Under the pieces are notes generated by a model, which saw nothing but the letters and a program-made list of their open reading frames with translations, did not search any database and was not told the origin of the DNA. Source: Promethearchaeota archaeon (lineage in GTDB: Archaea; Asgardarchaeota; Lokiarchaeia; Sigyniarchaeales; SOKP01). From it: a DNA stretch of 32,000 nt. Both the position numbers and the translations under genes were made by a program. This document shows positions 1 through 32,000 of the stretch, in pieces. Each line of letters opens with the position of its first letter. Position 1 is the first letter of the stretch. The stretch spans positions 270,001-302,000 of the forward strand of contig JAUWGH010000001.1 in NCBI GenBank assembly GCA_030606485.1. Reading direction: 5' to 3'.

Positions 1-1263
1 CAAAACATAAAACAAATAGAATTGTTTCTTAAAGGAGAAACCGATAAATTAACAAAAATTCTTAAGAATAAAATGGAAAAAGCAGTAGAAGAGCAAAATT
101 TTGAATCTGCTGCAATATGGCGTGATAGATTAGGTGATTTAACTCGTGTGACGATTAAGCATACAATAATTTCTGGAAATAAAAAAAATCAAGATATTAT
201 TAGTTATTATAAGGATGAAGAATATTCGGCTGTTTTGATTTTATTAATAAGAGAAGGAAAGCTATCGGGAAAAATTCCATTTATATACGATTTGAAAGGT
301 AAGCTTATAGAAAAGAATGGAATTATACCCGCTTTTATGAAACAGTATTATCTTCATCCAGCAACAAAAGTTCCTAATGAAATAATTGTAAATGAAATAC
401 ACAAGGATGTTGAGGTATTAAAAGATTTATTAAGCAAAAAAATAAAGAAAAAAATTAAAGTTAAAACTCCAAGTGATCATTTCGAGGAAGGGTTTTTAAA
501 AATTGCTAATAAAAATGCAAAAGTAATTGTTGAGCAAGAAAAAATAAAACAAGAACTAGAATTGGAGAGCTCTAATCAAATAAATCAAGCTCTTAATGAG
601 CTGAAAGAGGTTTTAAATCTCCCTAATATCCCTCATATTATTGAAGGATTTGATATTTCCAATATTCAAGGTACTGATCCAACAGGATCTTTAGTGTCTT
701 TTCTTGATGGAAAACCCAATAAAAAATGGTATCGACATTACAAAATAAGGTCTAAGTCTACACCTGACGATGTAGGCATGATGAAAGAAGTAGTGTACCG
801 TCGCTATAACTCTTTAATTGAAAAAAATCTAGAACTCCCAGATTTAATCCTAATAGATGGGGGTAAAGGTCAATTAAATGCATCTCTATCCGTTTTAAAT
901 GATTTAGGAATAGGAAATACACCGATATTAGGGTTAGCAAAGAAATTTGAAGAAATATATCTCCCTAATAAAAAAGAACCAATCAGATTATCGGATGATT
1001 CGGCAGCTCTCAAACTTTTGCAACGAGTTAGGGATGAAGCCCACCGATTTGGAGTGAAATTACATAGAAAATTAAGAGAAAAAAGAGTTTCAAAATCAAT
1101 TTTGGATGATATTCCTGGAATTGGCCCTTCTAAAAGAACAAAATTATTAGAAACTTTTGGAAGTGTAGTTGGAATAAAAAGAGCAAAACTTGAAGATATC
1201 TCAGAAGTTGTGGGAGAAAAATTAGCCACTATAATCCAAGATTTTTTATCTAATAATAATTAA
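1..1263 (+). CDS. uvrC: Excinuclease ABC subunit C, 5'-truncated by the window edge
   Basis: Frame is open from base 1. UVR coiled coil (MEKAVEEQNFESAAIWRD), RNase H-like endonuclease motifs (IEGFDISN, LILIDGGKGQL, RVRDEAHRF) and C-terminal HhH (LDDIPGIGP). Confidence 0.97.
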   Translation, partial: QNIKQIELFLKGETDKLTKILKNKMEKAVEEQNFESAAIWRDRLGDLTRVTIKHTIISGNKKNQDIISYYKDEEYSAVLILLIREGKLSGKIPFIYDLKGKLIEKNGIIPAFMKQYYLHPATKVPNEIIVNEIHKDVEVLKDLLSKKIKKKIKVKTPSDHFEEGFLKIANKNAKVIVEQEKIKQELELESSNQINQALNELKEVLNLPNIPHIIEGFDISNIQGTDPTGSLVSFLDGKPNKKWYRHYKIRSKSTPDDVGMMKEVVYRRYNSLIEKNLELPDLILIDGGKGQLNASLSVLNDLGIGNTPILGLAKKFEEIYLPNKKEPIRLSDDSAALKLLQRVRDEAHRFGVKLHRKLREKRVSKSILDDIPGIGPSKRTKLLETFGSVVGIKRAKLEDISEVVGEKLATIIQDFLSNNN

Positions 1264-1281
1264 TTTAAATTAAGTGATCAA

Positions 1282-1467
1282 ATGCCTAAGACTGTAAGAT
1301 TATGTCCTAAATGCCGTTCGGCCAAGTTACATCTTTTAACTAATGTATCTGGTTGGTTAGCCCCCCAGAAATTTGAATGTAAGGAATGTGGATATCATGG
1401 CTCCTTTTTTGTTGAAGTAGATATTGATGAATTAAAAAAAATGAAAGAAGAAAAAGAAAAGAAATAA
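1282..1467 (+). CDS. Small zinc-ribbon protein (CPxC...CxxC), function unknown
   Basis: 61 aa with CPKC and CKEC pairs around SGWLAP. SD-like AAGTGAT lies just upstream of the ATG. Confidence 0.8.
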   Translation: MPKTVRLCPKCRSAKLHLLTNVSGWLAPQKFECKECGYHGSFFVEVDIDELKKMKEEKEKK

Positions 1468-1552
1468 CCTGTTTGTAATCGGAATTAATAGCGAATCTAT
1501 AATTAAATATATTAATCTTTAATTTATTGAATATCTAAAAGTTTAATGTGTT

Positions 1553-2497
1553 TTGGATATGGAACAATTAAAAAAGGATGCAGAAAGAATTAGGTCTTTA
1601 GAAATTCAAGGTGCGACTAATGTATGTTTGAGTGCCTGTGATTTTTTAAATAGTTTTGCTCAAAGAATACAAGCAACGAATAAAAAAGAGATATTAGAAC
1701 AATTATATAAGGCAAAAGATGTATTAATTAATACTCGCCCTACAGAACCAGCAATGAAAAATGGATTGAAATATATTCTTAAAAAGCTTGAACTTGAAGC
1801 AGATTCTATTTCATTATCTGATATTCCTTTAAAAGTTCAACAATATAAAGAAAAATATCATAAGAGATTATTAAATTCAAAAGAGAAAATCGCAAAGATT
1901 GGTGCCAATCGTATTCCATATAAAGATCCAGAAGGTTTTACTGTAATGACACATTGTCACAGTACTATTGTTTCTGCGATTCTAATTGAGGCCAAAAAAC
2001 AGGGAAAAGAATTCAAAGTTATAAATACAGAAACTCAACCTAAATTGCAAGGAAGGAAAACGACGAAAGAGTTGTTAGAAGAAAATATAGAAGTAATTCA
2101 TATAGTCGATTCCGCGATGCGCTGGGCTGTTAATCACTTTGAAGTAGATTTAATTTTAATTGGGGCTGATTCAATTACTTCAGAAGGTACTGTTTTAAAC
2201 AAAATCGGCTCAAGATTATTAGCTTTGGTTGCACATGAAGAACATGTACCCTTTTATGTTGCTTCACCGCTGCTGAAATATAATCCTGAAACCTCTTTTG
2301 GATTATTAGAAAAGATTGAAATGAGAGATACTAAGGAAATATGGGAGAATCCCCCAGAAGGCGTACAAGTAATTAATCCTGCCTTTGAAACTGTTAGTCG
2401 GAGGTATATTGATGGGATTATTACTGAAGCAGGTATTTTTGCTCCTAGTTATATTCATATATATTTCGAAAGACTTTATCCGGAATTAGTGGGATAG
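1553..2497 (+). CDS. Ribose-1,5-bisphosphate isomerase (eIF2B alpha/beta/delta family)
   Basis: EIQGAT, TRPTEP, MTHCHS (catalytic Cys), GADSIT (catalytic Asp) and NKIGS motifs; form III RuBisCO is nearby. Start may be ATG 1559. Confidence 0.88.
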   Translation: MDMEQLKKDAERIRSLEIQGATNVCLSACDFLNSFAQRIQATNKKEILEQLYKAKDVLINTRPTEPAMKNGLKYILKKLELEADSISLSDIPLKVQQYKEKYHKRLLNSKEKIAKIGANRIPYKDPEGFTVMTHCHSTIVSAILIEAKKQGKEFKVINTETQPKLQGRKTTKELLEENIEVIHIVDSAMRWAVNHFEVDLILIGADSITSEGTVLNKIGSRLLALVAHEEHVPFYVASPLLKYNPETSFGLLEKIEMRDTKEIWENPPEGVQVINPAFETVSRRYIDGIITEAGIFAPSYIHIYFERLYPELVG

Positions 2498-2500
2498 ATA

Positions 2501-2587
2501 TCAATCTCTAATACATCTCCATTTTTCTGGTGCTTTTTTCAATTTACATGAGTTTTTTGTATTCTCGATTAGATAAATATTCTCCAA
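2501..2587 (-). pseudogene. Decayed copy of the RuBisCO gene 3' end
   Basis: Translates LENIYLIENTKNSCKLKKAPEKWRCIRD* versus rbcL LDNINLSEYAKTHNELKKALEKWKYLK*. 2519-2544 matches 5128-5153 at 23/26 nt. Confidence 0.8.
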
Positions 2588-3202
2588 TAAGAATAGAGTA
2601 TGTAAATAAAAAAAGAGAACATTACTAAATAAAAGAAAAATTTAAAAATCTATATTCTGAAAAAATTTTAAATAATTGCACTCATCCAACATTTTGAGAA
2701 TTGTTTCACTGAATGAAAAATTCTTAACATAAATAAACAAACCATAATAACTATATAGAGCAAAATGTTAAGATATTGAATCAAAATAATAAAAACAATT
2801 ATATGGATAGCAAAAATTAAAATAGGCTAAAATATTACTCCTGAAAATAATAAAATATCAATTTTTAAAAAGAAGATTCTGTAAAAATTAATCAATTATG
2901 AAGAATAATTGCCTTTTCTCTTTTAATAGTCTAAATATTTATTAAATTTTATTCATTTAAGGTATAACCCATTTAGATTTTATAGAATAAATAAACACAC
3001 AGATCATTTTTTGTATTATATTTATAAATAATAATTCATTATTAATTACATCACAAAAGGGAAATTCATAAAAAATGGTTAATATAAACCTTTATTTTGT
3101 TAATATTTTAAATTGAATTTGCTCTAATAAACAAAATTTTAATAGATAATTTTCCACTTAACATTATTTCTTGAAAGACACATAAAAATAGAATGGATAA
3201 TC

Positions 3203-4015
3203 TTGAATATTATATTAAATAAACAAATTAGTAGTTATTGGGATAATCACTCAAAAAGATATAGAAAAGCACAATGGACAGGAACATTAACTTCCCAGTT
3301 TGATTATGAACAAACAAAAAGAAAATTATTAAGAAATTTAAGACCAAAAAGAAAGGAAAAAATTTTAGAAATTGGTTGTGGTCCCGGTATTTGGACGCAA
3401 TTAATAGCAAAAAACTGCTTTGAGTTAGTTGCAATAGATATTTCTAAAGAAATGATTGATAAAGTAAAAAATTATGTTAAAGATAATAATGTAAAATTTA
3501 TTAACTGCAATTTTCTGGATTTTGAAGTTAATGAAAAATTTGATAAAATATTTTCAGTCCGAGTAATTGAATATATTCCTAATAAAATTAAATTATTCAA
3601 GAAGATCAGTAAACTTTTAGTTCCCAATGGGGAATTAGTGATAATAACAAAAACAAAAAAGTCTATTTGGGATTATTATAAGAAATTAAAAGTATTCCTA
3701 CGATTTTATAATCGGAATAAGTTTAATGAAGTTAGACAATATTCATGGTTTGAAAATCTTTCATTAAAGTTTTTAAAATCCTTAATAAAACAAAATAATT
3801 TATCCATTCTTAATATTTCACCAGTAATAATAAGGTTACCAATTTTTAAACGGGGAAATGATGAAATTCCTTTGATAACAAAAAAATTAGAGAAAAAAGT
3901 TCTAAAAATGTTTAATTATCTTTCTGGAAAGCTCTCTAAGATGCCTATTCATTTTCAATTATTTATTGCTGAATCATATTTAATTCATGCAAAAAAAAAG
4001 GTGTTATATAGATGA
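3203..4015 (+). CDS. Class I SAM-dependent methyltransferase
   Basis: Motif I ILEIGCGPG, then AIDIS, FDKIFS and LLVPNGEL. Start is uncertain (TTG). Very AT-rich. Confidence 0.88.
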   Translation: MNIILNKQISSYWDNHSKRYRKAQWTGTLTSQFDYEQTKRKLLRNLRPKRKEKILEIGCGPGIWTQLIAKNCFELVAIDISKEMIDKVKNYVKDNNVKFINCNFLDFEVNEKFDKIFSVRVIEYIPNKIKLFKKISKLLVPNGELVIITKTKKSIWDYYKKLKVFLRFYNRNKFNEVRQYSWFENLSLKFLKSLIKQNNLSILNISPVIIRLPIFKRGNDEIPLITKKLEKKVLKMFNYLSGKLSKMPIHFQLFIAESYLIHAKKKVLYR

Positions 4016-5043
4016 GTATTTCTATTATAATTCCAACTCATAATCGTGCTGAAATACTTGAATACTTACTTATTGAACTAAATAATCAAAAAGGTAAATT
4101 TGAAATTATTATTGTTGATGATGCATCAACTGATGGAACTAGAAAAATGATTAAGAATACTGCTCCACATCTGAAATATAAATTAATATATATTCAATTA
4201 AAACATCAAGTAGGACTGCCCACTTCTAGGAATATAGGAGTTAGACATAGTAATCATGAAATCGTTGGATTTATAGATGATGATTGTTTTCCAATAAGGA
4301 ATGATTTGTTCAAACAAGCAAAAAAATGGCTCAAATCAAAAAAAAGTAAAATAGTGGGAGTTGGAGGACCAGTTTTTTTAAGATCCACAAAACAAAATCC
4401 TTCTCTCTCTAAGATAGAAATTTCAAGTAGAATGATTGGAAAGATCAATAAAATTATTCCAGAAATAATTGGAAATTTTTATATAAAACCAAAAAAGCCA
4501 ATCTTAGTTGATACTCTTCCTGGTGGAAATATGTACTTTAAAAAAGGTATTATTTACCGATGTATGGGATTTAATCCACAATTTGATGGAAATCATTATC
4601 GAGAAGAAACAGATTTTTGTCTTAAAGCAAAAGAATATGGTAAAATAATTTTTGATCCGAAAATGCTAGTAAATCATTTAAGAGTTAATTTTGGTGGCTG
4701 CAGGTGTAAAGCAGAAAAATGGTATTTAAATATTATATCTAATACAACTTTATTGATAATGAAGCATTGGAAAAGTCCTATTGAAATTATTATTGGTATT
4801 TCTTTATATTTTTTCAAATGGATTTATAATTTAATATATTGTAAGGAAGATCAGCGTTATTATAATGTTGACAGAAATACTTTATTTCGTTCAATTTTAA
4901 AAGGTTTCTGGCAAGGTTTTAAAAAATATTTTTTACGTTCGAAAAAGTTAAATTCAATAATTATTGAAGAGAAATTGAAGTATACCCCAAATATTATTTC
5001 CGATCTTTATAAACACGATTTAGTAAAAGCTGAAATATCCTGA
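4012..5043 (+). CDS. Glycosyltransferase family 2
   Basis: SIIIPTHNR, IVDDAS, RNIG, FIDDD (DxD) and EETDF motifs. 4-bp overlap with the methyltransferase suggests translational coupling. Confidence 0.92.
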   Translation: MSISIIIPTHNRAEILEYLLIELNNQKGKFEIIIVDDASTDGTRKMIKNTAPHLKYKLIYIQLKHQVGLPTSRNIGVRHSNHEIVGFIDDDCFPIRNDLFKQAKKWLKSKKSKIVGVGGPVFLRSTKQNPSLSKIEISSRMIGKINKIIPEIIGNFYIKPKKPILVDTLPGGNMYFKKGIIYRCMGFNPQFDGNHYREETDFCLKAKEYGKIIFDPKMLVNHLRVNFGGCRCKAEKWYLNIISNTTLLIMKHWKSPIEIIIGISLYFFKWIYNLIYCKEDQRYYNVDRNTLFRSILKGFWQGFKKYFLRSKKLNSIIIEEKLKYTPNIISDLYKHDLVKAEIS

Positions 5044-5112
5044 ATTTTGGATCTTTTCTGTTTTATCCTTATTTTAATTATAATAGTCTAATCTTTGTGT
5101 TTTCAACTTAAA

Positions 5113-6396
5113 TTATTTTAAATATTTCCATTTTTCAAGTGCTTTTTTTAATTCATTATGGGTTTTTGCATATTCACTTAAATTAATGTTATCCAAATAA
5201 GCTTGAACTGCTTGCCTCATAGCTTTTGCTCCAGCTTCGGTACCTTCTGGATGGCCATGGACACCTCCACCCGCTTGAATTACGATATCTTTTCCTAAAA
5301 TATCAATTAATTTATGGACAACATTAGGATATAGACCTCCTGAGGCGACTGGTAAAGTTGTTCTAATATTTCCCCAATTTTGATGCAGATTTGAATAATC
5401 TATTTCTTCAATTGTCTTATTGGTTATAATATTATTTATGTTTACTACTTCTTCTTTACCTCCTTCCATTTTTCCAACTACTGTACCAGTATGTAATTGA
5501 TCCATACCGATCAACCTTGAAATTTTTGCAATAGCGAGCATTGACATCCCATGTCTTTGATTCCTCGTGAGAGCGGCATGCATAGCACGATGTGCGTGTA
5601 TCACAACATTTTTATCATCAAGATAATCTCGAATTTCTTGAAGTGCAGAAAATCCTAAAGTAATTATATCGACCATTATATATTCTCCTCCTTGCTCAAT
5701 GACAAAATCTGCTCTTTTTTTCATTTCACTAACCGGAGCAGTGATATTAGGCATATAAATTTTCTTTTCTCCAGTTTCTATTTCGATTTTATCCCGAATC
5801 TTTATAGTTTCTTTAACTCTTGTCTCGAATTTATTAAATCTCATGCTTGTTAAGTTTTCATCATCTTTTACTATGTCTAGACCTCCTAACCACGATTCTC
5901 CGCAAACTTTTGCGTGCTGTTTTGGATTTAAGCCCACTTTTGGTTTGACGATTGTACCCAGAAGAGGTCTATCAAAAACTTTTAATAATTTTCGAATTCC
6001 CTTTATTCCGAATTTAGGTCCTTTATATACATTTACAATACTTTTTGGGAACTCTATGTCAATTAATCTTAAATTGTCAATTGCTTTCATGCCATAAATA
6101 TTACCAGCAATAGCACTTAGAATTTGAGGAATATTATCTGCTTCGAAGAGTTCCTCGTTATAGGCGATCTTAATAATATTCTCTTTTTCATCTATATGAT
6201 ATACGCTTGGTTTTAATCTTTGAGCAATATCTTCAGAAAGTGTGGCAATTTCTGTCCAGGTTCCAATAGAACTTTCTTTTGCGATTTCTTCAGCCGCTTT
6301 TTCTAAAGATGAAGTATCTGCCGCTTTTTCAACATAGTACATAACTACAAGATCTTTTCCAGAGGGACTATAATTCAGATTTAAATAATTTAACAT
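5113..6396 (-). CDS. rbcL: Form III RuBisCO large subunit (AMP/nucleoside salvage)
   Basis: ESSIGTW, GTIVKPKVG, GLDIVKDDE (carbamylated Lys motif), HAHRAMH, LHTGT, VASGG and QAGGGVHGHP. No small subunit in view; R15P isomerase nearby. Confidence 0.96.
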   Translation of the reverse strand: MLNYLNLNYSPSGKDLVVMYYVEKAADTSSLEKAAEEIAKESSIGTWTEIATLSEDIAQRLKPSVYHIDEKENIIKIAYNEELFEADNIPQILSAIAGNIYGMKAIDNLRLIDIEFPKSIVNVYKGPKFGIKGIRKLLKVFDRPLLGTIVKPKVGLNPKQHAKVCGESWLGGLDIVKDDENLTSMRFNKFETRVKETIKIRDKIEIETGEKKIYMPNITAPVSEMKKRADFVIEQGGEYIMVDIITLGFSALQEIRDYLDDKNVVIHAHRAMHAALTRNQRHGMSMLAIAKISRLIGMDQLHTGTVVGKMEGGKEEVVNINNIITNKTIEEIDYSNLHQNWGNIRTTLPVASGGLYPNVVHKLIDILGKDIVIQAGGGVHGHPEGTEAGAKAMRQAVQAYLDNINLSEYAKTHNELKKALEKWKYLK

Positions 6397-6561
6397 TTTG
6401 GATTCTCTTTTTGATATTTTATTATAGAATAATTAAATGAATCATTTCTATTCCTACAATTTATTATTTAAAGAACAGTAAAATAAAAATTTAGAGATGT
6501 TAAAAATATATAAATAGTAAAAAATTTAATTGATTCTTTTTTCTCTAATTTGTGAATTGAG

Positions 6562-6900
6562 ATGTCAACAAAAAAAGAAAGTTCTGAGCCCGAAGAAATA
6601 GAGTTAAGGAAAATTTATTTGAAAGTAAATGACTTGAGTTATAAAGATGATTCCTTAGTTGTAGATTTGGTCCGTTTTTTACAAGAAAAATTAGCAAGTA
6701 TCCAAATTGAGAGGAATGGAAATGAACTTGAGATTTCAGCTCCGTTATCAATGCCAAAAAAAACAATAAAGCTCAGAATTCGGAAATTTTTATATAAAAA
6801 CAACTTAAAAGAGAATTTCCGCCCGATATCTTACAAAAAAGATGAGAAGGATGGGTACGAAATTCATGAAAAGAAACAAGTAGAATTCACTTATTATTAG
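6562..6900 (+). CDS. rpl22e: Ribosomal protein eL22 (L22e) homologue
   Basis: FLQEKL...IERNGNELEI...KKTIKLRIRKFLYKNNLKENFR...YEI parallels eukaryotic eL22 as I recall it (FLQERI...IERSKSKITV...[22 protein letters not shown]...YEL). Confidence 0.82.
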   Translation: MSTKKESSEPEEIELRKIYLKVNDLSYKDDSLVVDLVRFLQEKLASIQIERNGNELEISAPLSMPKKTIKLRIRKFLYKNNLKENFRPISYKKDEKDGYEIHEKKQVEFTYY

Positions 6901-6924
6901 ATTAATTCTTTATATCATACTATA

Positions 6925-7905
6925 ATGGCTAAACCTGAAAAAGTGAAAGGTCTAATCCTTTCAATTAATTCTGTTGACGATGTTTTAACATGCGTTAATT
7001 TAGCTAGCCTCTTAGAAGTTGCAGCATGGCCTAAACCGGGTAATGTTCATCGTACAATAAATTTTGAGAAAACACGGTTTGAACATTTTCTTGCTGGAAT
7101 TTGTGCAATTCAAACATCTTTTAAAGATTTATGTTATAGAGTGTCTGAAGAATATAAAACTAATCTACATGATTTTTCATTTGTAAAACTAGGTAATTTT
7201 TTCCTTGATGCTGTTAAAAGGATGATAGATTGGCAAAGGGGTGGAAATGTTTTATTAGGGCATATTTTAATTCTTGGGATATTATCTGCAACCGCAACAA
7301 TTTGCATTAAACAAGAAGCATTATCTTTTAATGACTTTAAACAAAATTTAGTTAAAATAATAAAAGAATCTACACCAACAGATTCAATTAATCTTTATAA
7401 AGCAATAAGGTATTGTAACCCGGGTGGAATGGGACAGGTTCAAAGATATGATTTATATAATGATAATTCACTTCAAGATCTCAAATCAGATAACCTTAAT
7501 TTGGAAAAAATCTTTCAACTTTCACAAGATTATGATTTAATTAGCTATGAATATGCAAATGGTTTTCCCATAATTTTATCTGAAGGATTTACTTATTATA
7601 TGGATATATTTGATAAAACTAAAGATATAAATGTTGCTTCAGTACATACATTTTTAAACATTTTAGCAAATCACCCAGATACATTAATTTGTAGAAAAAG
7701 CGGGCTCTCTGCAGCAAAGATGGTTTCTCTAACCGCAAAAGAAATTTTAGATGAAAAGGGTCTATTAACTCCTAAAGGAAGAGAAATGATTAATAAATTT
7801 GATATATTCTTACAGTCAAAAAAAGGTAAATTTAACCCAGGAACATCTGCAGACCTATTGACTGGTGTAATTTTTATCTCTTTAATTTTTGGTATAAAAT
7901 TTTAA
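6925..7905 (+). CDS. citG: CitG-family triphosphoribosyl-dephospho-CoA synthase-like protein (archaeal type)
   Basis: LEVAAWPKPGNVHR near the N-terminus, GGNVLLG, and NPGTSADL near the C-terminus. Confidence 0.85.
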   Translation: MAKPEKVKGLILSINSVDDVLTCVNLASLLEVAAWPKPGNVHRTINFEKTRFEHFLAGICAIQTSFKDLCYRVSEEYKTNLHDFSFVKLGNFFLDAVKRMIDWQRGGNVLLGHILILGILSATATICIKQEALSFNDFKQNLVKIIKESTPTDSINLYKAIRYCNPGGMGQVQRYDLYNDNSLQDLKSDNLNLEKIFQLSQDYDLISYEYANGFPIILSEGFTYYMDIFDKTKDINVASVHTFLNILANHPDTLICRKSGLSAAKMVSLTAKEILDEKGLLTPKGREMINKFDIFLQSKKGKFNPGTSADLLTGVIFISLIFGIKF

Positions 7906-7931
7906 TTATAAAATACAATAATATCGAGGTC

Positions 7932-8300
7932 TTGAAAAAAATGGTTGATTTTTGCGATGAATGTGGTGGGTTAATGATTCCAACAAAAGATGATACTGGA
8001 AAAATAATATTTAGATGTAAATCTTGTCGTAAAACAAAATCACTTGACGGTGTAGAAGAAGATCATTACTCAATAAAGAAAAAAATCGAACACTCTATTC
8101 GAAGAGAAATAACAAGCGCTTCTGCAATATTAAAATGGAAGGATGAAAACCTAAAAAGCGCAATAAAAAATTTTAAATGCCCTAAATGCGGTTATGATAA
8201 GGCTGCATTAGAAACACGTCAAACAAGAAGTGCCGATGAAGGTATGACTCATTTTATAATCTGTTTAAAATGTGGTAAGATGATAAAAATTGGAAGTTAA
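7932..8300 (+). CDS. tfs: Transcription factor S (TFS, RpoM family)
   Basis: Two zinc ribbons (FCDECG...CKSC; CPKCG...CLKCG) with the acidic hairpin QTRSADE. Start is probably ATG 7941. Confidence 0.92.
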   Translation: MKKMVDFCDECGGLMIPTKDDTGKIIFRCKSCRKTKSLDGVEEDHYSIKKKIEHSIRREITSASAILKWKDENLKSAIKNFKCPKCGYDKAALETRQTRSADEGMTHFIICLKCGKMIKIGS

Positions 8301-8363
8301 ATATTCATTTATTTTGTAAAGTATTAAATATTTAAGATAACCCAATTCTTTATTTTAATATAA

Positions 8364-9821
8364 ATGACTTACACTCCCAATCTAAAATCTATAAAAAAAC
8401 ATAAAGTTCCTAACTGGTACCATGATGCTAAATTTGGAATTTTTATTCATTGGAGTTTATCTTCTGTTCCTGCATTTGCAGAGGTCGGGCAAGGAGATCT
8501 AGTTGAGATTCAGAAAAAAGAGGGAATTGGTGCACAATTTGCAAAAAATCCATATGCTGAATGGTATTTAAACTCCCTTAGAATTGCTGGTACTGAGACT
8601 CAAAAATATCATCGTGAGACTTATGGAGAAAATTTCTCCTATGATGATTTTATTCCTATGTTCAATGAAGCCATTAAAAAATGGAATCCAGATGAATGGG
8701 TGGATTTATTTAAAAAAGCAGGAGCTAAATATGTTGTTCTTGTTACCAAACATCATGATGGCTTTCTACTGTGGCATAGTAATTATCCTAACCCTCGAAA
8801 GAAAAATTATTCAGCAAGTCGAGATATTGTAGGAGAGCTGACAAAGACAGTTAAGAATGCGGGTATGAGGATGGGTTTCTATTATTCTGGTGCATTAGAC
8901 TGGTCTTTTACCGAGACTCCAATTATTGACATTATTTCTATGTTAGATAATGGATCTACTGAGCCAGAATATGTTGAGTATGTGAATAATCATTGGTATG
9001 AATTGATAGATAAATATGAACCAATGATTCTCTGGAATGATATTGGATATCCTCCTAAAACAAATATGAATGAACTATTTGCTTATTTTTATAATAAGTT
9101 TCCAGATGGTGTTGTTAATGATAGATGGATTCAAATTCCGAAAATTGTTCGAAAAAAATTGAAATCCATACCAATCTCAGCATTTATAAATAAGATGGCC
9201 AAATATATGGATTCTGGAGAGGGTGATTCTTTACTAAAACCACCTCATAATGATTTTCAAACACCAGAATATACCCGCTTTAAAGAAATTAGAGAAACTA
9301 AATGGGAAAGTACAAGAGGCATCGGTCATTCATTTGGATATAATAAATTTGAACCAGAAAATCAATATTTAACGCTGGAAGAATTAGTCCATATGTTTGT
9401 GGATATTGTGAGTAAAAATGGGAATCTCTTGTTGAATGTTGGTCCAATGGCTGATGGTACGATTCCAGAAATTCAAAAAAATCTTCTATTAAAATTTGGT
9501 AAATGGCTTGAAGTGAATGGAGATGCAATTTATGGAACCCGCCCGTGGATAAGAGCAGAAGGTAAAACTTTAGGAAATAATGAAATTCGCTATACTCAGA
9601 AAGAAGATTCATTATACGCTATTCTGTTGGGAAAACTCAAAAATAATGAAGTTGTGATTAAGTCCTTAATTATAGATCCTATTGCTAAAATAAATCTCTT
9701 AGGCAATTCAATTAATTTAAAGTGGAAACAAAAAAATAATAATCTTGTAATTATTCTATCTAAAAATTTACATGATGCTCCAGCATACGCATTTAAAATA
9801 AAACCTAAACCACAAAGATAA
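8364..9821 (+). CDS. Alpha-L-fucosidase (GH29)
   Basis: WYHDAKFGIFIHW, YAEWY, KHHDGF, LWND (nucleophile Asp) and SKNGNLLLNVGP motifs. No signal peptide. Confidence 0.93.
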   Translation: MTYTPNLKSIKKHKVPNWYHDAKFGIFIHWSLSSVPAFAEVGQGDLVEIQKKEGIGAQFAKNPYAEWYLNSLRIAGTETQKYHRETYGENFSYDDFIPMFNEAIKKWNPDEWVDLFKKAGAKYVVLVTKHHDGFLLWHSNYPNPRKKNYSASRDIVGELTKTVKNAGMRMGFYYSGALDWSFTETPIIDIISMLDNGSTEPEYVEYVNNHWYELIDKYEPMILWNDIGYPPKTNMNELFAYFYNKFPDGVVNDRWIQIPKIVRKKLKSIPISAFINKMAKYMDSGEGDSLLKPPHNDFQTPEYTRFKEIRETKWESTRGIGHSFGYNKFEPENQYLTLEELVHMFVDIVSKNGNLLLNVGPMADGTIPEIQKNLLLKFGKWLEVNGDAIYGTRPWIRAEGKTLGNNEIRYTQKEDSLYAILLGKLKNNEVVIKSLIIDPIAKINLLGNSINLKWKQKNNNLVIILSKNLHDAPAYAFKIKPKPQR

Positions 9822-9849
9822 AATTGTAATAATTTAACGATTCTTCTAC

Positions 9850-9915
9850 TTAGTAAAATACTAATTTTTCTGTCTTTTCACTCAATAATCTTTTTTCTCG
9901 GTCTTTCTCTTTAAG
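9850..9915 (-). pseudogene. Diverged copy of the 3' end of the membrane-protein gene at 11310-11783
   Basis: Reads LKEKDREKRLLSEKTEKLVFY* versus YIKDRERRLMRERTE*. 9868-9903 matches 11313-11348 at 31/36 nt. Confidence 0.8.
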
Positions 9916-9982
9916 TTGCGTTGTTAATACTTAATAATTATGAAATCTTTTAAAAAATTGATTACGCTCATTTAAAAACTAA

Positions 9983-11050
9983 GTGTTAAACATGTCTATT
10001 CTCCATCACAAGTTCGGCCAGACAACCATAGCGAAAGTGAGCGACTCCGATGAATTGAAGCAGATGCTGGTTGACCCTTGGTTCGAATCCGAGACTATCA
10101 TCATTAAACCAAACTGGGTATCAAACGAGCCGGCGAACTTCACCGACTCCGAGACCTTGAGGATGATGTTAGAGGCACTTGACTCCCACATTGTAGTCAC
10201 GGAGTCCCACATGATAGCCCGTTCACTGAACCTCCTCAAGGAGGGGATGAGATTCACAGTCGGGGATAAGGAGGTCAACTGGAAGTGGCTCCTGATGGGT
10301 GACGGTTGGAACTGGCTCATCGAGAACCCGAACTGGGACTGGTTCAAGAAAGGCGGGCACTGGGACCAGATCAAGAAGGAGGACAAAGCCTTCCTCGACA
10401 AATACGGTTTCACAGATCTCTTCAAGGAGTTCGACGTCAATTACATTAATGTGACCGATGAGGTATGGAGTGGAAGGATAGCAGATCCAACCGAAGTAAA
10501 AAGGTCAGTGGAGACCCGTTTCAAACCAGTCCAAAAAGACAAGCTCTACAGTATGGTACCGAAGAAGCTTTATGACCTGCGTGGATCTACTTTCATCAGC
10601 TTTGCCAAGCTGAAAATGTATGCCAGCTTCACTATGAAGAATCTGTTCGGAATGATACCCGATCCAGCAAGACCTTGGTGGCATGGGTCAGAGGAGTCGA
10701 GAATCGCCATGAGCATCGTCGACATCAACAAGGTCTACCACTCTCTCTTCAACGTTTACGGGATCTGTGAGGCGTTGAAGATCACGGCTGTCCCCCACCC
10801 CGAAGGTAAGTTCCCGTTGTTCCTCCCACGCATGAAATACAACATTATAGAGGCCTTGGAGGTCGTGGCCTTTGGCAGAGATCTAGTATCCCTTGACGCT
10901 ATTCTCCTTAACCTCACTGATCAATCGATATTGCAAGTTGCAGAGCTTAATCGCGCGCCGATCGACATGGCCGAGGAGGAGTTCGGCGCCTATGACAGAG
11001 AGGCCCTCAAAGAATCAAAAATGAAGGTGGGAAACTGGCTATCACCCTAG
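9983..11050 (+). CDS. DUF362-family protein, compositionally foreign (high GC)
   Basis: IIIKPNW, VVTESH, FAKLK...FTMKNLFG and LVSLDA resemble DUF362 motifs. Spot GC counts are 42% and 57% (two 60-nt lines), well above the AT-rich flanks. Start may be ATG 9992. Confidence 0.75.
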   Translation: MLNMSILHHKFGQTTIAKVSDSDELKQMLVDPWFESETIIIKPNWVSNEPANFTDSETLRMMLEALDSHIVVTESHMIARSLNLLKEGMRFTVGDKEVNWKWLLMGDGWNWLIENPNWDWFKKGGHWDQIKKEDKAFLDKYGFTDLFKEFDVNYINVTDEVWSGRIADPTEVKRSVETRFKPVQKDKLYSMVPKKLYDLRGSTFISFAKLKMYASFTMKNLFGMIPDPARPWWHGSEESRIAMSIVDINKVYHSLFNVYGICEALKITAVPHPEGKFPLFLPRMKYNIIEALEVVAFGRDLVSLDAILLNLTDQSILQVAELNRAPIDMAEEEFGAYDREALKESKMKVGNWLSP

Positions 11051-11309
11051 TCATACTGATCAAGACCTGTTGTACTTTTAATTTTATATAAAGATTTAAA
11101 TGCTTTTGTATAATCTTTTCTTGTATTAAATTTTGAATAAGTATAGGCATATAATAATTTTTAAAATATATAAAAATTGGAAGTTAGATACTCCCTTTTT
11201 TCATTTTATTGCTATCATTAAATGAAACTTTCTTCTGCATGGAATTATATTCCTTTTTTTTTCATGATTTTTTATAATTTGTAATTTAACTATCTATCTA
11301 AGTTATTTT

Positions 11310-11783
11310 TCATTCCGTCCTTTCTCTCATTAATCTTCTTTCTCGGTCCTTTATATATTTTTTAACAGGTCTAATGATCATGTAATGCCCTTGCTGATAT
11401 GTTCGATAACCGTGGAAGATTTTTCCAAGTTTAGATCCAAAATAATACCAGAAAAGGTATGATATGAGTAAAAAGAATGCAATTATTTCCATACCGGGTT
11501 GATGAGTTATTCCAAAATCAAGACCTAAAACTATAAATGAGTTCCACATAAAGTATTTCCCTTTATCAACCATAGGAATATCTACCCACGGAAGGAAGTT
11601 CAGCCAAGTCATATCAATTATTTCAAAATAAATTAAGGAGTCAATAATCCAAAAACCTAAAATAGAAATTACCGCTAAGAAAACAATCCAATCCTTATTT
11701 CTTTTCCGTAAAAATTTTCGATATAAATATGAGTTAACCCACCCAACCCAAAACATTAAAATAAGCGATGTCAGAAATCCCAT
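11310..11783 (-). CDS. Membrane protein of unknown function (about 3 TM helices, basic C-terminal tail)
   Basis: 157 aa with hydrophobic segments. Starts 2 bp after the SDR stop, so it is probably in the same operon. Confidence 0.8.
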   Translation of the reverse strand: MGFLTSLILMFWVGWVNSYLYRKFLRKRNKDWIVFLAVISILGFWIIDSLIYFEIIDMTWLNFLPWVDIPMVDKGKYFMWNSFIVLGLDFGITHQPGMEIIAFFLLISYLFWYYFGSKLGKIFHGYRTYQQGHYMIIRPVKKYIKDRERRLMRERTE

Positions 11784-11785
11784 AT

Positions 11786-12916
11786 CTATGTTTCACTCTC
11801 CAACCATCCATTTCTAATATACCAATCGATTGTATCCTTTGTAGTGCTTTTATAATCTGGAAATTTAAATTGGAAACCTAATTTTTTAATTTTTTCATTA
11901 GAAAATAGATATTGATGTTTCATATAGCCAGCCATAGATAAATCAACAGGAGGTCTCGAATTTAATTTTCGAGCTTTTTTTTCCTTTCGCTTAGCAAGCC
12001 AAAAAAGAGTACTCGACATAAATTTATAAAATGGCCACCAAATTGGAAAATTAATATAATCAACATTTAAAAGATCAGCAACATACTCAAAAAAATCTTC
12101 TTGAAAGCAAGGATCAATAATCATGTTATAAACTTCACCAATTGCTTTATCATTTTCCGCTAGAAAAGTTGCTGCACGGACTAAATCTACCACATGAATT
12201 AATGGCATAGCTAACCGCTTCTTTTTTGGATATATATGGATACCCGGACCAACACCTGATTTATTTACAATTTGGAAAATATGGAAAGTACCATAATGTT
12301 GATAGGGACCAATAATAGGCGCGGGTCGGATTATGATTGTTTTTAATTTATATTTTTCACAATATTCTTTTAAAACCTTTTCTTGTTCCATTTTGCTAAT
12401 ACTATAATTATTTGGAGGGTTATAAGGAGTTGTCTCATTGGCAGGAATTGGATAACCTATATTATCTTTTTTATATTTAGGTTCTCCATAAACCCCGCAT
12501 GTACTCCAATGTATAAATCGTAAGGTTTCTAAATCCTGTGATTTGCATATTACCTCAAGTAAATTCCTTATACCCTCAACATTAATTTTTCTTAAAATAT
12601 CTAAACTAGCAAAATAATCATATAAACTGGCCGTATGAAAAATCAAATCATATTTTTTATCTTTAAATAGAGGTTCAAGACTCTCTGGTTCGGTCAAATC
12701 TGCTGGAATGAATTCTACTCTCTCGTGTTGCAAGACTTCTTTCATATATTTTAATTTGCTGCTAAAAATCGTTTCCTTACTCATTATTTCTTTTCTCCTA
12801 GCTGATGGGAGGTCAGTTGCAATAATTTTCCAATTATTTTTTGTTTTTAATATCTCTCTTACAAGAAATGTACCTGTGTGCCCTTTTGCACCATCAATTA
12901 AAACTAATTTGCTCAT
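11786..12916 (-). CDS. Extended SDR, NAD-dependent epimerase/dehydratase (3-beta-HSD-like)
   Basis: GAKGHTG Rossmann motif, FHTAS, INVEG, WSTCGVYG, YSISK (YxxxK), IIRPAPIIGP and HVVDL. Confidence 0.9.
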   Translation of the reverse strand: MSKLVLIDGAKGHTGTFLVREILKTKNNWKIIATDLPSARRKEIMSKETIFSSKLKYMKEVLQHERVEFIPADLTEPESLEPLFKDKKYDLIFHTASLYDYFASLDILRKINVEGIRNLLEVICKSQDLETLRFIHWSTCGVYGEPKYKKDNIGYPIPANETTPYNPPNNYSISKMEQEKVLKEYCEKYKLKTIIIRPAPIIGPYQHYGTFHIFQIVNKSGVGPGIHIYPKKKRLAMPLIHVVDLVRAATFLAENDKAIGEVYNMIIDPCFQEDFFEYVADLLNVDYINFPIWWPFYKFMSSTLFWLAKRKEKKARKLNSRPPVDLSMAGYMKHQYLFSNEKIKKLGFQFKFPDYKSTTKDTIDWYIRNGWLESET

Positions 12917-12961
12917 ATTAAAAAATAGAATAAGGTTATTACGATTATATATCTCAAATTA

Positions 12962-13261
12962 TTATTTAATTAATTTTTCTAAAATAAATTTTTCATTTAT
13001 TATCTCATTATTAAATGTAATTTGAATCATTTTATTTCTATTCTGCAATCCCGATAATAAACAAACATCCATGTGCGGTATATGTAATTTTTTTTTGATT
13101 AATTTAAGCAATTCTTTATTTGCTTTACCTTTAATAGGCGGAGATTTAAGCAAAATTATTAAAGTATCATTTTCTTGGATTATTTTTTGTTCTTTAGAAT
13201 TAGGTTTTACATGTATTGAAAGATTAAATGTATTTCCACTAATTTTTTTTAAAAATGACAT
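12962..13261 (-). CDS. DUF167 / UPF0235 (YggU-like) protein
   Basis: LSIHVKPNS...LKSPPIKGKANKELLKLI...LLSG...RNK pattern. Confidence 0.88.
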   Translation of the reverse strand: MSFLKKISGNTFNLSIHVKPNSKEQKIIQENDTLIILLKSPPIKGKANKELLKLIKKKLHIPHMDVCLLSGLQNRNKMIQITFNNEIINEKFILEKLIK

Positions 13262-13270
13262 ATAAGACGT

Positions 13271-14656
13271 TTACTCCAGAAATTTATCAATATTCTCTCT
13301 TAAAATGTGAAACGAATTTGGGGAAATTTTTATTCCTCCAGCAAGTTTATGACCTCCTCCAATCCCTCCTAAATCTTTTTTAATATTTTCAATAACATAA
13401 TTTGCTCCCTTTCCCGGATATTTTTCAAGATATTTATTACTACATCGGACACTCAATTTTATCATATGATAACGTTGTTCTTCGCCTCCTAAAAGCAACA
13501 TTTTATTGGGGTCTAAAATTTCATTGACAGTTGCGAAACTGCTGGTATCTGACCAATTACTTGGGGGAATTTTTCCTTCCGCATTAATGATTATGGCTTT
13601 TTCTGACACTTCTTTTTGAATTCTTGATATGGTGCTTAAATTCCTTATTAGGTTTTTTATGTAATCATAATACATTTTCTTTGAATATAGAGTTATATTA
13701 GGGCGTTGTAGTAAATTAAATGCGGCATTTATATTATTAAAACCTAAAATATTTAATAATAATGAATGCTCAAAAACAAACTTTAGTAATCCACTTTTCT
13801 TAGGAAAAATTGCCGACTTTCCAATAATATCTGCATCAAGTGAGCCCTGTAATTTTTCAATTTCATCTGAATTAAGTTTAATTACCGGTCTATTTTCGTC
13901 AATTTTCAATTTACGTAAGATTTTTTTTGATTTCTGGAGATCTCCCTCAACTTCTTTTATAAATGGTAATATACTATATCTCAATCCTTCCTTGATTGTT
14001 TCATGCATACCTCCAAATAAAGTTAAGCCATCCAGTTCTAATAGAATACCCTCCTCAATAATCTCCTCATATACTTCTTTATTAAAAGAAGCCAATTTAT
14101 CCATAGATTTTAATGAATCTCCGGAGATTCCAAGGATTGCTAACCATCCTAATTTAATTATCGATGGTTTTATTCTTTTTGCAAACATATATGCCAATGT
14201 AGCTCCTGCTATATCACTTAATCCATCAAATCCATAAATTGTTGGATTTAAAAGAAATAGATTATCTGGGATTTCTAAATCTTCGATATTTTTATCAATT
14301 TCATGATGATCTAAAATAAAAAAATCCTCTTTTCGATCTTTAATTATTTGAATTATCTCAGAGACATTAGAACCAATATCGGTAAAAATAAAAGCCTTTT
14401 TTTTATTTCCTAGCTTAGGAAAAAACTCTTTTAAATAATTCTTCCAAGATTGCGCTAAATTAAAGATATGATATTCGAATGGAATCTGTAATTTAAATAA
14501 CAAATTCTGTATTAGAGCAGAACTACTAAATCCATCAGCATCATTATGAGATATAGAAATTACATGCTCATATTTATTATCTAAAAAATTCTCTACTAGA
14601 TATTCTAATTGAGATAAAAATTTTTTCTTATCTTTTTTAACATTCACATCAATCAT
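13271..14656 (-). CDS. DHH-family phosphoesterase (archaeal RecJ/GAN-like)
   Basis: SHNDADG, FTDIG, LDHH, GISGD, KLSVR and GGGH (DHHA1) motifs, all intact. Confidence 0.88.
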   Translation of the reverse strand: MIDVNVKKDKKKFLSQLEYLVENFLDNKYEHVISISHNDADGFSSSALIQNLLFKLQIPFEYHIFNLAQSWKNYLKEFFPKLGNKKKAFIFTDIGSNVSEIIQIIKDRKEDFFILDHHEIDKNIEDLEIPDNLFLLNPTIYGFDGLSDIAGATLAYMFAKRIKPSIIKLGWLAILGISGDSLKSMDKLASFNKEVYEEIIEEGILLELDGLTLFGGMHETIKEGLRYSILPFIKEVEGDLQKSKKILRKLKIDENRPVIKLNSDEIEKLQGSLDADIIGKSAIFPKKSGLLKFVFEHSLLLNILGFNNINAAFNLLQRPNITLYSKKMYYDYIKNLIRNLSTISRIQKEVSEKAIIINAEGKIPPSNWSDTSSFATVNEILDPNKMLLLGGEEQRYHMIKLSVRCSNKYLEKYPGKGANYVIENIKKDLGGIGGGHKLAGGIKISPNSFHILRENIDKFLE

Positions 14657-14773
14657 TCGTTAATTATCAAATACAAAAAAAAATAATAAATATTTACATA
14701 ATTTTAAAACTAATAAAATTAAAAAAATATCACACTTTATTAAGTTTATAAATTTTCAAGTTAGAGTTCAATA

Positions 14774-16426
14774 ATGTTAAATAAGTTTAATTTAAAGAAA
14801 TCTACTTTTGTCTTAGCAATATTATTCATTCTTTCTTTTTCTCTAATATTGTTTTGCGTTAATGATACTAAGGAATTTAATCATAAAGATTCAAGCAATT
14901 TTGATTATACTATTAATCCTCCAAAATTACAATTATTTGATTATAAACCAGTTTTATCAGAAAAACTGCATGATTTGGGGAATATCTCCATAATAAATAT
15001 GGATCCACACGATCAAGGATTTCTGTACCGAAATGGTGATTATGAAAGTATTAAAAATGATCTTGCCTCCGGAAATTTAATTGCAGATTTTTCTCATTTT
15101 AGTTTTAGTAACACACTAAGACCCGCTAGATTTAATAATTCAGATATAAGAGACAGATTTGAATATATCACTGTAAAATTCAATATTTATATAACTTTTT
15201 ATTATAATTCCAGTGCATCAGGACTTTTAATGTATCAAACAAATCTATATCCCACAAATTTACTGGATGTCAATCTTAATGGAACCTTACTACCTGAAGG
15301 AAATTATACCATTGATTCTGAAAACGCTTTTATTTACAATTATCGAGAACAACATATAGATAAAAATGGCACTCTGCGCTTTATTTTTACTTACGATTAT
15401 AGGTTAAACATTGAATACTGGAATATCAACCAGGATCCTAATCAAAATTTTAATATGATTAATAAAACTCAAACACAATCAGTTAATTTTACTTATGGCT
15501 TCACTATTAAAGGATTAATTAAGACTTCTCAAGGATCTATTGGACTTGCTGATAATTTAGATTTAGATTTTTTATTTTGCATTGAAGATAGTAATAAATT
15601 GTACAATTTCGAATACTTAATTGGTAACGAATCCAAAGATATAAATGCTCATAAAAACCCACAAAATTGGTTTAATGGTTCTTGTCTGGCGAATCAGACT
15701 TTAGTATTATTAAAATTTACTACAAATTTCATAATTGGGTTTAACAATGTATGTTATGATTTTTGGGCAATAGATAGGCTTATTATGTCGGATAATATTC
15801 GAGAACGTATATATTTCTTAGAAATTTTCGATGGACCTTCGGGTATTTATCTTGAAGGTATCCAATTCATTGAATCCAATGTATATTATTCTCAATTTAG
15901 GAAAATTACAACTAATTTCGAGCGTGGAGCAAGTGTTATAGACTTAAACACAACTGAAGGAGGAGGTTTATCACCAAAACCAGGTTTAAATATTACTAGC
16001 TCTTATTTCATTAAGAATGAAGTTCTTGCAGTAATTGTTGAATATCAAACTACTGAATTTTTATCTGTGGTGGTTACAGATCACATAAAAGTACCCCTAA
16101 CAGGAGTAATTTTAAGATTTTATTATTTCAATCAAACTTATGGTACATATATTTCATCTGAAAAATCTCAACCTATTCCTTATAGGATAACAGATGATGC
16201 AGGACAAGTCGTATTGTACAATGTGCCAATAGGTATTTATACTGTTGAAATTTACAATCCTCTTGGGCACTTTGAAATGAATGGAACAGCAGATACTTCG
16301 ATAGCACCCAATTATATAAATACTACAGTTATTCACTTTCCAACATGGATTATAATTTTCTCAATTATTTATTCCATTATTTTGCTCGCAGGTGTATGGA
16401 TTTATATAAAAAATAAAAATCTATAA
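14774..16426 (+). CDS. Membrane-anchored extracellular protein, probably glycosylated, with a C-terminal prealbumin/carboxypeptidase-regulatory-like beta domain
   Basis: N-terminal hydrophobic signal or anchor, many N-x-S/T sequons, TDDAGQVVLYNVPIGIYTVEI, and a C-terminal TM helix followed by KNKN. Confidence 0.75.
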   Translation: MLNKFNLKKSTFVLAILFILSFSLILFCVNDTKEFNHKDSSNFDYTINPPKLQLFDYKPVLSEKLHDLGNISIINMDPHDQGFLYRNGDYESIKNDLASGNLIADFSHFSFSNTLRPARFNNSDIRDRFEYITVKFNIYITFYYNSSASGLLMYQTNLYPTNLLDVNLNGTLLPEGNYTIDSENAFIYNYREQHIDKNGTLRFIFTYDYRLNIEYWNINQDPNQNFNMINKTQTQSVNFTYGFTIKGLIKTSQGSIGLADNLDLDFLFCIEDSNKLYNFEYLIGNESKDINAHKNPQNWFNGSCLANQTLVLLKFTTNFIIGFNNVCYDFWAIDRLIMSDNIRERIYFLEIFDGPSGIYLEGIQFIESNVYYSQFRKITTNFERGASVIDLNTTEGGGLSPKPGLNITSSYFIKNEVLAVIVEYQTTEFLSVVVTDHIKVPLTGVILRFYYFNQTYGTYISSEKSQPIPYRITDDAGQVVLYNVPIGIYTVEIYNPLGHFEMNGTADTSIAPNYINTTVIHFPTWIIIFSIIYSIILLAGVWIYIKNKNL

Positions 16427-16468
16427 TAATTATTAATGAAATGGTTATATTAAAATAAGTGATGAGAT

Positions 16469-16798
16469 ATAATAGTAATTTACATAGATGAACTTAAAGA
16501 CTTTGTGGCTTTTCTCGAAGAAAGAATTACAGATAATATTTTTTTTGAAATAAAAAAAGAAAGCCAGCAAGATGATCTTAATCGTTTAAAAAATATTGAA
16601 ATTATACTTCATTTCTTAGGTAAAATTCCTGAAAATTCCTTGGTACTGTATGAAACAAAAATTAAATTTTCTGCACAAGATATAGGAAAATCCGAGAGCC
16701 GTATAATCGAAGAGTTGCAAAAACTCCTTGATACAGCCAATTTAAATTTAAAACTAATAAAAGGAAAAATCAGAGAAATTTATATCTCTTATTCTTAG
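16469..16798 (+). CDS. Hypothetical protein
   Basis: Track ORF starts at GTG 16505. The frame is open back to ATA 16469, which follows SD-like AAGTGAT. Confidence 0.65.
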   Translation: MIVIYIDELKDFVAFLEERITDNIFFEIKKESQQDDLNRLKNIEIILHFLGKIPENSLVLYETKIKFSAQDIGKSESRIIEELQKLLDTANLNLKLIKGKIREIYISYS

Positions 16799-16812
16799 TT
16801 AGAAATTAAAAA

Positions 16813-18264
16813 TCATTTAATATATCCATAGCCAATAAGTCTAAACCGCTTTTTAATAACCCTACTGATGGATATTAATGAATCTTTTTCTGCACACAAT
16901 GGAATGGATAATTTCATAAGAATGAAATCCTTCGTAATCTTCGACACAACCCCTGCAGTTCTCATAGTACCGCATACTAATAATAAACGCTCATTATGTT
17001 TAATCTTCTCCACTTTTATTGGTTCTTCTGCCCCAATTACTTGATCCAATAAATGTACATCTAATTTAACTTCTGTTAAAATTTCCGGCAATGTACCTGG
17101 AGCTCCGCCTAAGTTTCCGATTAAAGAATCGCTCTTTGTTAGAAAAGGATCCAATTCAGTTCCAATTCCAATTAATCCACCTGGTTTTGCCTCTTCCAGT
17201 CTAATATTTCCTTGACTAAGACTTACTGCTTTAGCAAAAATAGGTTCATATCCACTTTTTCCGCGTAACCCTGGTCTCATTTCTATATCATCATCAGTTT
17301 TTACTATCCCCTGAGTAATTGAACCTCCAATTACACCACCTAATAATTTATCAAGATCTGTTCCAGGTTTATTAATATCAAAAGATCTAGCAATTAAAAA
17401 CCTAAAATCATCATTTTTATTTAATTGAGGTGTAGGTATATTTTTTTCAAAATATTCTATTATAAGTTCAATATTTGCATTAAAAACTGCAGAAACAGGA
17501 ATTATAGGAGCATTTTCTGCAATAGACCCCTTAATGAAGCTTTTAATCTCATTAAAATTCTCTATTGCTCTTTCTTCAGAGACTGAGTCTATCTTATTTT
17601 GAACTATAACAATATTTTTAATATTAGCAATTTCTAAAGCAGCTAAGTGTTCTCGAGTTTGGGGTTGAGGACAAACCTCATCTGCTGCTATTAATAATAA
17701 TGCCCCATCCATGAGTGAAGATCCGCTAAGCATTGTAGACATTAACACACTATGCCCGGGTGCATCAACAAAACTGATCTTTCTAACAAATTCGAGTTCT
17801 CCTTTACAAAAAATACATTTATATCTTTTTTCTCCCTTTTTGCGAGCCTGTTCAGTCATCCAATAAGTCATATATTTATTACAAGCAGAACATTTCAAAA
17901 TCGTTGAATTAGCATACCCTAACTTGATTGATATTCCTCTTTCTTGCTCATCTGAGAATCTATCTGTCCATTCTCCGCAGATAGCCTTAACCAACGTTGT
18001 CTTCCCGTGATCTACGTGCCCTACAAGCCCAATATTCGTCTCTGCCTGAGTGTTTCCTAATAAATCCTTAAGATTTTGAGAAATTTTCGGTTTTGCTGGT
18101 TTCTTGGGAGAAATCTTTTCCTTAGGTTTTGATTTTGCAATCGTCTTTTCTTTTATTTTTTCCTCTTGTACTTTCTCTTTTTTATCCTCTGAAGGCGCCA
18201 TTGGACATTTATGTGCGCTTAATCTTTTAAATTCTTTTCCACAATACGGACATTTTTGACTCAA
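16813..18264 (-). CDS. eif2g: Translation initiation factor 2 gamma subunit with an N-terminal extension
   Basis: NIGLVGHVDHGKTT, RGISIKLGY, SFVDAPGH, PQPQTREH, QNKID and PVSA; internal 4-Cys zinc ribbon; about 70 aa extra at the N-terminus. Confidence 0.97.
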   Translation of the reverse strand: MSQKCPYCGKEFKRLSAHKCPMAPSEDKKEKVQEEKIKEKTIAKSKPKEKISPKKPAKPKISQNLKDLLGNTQAETNIGLVGHVDHGKTTLVKAICGEWTDRFSDEQERGISIKLGYANSTILKCSACNKYMTYWMTEQARKKGEKRYKCIFCKGELEFVRKISFVDAPGHSVLMSTMLSGSSLMDGALLLIAADEVCPQPQTREHLAALEIANIKNIVIVQNKIDSVSEERAIENFNEIKSFIKGSIAENAPIIPVSAVFNANIELIIEYFEKNIPTPQLNKNDDFRFLIARSFDINKPGTDLDKLLGGVIGGSITQGIVKTDDDIEMRPGLRGKSGYEPIFAKAVSLSQGNIRLEEAKPGGLIGIGTELDPFLTKSDSLIGNLGGAPGTLPEILTEVKLDVHLLDQVIGAEEPIKVEKIKHNERLLLVCGTMRTAGVVSKITKDFILMKLSIPLCAEKDSLISISRVIKKRFRLIGYGYIK

Positions 18265-18370
18265 TTGTTAAATATAACTCCTATTTTTTAACATTTAGTA
18301 TTATAAATTGGCTCTATTTTTAATGAAGATAAAATGATACAATAAATAAGTTTTTAGAATTTTTAAAAAA

Positions 18371-18604
18371 TCATGGTTTATCTATTGTATTAAGTATTTT
18401 TAATGCACCCGCCTTCTTTTCTTTTGTTGAATAAGAAATCCGTAATTTACTATCTACATAAAAAGTTGAGGTTTTATCACATATTCCGTTTTTATGCTCA
18501 ATATATACTGGTGCAGGAAATCTTTCATTATTTATATCAGAAAGTTCAATTCGAAAAAAAATCTTAGAATTACAATGCGGACAACTACTAACTTTCAAAA
18601 CCAT
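18371..18604 (-). CDS. Small putative zinc-binding protein (CPxC...H...C)
   Basis: 77 aa with CPHC and HKNGIC; ATG start. Confidence 0.7.
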   Translation of the reverse strand: MVLKVSSCPHCNSKIFFRIELSDINNERFPAPVYIEHKNGICDKTSTFYVDSKLRISYSTKEKKAGALKILNTIDKP

Positions 18605-18771
18605 CTTTTTAACCTCTCTTAAGTATTTCTCTTTATATACATATCATTTTCATAATTTATCTAATTATTTGATAGAATAATCTAAATTTCATTCAAAATT
18701 ATTTAATATAAATATTAAATTTATTAGAATAAATTAATTTAACATTCTAAGAGAAAAATTACTTCCTTAAA

Positions 18772-20910
18772 ATGCAATTAGCCAACAAATTAAAATATTC
18801 AAGGTATTTGATTTTATTTTTGCTTAATTATTGTATAATTTTTTCTCTCTTCTTAACTTCAAGTTCAATTTCTCAACAAAGATTTTCATTGACTGCAAAT
18901 AATGAGCTAAATATTGACCTTTCATTATTACCAAGAGCAAATCTTACTCAAAATTTAGAAGAATGGTTCGATCGAAAAATCGAAATGTTAATTATCGCTC
19001 CTCCAGATAAACCTAATTTCACTACTATTTTAATTCCCTTAGCTGAATGGAAAAATCAAAAAGGCGTAAAAACACAGATCTTAACGAATTATTCAAGTTA
19101 TCCCGGTGTTGATACACAAGAAAAGATCAGAAATATGATAAAGAGCTATTATAGTTCGGAAAAAGTTCAATGGGTATTGTTAGCAGGAGATACAGACTTA
19201 ATTCCCATAAGATATGTATATAATAATGATGTAGATCCGTTAGGTGAGAGAGAAACGGTTGGAGATAAATATCTTAAACCAACCGATTTTTATTATGCCG
19301 ATATAAACGGCACTTGGGATGATGATGGAGATGGGAGATGGGGTGAATCATCGGTATATAATGATAATGGAGTTGATGAAATCGATTGGACACCTAAAAT
19401 TTATGTTGGACGATTACCTGCTTCCAATGATGAGGAGTTAGAAATTATGGTGAATAAAACTCTTAAATACGAAACAAATCCTCAAATTGGAGGTTGGATG
19501 AATTCATTTTTACTCACAGGCGTAATATCGAATTATCCAGAAAATACTGAATCAGAGGTAGGTGAAGATGAGGCAAGACTCACAAGTTATATTCTATCTA
19601 ATTATGTTCTTGATTCAATGAATTATTCTCATTTAATTAAAACAACAAGTGATTTTGAGCCAAAACCTAGCTTTTCAAATATAACAAGAGATATATTCAG
19701 AACTAATTTTGATAACGGACATTCTTTGGGTATGTTTGCTGGACATGGAGCTCCTACAAGATTTGTTGATGAAACCGGTTATCAATTTTACACGGCTTCT
19801 GATGCAAAAATTTCCAATAATACAAATATGCCCACATTATTTTATAGTGATGCATGCACAACTTCTAGTTATGATTCTGAAATTAATAGCATCGGTGAAA
19901 TTTTAATTAAAAGACAAAATGCTGGAGCGATAGGATATATTGGAGCATTAAGAACAACATGGTATTTTGAACAAGATCTGGATTTAGAAATGTTGAATCG
20001 CGGTAATTGCAAATTGTTTTGGAAAGTATTCTTTATTAATAGAAGTTATCAACCCGGAAAGGCGCTTTACGATTCAAAAGTTGAATATTTGAAGAGTGAT
20101 TGGTTTAAATATTCAAATATAAATATGTCGCTCGAATGGGAAAGGAAGAACGTTTTAACCTATTGCCTATTGGGCGATCCCGAAGTAGATATTTATACAA
20201 ATATCCCAAAAACCCCCAAAGATCCATTCTCTGGAGATATTTATGAAGGGCAGCATTTCTCGATGTATTTAACAGATGTCAATGATAACGCTCTCTCAAA
20301 TATTAGAATTAATTTTGTAAGTAAAATGGGGAAATATCGAACTTTCTATTCAGATAAAAATGGATACGTAAATATACTCTTCCCTCTGGGTATCGATTCA
20401 TATAATTATGCAATTACTGGGCACAATATCAAACCTATTAATGGTTCTTTTACAACCCTACCAGATAATAATCCTCCTATTTTAGAGAATCTCCATATAA
20501 ATCCCGATATACCATCTGTCTCTGATAATATCTGCTTTTCAATTAACGCAGCCGATAATGAATCCGGAATAGAAAATATTTTCTTTCTGATTTCAAATGA
20601 TAATTTTTCTTCATATGATTATTTTCCTTTAGAAAAAGAAAGCAGCACAGATGATTCGCATTCATGTACATTAAATAAAATGGATTTTATGGATTATAAA
20701 TATGCAATCGTTGGATTTGATTATGCAAATAACTCAATCATTCAATACAATATAAATGATTTTCAATTTGAGATCATGCCGCCCATTTTATATTATCTTT
20801 TAATATTGATTAATTTTGGATTATTTGGATTACTTGCCTTAGGAATAATAATCCTTGTTAATAATTGGCAAAATTACAAGAAGAAATATATAAGACATGA
20901 AATAAATTAA
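18772..20910 (+). CDS. Membrane-anchored peptidase C25 (gingipain-like cysteine protease)
   Basis: N-terminal signal or anchor, LAEWKNQKG, VLLAGD, TDFYY, VGRLP, FAGHG (catalytic His), SDACTT (catalytic Cys), LLGDP and a C-terminal TM helix. Confidence 0.9.
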   Translation: MQLANKLKYSRYLILFLLNYCIIFSLFLTSSSISQQRFSLTANNELNIDLSLLPRANLTQNLEEWFDRKIEMLIIAPPDKPNFTTILIPLAEWKNQKGVKTQILTNYSSYPGVDTQEKIRNMIKSYYSSEKVQWVLLAGDTDLIPIRYVYNNDVDPLGERETVGDKYLKPTDFYYADINGTWDDDGDGRWGESSVYNDNGVDEIDWTPKIYVGRLPASNDEELEIMVNKTLKYETNPQIGGWMNSFLLTGVISNYPENTESEVGEDEARLTSYILSNYVLDSMNYSHLIKTTSDFEPKPSFSNITRDIFRTNFDNGHSLGMFAGHGAPTRFVDETGYQFYTASDAKISNNTNMPTLFYSDACTTSSYDSEINSIGEILIKRQNAGAIGYIGALRTTWYFEQDLDLEMLNRGNCKLFWKVFFINRSYQPGKALYDSKVEYLKSDWFKYSNINMSLEWERKNVLTYCLLGDPEVDIYTNIPKTPKDPFSGDIYEGQHFSMYLTDVNDNALSNIRINFVSKMGKYRTFYSDKNGYVNILFPLGIDSYNYAITGHNIKPINGSFTTLPDNNPPILENLHINPDIPSVSDNICFSINAADNESGIENIFFLISNDNFSSYDYFPLEKESSTDDSHSCTLNKMDFMDYKYAIVGFDYANNSIIQYNINDFQFEIMPPILYYLLILINFGLFGLLALGIIILVNNWQNYKKKYIRHEIN

Positions 20911-21464
20911 ACTGTTTCATTGGTTTTAGCAGTTAATGCTTCCTTTCTTAATGATAAGAGATATCTGAGAGAACGATAAGAACCTAATAACCCATGACAA
21001 ATCATTGCGAGACCAATAAAAAAAGCTGCAATATAATCTTCAAAAATAAAGACAAGAATCAACATTATAACTCCTGAAACACTGAAAGAAAAAATTAATG
21101 ATATTTCACCAATTATGATTTTTCTAATCGAGGTTCGCCTCAAAATATCTTTTAACTCATTATAATACTGATCTTCGCCCTTATCTCTGATATACCAAGA
21201 ACTTTCCAAGTTATTGGCAAATAGATATAGACTCCATAAAAAAATGAAAAGAGCAAGGTAAAAATCTAAAGATCCAAGTATTAAAATCGGAATCTGAACT
21301 AAAATCATCCCTTTCCAACCAATTTTTCTAGCTAATTTATTCGTCTCGAGTTTTAATTTTGCCGTAACATAATATGTGCTTAAAATATCTAAAGCTCTAC
21401 CTACACAGACGATTAATAAATTTATTAATATATTTGAATTTTGGTTAATTAACTGTAAAAACAT
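20907..21464 (-). CDS. Membrane protein of unknown function
   Basis: 185 aa with about 4 hydrophobic segments. Convergent with the C25 gene, stops overlap. Confidence 0.75.
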   Translation of the reverse strand: MFLQLINQNSNILINLLIVCVGRALDILSTYYVTAKLKLETNKLARKIGWKGMILVQIPILILGSLDFYLALFIFLWSLYLFANNLESSWYIRDKGEDQYYNELKDILRRTSIRKIIIGEISLIFSFSVSGVIMLILVFIFEDYIAAFFIGLAMICHGLLGSYRSLRYLLSLRKEALTAKTNETV

Positions 21465-21559
21465 GGGAATAAATTACCATAATCAAAAATAATAAATAAA
21501 ATTTGATTATTATAAATAAATACTTAATTAAAAATAATTATCCAAAAAAGTGATTTAAG

Positions 21560-22810
21560 TTGGAAGTAAATCCATTTGAAAACGCAAAAAAACAACTTGC
21601 TCTCGTTGCTGAAAAAATGGGCTTAAATCCCGATATTCATAAGTTTTTACAAAGTGTAGAACGTTCTTTGATTGTTAAAATACCTATTGTTATGGATGAT
21701 GGTCATCTTGAAATTTTCGAAGGATATCGTGTTCAACATAGCTTGGTTCGTGGTCCTGGTAAGGGTGGTGTTCGATTTAATCCTCAAGTAACTCTCGATG
21801 AGGTAAAAGCTTTAGCCATGTGGATGACTTGGAAGTGTTCATTACATAATCTCCCACTTGGGGGAGCTAAGGGTGGAGTTTGTTGTGATCCGAAGAAATT
21901 ATCGAAAAGAGAAATTGAGAGGATAACCAGACGATATACAGCTGAAATTATTAGTATCATTGGTCCAGATAAAGATATACCAGCACCAGATGTCGGCACA
22001 GGTGGAGAACATATGGCTTGGATGATGGATGTATATTCGATGCAGCATGGAAAAACAGTTCCTGGCGTTGTAACGGGAAAACCAATCGAGATTGGAGGCT
22101 CCCCGGGAAGAAGTGGAGCGACAGGTACGGGATTGTTTTTTGTAATTGAAAGAGCTTGTGAAAAGATGAATATAGACCTAAATGGTTTAACTGTAACCAT
22201 CCAGGGATATGGAAAAGTTGGTAAGAAGATTGTTAAACTGTTATCTAAACGAGGTTGTAAAATTTTAGCCGTTACTGATTCACGTGGTGGGGTTTATTCT
22301 GAGAATGGCTTAGATGTTGATAAATTATTGGAATGGAAGGAACAGGGAAATTCTGTTAGAGATTTTAAAGGTGACTCTTTAAAGCAAATTACAAATGAAG
22401 AAATATACACAATTAAATGTGATTTAATAATTCCTGCAGCTATGGAAAACCAGGTAACAGAGAAGAACGCTGACCAAATAGATTGCAAAATAATTGCAGA
22501 AGGGGCAAATGGTCCGATCACTCTAGAAGCAGACAAAATCTTAGAAAAGAAAGGTATAGTTGTCCTTCCAGATATTCTTGCTAACGGAGGAGGTGTGATC
22601 GTTAGTTATTTTGAATACGTTCAAGACATAAATGCTTATTATTGGGATTTGGAGAGAGTGAATAAGGAACTAAAGAAAATTATTCTTGATGCATTTGAAA
22701 ATGTATATAGTATTGTTAAAGAAAAAAATATCTCTTACAGACTAGCAGCATATATGATTGCCGTCTCAAGAGTTGCGAGGGCAATTGAATTACGGGGAAT
22801 TTTTCCTTAA
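21560..22810 (+). CDS. gdhA: Glutamate dehydrogenase (Glu/Leu/Phe/Val dehydrogenase family)
   Basis: GYRVQHS, KGGVRF, GGAKGG, DIPAPD, VVTGKP, QGYGKVG, EGANGP and PDILANGGG. TTG start 5 nt after AAGTGAT. Confidence 0.96.
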   Translation: MEVNPFENAKKQLALVAEKMGLNPDIHKFLQSVERSLIVKIPIVMDDGHLEIFEGYRVQHSLVRGPGKGGVRFNPQVTLDEVKALAMWMTWKCSLHNLPLGGAKGGVCCDPKKLSKREIERITRRYTAEIISIIGPDKDIPAPDVGTGGEHMAWMMDVYSMQHGKTVPGVVTGKPIEIGGSPGRSGATGTGLFFVIERACEKMNIDLNGLTVTIQGYGKVGKKIVKLLSKRGCKILAVTDSRGGVYSENGLDVDKLLEWKEQGNSVRDFKGDSLKQITNEEIYTIKCDLIIPAAMENQVTEKNADQIDCKIIAEGANGPITLEADKILEKKGIVVLPDILANGGGVIVSYFEYVQDINAYYWDLERVNKELKKIILDAFENVYSIVKEKNISYRLAAYMIAVSRVARAIELRGIFP

Positions 22811-22827
22811 TAAAAATTTTAATACTA

Positions 22828-22851
22828 AATATTTTTTTTTAATTTTTTTTT
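22828..22851 (+). terminator. T-tract terminator of gdhA
   Basis: Two consecutive long T runs just after the stop codon, typical of archaeal intrinsic terminators. Confidence 0.5.
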
Positions 22852-22906
22852 AATAACTCAAATATTTAAGATTCTTTGAATTCCTTGATAATTACATTAA
22901 TTTAAT

Positions 22907-22912
22907 AAAAAA
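22907..22912 (-). terminator. T6 tract, probable terminator of the 5S precursor
   Basis: Minus-strand TTTTTT lies just past the trailer stem of the permuted 5S gene. Confidence 0.45.
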
Positions 22913-22923
22913 TAGAATGCAAA

Positions 22924-23069
22924 TCGCACTAAATTTCTGAGTTCGGAAAGGGATCAGGTTTTTCCAACATCCTATGACCGTTAACGAATTAACAGTTTAC
23001 AGTTTCCCAATAATCGCAATATCAGTACTATCTGTAACGATATGTTGTTTAACTTCCAGTCTAGTGCGA
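22924..23069 (-). other. Bulge-helix-bulge-like processing stem enclosing the permuted 5S
   Basis: Leader TCGCACTAGA (23069-23060) pairs with trailer TTTAGTGCGA (22933-22924) over 10 bp, one of them G-U. Central 4-bp helix CTGG/TCAG. 3-nt bulges AAG (23055-23053) and AAA (22936-22934). Confidence 0.85.
22935..23053 (-). rRNA. rrf: 5S rRNA gene, circularly permuted (3' half 23053-22989, TTCG linker 22988-22985, 5' half 22984-22935)
   Basis: Reordered halves give a complete 5S. Helix I: TTAACGGT/ACTGTTAA. Helix II: GGATGTTG/CAACATATC with a bulged A. Helix III and loop C: AACCTGA-TCCCTTTCCGAAC-TCAG AA GTT. Loop E: AGTA/GAA. Loop D: GCGA. Helix V: GTTACAG/CTGTAAAC. 115 nt plus the 4-nt linker. 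Confidence 0.93.
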
Positions 23070-23097
23070 AGTGCTATAAATTAATAATAAACCCTTT

Positions 23098-23105
23098 TAT
23101 TTTAA
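23098..23105 (-). promoter_or_regulatory. Candidate TATA box for the 5S precursor
   Basis: Minus-strand TTAAAATA preceded by purine-rich AAAAGTAAAA (BRE-like), 24-31 nt upstream of where the leader stem begins (about 23074). The AT-rich background makes this weak. Confidence 0.4.
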
Positions 23106-23242
23106 TTTTACTTTTTACATACTATTTTCAATCTAATTGTAATATTCCAGCGTTTATTATGAAAATTTTCCTTAAAACTCTTATTTTAGTTGATTTACTT
23201 TTAGAAAATTTAAATAGTTTTGAAAATAATCTTAAAATATCG

Positions 23243-23782
23243 ATGCCTAGTAAAATAATTGTATTTTTCAAACGTGTTGGGCGCAACTGGTTTCTAATTT
23301 TTATAATAGCCGTGATTTTCGTTTTTTTTATCGAACAGATATTAGCAATTTGGTTAGTGGGTATTGCACTAGTTCTATATTTGTTATCGTTTCTTCCTAA
23401 TATCTTCTTCAAGAGATCCTTAAAAGGAAAAATGATGGAATATTATATGATTGAAGAAGATACAATTGCTCATAAAATGAAAAAACCATTGAGAAAAATT
23501 AGAGAAACGTTATTTAAATTATCTCAAAAACAACGCAAAAAAACCTATCTAATTGTATATTTAGATAATAGATATATTTATTTTCACGAAGAAACTGTTA
23601 ATAAGTTTAATGAACTTTATAAAAAAGGATTTGGTGAGAAGGAAATTCTCGAGGGTATGAAAAAATACGATTTACAAACCAAATCGGAGGTCAAATATAT
23701 CTTGAATACTCTTAAGAAACATAATCGGCTACCAGAAAGAGAGATCTCTGTAAAAGAGTATAGAGATAAGGATAGATATTAA
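23243..23782 (+). CDS. Membrane-anchored protein of unknown function (2 N-terminal TM helices, basic cytoplasmic domain)
   Basis: Track ORF 23042-23782. The 5' part overlaps the 5S gene and its promoter and is low-complexity, so ATG 23243 (MPSKIIVFF) is the likelier start. Confidence 0.75.
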   Translation: MPSKIIVFFKRVGRNWFLIFIIAVIFVFFIEQILAIWLVGIALVLYLLSFLPNIFFKRSLKGKMMEYYMIEEDTIAHKMKKPLRKIRETLFKLSQKQRKKTYLIVYLDNRYIYFHEETVNKFNELYKKGFGEKEILEGMKKYDLQTKSEVKYILNTLKKHNRLPEREISVKEYRDKDRY

Positions 23783-24004
23783 TATCTTCGAATTACTTAA
23801 TTCAATCCTATTTTTTGATTAATAAATGAATCTTAAAAAAAAAGAATTGATAGTATAAGTTCTTCAAATCCCAATTTTAAAAATAAAAAGTTTTATTTTT
23901 CTTAAATTAATTTATTTTATTAATAAGAATTACTAAATACAATTAATAATCATATTTTATCTAATAAATCACATAAATAACTCATAATTTTCGGTGGAAA
24001 AAAA

Positions 24005-24532
24005 ATACCTAAAAAGTTCATTATGAAAATCTTGACTGCCGGAGAGGGCGGAGTAGGAAAAACAACACTTTTACGCCGTTTTGTTGAAGGACAATTCTTC
24101 TCAGAGACTAAAATGACTATTGGGGTTGAATTTTTCCTGAAATCTATTGTTTTAGGAGACAATGAGATTACACTTCAACTCTGGGATTTTGGTGGGCAAG
24201 AACGTTTTAGGTTTTTACTTGGAAGTTATGTTTTAGGGGCTAAAGGAGCATTTCTAATGTTTGATCTTACAAGAATAGCAACATTAGAAAAACTTGAACA
24301 ATGGGTTCAAATTGTGCGCCAAAACGACCCTAATTTACCTGTTTTATTTCTTGGGACTAAAATTGATTTAATAGAAGATATAAATGTGAATGATGACTTT
24401 GCTTTATCATATCTCGAACCCTTAAATTTATTTGATTATCTCAAGATATCATCAAAAACTGGTGAAAATGTTGAGGAATCCTTTAAACGCTTAACTCAAG
24501 AAATATTAGAACGTCAAGGTATTCAAATATAA
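24005..24532 (+). CDS. Rab-like small GTPase (Ras superfamily)
   Basis: G1 GEGGVGKTT, G2 TIGVEF, G3 WDFGGQERF, G4 GTKID, G5 SSKTG. No CAAX. ATG at 24023, or ATA at 24005 behind GGTGG. Confidence 0.95.
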   Translation: MPKKFIMKILTAGEGGVGKTTLLRRFVEGQFFSETKMTIGVEFFLKSIVLGDNEITLQLWDFGGQERFRFLLGSYVLGAKGAFLMFDLTRIATLEKLEQWVQIVRQNDPNLPVLFLGTKIDLIEDINVNDDFALSYLEPLNLFDYLKISSKTGENVEESFKRLTQEILERQGIQI

Positions 24533-24985
24533 ATGTTTTCTTATTTTAATGATTTAAAAGATCATCAGCTTATCATTTTGGATGCGAATTTTATATTAAT
24601 CCCATCTCAGTTTGGGATCGATTATTTTGAAGAAATTAGAGAGATCATCCCGGGGAAATTGGCTTATATAGTTTTTAAATCCACTTTAGATGAATTAAAT
24701 TGGAAAAAAATAAGGGAAAATAAAAAAATCAAATATCGGAAACAGTTAGAATTAGGCTTACAAATTTTAACATCTCATAAATTCTATGAGATCCCAATAG
24801 AGAGGGAAAATAATGAAACCGTGGATGATTTTTTGATTAAAGCATGTCAAAAATTATTAAATAATAATTTCAAAGTTCATTTGGCAACAAATGATTCCAG
24901 ACTTCGGTCAAGGGCAATGAAATTGGGAATAAGTGTTATATATCTAAGACAAAAAAAGAAAATTGTTTCTGATCGATTCGATTAG
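24533..24985 (+). CDS. PIN-domain protein, Fcf1/Utp24-like (COG1412 type)
   Basis: ILDANF, LDEL, VDDFL, LATNDSRLR and VIYLRQKK. ATG directly follows the GTPase stop. Confidence 0.85.
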   Translation: MFSYFNDLKDHQLIILDANFILIPSQFGIDYFEEIREIIPGKLAYIVFKSTLDELNWKKIRENKKIKYRKQLELGLQILTSHKFYEIPIERENNETVDDFLIKACQKLLNNNFKVHLATNDSRLRSRAMKLGISVIYLRQKKKIVSDRFD

Positions 24986-25042
24986 AAAACTTTATTAAAT
25001 TTTGATTAGCTATAATTTAAATATCTTTTATTTAAATTTTAG

Positions 25043-26275
25043 TTGATTACGATGGAAAATCTAAATTTTTTTAACTTTCTCTTTAGATCACCTCGTATTA
25101 TCTTTGGAAGAGGAAAAATTTCAATATTGGGTGAGCAAGCGCGTATTCTTTACGGAAAGGATAAAAATAAAAAATTAAATGCATTTTTAGTTACTGGAAA
25201 AAGTTCTCTTAAGAAATCCGGTAATTTAAATAGAATATTAAATAATTTAGACATGGCCAATGTTCCGGTTTTTATTTATGATGAGATTGAAGGAGAACCA
25301 ACTACATTAGTAATAAATCGAGGGAAAGAACTTGCAATTGAAAATAAAACAGATGTTGTTATTGGCATAGGTGGAGGGAGTGTTATAGATTCTGCTAAAG
25401 GTATCTCTGGTTTAGTTACTAATGGTGGAATAGTACAAGATTATCACGCTGGTAAAAGAAGTTTTGATAAACCAGGTCTTCCTTTCATTGTTGCTCCAAC
25501 CACATCCGGTACTGGTTCTGAAGTATCTAATAATGCAGTGATCATTGACCCTGCTCGAGGAATTAAACAAAGCATTCGTGGAGATAAAATGATGGCGCAT
25601 ATTGTAATATTAGATCCTGAATTAGTTCTTTCATGTCCAAAAAAATATACGGCATTTTCTGGTGCTGATGCGTTAGTTCAATCAATAGAGGCGTTTGTAT
25701 CAAAATCATCTAATTATCTCTCAGATATTTTTGCAATTGAATCAATAAAATTATTACTTCCAGCTCTTCCTAAAGTAGTAAATGACCTCTTAAATATTGA
25801 ACTGAGAGAAAAGATGATGTTAGGAAGTTTCCTTGATGGATTAGCATTTGCAACCTCAAAACTTGGGGCAGTCCATGGGTTCGCTCATCCAATTGGAGTG
25901 AAACATAAAATCAATCATGGCCTTATATGCGGTTTATTATTACCCTATGTAATGAAATACAACGCAGAATTAGTATATGTCCAAAAAAAATATGCTTATA
26001 TTGCGGATATTGCAGTTCAGAGCAATATTGTTACTGAGATTAATCTGAAAATAAGAGATTGCCCAGATAGTATAAACGATAAAGCTGTGTGGATAATCGA
26101 ACTCATTAAAAAGATTTTTGAACATTGTGAAATCCCTCTGCATTTAAAAGATATTGGAATTACCGAAGAGGATATTGATGATATCGTTAAGGATACGAAA
26201 GGTTCATCTTTAAATAATAATCCTCGAGACACTGATAAACAAAGTCTAAAGCAAATTCTTTTGAATGCATTATAA
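25043..26275 (+). CDS. Iron-containing alcohol dehydrogenase
   Basis: EGEPT, GGGSVIDSAK, PTTSGTGSE, LDPEL, DALVQSIE and HGFAH...HG. Start may be ATG 25052. Confidence 0.93.
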   Translation: MITMENLNFFNFLFRSPRIIFGRGKISILGEQARILYGKDKNKKLNAFLVTGKSSLKKSGNLNRILNNLDMANVPVFIYDEIEGEPTTLVINRGKELAIENKTDVVIGIGGGSVIDSAKGISGLVTNGGIVQDYHAGKRSFDKPGLPFIVAPTTSGTGSEVSNNAVIIDPARGIKQSIRGDKMMAHIVILDPELVLSCPKKYTAFSGADALVQSIEAFVSKSSNYLSDIFAIESIKLLLPALPKVVNDLLNIELREKMMLGSFLDGLAFATSKLGAVHGFAHPIGVKHKINHGLICGLLLPYVMKYNAELVYVQKKYAYIADIAVQSNIVTEINLKIRDCPDSINDKAVWIIELIKKIFEHCEIPLHLKDIGITEEDIDDIVKDTKGSSLNNNPRDTDKQSLKQILLNAL

Positions 26276-26347
26276 TGTTAAATAAAATAAATACGTAAAT
26301 TATTATAAACAAAATTAAGATAAATAAAATAATTGGAGGCAAAATAA

Positions 26348-26683
26348 ATGAAAGTAGTAAAAGAGTCTGATTTCGAATATCGTGGTGGAGATTCTGGTGT
26401 GAAGTATCTTTTTAGGGGCCCTAGTATTGATTGGGGGGTGATTCTTCTTAAACCTGGAGAATATATGGGAGATAAACCCCACGGGCACAACTTTTTAGAT
26501 GAAACCTTCTTTTTTATTCAAGGAGATGGTGTAATGATCGTTGACGATAAGGAAATCGCTGCACCAGAAGGCTCAGCTTTCTTGATTGAACCAAAGGAAA
26601 TGCATAATATACGAAATGATTCTGACAAACCGATAAAAATAATCTTTATCAAAGGAGAATATAAACCGGATGATAAAATATAG
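26348..26683 (+). CDS. Cupin-domain protein
   Basis: PHGHNFLDETFFFIQGDG and EPKEMHNIRN metal-binding motifs. GGAGG SD upstream. Confidence 0.9.
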   Translation: MKVVKESDFEYRGGDSGVKYLFRGPSIDWGVILLKPGEYMGDKPHGHNFLDETFFFIQGDGVMIVDDKEIAAPEGSAFLIEPKEMHNIRNDSDKPIKIIFIKGEYKPDDKI

Positions 26684-26786
26684 TTTTTATTTAATTTTAT
26701 TTAAGAAATTTCTAAAAATCTTAACAGAAAAAAATTTAAACTTAATTATAATTAAAGAAATATAATATTAGATTTGGTTAAAAGAT

Positions 26787-27146
26787 TTGACAAAGAAAAA
26801 GCACAAAGAAGCCCAACAAGCCCAGACCTTTAGAATTAAATTTCCTCGCCGTAAAGATGGAGAAATGTTTGCCAGAATTGTTGAGATCCTCGGAAATGAA
26901 CGTATGCGCGTATTTTGTGAAGATAAAGTTTATCGACTTGGTCGTGTTCGTGGTAAAATTAAAAAAAGAGTGTGGATGCGTCAAGGGGATTTAGTATTAA
27001 TTTCAAGTTGGGACTGGGAAACTCAAACAGCTGGAAAATTGGGAAAATGTGAAATATTTTGGCGGTATAGAGCTAATGAGATTGCTTGGCTTGAACGCAA
27101 TAGAAAAGTACCTGAGATACTTGATATTAATAACATTCCATTATAG
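26787..27146 (+). CDS. eif1a: Translation initiation factor 1A (aIF1A)
   Basis: GEMFARIVEILG, GRVRGKIKKRVWMRQGDLVL and WRY; OB fold; TTG start. Confidence 0.95.
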   Translation: MTKKKHKEAQQAQTFRIKFPRRKDGEMFARIVEILGNERMRVFCEDKVYRLGRVRGKIKKRVWMRQGDLVLISSWDWETQTAGKLGKCEIFWRYRANEIAWLERNRKVPEILDINNIPL

Positions 27147-27368
27147 AATTAGTTAGAATAATATATCTTTAACGTACAAATCTCAAACAATTTTTACAAA
27201 AATTTTATATTTCATAATAGATTAATAATATTTGTCTTTTTCTAGAAATTTAATCTAACATTTTAATAACTCCTAAAATCAATTAGATCTTTTAGAAAAG
27301 TGTGATTATGAAAGAATGCTTAAATAATAAAATTTATATTATTAATAAAAAGAGAGTAAAAAAAAAAT

Positions 27369-28100
27369 ATGGCAGATAAGGAAAGAGTGGAAGAAGATGA
27401 AGCAGAGACTATCGATTTAGATATGACTATAAAGGAAACTGATATAGATACAACCATTTTCGCTGTTCGCACAACACTCAATCAAGAAAGTAATATTTTG
27501 AAGCAAATTTTTTATCGATTTAAAATACTATCTCCATTACCTGACATAAAAGGAATGCTTGTGACTCCACTTTTACCTGGGTTTATATTCATTGAAGCTA
27601 CTCAAAAAACAGAGGTTCAAAGAGCCATTCAAGGTATTCAACATATAAAAGGAAGAATCGTGGGACAGATCAAATTAAAGGAAATAAATCATGTGCTAGT
27701 ACCTCGTTCTGTCACTGAATATCTCGAGGAAGGTGATAAAGTAGAAATTATCAGTGGTGTTTTTACAGGTCGTCGTGCTGTTATTATGCGAATGCCTCAT
27801 GACACTTCAGCAAGTGAAGAAGTTGTTGTTAGACTGCTTCAAGAAGAATCTGATATAACGATAAAAATACATGGTGATTATTTAAAATTAGTTGAGAAAG
27901 CTAAGAGAGTGAAAGAACCAATTCCACAAATTAAAGCAGAATTGGAACCTACAACTGATTTAGAAAAAACTATCTCTTTTGAGGATGAATATGAACTGGA
28001 GGAAATTGGTATAACCAAAGTAGCTGAAGTGACTGAAAAAAGTGAAGACTGGGAAGAAGAAGAGGAAGAAGAAGATGAATGGTCAAAATTCGAATTTTAA
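27369..28100 (+). CDS. spt5: Transcription elongation factor Spt5 (NusG family) with acidic extensions
   Basis: NGN domain (FAVRTTLNQE...LPGFIFIEA) plus KOW (EGDKVEIISGVFTGRRAVI), with acidic N- and C-terminal tails. Confidence 0.92.
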   Translation: MADKERVEEDEAETIDLDMTIKETDIDTTIFAVRTTLNQESNILKQIFYRFKILSPLPDIKGMLVTPLLPGFIFIEATQKTEVQRAIQGIQHIKGRIVGQIKLKEINHVLVPRSVTEYLEEGDKVEIISGVFTGRRAVIMRMPHDTSASEEVVVRLLQEESDITIKIHGDYLKLVEKAKRVKEPIPQIKAELEPTTDLEKTISFEDEYELEEIGITKVAEVTEKSEDWEEEEEEEDEWSKFEF

Positions 28101-28156
28101 CATAGGAGTAAAATTTAAAATAATCAAAATCATGATAATATTCTTGGTGAAATAAT

Positions 28157-28897
28157 ATAATAAAAACTATTTTCATTTTAAGATCTAGTGGAGAATTGAT
28201 ATATTACAAGATATATGAAGATATTTTTAACCTTAAACTCACTAGTAGCTTTCTTTCAGCAATCTACGCCTTTTTGAAGCATAGTCTAAAAACTATAGAT
28301 CTTAACCAAATAGAAATGGGAAATTATCGATTTATTTTTGAAATTGAAAAAACTGAGAATATGGAACTCTTATTTGTGATTTTAGCTGAGAGGAGTGATA
28401 ATTTATTACAACTCAGGGCAAATTTACTCTCGATTAAAAAAAAATTTATTCAGCAATTTTATGATCAATTAATTGATTTTAATGGCGATATAACAGATTT
28501 TTTTGCTTTTGAATCCATAGTAAAGGAAATAATGGAAAATAGCAAAAAGATTCTTGATGATTTAGCTTTTCATAAAATTGAACAAATTTTTAAAGATCTA
28601 CAAAAATTCTCGTCATTTGTAATCGATTGTGCCCTTTTAACTCAGAACGGTGGAATTATAAAATCTTCGCTTGAAAAAAAGATATTCTCTGAGATAATAA
28701 GAATGCTTGAAGCAAGGCACATTACGGGAAAAGATGAACTTAATGAACTAATTACTCTGGAGGATTTTGGAATTTTATCTATAAATGCTGTAAATAGGCA
28801 AATGATTAGTGTAATTCAATTCAAGAGAGAGTGTCCATTTGAAACAGCACTTATAATCTCGAAAAAATTTTCGAAAAGAATCCAAATGTCCCTTTAA
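28157..28897 (+). CDS. Longin plus roadblock/LC7-like fusion protein
   Basis: IIKTIFILRSSGELIYYK...LTSSFLSAIYAF...IEMGNYRFIF...LLFVIL...F.G....F (longin), then CALLTQNGGIIKSS...(roadblock-like). The first longin strand lies upstream of the track's TTG 28196. Confidence 0.75.
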   Translation: MIKTIFILRSSGELIYYKIYEDIFNLKLTSSFLSAIYAFLKHSLKTIDLNQIEMGNYRFIFEIEKTENMELLFVILAERSDNLLQLRANLLSIKKKFIQQFYDQLIDFNGDITDFFAFESIVKEIMENSKKILDDLAFHKIEQIFKDLQKFSSFVIDCALLTQNGGIIKSSLEKKIFSEIIRMLEARHITGKDELNELITLEDFGILSINAVNRQMISVIQFKRECPFETALIISKKFSKRIQMSL

Positions 28898-28946
28898 AAA
28901 TACTTTTTTTAAAATTATTAAATTTAAAACCGTAAGGTGAAATAAT

Positions 28947-30200
28947 ATGGTTGAATTAAATTTTCTTGGTGTCTTTAAAAAAACCACCTTTAATAATGAG
29001 GAACCTCCGCTATTTGAATTGCGGGATTTAACCATCTTTAAATATCCTCAAAAAATTAATTATCATAAAATCATAAAAGAATTTGACATATCTCCTTATT
29101 TCATAGAAGAAAAAACTCCCAAAGATATAACAGATAAAAAAAAAGAAGAAAAAACAACAGATGCTGCAATTAATAAAATTGAAAAATTTTTGAAATTTGA
29201 TTTTAATCAGGATAAAACCACTGATGAAAAGATTAATGAAATAGAAGCGGAAAAAAGTATAATTGATTTTCAATATCAAAATCAATTAGAATATCCTGGC
29301 TTAAAGCTTATTTTCACATACATCTTTGGAACTTCCTTCTTTATTGTTTTAATTTCTAATTTTATAGATGATAACATTAAAGATAGACTGAAAAAATGTC
29401 TTACAGAAATCGAATCAAAATATTCGCCAAAATCTACGGAAAGCCTCGAAAGGAATGACATTTTTGATCATTTTCTAAACATATTTCTTGAATATTTTGC
29501 TGAACGAGTTATTTTAAATTTCTTAGTTCCCGATCTTACTTCAGAATTAGCATTTTATGAAAATAAAAATAAAGAAATTAGTGAATTAATAGAATCTGCA
29601 ACAAGTGAAGAAGAGATTAATCTTATTTCCAATATAACGGGATTAGAAAGTGTAGAAAGTATTGTAACAAAACATTCCTTAGAGTTATCAGTATTTAAAA
29701 AACAAATATTCAAATTATGGATTGCAAATAAAATCTATCTAAGATTTAATCCTCTTAAATCAGATGATTTCCTCATTACTAGTAGAGGGAAAGAGTATCT
29801 CGTAGCCGGCAGAAAAAATGAACAAGCGTTAACTGAAGAGTTTAAGGATAAAAAGATAATTGGTTTATTAACTAGGTTTGATAAACCAAATTCATTACAA
29901 AAAATTTTGGCAAAATCGAATTTAAACGAGTACTCAGCTCGTCTATATATGAGATTTCTTATAAATAAAAACCTGGTGGATTGGGTGGAATATTGCCCAA
30001 AAATTGAGCCAGTTACCGAAGAAGAAATTCCATTACTATTAATGAAAGGATTTGAAGAAGAAGACTTGGACTTTTTGCACCATCTAGAAAAACATTTTGA
30101 TGGGAACTGCTCTCTGCATTACTTATCTTCTCTAACTGAACAAAGTCCCCAGAAAATAAAGCAACTACTCAATCTATTAGAAAAAAAGATTAAACATTAA
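28947..30200 (+). CDS. Longin-like domain plus three winged-helix repeats (NPRL2-like architecture)
   Basis: Longin-like segment LKLIFTYIFGTSFFIVLIS...RLKKCLTEIESKY, then three repeats at aa ~226-265, ~306-346 and ~380-417. Confidence 0.6.
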   Translation: MVELNFLGVFKKTTFNNEEPPLFELRDLTIFKYPQKINYHKIIKEFDISPYFIEEKTPKDITDKKKEEKTTDAAINKIEKFLKFDFNQDKTTDEKINEIEAEKSIIDFQYQNQLEYPGLKLIFTYIFGTSFFIVLISNFIDDNIKDRLKKCLTEIESKYSPKSTESLERNDIFDHFLNIFLEYFAERVILNFLVPDLTSELAFYENKNKEISELIESATSEEEINLISNITGLESVESIVTKHSLELSVFKKQIFKLWIANKIYLRFNPLKSDDFLITSRGKEYLVAGRKNEQALTEEFKDKKIIGLLTRFDKPNSLQKILAKSNLNEYSARLYMRFLINKNLVDWVEYCPKIEPVTEEEIPLLLMKGFEEEDLDFLHHLEKHFDGNCSLHYLSSLTEQSPQKIKQLLNLLEKKIKH

Positions 30201-30512
30201 TTACTATTACAAAAATCAATAATCATTTCTATTAATTGACGATTAATTTCTTTTTTTAACAAAAAATGGTTTTAATGAAAAAAAATTTAGAAAAATTATA
30301 AATTTTAAAAGATAAATTTGATGTTAATTGCTATTTGAAATGTTTTTTTTCCATAATTGAAAATAATTCTCAGAGACTAAAGTAATTCCTCTATATTTCT
30401 GAGAAAAACATTATATATTAATTACAATTACAAAAAATGAATATAAATTTTATAAAATTCAATTCTAACAATATAAAAAATTAAAGAGATAATTAAAAGA
30501 GTGATAATAAAA

Positions 30513-31796
30513 ATGGTAAGATATCAAGACAAGGCAATAAACGATGAAATACTAGAAAAATTATCATTAAAAAATCGATATGCTTTTTTAAATAACAATC
30601 TAACGGCAATTTTAAAACCAGAACAATTTAATTGGTTAAGAACCGTTCAAAAATTTTGCATGAGATTTGAAAAAAAAAATAACATCCAACATTCCCTAGA
30701 TGAGGATTTTTATGAATGGATACCTGAATTCGGTAAAGCAGGATTTGTAACTCGCGCTTATAAATTTGAAGAAATTGATCTTAATTATGAGTATTATGGA
30801 TTAACTGCTGATATGTTAAGAGCAATAGCCATCGATATGTTTGATACTCAATTCGATATGGCTTTAGGAGCTACAATATTAGCAATAAATCCAATCAAAG
30901 CTCATCACGAAGGAAGGCCAGAATGTTTGAAAGCGCTCAAAGAACTAGTCACAGGTGAATCTCCAGGCGCAATATTGATAACAGAACCCGAAAGAGGTTC
31001 TGATGCTGTGCATATGTTAACTGAATGCACGCAGAATGAAGATGGCAGTTTTACTCTTAATGGTGAAAAAATCTACAATAGTAACGCTCCAAAATCAAAG
31101 TGGGTCGTTGGCTACGCATGCGCAGAAAAAGATAATGGAAGGACAATGGCACAGTTCTTAATCAACACAAATTGGGAAGGATTTAATGTCAAACGAGTTT
31201 TTATTCCTTGGGTTCCTAAAATATGGCTTGGCCATGAGCACTTCGTAAATTTAAGAGTTCCTCCGGAATATGTCCTTGGAGGGATAGGTCAGGGTAGAGA
31301 TCATCTTTTTGATGGATTAACTCCTGAAAGGATAATGATTGCAATGGGTAATATCGGCCAAGCATGGGGCGCACTCTCAATTGCATTTCTCTTCATTAAC
31401 ATGAGAAAGCAATTTAAACAAGAAGTCTTAAAGTTTCAAGGAGTTGGTTTCACATTTGCCGATTATTGGGCAAGGTGCTCGAACTTGACCCTCGGGCTAT
31501 TGAAATTTTGTGAAGAATATGATGCAAAAATGGTGAAATTTGGCGGCGAAATACCAAGAAACATTTCACAAGCTATTGTTGCTTCTGCCAGTCACCTTAA
31601 ACTGGAAGCATCAAGGCTATCCGAACGCTGTTGTTATGAAATGGCGAATCTTATGGGTGGTGCAGGAGTGAACGATAATACAATGATGCAGGATCTCTTG
31701 GGACTTTCAAGAATACAGGAGATTGTCGGAGGAACCCGTCAGATACAACAATACATCATTTCTATGGCTACTCGTCAATTATATAAAATGATATAA
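30513..31796 (+). CDS. Acyl-CoA dehydrogenase
   Basis: ILITEPERGSDA, LNGEKIYNSNA, ERIMIA, RKQFKQ, MGGAG and IVGGTRQIQ. ATG 30513 lies 7 nt after AGTGAT (track start is GTG 30501). Confidence 0.93.
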   Translation: MVRYQDKAINDEILEKLSLKNRYAFLNNNLTAILKPEQFNWLRTVQKFCMRFEKKNNIQHSLDEDFYEWIPEFGKAGFVTRAYKFEEIDLNYEYYGLTADMLRAIAIDMFDTQFDMALGATILAINPIKAHHEGRPECLKALKELVTGESPGAILITEPERGSDAVHMLTECTQNEDGSFTLNGEKIYNSNAPKSKWVVGYACAEKDNGRTMAQFLINTNWEGFNVKRVFIPWVPKIWLGHEHFVNLRVPPEYVLGGIGQGRDHLFDGLTPERIMIAMGNIGQAWGALSIAFLFINMRKQFKQEVLKFQGVGFTFADYWARCSNLTLGLLKFCEEYDAKMVKFGGEIPRNISQAIVASASHLKLEASRLSERCCYEMANLMGGAGVNDNTMMQDLLGLSRIQEIVGGTRQIQQYIISMATRQLYKMI

Positions 31797-31828
31797 AGGC
31801 CTGGAGACTCTCCTCTATATAAAGAATC

Positions 31829-31871
31829 TTTTAAATATTTTTAATATTTTTTAATATTTTTATTTTTTTTT
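31829..31871 (+). repeat. Short T-rich tandem repeat (TTAATATTTT-like units), probable terminator
   Basis: About three imperfect units followed by a long T run, downstream of the acyl-CoA dehydrogenase stop. Confidence 0.4.
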
Positions 31872-31873
31872 AA

Positions 31874-31918
31874 TATGTCTTGTCTATGGCAACACGTCAA
31901 TTATGGAAGAGGATATAA
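31874..31918 (+). pseudogene. Diverged copy of the acyl-CoA dehydrogenase gene 3' end
   Basis: YVLSMATRQLWKRI* versus YIISMATRQLYKMI*; 35/45 nt identical to 31752-31796, same stop position. Confidence 0.8.
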
Positions 31919-32000
31919 AAATTACGTATCTCGTCAGTTATTAAACGATCAACTGACAATTAAAACCTTTTTCTAACAATAAATGGTCTTAATTAAAAAA

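What the first reader, a model, noticed from the sequence alone, without database searches (positions are those of the whole stretch)
22935..23053. Circularly permuted 5S rRNA gene
Seen: the minus strand reads GTTAAACAACATATCGTTACAGATAGTACTGATATTGCGATTATTGGGAAACTGTAAACTGTTAA (65 nt, the 3' part of 5S), then TTCG, then TTAACGGTCATAGGATGTTGGAAAAACCTGATCCCTTTCCGAACTCAGAA (50 nt, the 5' part). Swapping the halves gives all five helices, loop C (CCGAAC), loop E (AGTA/GAA), the helix II bulged A and a GNRA loop D. The gene is intact and stands alone between gdhA and a membrane-protein gene. Established: gene-level permutation is known for tRNAs (Thermofilum, some algae) and for SRP RNA in Thermoproteus. 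I am not aware of a described gene-level permuted 5S rRNA, but I cannot search to confirm this. Inference: standard rRNA predictors would report only fragments, so this could be overlooked in related genomes.
Basis: partly seen in the sequence, partly recalled or inferred. Interest (0 to 1): 0.95.

Follow-up and report, generated by a model that had tools for sequence, protein, structure and literature searches.

The report
Circularly permuted 5S rRNA gene
This Lokiarchaeia (Asgard) archaeon encodes its only 5S ribosomal RNA back half first, between flanks that fold into a tRNA-splicing cut signal, so a normal 5S sequence can form only by cutting and rejoining, probably into a small ring, which explains why standard tools find no 5S gene in many Asgard genomes.

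Summary
Window 22935-23053 (minus strand) reads 3' part of 5S (65 nt), a UUCG cap, then the 5' part (50 nt). It is the only 5S-like locus in a 100%-complete 3.75 Mb genome.

Rfam's 5S model scores it 28.9 bits, below the 38-bit cut-off, and aligns only the 5' half. After rotation it aligns end to end with colinear 5S of the sister family.

The flanks form a canonical bulge-helix-bulge (BHB) motif: a 10-bp outer helix, 3-nt bulge, 4-bp helix, 3-nt bulge. Cutting after the second bulge base and ligating rebuilds the canonical helix III junction.

The genome encodes two splicing-endonuclease paralogs and RtcB ligase.

A model of the permuted core finds one full-length copy in 118 of 131 genomes of the same family, and in many other Asgard families. 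These families complement those with a normal 5S. Covariation supports all helices and the BHB. Relatives show a second breakpoint in loop C and a 30-nt BHB intron there.

No RNA data could be laid, so ligation and the ring as end product remain inferred.

I found no paper describing this. This scan has already noted the same thing on other Asgard DNA (241 notes, at least 133 genomes).

The parts
22935..23053 (-). Permuted 5S rRNA, 119 nt between the two predicted BHB cut sites
   Evidence: Model R1 scores it 95.4 bits. Rotation test. Covariation.
22989..23053 (-). 3' part of 5S, 65 nt: lower helix III strand (GU), helix II 3' strand, helix V, loop E, helix IV, GCGA loop D, helix I 3'-side strand
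   Evidence: (profile positions 49-114).
22985..22988 (-). UUCG tetraloop that closes the 8-bp helix I where a normal 5S has its two ends
   Evidence: (always a tetraloop in relatives: UUCG 26, UUUG 13, UUAG 12 and others).
22935..22984 (-). 5' part of 5S, 50 nt: helix I 5' strand, loop A (CAUAG), helix II 5' strand, helix III, loop C
   Evidence: RF00001 positions 1 to about 57; profile 3-57.
23060..23069 (-). Leader strand of the 10-bp outer BHB helix (processing stem)
   Evidence: Covariation of this helix across genera.
23056..23059 (-). Leader strand (CUGG) of the 4-bp central BHB helix
   Evidence: 100% paired in 39 sequences, with CG/UA covariation..
23053..23055 (-). 5' bulge AAG; predicted cut between 23054 and 23053, so G23053 is the first retained base
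   Evidence: Geometry. Cut position is the standard BHB rule (after the second bulge base), from established knowledge.
22937..22940 (-). UCAG: central BHB helix strand in the precursor and helix III 3' strand in the mature RNA
22934..22936 (-). 3' bulge AAA; predicted cut between 22935 and 22934, so A22935 is the last retained base
22924..22933 (-). Trailer strand of the 10-bp outer BHB helix
22907..22912 (-). Run of six T about 12 nt past the stem: likely archaeal terminator (inferred)
   Evidence: Read. Not tested.
23075..23110 (-). A+T-rich stretch with TATA-like boxes upstream of the stem: candidate promoter (inferred; start site not resolved)
   Evidence: Read. Not tested.
21560..22810 (+). 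Neighbouring gdhA (Glu/Leu/Phe/Val dehydrogenase), convergent with the 5S gene
23042..23782 (+). Neighbouring ORF with hydrophobic segments and no Pfam match. The mechanical start overlaps the 5S gene by 12 nt, so the real start is probably a later Met.

Best explanation
This is the organism's functional 5S rRNA gene, circularly permuted at the DNA level.

It appears to be its own transcription unit. The leader and trailer of the transcript pair into a processing stem that carries a canonical BHB motif.

The tRNA-splicing endonuclease would cut in both 3-nt bulges. The genome has two paralogs of this enzyme, one with and one without the catalytic histidine, which suggests a heterotetramer. RtcB would then join the two ends of the excised 119-nt piece.

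The join recreates the continuous helix III strand (...CCGAACUCAGAA joined to GUUAAAC...). Helix I stays closed by the UUCG tetraloop. The product would be a covalently closed 119-nt ring with the normal 5S fold, and I propose the ring itself is the 5S of the large subunit.

Shown here: the permuted order, the fold, that it is the only 5S locus, the BHB geometry and its conservation, and the presence of the enzymes. Inferred: cleavage, ligation, and the ring as end product.

My odds are about 0.95 that the gene is real and functional, about 0.8 that BHB cutting and ligation occur, and about 0.6 that the ring is the final form.
For: The sequence and order are as described.

It is the only RF00001 hit in the whole genome (13 contigs, 100% complete) even at E<=10, and the only R1 hit.

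In the rotation test the native locus gives two out-of-order partial hits and the rotated sequence gives one full-length hit of 59.6 bits.

RNAalifold, run blind on 19 sequences, recovers helices I (capped), II, IV and V; 20 of 28 pairs have compensatory changes. On 39 sequences the full fold, including helix III across the junction, is 94.1% paired against 78.1% shuffled and 35-45% slid, with 21 of 35 pairs compensatory.

BHB: 10-bp outer helix, AAA bulge, CUGG/UCAG, AAG bulge. Canonical cuts give a 119-nt product with the canonical junction. The central helix is 100% paired in 39 sequences, with a leader C/U that covaries with the trailer G/A, 24 against 15. The outer helix run averages 4.62 bp, against 2.06 for mismatched leader/trailer pairs, and its first 3 positions are paired in 38-39 of 39 sequences with several pair types.

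An unconstrained MFE fold of the 176-nt precursor forms the same stem, bulge, 4-bp helix and capped helix I.

Two EndA paralogs and RtcB are encoded.

The same layout with a BHB occurs in three other Asgard families, with outer helices of 8, 10 and 15 bp.

Relatives carry a loop-C breakpoint (type B) whose BHB also restores the canonical loop C. Others carry a 30-nt BHB intron in loop C whose removal restores CCGAA+CCCGG. The splicing machinery is therefore implied at three different 5S sites.

The cap is always a 4-nt loop on an 8-bp helix, which fits a retained structural cap.

A solved precedent exists: the permuted SRP RNA of Thermoproteus is cut by the splicing endonuclease and stays circular and functional (PMC4731332).
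Against: No RNA evidence was obtainable here. No listed run holding the stretch is on record as RNA, and the four runs laid are DNA-like contigs, so cleavage, ligation and circularity are untested for this organism.

The inner helix of a strict hBHBh' motif is weak: at most GUU/AAC, and only if the leader bulge is read as 2 nt. The substrate is therefore of the relaxed type. The view that a heterotetrameric endonuclease accepts such substrates rests on knowledge from Crenarchaeota, not on a test here.

Sequence alone cannot separate a ring from a nicked or a re-opened molecule.

The promoter and transcription start are not resolved. One TATA-like box would place the start inside the outer helix.

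Rfam's covariance model could not be run on the rotated sequence; a profile HMM stood in for it.
Confidence: 0.6

Rival explanations
1. Circular intermediate, linear end product. The RNA is cut at the BHB and ligated as above, but the ring is then opened at or near the UUCG cap, giving an ordinary linear 5S with free helix I ends. Permuted tRNAs of Cyanidioschyzon are matured this way, through a circular intermediate.
For: Permuted tRNA genes follow this route (Soma 2007, as cited in PMC4267664). Archaeal 16S and 23S rings are generally thought to be re-linearised (PMC12918454). Two relatives carry about 30-nt insertions in the cap (L026, L085), which would be harmless if the cap is removed.
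Against: No processing signal is visible. The linker is always exactly a stable tetraloop on an 8-bp helix, not a variable spacer. No enzyme is known to open such a loop in 5S, whereas tRNA ends are made by RNase P and RNase Z, which recognise tRNA shape. The closest precedent, Thermoproteus SRP RNA, stays circular. Opening is not needed for the fold.
Confidence: 0.15
2. Linear permuted or nicked 5S. The precursor is trimmed at the BHB or by other nucleases but never ligated. The ribosome then holds a 5S whose ends lie in helix III or loop C, held together by base pairing, as in the linear permuted mitochondrial 5S of brown algae.
For: A linear permuted 5S exists in nature (PMC4267664). Sequence data here cannot tell a nick from a join. 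Helices I, II, IV and V would hold the molecule together.
Against: The flanks are a full splicing-type BHB with covarying helices, not merely a trimming stem, and RtcB is encoded. In archaea, BHB cleavage products are normally ligated. The cuts fall so that the exact canonical sequence is restored at three different sites in relatives. In type B genes the nick would lie inside the conserved loop C.
Confidence: 0.17
3. Non-functional relic or assembly artefact. The locus would be a scrambled 5S pseudogene or a mis-assembly, and the true 5S gene is missing from the assembly.
For: The genome is in 13 contigs, and rRNA genes are often unassembled. RF00001 scores the locus below its cut-off.
Against: One full-length copy occurs in 118 of 131 genomes of the family, including single-contig genomes, and in other families. 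There is strong compensatory covariation. No colinear 5S turned up in those genomes. The same order lies inside 5-34 kb contigs of four further runs from one study.
Confidence: 0.02

Closest known systems
Permuted, circular SRP RNA of Thermoproteus tenax / T. uzoniensis (Plagens et al. 2015, eLife, PMC4731332)
   Same: A universal structured RNA is encoded with its parts in swapped order. The new termini lie in a motif cut by the tRNA-splicing endonuclease. Ligation restores the functional sequence, and in that case the ring is the functional end product. The canonical gene seemed to be missing from the genome.
   Different: It is a different RNA (SRP rather than 5S rRNA) and is limited to a few Thermoproteus species. 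Here the trait spans a large family and many Asgard lineages. Circularity was shown experimentally there and is only inferred here.
Circularly permuted tRNA genes (Cyanidioschyzon merolae, Soma et al. 2007; also reported in Thermofilum, from my own knowledge)
   Same: The 3' half precedes the 5' half. A BHB is formed by leader and trailer, and processing goes through a circular RNA.
   Different: In tRNAs the ring is re-opened by RNase P and tRNase Z at the linker to give a linear tRNA. Here the linker is a tight tetraloop with no evident processing signal.
Permuted mitochondrial 5S rRNA of brown algae (Valach et al. 2014, PMC4267664; Rfam RF02547 mtPerm-5S)
   Same: It is a 5S rRNA whose native ends are closed into a hairpin, with new ends elsewhere. 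Standard 5S models miss or truncate it.
   Different: It is organellar. The new ends lie at the three-way junction, not in helix III or loop C. There is no BHB and no ligation, and the product is a linear permuted RNA.
BHB-dependent circular pre-16S/23S rRNAs, circular or permuted 23S in archaeal ribosomes (PMC7758197; PMC12918454)
   Same: An rRNA processing stem carries a BHB, is cut by EndA and ligated by RtcB, and in some lineages the ring (23S) is reported to stay in the ribosome.
   Different: Those genes are colinear, so circularisation is not needed to restore sequence order. The literature states that 5S is not processed this way (PMC12918454).

Membership tests
5S rRNA (Rfam RF00001) | Scores at or above the family's gathering cut-off (38 bits) on the covariance model | tested here: not met
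   The native order scores 28.9 bits, with only the 5' half truly aligned. This is the expected result for a permuted gene. The model could not be run on the rotated sequence.
5S rRNA (Rfam RF00001) | Full-length colinear similarity to bona fide 5S once the parts are put in order | tested here: met
   A profile HMM of nine colinear 5S genes of the sister family hits the rotated sequence at profile positions 5-113, 59.6 bits, E 6e-20. The native locus gives two out-of-order partial hits.
5S rRNA (Rfam RF00001) | Three-domain fold (helices I-V) supported by covariation, with conserved loops A, C, D and E | tested here: met
   94.1% of cells paired and 21 of 35 pairs with compensatory changes. 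CAUAG, CCGAAC, AGUA...GAA and GCGA are present.
5S rRNA (Rfam RF00001) | Is the genome's 5S, with no other copy, and is part of the large subunit | tested here: inconclusive
   It is the only locus in the genome. Presence in ribosomes is not testable with these tools.
BHB-processed permuted RNA genes (permuted tRNA, Thermoproteus SRP RNA) | 3' part encoded upstream of 5' part, with native ends joined by a short linker | tested here: met
BHB-processed permuted RNA genes (permuted tRNA, Thermoproteus SRP RNA) | Leader and trailer form helix / 3-nt bulge / 4-bp helix / 3-nt bulge | tested here: met
   The inner helix h' is weak or absent, so the motif is of the relaxed type.
BHB-processed permuted RNA genes (permuted tRNA, Thermoproteus SRP RNA) | Cuts at the canonical bulge positions plus ligation restore the canonical RNA sequence | tested here: met
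   In silico, the junction ...CCGAACUCAGAA+GUUAAAC... equals the colinear 5S sequence. The same holds for type B genes and for the loop-C intron in relatives.
BHB-processed permuted RNA genes (permuted tRNA, Thermoproteus SRP RNA) | Splicing endonuclease and RtcB ligase encoded | tested here: met
   Two PF01974/PF02778 proteins (199 and 206 aa) and one RtcB.
BHB-processed permuted RNA genes (permuted tRNA, Thermoproteus SRP RNA) | Junction-spanning (circular) RNA detected | not testable with these tools
   No RNA run holding the stretch was listed. The runs that were laid are DNA-like contigs.
mtPerm-5S (Rfam RF02547) | New ends at the junction of the alpha and gamma domains, helix I replaced by a terminal hairpin, linear product | tested here: not met
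   The breakpoint here lies in the beta domain, between the helix III 3' strand and GUUAAAC. RF02547 was not reported at E<=10, although clan competition may have hidden it.

The most novel reading that the evidence does not exclude
Most Asgard archaea outside a few lineages (the family that appears to hold the cultured Lokiarchaeum and Prometheoarchaeum, and two large families with normal 5S) build their ribosomes with a covalently closed circular 5S rRNA. The ring is made by the tRNA-splicing machinery from a permuted gene. The permutation looks old, because the same breakpoint is shared across classes. It is also evolutionarily mobile, with breakpoints and BHB introns moving within helix III and loop C, even within genera.
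Probability: 0.5. Interest if true: 0.9.

Novelty: new variant of a known kind. Interest (0 to 1): 0.85.

Why it matters
5S rRNA is universal and is normally the easiest RNA gene to find, yet authors of closed Asgard genomes reported that no 5S gene could be predicted (PMC8813620). A permuted, BHB-flanked gene resolves that gap.

It would make 5S rRNA, after tRNAs and SRP RNA, a further universal RNA whose gene order is repaired by the splicing machinery.

It contradicts the current statement that archaeal 5S, unlike 16S and 23S, is not processed through excision and circularisation (PMC12918454).

If the ring is the end product, it would be a natural ribosome with a circular 5S, in the closest archaeal relatives of eukaryotes.

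In practice, MAG quality standards that require a 5S gene under-score these genomes, and annotation pipelines need a permuted model.

Tried and rejected
- **RNA evidence.** No RNA holder was listed. The four runs that hold the stretch are DNA-like contigs of a related strain. They show the same order and no joints, so nothing can be said on expression or circularity.
- **Single-sequence MFE of the rotated 115-nt RNA.** It gives helix I but a non-canonical interior. I judged this uninformative for an A+T-rich RNA and relied on covariation.
- **Naive 'longest outer helix' BHB scan.** It often picks spurious A+T-rich pairings. Only hits at the offsets that restore a 119-123 nt 5S were used.
- **BHB search in the about 30-nt cap insertions of L026 and L085.** No convincing motif was found. 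Whether these inserts are spliced or retained is open.
- **Insert in helix IV / loop D of L025.** No BHB was found at the right place.
- **Sigma-70 promoter scan.** Not used, because it does not apply to archaea.
- **ARAGORN on the window.** No tRNA genes.
- **Pattern-scan hits.** The contig labelled Blautia (L129) shows no permuted core with the profile and is taken as a chance match.
- **Literature searches**. No paper on a permuted archaeal 5S gene was found. The library holds open-access papers and preprints only.

Full report
**Observation.** It is a 65-nt stretch equal to the 3' part of a 5S rRNA, then UUCG, then a 50-nt stretch equal to the 5' part.
- Rfam at gathering thresholds finds nothing in the 32-kb window.
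- A permissive scan reports RF00001 at 28.9 bits, below the 38-bit cut-off. The alignment is genuine only for model positions 1 to about 57; the rest is forced onto the downstream spacer.
- In the whole assembly (3.75 Mb, 13 contigs, 100% complete) this is the only RF00001 hit even at E<=10. No colinear 5S gene is present.

**Rotation test.** I built a profile from nine colinear 5S genes of the sister family (loci L002-L010).
- The native locus gives two partial hits in the wrong order: profile 49-114 upstream of profile 3-57.
- The rotated sequence gives a single hit over profile 5-113, at 59.6 bits and E 6e-20.
- The reverse experiment agrees. Searching the window's permuted core against relatives gives colinear full-length matches in the same family and swapped half-matches in the sister family.

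**Fold.**
- RNAalifold on 19 permuted cores from 12 genera and three families, with no structure supplied, recovers helix II, helix V, helix IV and a helix I closed by the linker. 20 of 28 pairs carry compensatory changes.
- On 39 distinct full-length sequences I counted the complete 5S fold, including helix III whose strands meet only across the predicted join. 94.1% of cells are paired, against 78.1% in shuffles and 35-45% when partners are slid by 1-3 columns. 21 of 35 pairs have changes on both sides.
- The two pairs that span the join never vary, so they say nothing either way.

**The flanks form a splicing motif.**
- Leader 23060-23069 pairs with trailer 22924-22933 (10 bp, one G-U pair).
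- A 3-nt bulge (AAA, 22934-22936) follows on the trailer side.
- Next comes a 4-bp helix: leader CUGG 23056-23059 with UCAG 22937-22940.
- A 3-nt bulge follows on the leader side (AAG, 23053-23055).
- This layout matches the BHB of archaeal tRNA introns, with each strand's bulge 3' of its central-helix strand. I checked that geometry against the canonical 37/38 intron position, from established knowledge.
- Cutting after the second bulge base on each strand releases exactly 22935-23053. Joining its ends gives ...CCGAACUCAGAA+GUUAAAC..., the sequence of a normal 5S at that place (compare the colinear genes printed).
- An unconstrained MFE fold of the 176-nt precursor forms the same stem, bulge, 4-bp helix and capped helix I.

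**The BHB is conserved and covaries.**
- In 39 type A sequences the central helix is paired in 100% of cells. The leader's second base (C or U) changes together with the trailer's G or A, 24 against 15.
- The leader strand is therefore kept complementary to the trailer. It is not a decaying copy of it.
- The outer helix averages 4.62 consecutive pairs, against 2.06 when leaders are matched with trailers of other sequences. Its first three positions are paired in 38-39 of 39 sequences, with several pair types.
- In most genera other than the window's own, a short outer helix is followed by a small leader hairpin and then a 9-13 bp distal leader/trailer stem. In the window's genus the long stem abuts the BHB directly.

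**Enzymes.**
- The genome encodes two proteins with the tRNA-intron endonuclease N- and C-terminal domains.
- One, of 199 aa, has the Tyr/His/Lys pattern. The other, of 206 aa, lacks the His (my reading translations).
- Together they suggest a heterotetramer of the kind known in Crenarchaeota to accept relaxed BHB motifs. This step is inference from established knowledge.
- RtcB is present.

**Distribution.**
- A covariance model of the permuted core (R1) finds one full-length match of 82-112 bits in 118 of 131 genomes of the same family.
- It also finds a match in 1 of 1 and 3 of 4 genomes of two further families of the order.
- In the fourth family it gives only 31-35 bits. That family has ordinary colinear 5S genes at 53-69 bits on RF00001, some in tandem arrays. 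It contains single-contig genomes of 6,035,313 bp and about 4.4 Mb, the sizes I recall for Lokiarchaeum ossiferum and Prometheoarchaeum syntrophicum. That identification is inference from size only.
- Other orders of the class also carry the permuted form.
- In a phylum-wide sample the two states are complementary. R1 hits ten families, among them f8 (4/4), f24 (5/6) and f13 (3/5). RF00001 reaches its cut-off in other families (f12 26/26, f17 17/19 and others), and none of those hit R1.
- Three distant representatives, including complete genomes of 1.42 and 3.58 Mb, show the same breakpoint with BHB outer helices of 10, 8 and 15 bp.
- An exact-pattern scan of 185,579 species genomes returned 87 contigs (the 80 listed are nearly all Promethearchaeota or Promethearchaeia MAGs, that is Lokiarchaeota).

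**Variants in relatives that strengthen the mechanism.**
- About a third of the loci collected have a second breakpoint, type B, inside loop C (...ACCCGGUC | CCAUCCGAAC...). A BHB there again restores the canonical loop C.
- One sister-family genome breaks in loop B.
- Three GTDB genera contain both type A and type B genes.
- Many type A genes carry a 30-nt insertion in loop C that is itself a BHB intron. Its inner helix covaries, and its canonical removal restores CCGAA+CCCGG.
- The splicing machinery is thus implied at three different places of the same RNA.

**End product.** The cap is always a tetraloop on an 8-bp helix: UUCG, UUUG, UUAG, UACG, CUCG and similar. It shows no spacer or recognisable processing signal.
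- The simplest reading is that the ligated ring is the mature 5S. Its closest precedent is the circular SRP RNA of Thermoproteus (PMC4731332).
- Re-opening at the cap, as in permuted tRNAs, cannot be excluded from sequence. Neither can an unligated, nicked molecule.
- I could lay no RNA data. No run holding the stretch is on record as RNA. The four runs that hold it are long DNA-like contigs of a related strain, with the same gene order.

**Known or new.**
- Searches of the open library found no description of a permuted archaeal 5S gene.
- A paper on closed Heimdallarchaeum genomes states that 5S genes could not be predicted (PMC8813620).
- A 2026 paper states that archaeal 5S, unlike 16S and 23S, is not processed through circularisation (PMC12918454).
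- A partial precedent is the linear permuted mitochondrial 5S of brown algae (PMC4267664). It has a different breakpoint and no BHB.
- This scan has already reported the same phenomenon on other Asgard DNA, with 241 notes in at least 133 genomes. Two of those notes claim ring-junction reads in environmental RNA of related lineages, which I did not verify.
- Added here: the within-order contrast (permuted in three families, colinear in the fourth); the complementary phylum-wide distribution; the coexistence of two breakpoints and an intron within genera; and the covariation evidence for the BHB itself.

**Verdict.** The gene is real, is the organism's only 5S gene, and is built to be repaired by BHB cutting and ligation. 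Circularity as the final state is the most likely reading, but it remains untested here.

Noticed in passing
L031, L032, L039, L040, L061, L062, L077, L085, L137, L157 (5S loci of relatives): A 30-31 nt BHB intron sits in loop C of otherwise type A permuted 5S genes. The pattern is [UCCG]AA|A ... [CGGG]AA|C with a covarying inner helix, and removal restores the canonical CCGAA+CCCGG. In L040 the insert contains a partial duplicate of the neighbouring 5S segment.
   Followed up: partly
L012, L014, L018, L025, L034 and about 40 more loci (family f1, genera g2, g5, g7, g11): There is a second permutation breakpoint inside loop C (type B), again with a BHB. Genera g2, g7 and g11 contain both breakpoint types, so breakpoints move on short evolutionary scales. 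How they move is unexplained.
   Followed up: partly
L026 (about locus 1518-1652), L085; L025 (1546-1680): Insertions of about 30 nt occur in the helix I cap (L026, L085) and in helix IV / loop D (L025). I found no convincing BHB for them. They may be retained expansion hairpins or non-canonical introns.
   Followed up: partly
Leaders of most f1 loci, e.g. L018, L034, L016 (20-35 nt upstream of the 5' cut): A conserved small leader hairpin (GUAGC-loop-GCUAC, covarying) lies between the short BHB outer helix and a distal 9-13 bp leader/trailer stem with a conserved ...CCACA.../...UGUGG... core. Its role is unknown. It is absent or merged in the window's own genus.
   Followed up: no
G032:C1:1399892-1400758; G039:C66:1456-1934; G048:C1 about 856600-857650: The sister family with colinear 5S carries tandem 5S arrays of 2-3 copies spaced about 370 nt apart. 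Tandem duplication is the classical route between colinear and permuted gene orders.
   Followed up: no
L126 (DATKTW010000142.1, labelled Candidatus Nanopelagicaceae bacterium): This contig carries a genuine Lokiarchaeia-type permuted 5S core, close to L123 and L131, so it is probably mis-binned archaeal DNA in a bacterial MAG. Several other matching contigs are labelled Thor-, Odin-, Hermod- or Hodarchaeota by their submitters, although their 5S is of the Lokiarchaeia f1 type.
   Followed up: partly
L161-L163 (family f10 of the phylum), L167, L168: Family f10 hits neither R1 nor RF00001 above its cut-off. L162 shows 5S halves in swapped order at weak scores, while L161 shows only a weak 5' half. 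This may be a more divergent permuted 5S that needs its own model.
   Followed up: partly
G108:C109:5234-5384 (L069); G005:C51:21554-21594; G079:C211:1-82: A few genomes have weak second hits of the permuted model. These may be degenerate extra copies or contig-end fragments.
   Followed up: no
window 23042-23160 (+): The mechanical ORF 23042-23782 starts inside the 5S gene and runs through its leader and promoter region. Its first 40-70 codons are probably not translated; later Met codons precede the hydrophobic segments.
   Followed up: partly

What the first reader, a model, noticed from the sequence alone, without database searches (positions are those of the whole stretch)
22924..23069. 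Bulge-helix-bulge-like splice motif whose cut sites regenerate the canonical 5S junction exactly
Seen: leader UCGCACUAGA pairs with trailer UUUAGUGCGA (10 bp), followed by a 4-bp central helix CUGG/UCAG. Each strand has a 3-nt bulge 3' of the central helix (AAG and AAA). Established: the archaeal splicing endonuclease EndA cuts BHB motifs after the second bulge nucleotide and RtcB ligates. Applying that rule cuts at 23054/23053 and 22935/22934 and joins ...CCGAACUCAGAA to GUUAAAC..., matching the conserved 5S stretch (E. coli CCGAACUCAGAAGUGAAAC) with no base gained or lost. Inference: the 5S is matured by back-splicing into a 119-nt circle. Caveat: the helix on the inner side is weak (GAAC against UUAA), so this is a relaxed, BHL-type motif.
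Basis: partly seen in the sequence, partly recalled or inferred. Interest (0 to 1): 0.9.

Follow-up and report, generated by a model that had tools for sequence, protein, structure and literature searches.

The report
Permuted 5S rRNA gene needing splicing
The only 5S ribosomal RNA gene of this Asgard-type archaeon has its two halves in swapped order, between the cut-and-rejoin signal used for tRNA introns. A normal 5S sequence can therefore arise only by cutting and joining the transcript, most likely into a closed 119-base ring, which has not been reported for archaeal 5S rRNA in the papers I searched.

Summary
On the minus strand, 23069-22924 holds a 10-bp leader/trailer helix, a 4-bp central helix and a 3-nt bulge 3' of it on each strand. 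These bracket a circularly permuted 5S rRNA gene (22935-23053) whose helix I is capped by UUCG. It is the only 5S-like locus in a 100%-complete genome.

Cutting after the second bulge base and joining gives a 119-nt product that aligns end to end with canonical 5S genes of the sister family.

New here:
- Relatives carry the break at a different place (loop C, loop B) with the same bulge-helix-bulge geometry. Their predicted products equal the uninterrupted genomic sequence of the window type, and vice versa.
- Some relatives carry 30-nt BHB mini-introns inside the gene.
- A model of the permuted gene matches genomes of 23 sampled families of the phylum. Six families have canonical 5S instead.
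- The genome encodes a catalytic and a His-less EndA paralog, plus RtcB. Its 23S gene has a canonical BHB.

No RNA data could be found, so ligation and the ring are inferred. This scan has reported permuted Asgard 5S genes before, on other genomes. I found no publication.

The parts
23060..23069 (-). Leader strand of the outer helix (UCGCACUAGA)
   Evidence: Pairs with 22933-22924 over 10 bp. The equivalent columns covary in 14 relatives.
23056..23059 (-). 5' strand of the 4-bp central helix (CUGG). It mimics the 5' strand of 5S helix III.
   Evidence: Pairs with UCAG at 22940-22937. The helix has 4 pairs in 52 of 54 type-A and 21 of 21 type-B loci.
23053..23055 (-). 5' bulge AAG. The predicted cut lies between 23054 and 23053, so G23053 is the first base of the 5S piece.
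   Evidence: This applies the EndA rule (cut after the second bulge base), taken from established knowledge. The rule is supported by the reciprocal comparison of type-A and type-B genes.
22935..23053 (-). Circularly permuted 5S rRNA gene and predicted 119-nt ligated product. The order is: 3' two-thirds, helix I hairpin, 5' third.
   Evidence: Rfam 5S gives only a sub-threshold 28.9-bit match, on the 5' part. It is the sole 5S-like locus in the genome. Once rotated, it aligns colinearly with canonical 5S. Helices I, II, IV and V covary.
22977..22996 (-). Helix I closed by a UUCG tetraloop (loop at 22988-22985). This joins what are the 3' and 5' ends of an ordinary 5S.
   Evidence: Folded. Across 102 permuted loci, 90 have a 4-nt cap and 56 of those are UNCG.
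22937..22940 (-). 3' strand of the central helix (UCAG). In the mature fold it is the 3' strand of helix III.
22934..22936 (-). 3' bulge AAA. The predicted cut lies between 22935 and 22934.
   Evidence: A 3-nt bulge in the RNAfold and RNAalifold structures.
22924..22933 (-). Trailer strand of the outer helix (UUUAGUGCGA)
22907..22912 (-). T6 run 12 nt after the trailer helix, a likely archaeal terminator (inference)
   Evidence: Read directly. That oligo-T terminates archaeal transcription is my own knowledge.
23075..23105 (-). Candidate promoter region with two TATA-like boxes (23105-23092 and 23080-75). Which one is used is not resolved.
   Evidence: Read. In relatives, a TATA-like box sits about 26 nt upstream of the outermost stem (L184). 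The placement here is inference only.

Best explanation
This is the organism's functional 5S rRNA gene in circularly permuted form.

A short solitary transcript starts just upstream of 23069 and ends at the T-run near 22907. Its leader and trailer pair, and the leader's CUGG pairs with UCAG at the 3' end of the 5S body. Together these form a bulge-helix-bulge-like motif. The splicing endonuclease EndA, here apparently a catalytic subunit plus a structural one, cuts two bases into each bulge. The RNA ligase RtcB then joins the two ends of the 5S piece.

The join restores the universally conserved ...CCGAACUCAGAA-GUUAAAC... stretch. UCAG is then free to pair with the gene's own CUGA as helix III. 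The product is a 119-nt covalently closed 5S whose helix I is capped by UUCG.

Shown: the gene order, the motif, its conservation and covariation, the absence of any other 5S, the presence of the enzymes, and the identity of the predicted product with real 5S sequences.

Inferred: transcription of the leader, cleavage by EndA, ligation, and that the ring itself sits in the ribosome. I put ring formation at about 0.7 and the ring as the final form at about 0.45-0.5.
For: - **Only 5S locus.** It is the only 5S-like locus in a 100%-complete genome. The same holds in single-contig relatives G101, G102, G131 and G165.
- **Product is a normal 5S.** The rotated product is colinear with canonical 5S of the sister family.
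- **Covariation.** The outer and central helices covary: 5-7 of 14 sequences are changed on both sides at each of the five proximal outer pairs, and 0 of 500 shuffles reach the observed score. Distant families have quite different, perfect 9-15 bp outer helices around the same 4-bp helix, and their products are 120-130 nt.
- **Reciprocal test.** 54 loci break at ...GGAA|GUUAAAC and 21 break at ...GGUC|CCAUCC. Both have 4-bp helices and 3-nt bulges. The predicted products share the same 54-nt stretch across both sites, which each type carries uninterrupted where the other is broken. A moving break point with an unchanged product is expected if the ends are rejoined.
- **Mini-introns.** 30-nt insertions in loop C and helix IV of relatives have 4-bp helices plus AA|N bulges. 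Removing them restores the intron-less sequence exactly. So cut-and-ligate very probably acts on this RNA in relatives.
- **Enzymes.** The EndA catalytic paralog keeps Tyr, His and Lys. The second paralog has Pro at the catalytic His. RtcB is present.
- **Same pathway on 23S.** The 23S gene of the same genome has a canonical BHB: 14-bp outer helix, 4-bp central helix, 8-bp inner helix.
- **Helix I cap.** It is a 4-nt loop in 90 of 102 loci, and UNCG in 56.
- **Precedent.** The permuted SRP RNA of Thermoproteus is cut by EndA and circularised (PMC4731332).
Against: - No RNA evidence of any kind could be obtained.
- The motif's geometry alone occurs by chance in 1.4-3% of comparable AT-rich windows.
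- The inner helix is only 2-3 pairs, so the motif is not canonical.
- In most genera of the family the proximal outer helix is only 3-6 bp, and a leader hairpin sits between it and a longer outer stem.
- A TATA-like TTTATA lies about 24-25 nt upstream of G23053. It could start transcription at the 5S body itself, leaving no leader. Leader covariation argues against this.
- Cleavage by this EndA has not been tested.
- Nothing excludes re-opening of the ring.
Confidence: 0.7

Rival explanations
1. The ring forms but is only an intermediate. It is re-opened in or near the helix I tetraloop, so the ribosome receives an ordinary linear 5S with canonical ends. This would parallel circular pre-16S/23S rRNAs and permuted tRNAs.
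For: Known archaeal circular pre-rRNAs are generally thought to be re-linearised (PMC12918454). Permuted tRNAs are opened by RNase P and tRNase Z (my own knowledge).
Against: Only 4 nt link the native ends, with no spacer or conserved processing motif. The loop is a stability-type UNCG tetraloop in 56 of 102 loci. Two relatives carry a helix I extension rather than a cleavable spacer. Circular 23S is reported inside archaeal ribosomes and circular SRP RNA is functional.
Confidence: 0.2
2. EndA or another nuclease trims the leader and trailer, but the ends are never joined. The ribosome would then use a linear, permuted 5S with its termini in helix III, as in permuted mitochondrial 5S rRNAs.
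For: Permuted organellar 5S rRNAs with a closed helix I exist (PMC4267664). Fragmented rRNAs are tolerated in several lineages (my own knowledge).
Against: The break sits at three different places in relatives (helix III bulge, loop C, loop B) while the predicted joined sequence stays the same. The ends would lie in a 4-bp and a 3-bp helix segment at a universally conserved site. By established knowledge, EndA products are the natural RtcB substrates. The mini-introns in relatives need ligation anyway.
Confidence: 0.1
3. The flanking helix is an ordinary processing stem cut by some other nuclease, and the resemblance to a BHB is fortuitous.
For: Geometry alone is not very rare in AT-rich DNA. 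The inner helix is weak.
Against: The 4-bp helix and 3-nt bulges are kept at every break point and in every family examined, while the flanking sequence changes completely. Type-B genes fix the cut to the second bulge base.
Confidence: 0.05
4. The locus is a decaying relic, and the real 5S gene is elsewhere or unassembled.
For: Rfam's 5S model scores it below threshold (28.9 against 38 bits).
Against: The permuted model hits 74 of 81 genomes of the family and single-contig genomes. The 5S helices covary. The only canonical 5S hits in the family lie next to bacterial 23S genes, so they are contamination.
Confidence: 0.02

Closest known systems
Permuted, circularised SRP RNA of Thermoproteus tenax (Plagens et al. 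2015, PMC4731332)
   Same: An essential, universally conserved structural RNA is encoded in permuted order. [quoted passage not shown]
   Different: It is a different RNA (SRP RNA, not 5S) from one genus of Thermoproteota, and it was shown by RNA-seq and enzyme assays. Here the gene is 5S, the trait spans at least 23 sampled families of a phylum, the break point moves between relatives, and nothing has been shown at RNA level.
Circularly permuted tRNA genes (Cyanidioschyzon merolae; Thermofilum pendens), from my own knowledge and as cited in PMC4267664
   Same: The 3' half comes before the 5' half, the leader and trailer form a BHB-like motif, and there is a circular intermediate.
   Different: The tRNA circle is re-opened by RNase P and tRNase Z at a spacer. 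Here only a tetraloop joins the native ends.
BHB-dependent circular pre-16S/23S rRNAs, and circular 23S in archaeal ribosomes (PMC12918454; PMC7758197)
   Same: The same EndA/RtcB pathway acts on rRNA processing stems. The 23S gene of this genome has such a motif.
   Different: Those genes are colinear, so circularisation is not needed to create the sequence. PMC12918454 states that processing of 5S rRNAs, unlike 16S and 23S, does not involve this route in the cultures studied.
Permuted organellar 5S rRNAs (Valach et al. 2014, PMC4267664)
   Same: A 5S gene with permuted order.
   Different: They are mitochondrial and lie outside the archaeal EndA/RtcB system. I read only this paper's title and abstract, so I did not check what it reports about helix I, flanking motifs or ligation.
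Low-level circular 5S species from canonical genes (Halobacterium, Sulfolobus/Saccharolobus, Pyrococcus; PMC12558985 and bioRxiv 10.64898/2026.03.23.713588)
   Same: Covalently closed 5S-derived RNAs exist in archaea.
   Different: They are minor, have heterogeneous ends, lack a BHB and are interpreted as intermediates or decay products. They are not the obligatory product of a permuted gene.

Membership tests
5S rRNA (Rfam RF00001) | Scores at or above the family's gathering threshold in genomic order | tested here: not met
   28.9 bits against a threshold of 38, and only the 5' part aligns properly. This is expected for a permuted gene.
5S rRNA (Rfam RF00001) | Colinear with bona fide 5S over the full length, including loop C, the helix III AA bulge and loop E | tested here: met
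   After joining at the predicted junction and opening at the tetraloop, the 119-nt product aligns end to end with 12 canonical 5S genes of the sister family.
5S rRNA (Rfam RF00001) | Helices supported by compensatory changes | tested here: met
   Helices I, II, IV and V all have pairs changed on both sides across 14 relatives: 25 of 38 predicted pairs. Helix III strands covary as CUGA/UCAG, CUGU/ACAG, CUGG/CCAG and CCGG/CCGG.
Bulge-helix-bulge substrate of archaeal EndA | Two 3-nt bulges on opposite strands, separated by a 4-bp helix | tested here: met
   CUGG/UCAG with AAG and AAA. There are 4 pairs in 73 of 75 parsed family loci.
Bulge-helix-bulge substrate of archaeal EndA | Outer flanking helix | tested here: met
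   10 bp here, 3-7 bp in other genera of the family and 9-15 bp in other families, with covariation.
Bulge-helix-bulge substrate of archaeal EndA | Inner flanking helix (canonical hBHBh') | tested here: inconclusive
   Only UU/AA, or GUU/AAC if the 5' bulge shrinks to 2 nt. Type-B loci have none. This makes it a relaxed motif. The 23S motif of the same genome has an 8-bp inner helix.
Bulge-helix-bulge substrate of archaeal EndA | Cleaved by the cognate endonuclease at the second bulge base | not testable with these tools
   Indirect support only: type-B bulges (AAC, UCA) yield the conserved sequence only under this rule.
Permuted RNA genes matured by EndA and RtcB | Both enzymes are encoded | tested here: met
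   Two PF01974 paralogs: one with the Tyr/His/Lys triad, one with Pro at the His. One RtcB at 579 bits.
Permuted RNA genes matured by EndA and RtcB | Junction-spanning RNA, that is, a ligated or circular product | not testable with these tools
   No RNA run holds the locus. A metagenome scan for a ligated-junction string returned only canonical 5S genes of other lineages.

The most novel reading that the evidence does not exclude
In most Asgard archaea the ribosome's 5S rRNA is an end-less, covalently closed ring made by the tRNA-splicing machinery.

Because the product is circular, the gene is topologically circular too. Break points and BHB mini-introns would then be interchangeable excised spacers that drift around helix III, loop C, loop B and helix IV without changing the product.

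The canonical, often tandem, 5S genes of the sister family may be a secondary return to linear order. By my unverified guess, that family holds the cultured Lokiarchaeia.
Probability: 0.4. Interest if true: 0.92.

Novelty: new variant of a known kind. Interest (0 to 1): 0.85.

Why it matters
5S rRNA is universal, and its gene is normally among the easiest to recognise.

- **Annotation.** Most sampled families of the archaeal phylum closest to eukaryotes seem to encode it only in scrambled form. That would explain why standard annotation reports no 5S gene in these genomes.
- **Essential splicing.** It would make the tRNA-splicing enzymes essential for ribosome assembly in these organisms.
- **A circular rRNA.** It predicts a circular rRNA component in the ribosome.
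- **Gene evolution.** The moving break points and mini-introns give a natural experiment on how permuted RNA genes arise and shift.
- **Testable claim.** The cultured Lokiarchaeia are, by my guess, the sister family with canonical genes. If so, they are the exception, which may be why this has escaped experimental notice.

Tried and rejected
- **RNA evidence.** The four holders (share 0.45) were DNA metagenome contigs of a related strain, with leader variants as in G001, and showed no joints.
- **Metagenome scan.** I searched for a string that should exist only after ligation in this family (loop C plus junction). It returned 40 DNA contigs, all canonical 5S genes of other archaea and bacteria. 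The string was not specific enough, and no RNA-derived contig was seen.
- **Genome-contig scan wasted.** I spent the single scan on the neighbouring glutamate dehydrogenase.
- **Organism name.** I could not verify one. 'Lokiarchaeia-type Asgard' rests on gene content (a Ras-family GTPase and eIF2-gamma) and on unchecked notes.
- **Rfam.** At gathering threshold it finds nothing in the window.
- **Unanchored BHB finder.** It recovers the true motif here and in GC-rich families. In most AT-rich genera of the family it latches onto the longer outer stem instead, so I anchored on conserved 5S motifs.
- **Helix III pair counts.** I did not run them on alignment A1, because MAFFT shifted the own-genus rows by one column there.
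- **Helix I insertions.** Those of G009 and G070 did not fit a BHB. They may be retained extensions.
- **Literature.** Seven full-text searches and reads of four related papers found no report of a permuted or obligatorily circular archaeal 5S. The library lacks most subscription journals.

Full report
**What is in the sequence.** The feature lies on the minus strand. The RNA reads as follows:
- leader UCGCACUAGA (23069-23060)
- CUGG (23059-23056)
- AAG (23055-23053)
- a 5S-like body down to 22935
- UCAG (22940-22937), which is part of that body
- AAA (22936-22934)
- trailer UUUAGUGCGA (22933-22924)
- a T6 run at 22912-22907, 12 nt further on

The body is a 5S rRNA in circularly permuted order. 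First comes the 3' two-thirds (GUUAAAC..., helix II 3' strand, helix V, loop E, helix IV). Then comes helix I as a hairpin capped by UUCG (22996-22977). Last comes the 5' third (GGUCAUAGG... to ...CCGAACUCAGAA).

Rfam finds nothing at its gathering score. With permissive settings it gives a 28.9-bit 5S match in which only the 5' part aligns properly. That is the only 5S-like hit in the whole 3.75-Mb, 100%-complete assembly.

The flanking genes are a glutamate dehydrogenase ending at 22810 and a 207-aa gene called from 23159. The 5S is therefore a solitary unit in a 348-bp gap. The 16S, 23S and 5S genes lie on three different contigs.

**Is the motif more than chance?** Taken alone, only moderately. 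I defined the geometry as a 4-bp helix, a 3-nt bulge and at least 10 contiguous outer pairs, with partners 100-140 nt apart. It appeared in 10 of 300 shuffles of the region and in 6 of 414 other windows of this AT-rich DNA. The precursor's fold energy is also unremarkable (z = -1.6), although both the MFE and the centroid structure contain the leader/trailer helix and the 3' bulge.

The case rests on placement and comparison.
- Joining the two predicted cut ends gives a 119-nt product. Opened at the tetraloop, it aligns end to end, with no indel at the junction, to 12 canonical 5S genes of the sister family.
- In a MAFFT alignment of 14 relatives, RNAalifold predicted the outer helix, the 4-bp helix and the 3-nt bulge without being told. 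At each of the five proximal outer pairs, 5-7 of 14 sequences are changed on both sides.
- Counting pairs for the motif alone, 79.8% of cells pair, against 35-39% with the partner slid by 1-3 columns. None of 500 shuffles reaches the observed covariation.

**Distribution.** I built a covariance model from the 14 loci.
- In the order, it hits 74 of 81 genomes of the window's family, 1 of 1 and 3 of 4 in two further families, and 0 of 14 in a fourth family, f2.
- Rfam's canonical 5S model shows the mirror image: 12 of 14 f2 genomes are over threshold, often with two or three tandem copies, but only 2 of 81 in the window's family. Those two hits sit directly beside bacterial 23S genes, so they are contaminant contigs.
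- In other orders of the class, the permuted model hits 5 of 7 genomes.
- Across the phylum, it hits 17 further families and misses nine of the 27 sampled. Six families have canonical 5S: five of those nine, plus f2, which it also missed at order level. One of them scores 22 of 23 and another 17 of 19.

I read 25 of these distant loci. They are permuted in the same way, with unrelated, perfect 9-15 bp outer helices, a 4-bp central helix and predicted products of 120-130 nt. Single-contig genomes (G101, G102, G131, G165) have the permuted locus as their only 5S-like sequence.

**A reciprocal test of the cut-and-join rule.** Within the window's family there are two gene layouts.
- Type A (54 parsed loci, including the window) breaks at ...GGAA|GUUAAAC, the AA bulge of helix III.
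- Type B (21 loci, mostly one genus but also in three others) breaks about 15 nt earlier, at ...CCGGUC|CCAUCC, on the 5' side of loop C.
- A third family breaks in loop B.

All keep a 4-bp helix with a 3-nt bulge 3' of it on each strand, plus an outer helix.

I applied 'cut after the second bulge base and join' to both types. The 54-nt stretch from CGGUCAU to GUUAAAC, which spans both break sites, comes out the same length and essentially the same sequence in both. So each type carries uninterrupted in its DNA the very junction that must be made by ligation in the other.

In type A the bulges are A-rich, so the exact bond is ambiguous. In type B the bulges are AAC and UCA, and only the second-base rule gives the conserved GGUCCCAU.

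A break that moves while the joined sequence stays fixed is what one expects if the ends are rejoined. It is awkward if the mature RNA keeps free ends at the break.

**Mini-introns.** Twenty-four loci of the family are about 150 nt or 181 nt long. Most of the extra sequence consists of 30-nt insertions at three sites: in loop C after CCGAA, and at two positions in helix IV. Each is bounded by a perfect 4-bp helix between exon and insert, two 3-nt bulges (mostly AA|N) and a 7-9 bp inner hairpin. Removing an insertion by the same rule restores the intron-less sequence exactly. These look like BHB introns in a 5S gene. If so, the endonuclease and a ligase must act on pre-5S in those species. The window's own gene has none.

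**Enzymes.** The genome has two PF01974 endonuclease paralogs.
- The 199-aa protein is most similar to the catalytic chain of the Aeropyrum pernix heterotetramer (3p1z_B, E = 3e-37). It keeps the Tyr, His and Lys seen in the alignment.
- The 206-aa protein aligns to the M. jannaschii enzyme but has Pro where that enzyme has its catalytic His. It looks like a structural subunit.

By my own knowledge, two-subunit (alpha2-beta2) endonucleases accept relaxed motifs that lack one flanking helix. That fits the weak inner helix here.

RtcB is present at 579 bits. The 23S gene of the same genome carries a textbook motif: 14-bp outer helix, AAGC/GCUU, two 3-nt bulges and an 8-bp inner helix. BHB processing of rRNA is therefore plausibly in use in this organism.

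**Mechanism, shown and inferred.**

Shown:
- the permuted order
- the motif, and its conservation and covariation
- the absence of a canonical gene
- the presence of the enzymes
- that the predicted product is a normal 5S sequence

Inferred:
- the leader is transcribed
- EndA cuts at 23054/23053 and 22935/22934
- RtcB joins the 5S ends
- UCAG then swaps partner, from the leader's CUGG to the gene's own CUGA, to form helix III
- the ring is used as such

On the last point, only four bases link the native ends. They form a 4-nt loop in 90 of 102 loci and a UNCG loop in 56. That suggests a cap that persists. Re-opening is not excluded.

Two points weigh against the model. A TATA-like TTTATA lies about 24-25 nt upstream of G23053 and could start a transcript without a leader. 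Leader/trailer covariation argues against this, and a second A/T-rich box further upstream is placed like the TATA box of relatives. Also, in most genera of the family the proximal helix is only 3-6 bp, with a leader hairpin and a longer outer stem beyond it.

**What is known.** The nearest precedent is the permuted SRP RNA of Thermoproteus, which is cut by the splicing endonuclease and circularised into a functional RNA (PMC4731332). Other known cases:
- Permuted tRNA genes and BHB-dependent circular pre-16S/23S rRNAs are established.
- Circular 23S inside ribosomes was reported recently. The same paper states that processing of 5S rRNAs, unlike 16S and 23S, does not involve excision and circularisation in the cultures studied (PMC12918454).
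- Permuted 5S genes are described for organelles (PMC4267664).
- Minor circular 5S species from canonical genes are seen in haloarchaea, Sulfolobales and Pyrococcus. They are read as intermediates or decay products without a BHB.

Seven searches found no paper on a permuted archaeal 5S gene. This scan, however, has reported the same arrangement on other Asgard genomes, in groups its notes call Heimdall, Odin and Njord. A later check there priced 'the closed ring is the ribosome's 5S' at 35 in 100. A word search of the scan's notes for the shifting break points and the mini-introns found nothing.

**Verdict.** It is a new variant of a known kind: a permuted RNA gene matured by the tRNA-splicing machinery. 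It is remarkable for the RNA involved, for its breadth across the phylum, and for the mobility of its break point. The missing piece is RNA-level proof of the junction.

Noticed in passing
L127, L131, L016, L013, L189 (relatives G053, G062, G008, G021, G042): Some relatives in the same family, and even the same genus, have the permuted 5S broken at a different place (loop C side) than the window type. G042/G061 (type B) and G080/G092 (type A plus intron) have nearly identical 5S bodies, so the switch looks recent.
   Followed up: yes
L011, L019, L164, L176, L172, L183 (loop C); L126, L146, L199, L178, L175 (helix IV): These loci carry 30-nt insertions inside the 5S gene, each with a 4-bp exon-insert helix, AA|N bulges and an inner hairpin. 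They look like BHB mini-introns in a 5S rRNA gene. All are close to 30 nt, which hints at a common, possibly mobile, origin.
   Followed up: partly
L012 (G009) and L185 (G070): The helix I hairpin is lengthened by about 31 nt, including a GC-rich stem. It does not fit a BHB and may be a retained expansion of helix I, which is possible only because helix I is closed.
   Followed up: partly
L008, L014, L020, L184, L134 and most other family loci: In most genera the leader has three parts: an 8-15 bp outer stem (CCACAUAA-like, pairing with UUAUGUGG in the trailer), a small hairpin (UAGC-NNNN-GCUA), then a 3-6 bp proximal helix. The window's genus instead has one continuous 10-bp helix. The role of the leader hairpin is unexplained.
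   Followed up: partly
L110 (G032), L108 (G048), L112 (G039), L111 (G044): The sister family with canonical 5S often has two or three tandem copies 360-920 bp apart. A tandem duplication of a permuted gene would recreate a canonical-order gene with an intron at the old junction, so this family may have reverted. I did not test this.
   Followed up: no
L228 (own genome, contig 6, 23S rRNA flanks): The solitary 23S gene has a canonical hBHBh' motif predicting a circular pre-23S of about 3231 nt. The 16S hit stops at model position 828, at a contig end (L229).
   Followed up: partly
L106 (G065 contig 68) and L118 (G087 contig 263): Two metagenome-assembled genomes of the family contain bacterial rRNA contigs (23S plus 5S), one with a group I intron in the 23S. 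This is binning contamination that could be mistaken for the archaeon's 5S.
   Followed up: yes
L270-L272, L221 (G226, family f30): The permuted 5S occurs in at least four copies, each at a contig end. It seems to be a multi-copy repeat that breaks the assembly there.
   Followed up: partly
window 24023-24985: A Ras-family small GTPase gene is followed directly (ATG overlapping the stop region) by a PIN_9-domain gene. The pair is kept in four metagenome contigs.
   Followed up: no

What the first reader, a model, noticed from the sequence alone, without database searches (positions are those of the whole stretch)
22977..22996. Native 5S termini sealed by a UUCG tetraloop, so the mature 5S may be a covalently closed circle
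Seen: helix I (ACUGUUAA/UUAACGGU) is closed by only four nucleotides, UUCG, with an A-U rather than the usual C-G closing pair. There is no BHB or spacer here, unlike permuted tRNAs where an intervening piece is removed. Inference: after splicing the RNA may remain an end-less ring in the ribosome, resistant to exonucleases. Alternatively a second nuclease reopens the loop.
Basis: partly seen in the sequence, partly recalled or inferred. Interest (0 to 1): 0.65.

Follow-up and report, generated by a model that had tools for sequence, protein, structure and literature searches.

The report
Tetraloop-capped, probably circular 5S rRNA
The 20-base hairpin is the sealed outer end of this Asgard archaeon's only 5S ribosomal RNA gene, which is written back half first between tRNA-splicing cut signals, so the working 5S is most likely a closed 119-base ring, but no RNA data could be reached to show that the ring stays closed.

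Summary
On the minus strand, 22996-22977 reads ACUGUUAA-UUCG-UUAACGGU, an 8-bp helix I capped by a tetraloop with an A-U closing pair. Such a hairpin alone is not above chance (47 in the window, 39 in shuffles). Context makes it real. It sits in the genome's only 5S-like gene, which is circularly permuted. A canonical bulge-helix-bulge motif flanks the gene, and cutting and joining there gives a 119-nt 5S of exact consensus length.

In 86 distinct relatives helix I is 99% paired, with compensatory changes up to the closing pair. The cap is exactly 4 nt (Y-N-N-G, mostly UUCG) in 80 of them. Its sequence changed at least 30 times on the tree and its length class only twice. That is the behaviour of a retained structural cap, not of a discarded spacer.

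The window shows no second processing motif at the cap. The sister family's normal 5S genes need no end-trimming. The genome has two EndA paralogs and RtcB.

A permanently closed ring is therefore the best reading (about 0.55), but it is unproven. No RNA run held the locus. The scan noted the same feature earlier in at least 52 other Asgard genomes. I found no paper describing it.

The parts
23098..23105 (-). Candidate TATA-like box (TTAAAATA) that would place the transcription start near 23075, upstream of the leader. Assignment is uncertain: other TATA-like words lie at 23091-23084 and 23080-23075.
   Evidence: Read. The spacing rule (TATA starts at -30) comes from the normal 5S genes of the sister family. 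Inference only.
23060..23069 (-). Leader strand of the outer (processing) helix of the BHB, UCGCACUAGA.
   Evidence: It pairs over 10 bp with 22933-22924 and is formed in the MFE fold of the precursor. A related strain has G>A at 23061, turning G.U into A-U.
23056..23059 (-). Leader strand of the 4-bp central BHB helix, CUGG. It pairs with UCAG at 22940-22937.
   Evidence: A related strain has G>A at 23056, turning G.U into A-U.
23053..23055 (-). 5' BHB bulge AAG. The predicted cut lies after 23054, so the ring starts at G23053.
   Evidence: The cut position follows the canonical rule (after the 2nd bulge nucleotide), taken from established knowledge and not tested here.
22989..23053 (-). 3' part of the 5S (65 nt): loop B 3' side, helix II 3' strand, helix V, loop E (AGUA/GAA), helix IV, loop D, and helix I 3' strand (22996-22989).
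   Evidence: Aligns to Rfam 5S positions 24-120. Helices II, IV and V covary in relatives.
22985..22988 (-). UUCG tetraloop joining the native 3' and 5' ends (the finding).
   Evidence: In relatives: UUCG 40, UUAG 14, UUUG 13, UACG 4, CUCG 3 and others among 86 distinct sequences.
22935..22984 (-). 5' part of the 5S (50 nt): helix I 5' strand (22984-22977), loop A CAUA, helix II 5' strand, helix III and loop C (CCGAAC). It ends with UCAG AA. The ring ends at A22935.
   Evidence: Rfam 5S alignment. The joined sequence CCGAACUCAGAA|GUUAAAC has consensus length.
22934..22936 (-). 3' BHB bulge AAA. The predicted cut lies after 22935.
22924..22933 (-). Trailer strand of the outer BHB helix, UUUAGUGCGA.
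22907..22912 (-). Oligo-U run (UUUUUU), a likely archaeal terminator just after the trailer.
   Evidence: Read. The normal 5S genes of the sister family end in similar U-rich runs. Inference.

Best explanation
The hairpin is helix I of the organism's only 5S rRNA, with the positions of the native 5' and 3' ends joined by a four-base cap. The gene is circularly permuted: leader, 3' 65 nt, UUCG, 5' 50 nt, trailer. Leader and trailer pair into a canonical bulge-helix-bulge motif. The tRNA-splicing endonuclease (two EndA paralogs) cuts both bulges, and RtcB joins A22935 to G23053. This restores helix III and loop B and yields a 119-nt covalently closed ring. The cap is not cut again, so the ring itself is assembled into the large subunit with a closed tip on helix I. 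Shown here: gene order, the BHB, a consensus-exact junction, family-wide conservation and covariation, the enzymes encoded, and a cap constrained in length and pattern. Inferred: cleavage, ligation, and above all that the ring is the final ribosomal form.
For: (1) The permuted 5S is the only 5S-like hit in a genome rated 100% complete.
(2) The BHB is canonical: 10-bp outer helix, 4-bp central helix, two 3-nt bulges. The junction restores the consensus without an indel. It also appears in the MFE fold.
(3) A model of the permuted order finds the gene in 118 of 131 family genomes, and in two other families of the order.
(4) The structure is 94% paired, and helix I is 99.4% paired with compensatory changes next to the cap.
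(5) The cap is 4 nt in 80 of 86 distinct sequences. Position 1 is U or C in 79 of 80, and position 4 is G in 78 of 80.
(6) On a tree built without the cap columns, the loop sequence changed at least 30 times and the closing pair at least 12 times, but the length class only twice.
(7) On identical helices the loop varies among UUUG, UUCG, CUCG and UUAG and never varies in length.
(8) There is no bulge, spacer or tRNA-like fold at the cap.
(9) Normal 5S genes of the sister family have a TATA box at -30 and an oligo-U directly after the gene. The lineage therefore needs no 5S end-trimming enzyme.
(10) As an open duplex, the capped helix I is weaker than the normal one: mean -7.6 kcal/mol (window -6.0) against -11.2.
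(11) EndA x2 and RtcB are encoded.
(12) Precedents exist: the permuted SRP RNA of T. tenax is a mature functional circle (PMC4731332), and circular 23S rRNA has been reported inside archaeal ribosomes (PMC12918454).
Against: There is no RNA evidence for this locus. No RNA run held it, and the holders were DNA. Selection for a tight cap could also act only on folding of the precursor or of a short-lived ring. Precedents exist for reopening of circular intermediates: permuted tRNAs (cited in PMC4267664), and 16S/23S circ-pre-rRNAs and P. furiosus 23S (PMC7758197, listed). One related genus carries a conserved, structured 34-35-nt element at the cap; it could be an expansion or a processing element. 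The duplex-energy comparison rests on 20 against 9 related sequences and on helices of 8 against 9 bp. A-U closure makes this particular UUCG loop only moderately stable (-5 kcal/mol).
Confidence: 0.55

Rival explanations
1. The ring is only an intermediate. After BHB cutting and ligation, a second nuclease opens the cap, and the mature 5S is linear with near-native ends in helix I. Permuted tRNAs and most archaeal circ-pre-rRNAs behave this way.
For: Precedents: permuted tRNA genes mature through a circular intermediate (cited in PMC4267664), and circular pre-16S/23S are generally thought to be re-linearised (PMC12918454). A conserved structured insertion sits at the cap in one genus and could be a processing handle there.
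Against: A 4-nt loop on a perfect helix offers no known recognition motif. There is no BHB and no tRNA-like structure here. A discarded linker should drift in length, but it changed length class only twice against at least 30 sequence changes. Relatives with normal genes make 5S without end processing. An opened helix I in the window would end in four A-U pairs (-6.0 kcal/mol).
Confidence: 0.15
2. The transcript is cut at the BHB but not ligated, or only a minor part is. The working 5S is then a linear, permuted molecule with its ends in helix III/loop B and a capped helix I, like the permuted mitochondrial 5S of brown algae.
For: A permuted linear 5S with helix I replaced by a hairpin works in brown-algal mitochondria (PMC4267664). 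The sequence data here cannot tell a nick from a joint.
Against: The ends would lie in the most conserved, protein-binding beta domain. Two different junction positions in the family (loop B side and loop C side) both restore the consensus exactly. EndA products are the normal substrates of RtcB, which is encoded. The analogous T. tenax SRP RNA is ligated. Earlier notes of this scan report the joint in RNA of related Asgard lineages (not checked here).
Confidence: 0.15
3. The primary transcript is used as it is, with leader and trailer kept paired as an extra stem and no cutting.
For: The outer 10-bp helix would hold the two parts together without any enzyme.
Against: Helix III could not form. 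UCAG at 22940-22937 is sequestered by the leader, and the loop B strand is displaced. The bulge sizes and the 4-bp spacing are conserved as a BHB across genera while the flanking helices differ in sequence. Substitutions in a related strain keep the BHB paired.
Confidence: 0.05
4. A chance hairpin in a decayed 5S pseudogene.
For: Hairpins of this size are as common as chance expects in this 30% GC window. The Rfam score is below the threshold (28.9 against 38 bits).
Against: It is the only 5S-like locus in a complete genome. It is conserved with covariation in 118 of 131 family genomes. It has no substitutions between strains across 22907-23055, while the flanks differ.
Confidence: 0.02

Closest known systems
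Permuted, circular SRP RNA of Thermoproteus tenax / T. uzoniensis (Plagens et al. 2015, eLife, PMC4731332)
   Same: A permuted gene of an essential structured RNA. Leader and trailer form a BHB that is cut by the splicing endonuclease, and RtcB-type ligation restores a functional element. The former ends are replaced by continuous sequence. The mature RNA is a circle.
   Different: A different RNA (5S rRNA, a ribosome component) and a different phylum (Asgard). Here nothing has been shown at the RNA level. The native-end helix is kept and capped by a tetraloop, whereas in T. tenax helix 1 is lost.
Circularly permuted tRNA genes of Cyanidioschyzon merolae (Soma et al. 2007, as cited in PMC4267664)
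   Same: The 3' half is encoded before the 5' half, and BHB-type cutting and ligation give a circular RNA.
   Different: There an intervening spacer joins the native ends and is removed afterwards, so the mature RNA is linear. Here the linker is a 4-nt tetraloop with no processing signal.
Circular pre-16S/23S rRNAs of archaea and circular 23S rRNA inside ribosomes (PMC12918454; P. furiosus permuted 23S, PMC7758197)
   Same: BHB-dependent circularisation of rRNA. A closed rRNA ring has been reported as the ribosomal form for 23S.
   Different: Those genes are collinear. Circularisation joins the native ends and is not needed to restore the order of domains. 5S is explicitly stated not to take this route (PMC12918454).
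Permuted mitochondrial 5S rRNA of brown algae (Valach et al. 2014, PMC4267664)
   Same: A 5S whose helix I is a closed hairpin, which shows that a capped helix I is compatible with 5S function.
   Different: That molecule is linear and permuted in the final product, with ends at the alpha/gamma junction. It has no BHB and no ligation. It is organellar.
Minor circular 5S species in Halobacterium salinarum and Sulfolobus (PMC12558985, which cites Danan et al. 2012)
   Same: Covalently closed 5S-derived RNAs exist in archaea.
   Different: They arise from normal genes, have heterogeneous junctions, and are interpreted as degradation-related. They are not an obligate product of gene structure.

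Membership tests
5S rRNA (Rfam RF00001) | Score at or above the gathering threshold on the gene as encoded | tested here: not met
   28.9 bits against 38. The upstream part alone scores 12.1 bits. The shortfall is explained by the permutation.
5S rRNA (Rfam RF00001) | Three-way junction with helices I-V, loop C CCGAAC and loop E AGUA/GAA | tested here: met
   All elements are present once the two parts are read in ring order. Helices I, II, IV and V covary in 86 distinct sequences, 94% paired.
5S rRNA (Rfam RF00001) | Free 5' and 3' ends at the distal end of helix I | tested here: not met
   In the gene these positions are joined by UUCG. The state in the RNA was not testable.
BHB-circularised permuted RNA (T. 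tenax SRP RNA type) | Permuted gene order with leader and trailer forming a helix - 3-nt bulge - 4-bp helix - 3-nt bulge motif at the new ends | tested here: met
   Outer helix 10 bp, central CUGG/UCAG, bulges AAG and AAA. The inner helix is absent (0 bp), so this is an hBHB form.
BHB-circularised permuted RNA (T. tenax SRP RNA type) | Splicing endonuclease and RtcB ligase encoded | tested here: met
   Two PF01974 loci (104 and 67.6 bits) and one PF01139 locus (579.5 bits) in the same genome.
BHB-circularised permuted RNA (T. tenax SRP RNA type) | Ligated junction present in cellular RNA | not testable with these tools
   No RNA holder was listed, and the runs laid were DNA contigs. The junction-pattern scan hit only genomic DNA of a second junction class.
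BHB-circularised permuted RNA (T. tenax SRP RNA type) | The mature functional form is the circle (gel mobility, exonuclease resistance, presence in the RNP) | not testable with these tools
   This needs experiments. Only indirect comparative support exists.
Permuted tRNA-type maturation (circular intermediate, then reopened) | A removable intervening sequence or processing signal between the native 3' and 5' ends | tested here: not met
   A 4-nt loop on a perfect 8-bp helix, no tRNA-like fold, and no BHB at the cap.
cUUCGg (UNCG) extra-stable tetraloop | UNCG loop sequence | tested here: met
   UUCG at 22988-22985. UNCG-type loops (UUCG, UACG, UCCG) make up 46 of 86 distinct relatives.
cUUCGg (UNCG) extra-stable tetraloop | C-G closing pair | tested here: not met
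   The window has A-U. Relatives have G-C 49, C-G 18 and A-U 16. The hairpin is -5.0 kcal/mol.

The most novel reading that the evidence does not exclude
Ribosomes of this Loki-type Asgard family, and by earlier notes of this scan much of Asgard, carry an obligately circular 5S rRNA. This would be an end-less ribosomal RNA that can only be made by tRNA-type splicing of a back-to-front gene and that is never reopened.
Probability: 0.55. Interest if true: 0.8.

Novelty: new variant of a known kind. Interest (0 to 1): 0.6.

Why it matters
5S rRNA is taken to be a linear molecule with free ends in every ribosome studied, and a review-level statement says that archaeal 5S does not go through circularisation (PMC12918454). 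If the ring is the working form, it would be the first rRNA whose gene order makes circularisation obligatory. It would extend the moonlighting role of the tRNA-splicing machinery from SRP RNA to the ribosome, in the archaeal group closest to eukaryotes. In practice it explains why standard tools report no 5S gene in these genomes: no match over Rfam's cut-off was found in the family genomes searched. The covariance model built here finds them at 84-112 bits. The tetraloop question is directly testable with one RNase R/Northern or small-RNA experiment on any enrichment of this family.

Tried and rejected
(1) RNA evidence. The look-up of sequencing runs listed no RNA holder. The four holders (X1-X4, one study) proved to be DNA contigs of a related strain up to 34 kb long, so nothing can be said about expression, ends or joints.

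(2) Junction search. I scanned metagenome contigs for the spliced junction pattern, hoping for transcript-derived contigs. The pattern was badly chosen. It is contiguous in the DNA of the second junction class, and all 16 hits are such genomic genes. This is not an RNA test, and the cap for that scan is spent.

(3) Rfam. The search at gathering threshold finds nothing in the window.

(4) The hairpin as a statistical oddity. Rejected: 47 such hairpins in the window against 39 in shuffles.

(5) BHB or intron at the cap. There is none in the window. In the 34-35-nt cap insertions of one genus there is no canonical BHB that would restore UUCG. There is only a relaxed candidate (central UUGC/GCAA, 2-bp outer helix) of doubtful meaning.

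(6) Promoter. Several TATA-like words precede the leader. The one nearest (23080-23075) would start transcription inside or after the leader, so the assignment stays open. The sigma-70 scanner was not used because the organism is an archaeon.

(7) The automatic BHB finder over all relatives was noisy. I rely only on the clear cases.

(8) Literature. Seven searches found no paper on a permuted or obligately circular 5S in archaea. The library lacks most subscription journals.

Full report
OBSERVATION. The 5S lies on the minus strand. The reverse complement of 22977-22996 is ACUGUUAA-UUCG-UUAACGGU. It forms eight contiguous pairs and a four-base loop with an A-U closing pair, and it has no bulge. 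It folds as such alone (-5.0 kcal/mol, z -3.7) and inside the precursor, in both MFE and centroid. A hairpin of this size is not remarkable in itself. The 30% GC window holds 47 of them on its two strands, against a mean of 39 in shuffles. Its meaning comes from where it sits.

WHAT IT IS PART OF. Rfam finds nothing at gathering threshold. A permissive scan aligns 22985..22883 to the whole 5S model at 28.9 bits. The 5' half fits well (helix I 5' strand, loop A CAUA, helix II, helix III, loop C CCGAAC) and the rest fits poorly. The stretch just upstream, 23075..22987, aligns to model positions 24-120. That covers the helix II 3' strand, helix V, loop E AGUA/GAA, helix IV and the helix I 3' strand. 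The gene is therefore circularly permuted: a 3' part of 65 nt (23053-22989), UUCG (22988-22985), and a 5' part of 50 nt (22984-22935). It is the only 5S-like locus in a 3.75-Mb genome rated 100% complete. No tRNA-like fold is present.

THE NEW ENDS.
- The leader UCGCACUAGA (23069-23060) pairs over 10 bp with the trailer UUUAGUGCGA (22933-22924).
- Next comes a 4-bp helix, CUGG (23059-23056) with UCAG (22940-22937).
- This helix is flanked by the 3-nt bulges AAG (23055-23053) and AAA (22936-22934).
- Each strand reads helix, four pairs, bulge, which is the canonical bulge-helix-bulge geometry. The inner helix is missing.
- Cutting after the second bulge nucleotide and joining gives ...CCGAACUCAGAA|GUUAAACAACAUAUC... 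. This matches the 5S consensus with no indel and closes a 119-nt ring.
- The MFE fold of 23070..22924 shows this motif and the capped helix I.
- DNA contigs of a related strain carry no difference across 22907-23055. They carry G>A at 23056 and at 23061, each turning a G.U of the BHB into A-U.
- The genome encodes two splicing-endonuclease paralogs and one RtcB.
- An oligo-U run (22912-22907) follows the trailer. The promoter cannot be placed with confidence.

RELATIVES. Earlier notes of this scan place the genome in the Loki-type Asgard archaea.
- In the window's own family no genome searched had an Rfam 5S match over the cut-off. The sister family has normal 5S genes at 53-69 bits.
- I aligned 17 permuted cores. 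The permuted-order structure is 94.5% paired, with 21 of 29 pairs changed on both sides, and no shuffle or slid control comes near.
- I built a covariance model from that alignment. It finds one gene in 118 of 131 genomes of the family at 84-112 bits. It also finds the gene in two other families of the order. In the sister family it gives only weak hits (31-33 bits).
- Two junction classes exist. In one the joint lies between helix III and loop B, as in the window. In the other it lies on the 5' side of loop C. Both restore the consensus.

THE CAP IN RELATIVES. In 101 model-aligned genes (86 distinct) helix I is 99.4% paired. The three pairs next to the loop switch among A-U, G-C, C-G and U-A. 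The closing pair is G-C in 49, C-G in 18 and A-U in 16.
- The loop is UUCG 40, UUAG 14, UUUG 13, UACG 4, CUCG 3, UCCG 2, plus singles. Exactly four bases occur in 80 of 86.
- Seventeen further genes add UUCG 14, UUUG 2 and UACG 1.
- Two genes of a more distant family read CUCG and UGCG by eye.
- On a tree built without the cap columns, the loop sequence changed at least 30 times and the closing pair at least 12 times. The length class changed only twice.
- Sixteen sediment contigs with an identical helix I differ only at loop positions 1 and 3.
- Three distinct sequences of one genus have a structured 34-35-nt stretch in place of the 4-nt loop; it ends in UUCG or UUUG. Its architecture is shared between two divergent versions. 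I found no canonical BHB that would remove it.

DOES THE RING STAY CLOSED? Direct data could not be had. Four indirect arguments favour a permanent cap.
- First, a linker that is thrown away should drift in length, as spacers of permuted tRNA genes do. This one keeps four bases and a Y-N-N-G pattern through much sequence turnover.
- Second, in the window the cap offers no known handle for a nuclease.
- Third, normal 5S genes of the sister family have a TATA box starting at -30 and an oligo-U directly after helix I. The ancestral state therefore needed no 5S end-processing enzyme.
- Fourth, as an open duplex the capped helix I is weaker than the normal one. The mean is -7.6 kcal/mol (window -6.0, with four terminal A-U pairs) against -11.2. 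This is a small and non-independent sample.

There are also precedents. The permuted SRP RNA of Thermoproteus tenax is cut at a BHB, ligated, and functions as a circle (PMC4731332). Circular 23S rRNA has been reported inside archaeal ribosomes (PMC12918454). A capped helix I works in brown-algal mitochondrial 5S (PMC4267664).

Against the closed ring: tight caps may be selected for precursor folding alone. Reopening of circular intermediates is the rule for permuted tRNAs and for many pre-rRNAs. The cap element in one genus might be a processing site.

VERDICT. Rivals: reopening at the cap 0.15; cut but not ligated 0.15; unprocessed transcript 0.05; pseudogene 0.02.

NOVELTY. I found no paper on a permuted or obligately circular archaeal 5S. 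Minor circular 5S species from normal genes are known and are read as decay products (PMC12558985). The scan itself noted the same feature in at least 52 other Asgard genomes. Some follow-ups report the joint in environmental RNA. I did not check those, and they do not count as support here. The mechanism belongs to a known kind, BHB circularisation of a permuted RNA gene. Its application to 5S, with a tetraloop-sealed helix I, is a new variant.

Noticed in passing
L144, L159, L025 (relatives; loop D of the 5S): Some relatives carry a 30-nt canonical hBHBh' intron inside loop D of the permuted 5S. Its outer helix is helix IV (6 bp), its central helix is UUGC/GCAG, GCAA or GUAG, and its bulges are GAU or GAA on the 5' side and AAU or AGU on the 3' side. 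Splicing restores UUGCGA|U.
   Followed up: partly
L035, L038, L049, L060, L086 and others (relatives): Another group of relatives has a predicted ring of 150-151 nt instead of about 120 nt. The extra ~30 nt lie between helix III and the loop C side (...UCGGGAAC CCGG...). Whether this is an intron or an expansion was not resolved.
   Followed up: no
L026, L061, L073 (genus g6): In place of the 4-nt cap there is a structured 34-35-nt stretch (architecture UUG..UUGCG-hairpin-CGCAAGCA.AAG) ending in UUCG or UUUG. It is shared by two divergent versions. It has no canonical BHB.
   Followed up: partly
L012, L014, L018, L025, L144-L159 versus window 22935/23053: The family has two different permutation points. 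In one the joint lies at the helix III/loop B side, as in the window. In the other it lies at the 5' side of loop C (bulges AAC and UCA/UCU). Both use a duplicated helix III strand in the leader as the BHB central helix.
   Followed up: partly
L004/L139 (G032:C1:1399892-1400758): A sister-family genome has three tandem normal 5S genes about 375 nt apart. The permuted-order model hits weakly across the copy boundaries. This suggests tandem duplication as a route to permutation.
   Followed up: no
window 23245 onward (+) and 22935-23053 (-): A conserved neighbouring gene (start MPSKI..., ATGCCTAGT at 23245) lies downstream of the 5S and co-oriented with it in other genera (e.g. L026). In this genus it is upstream and divergent, so the 5S gene appears inverted relative to its neighbour. 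The listed ORF 23042-23782 probably starts at 23245 and does not overlap the 5S.
   Followed up: partly
window 22812-22907: In the related strain of runs X1-X4, the AT-rich spacer between the upstream gene's end and the 5S terminator is replaced: 94 nt are skipped and 60 other letters stand in their place. The 5S itself is identical.
   Followed up: no
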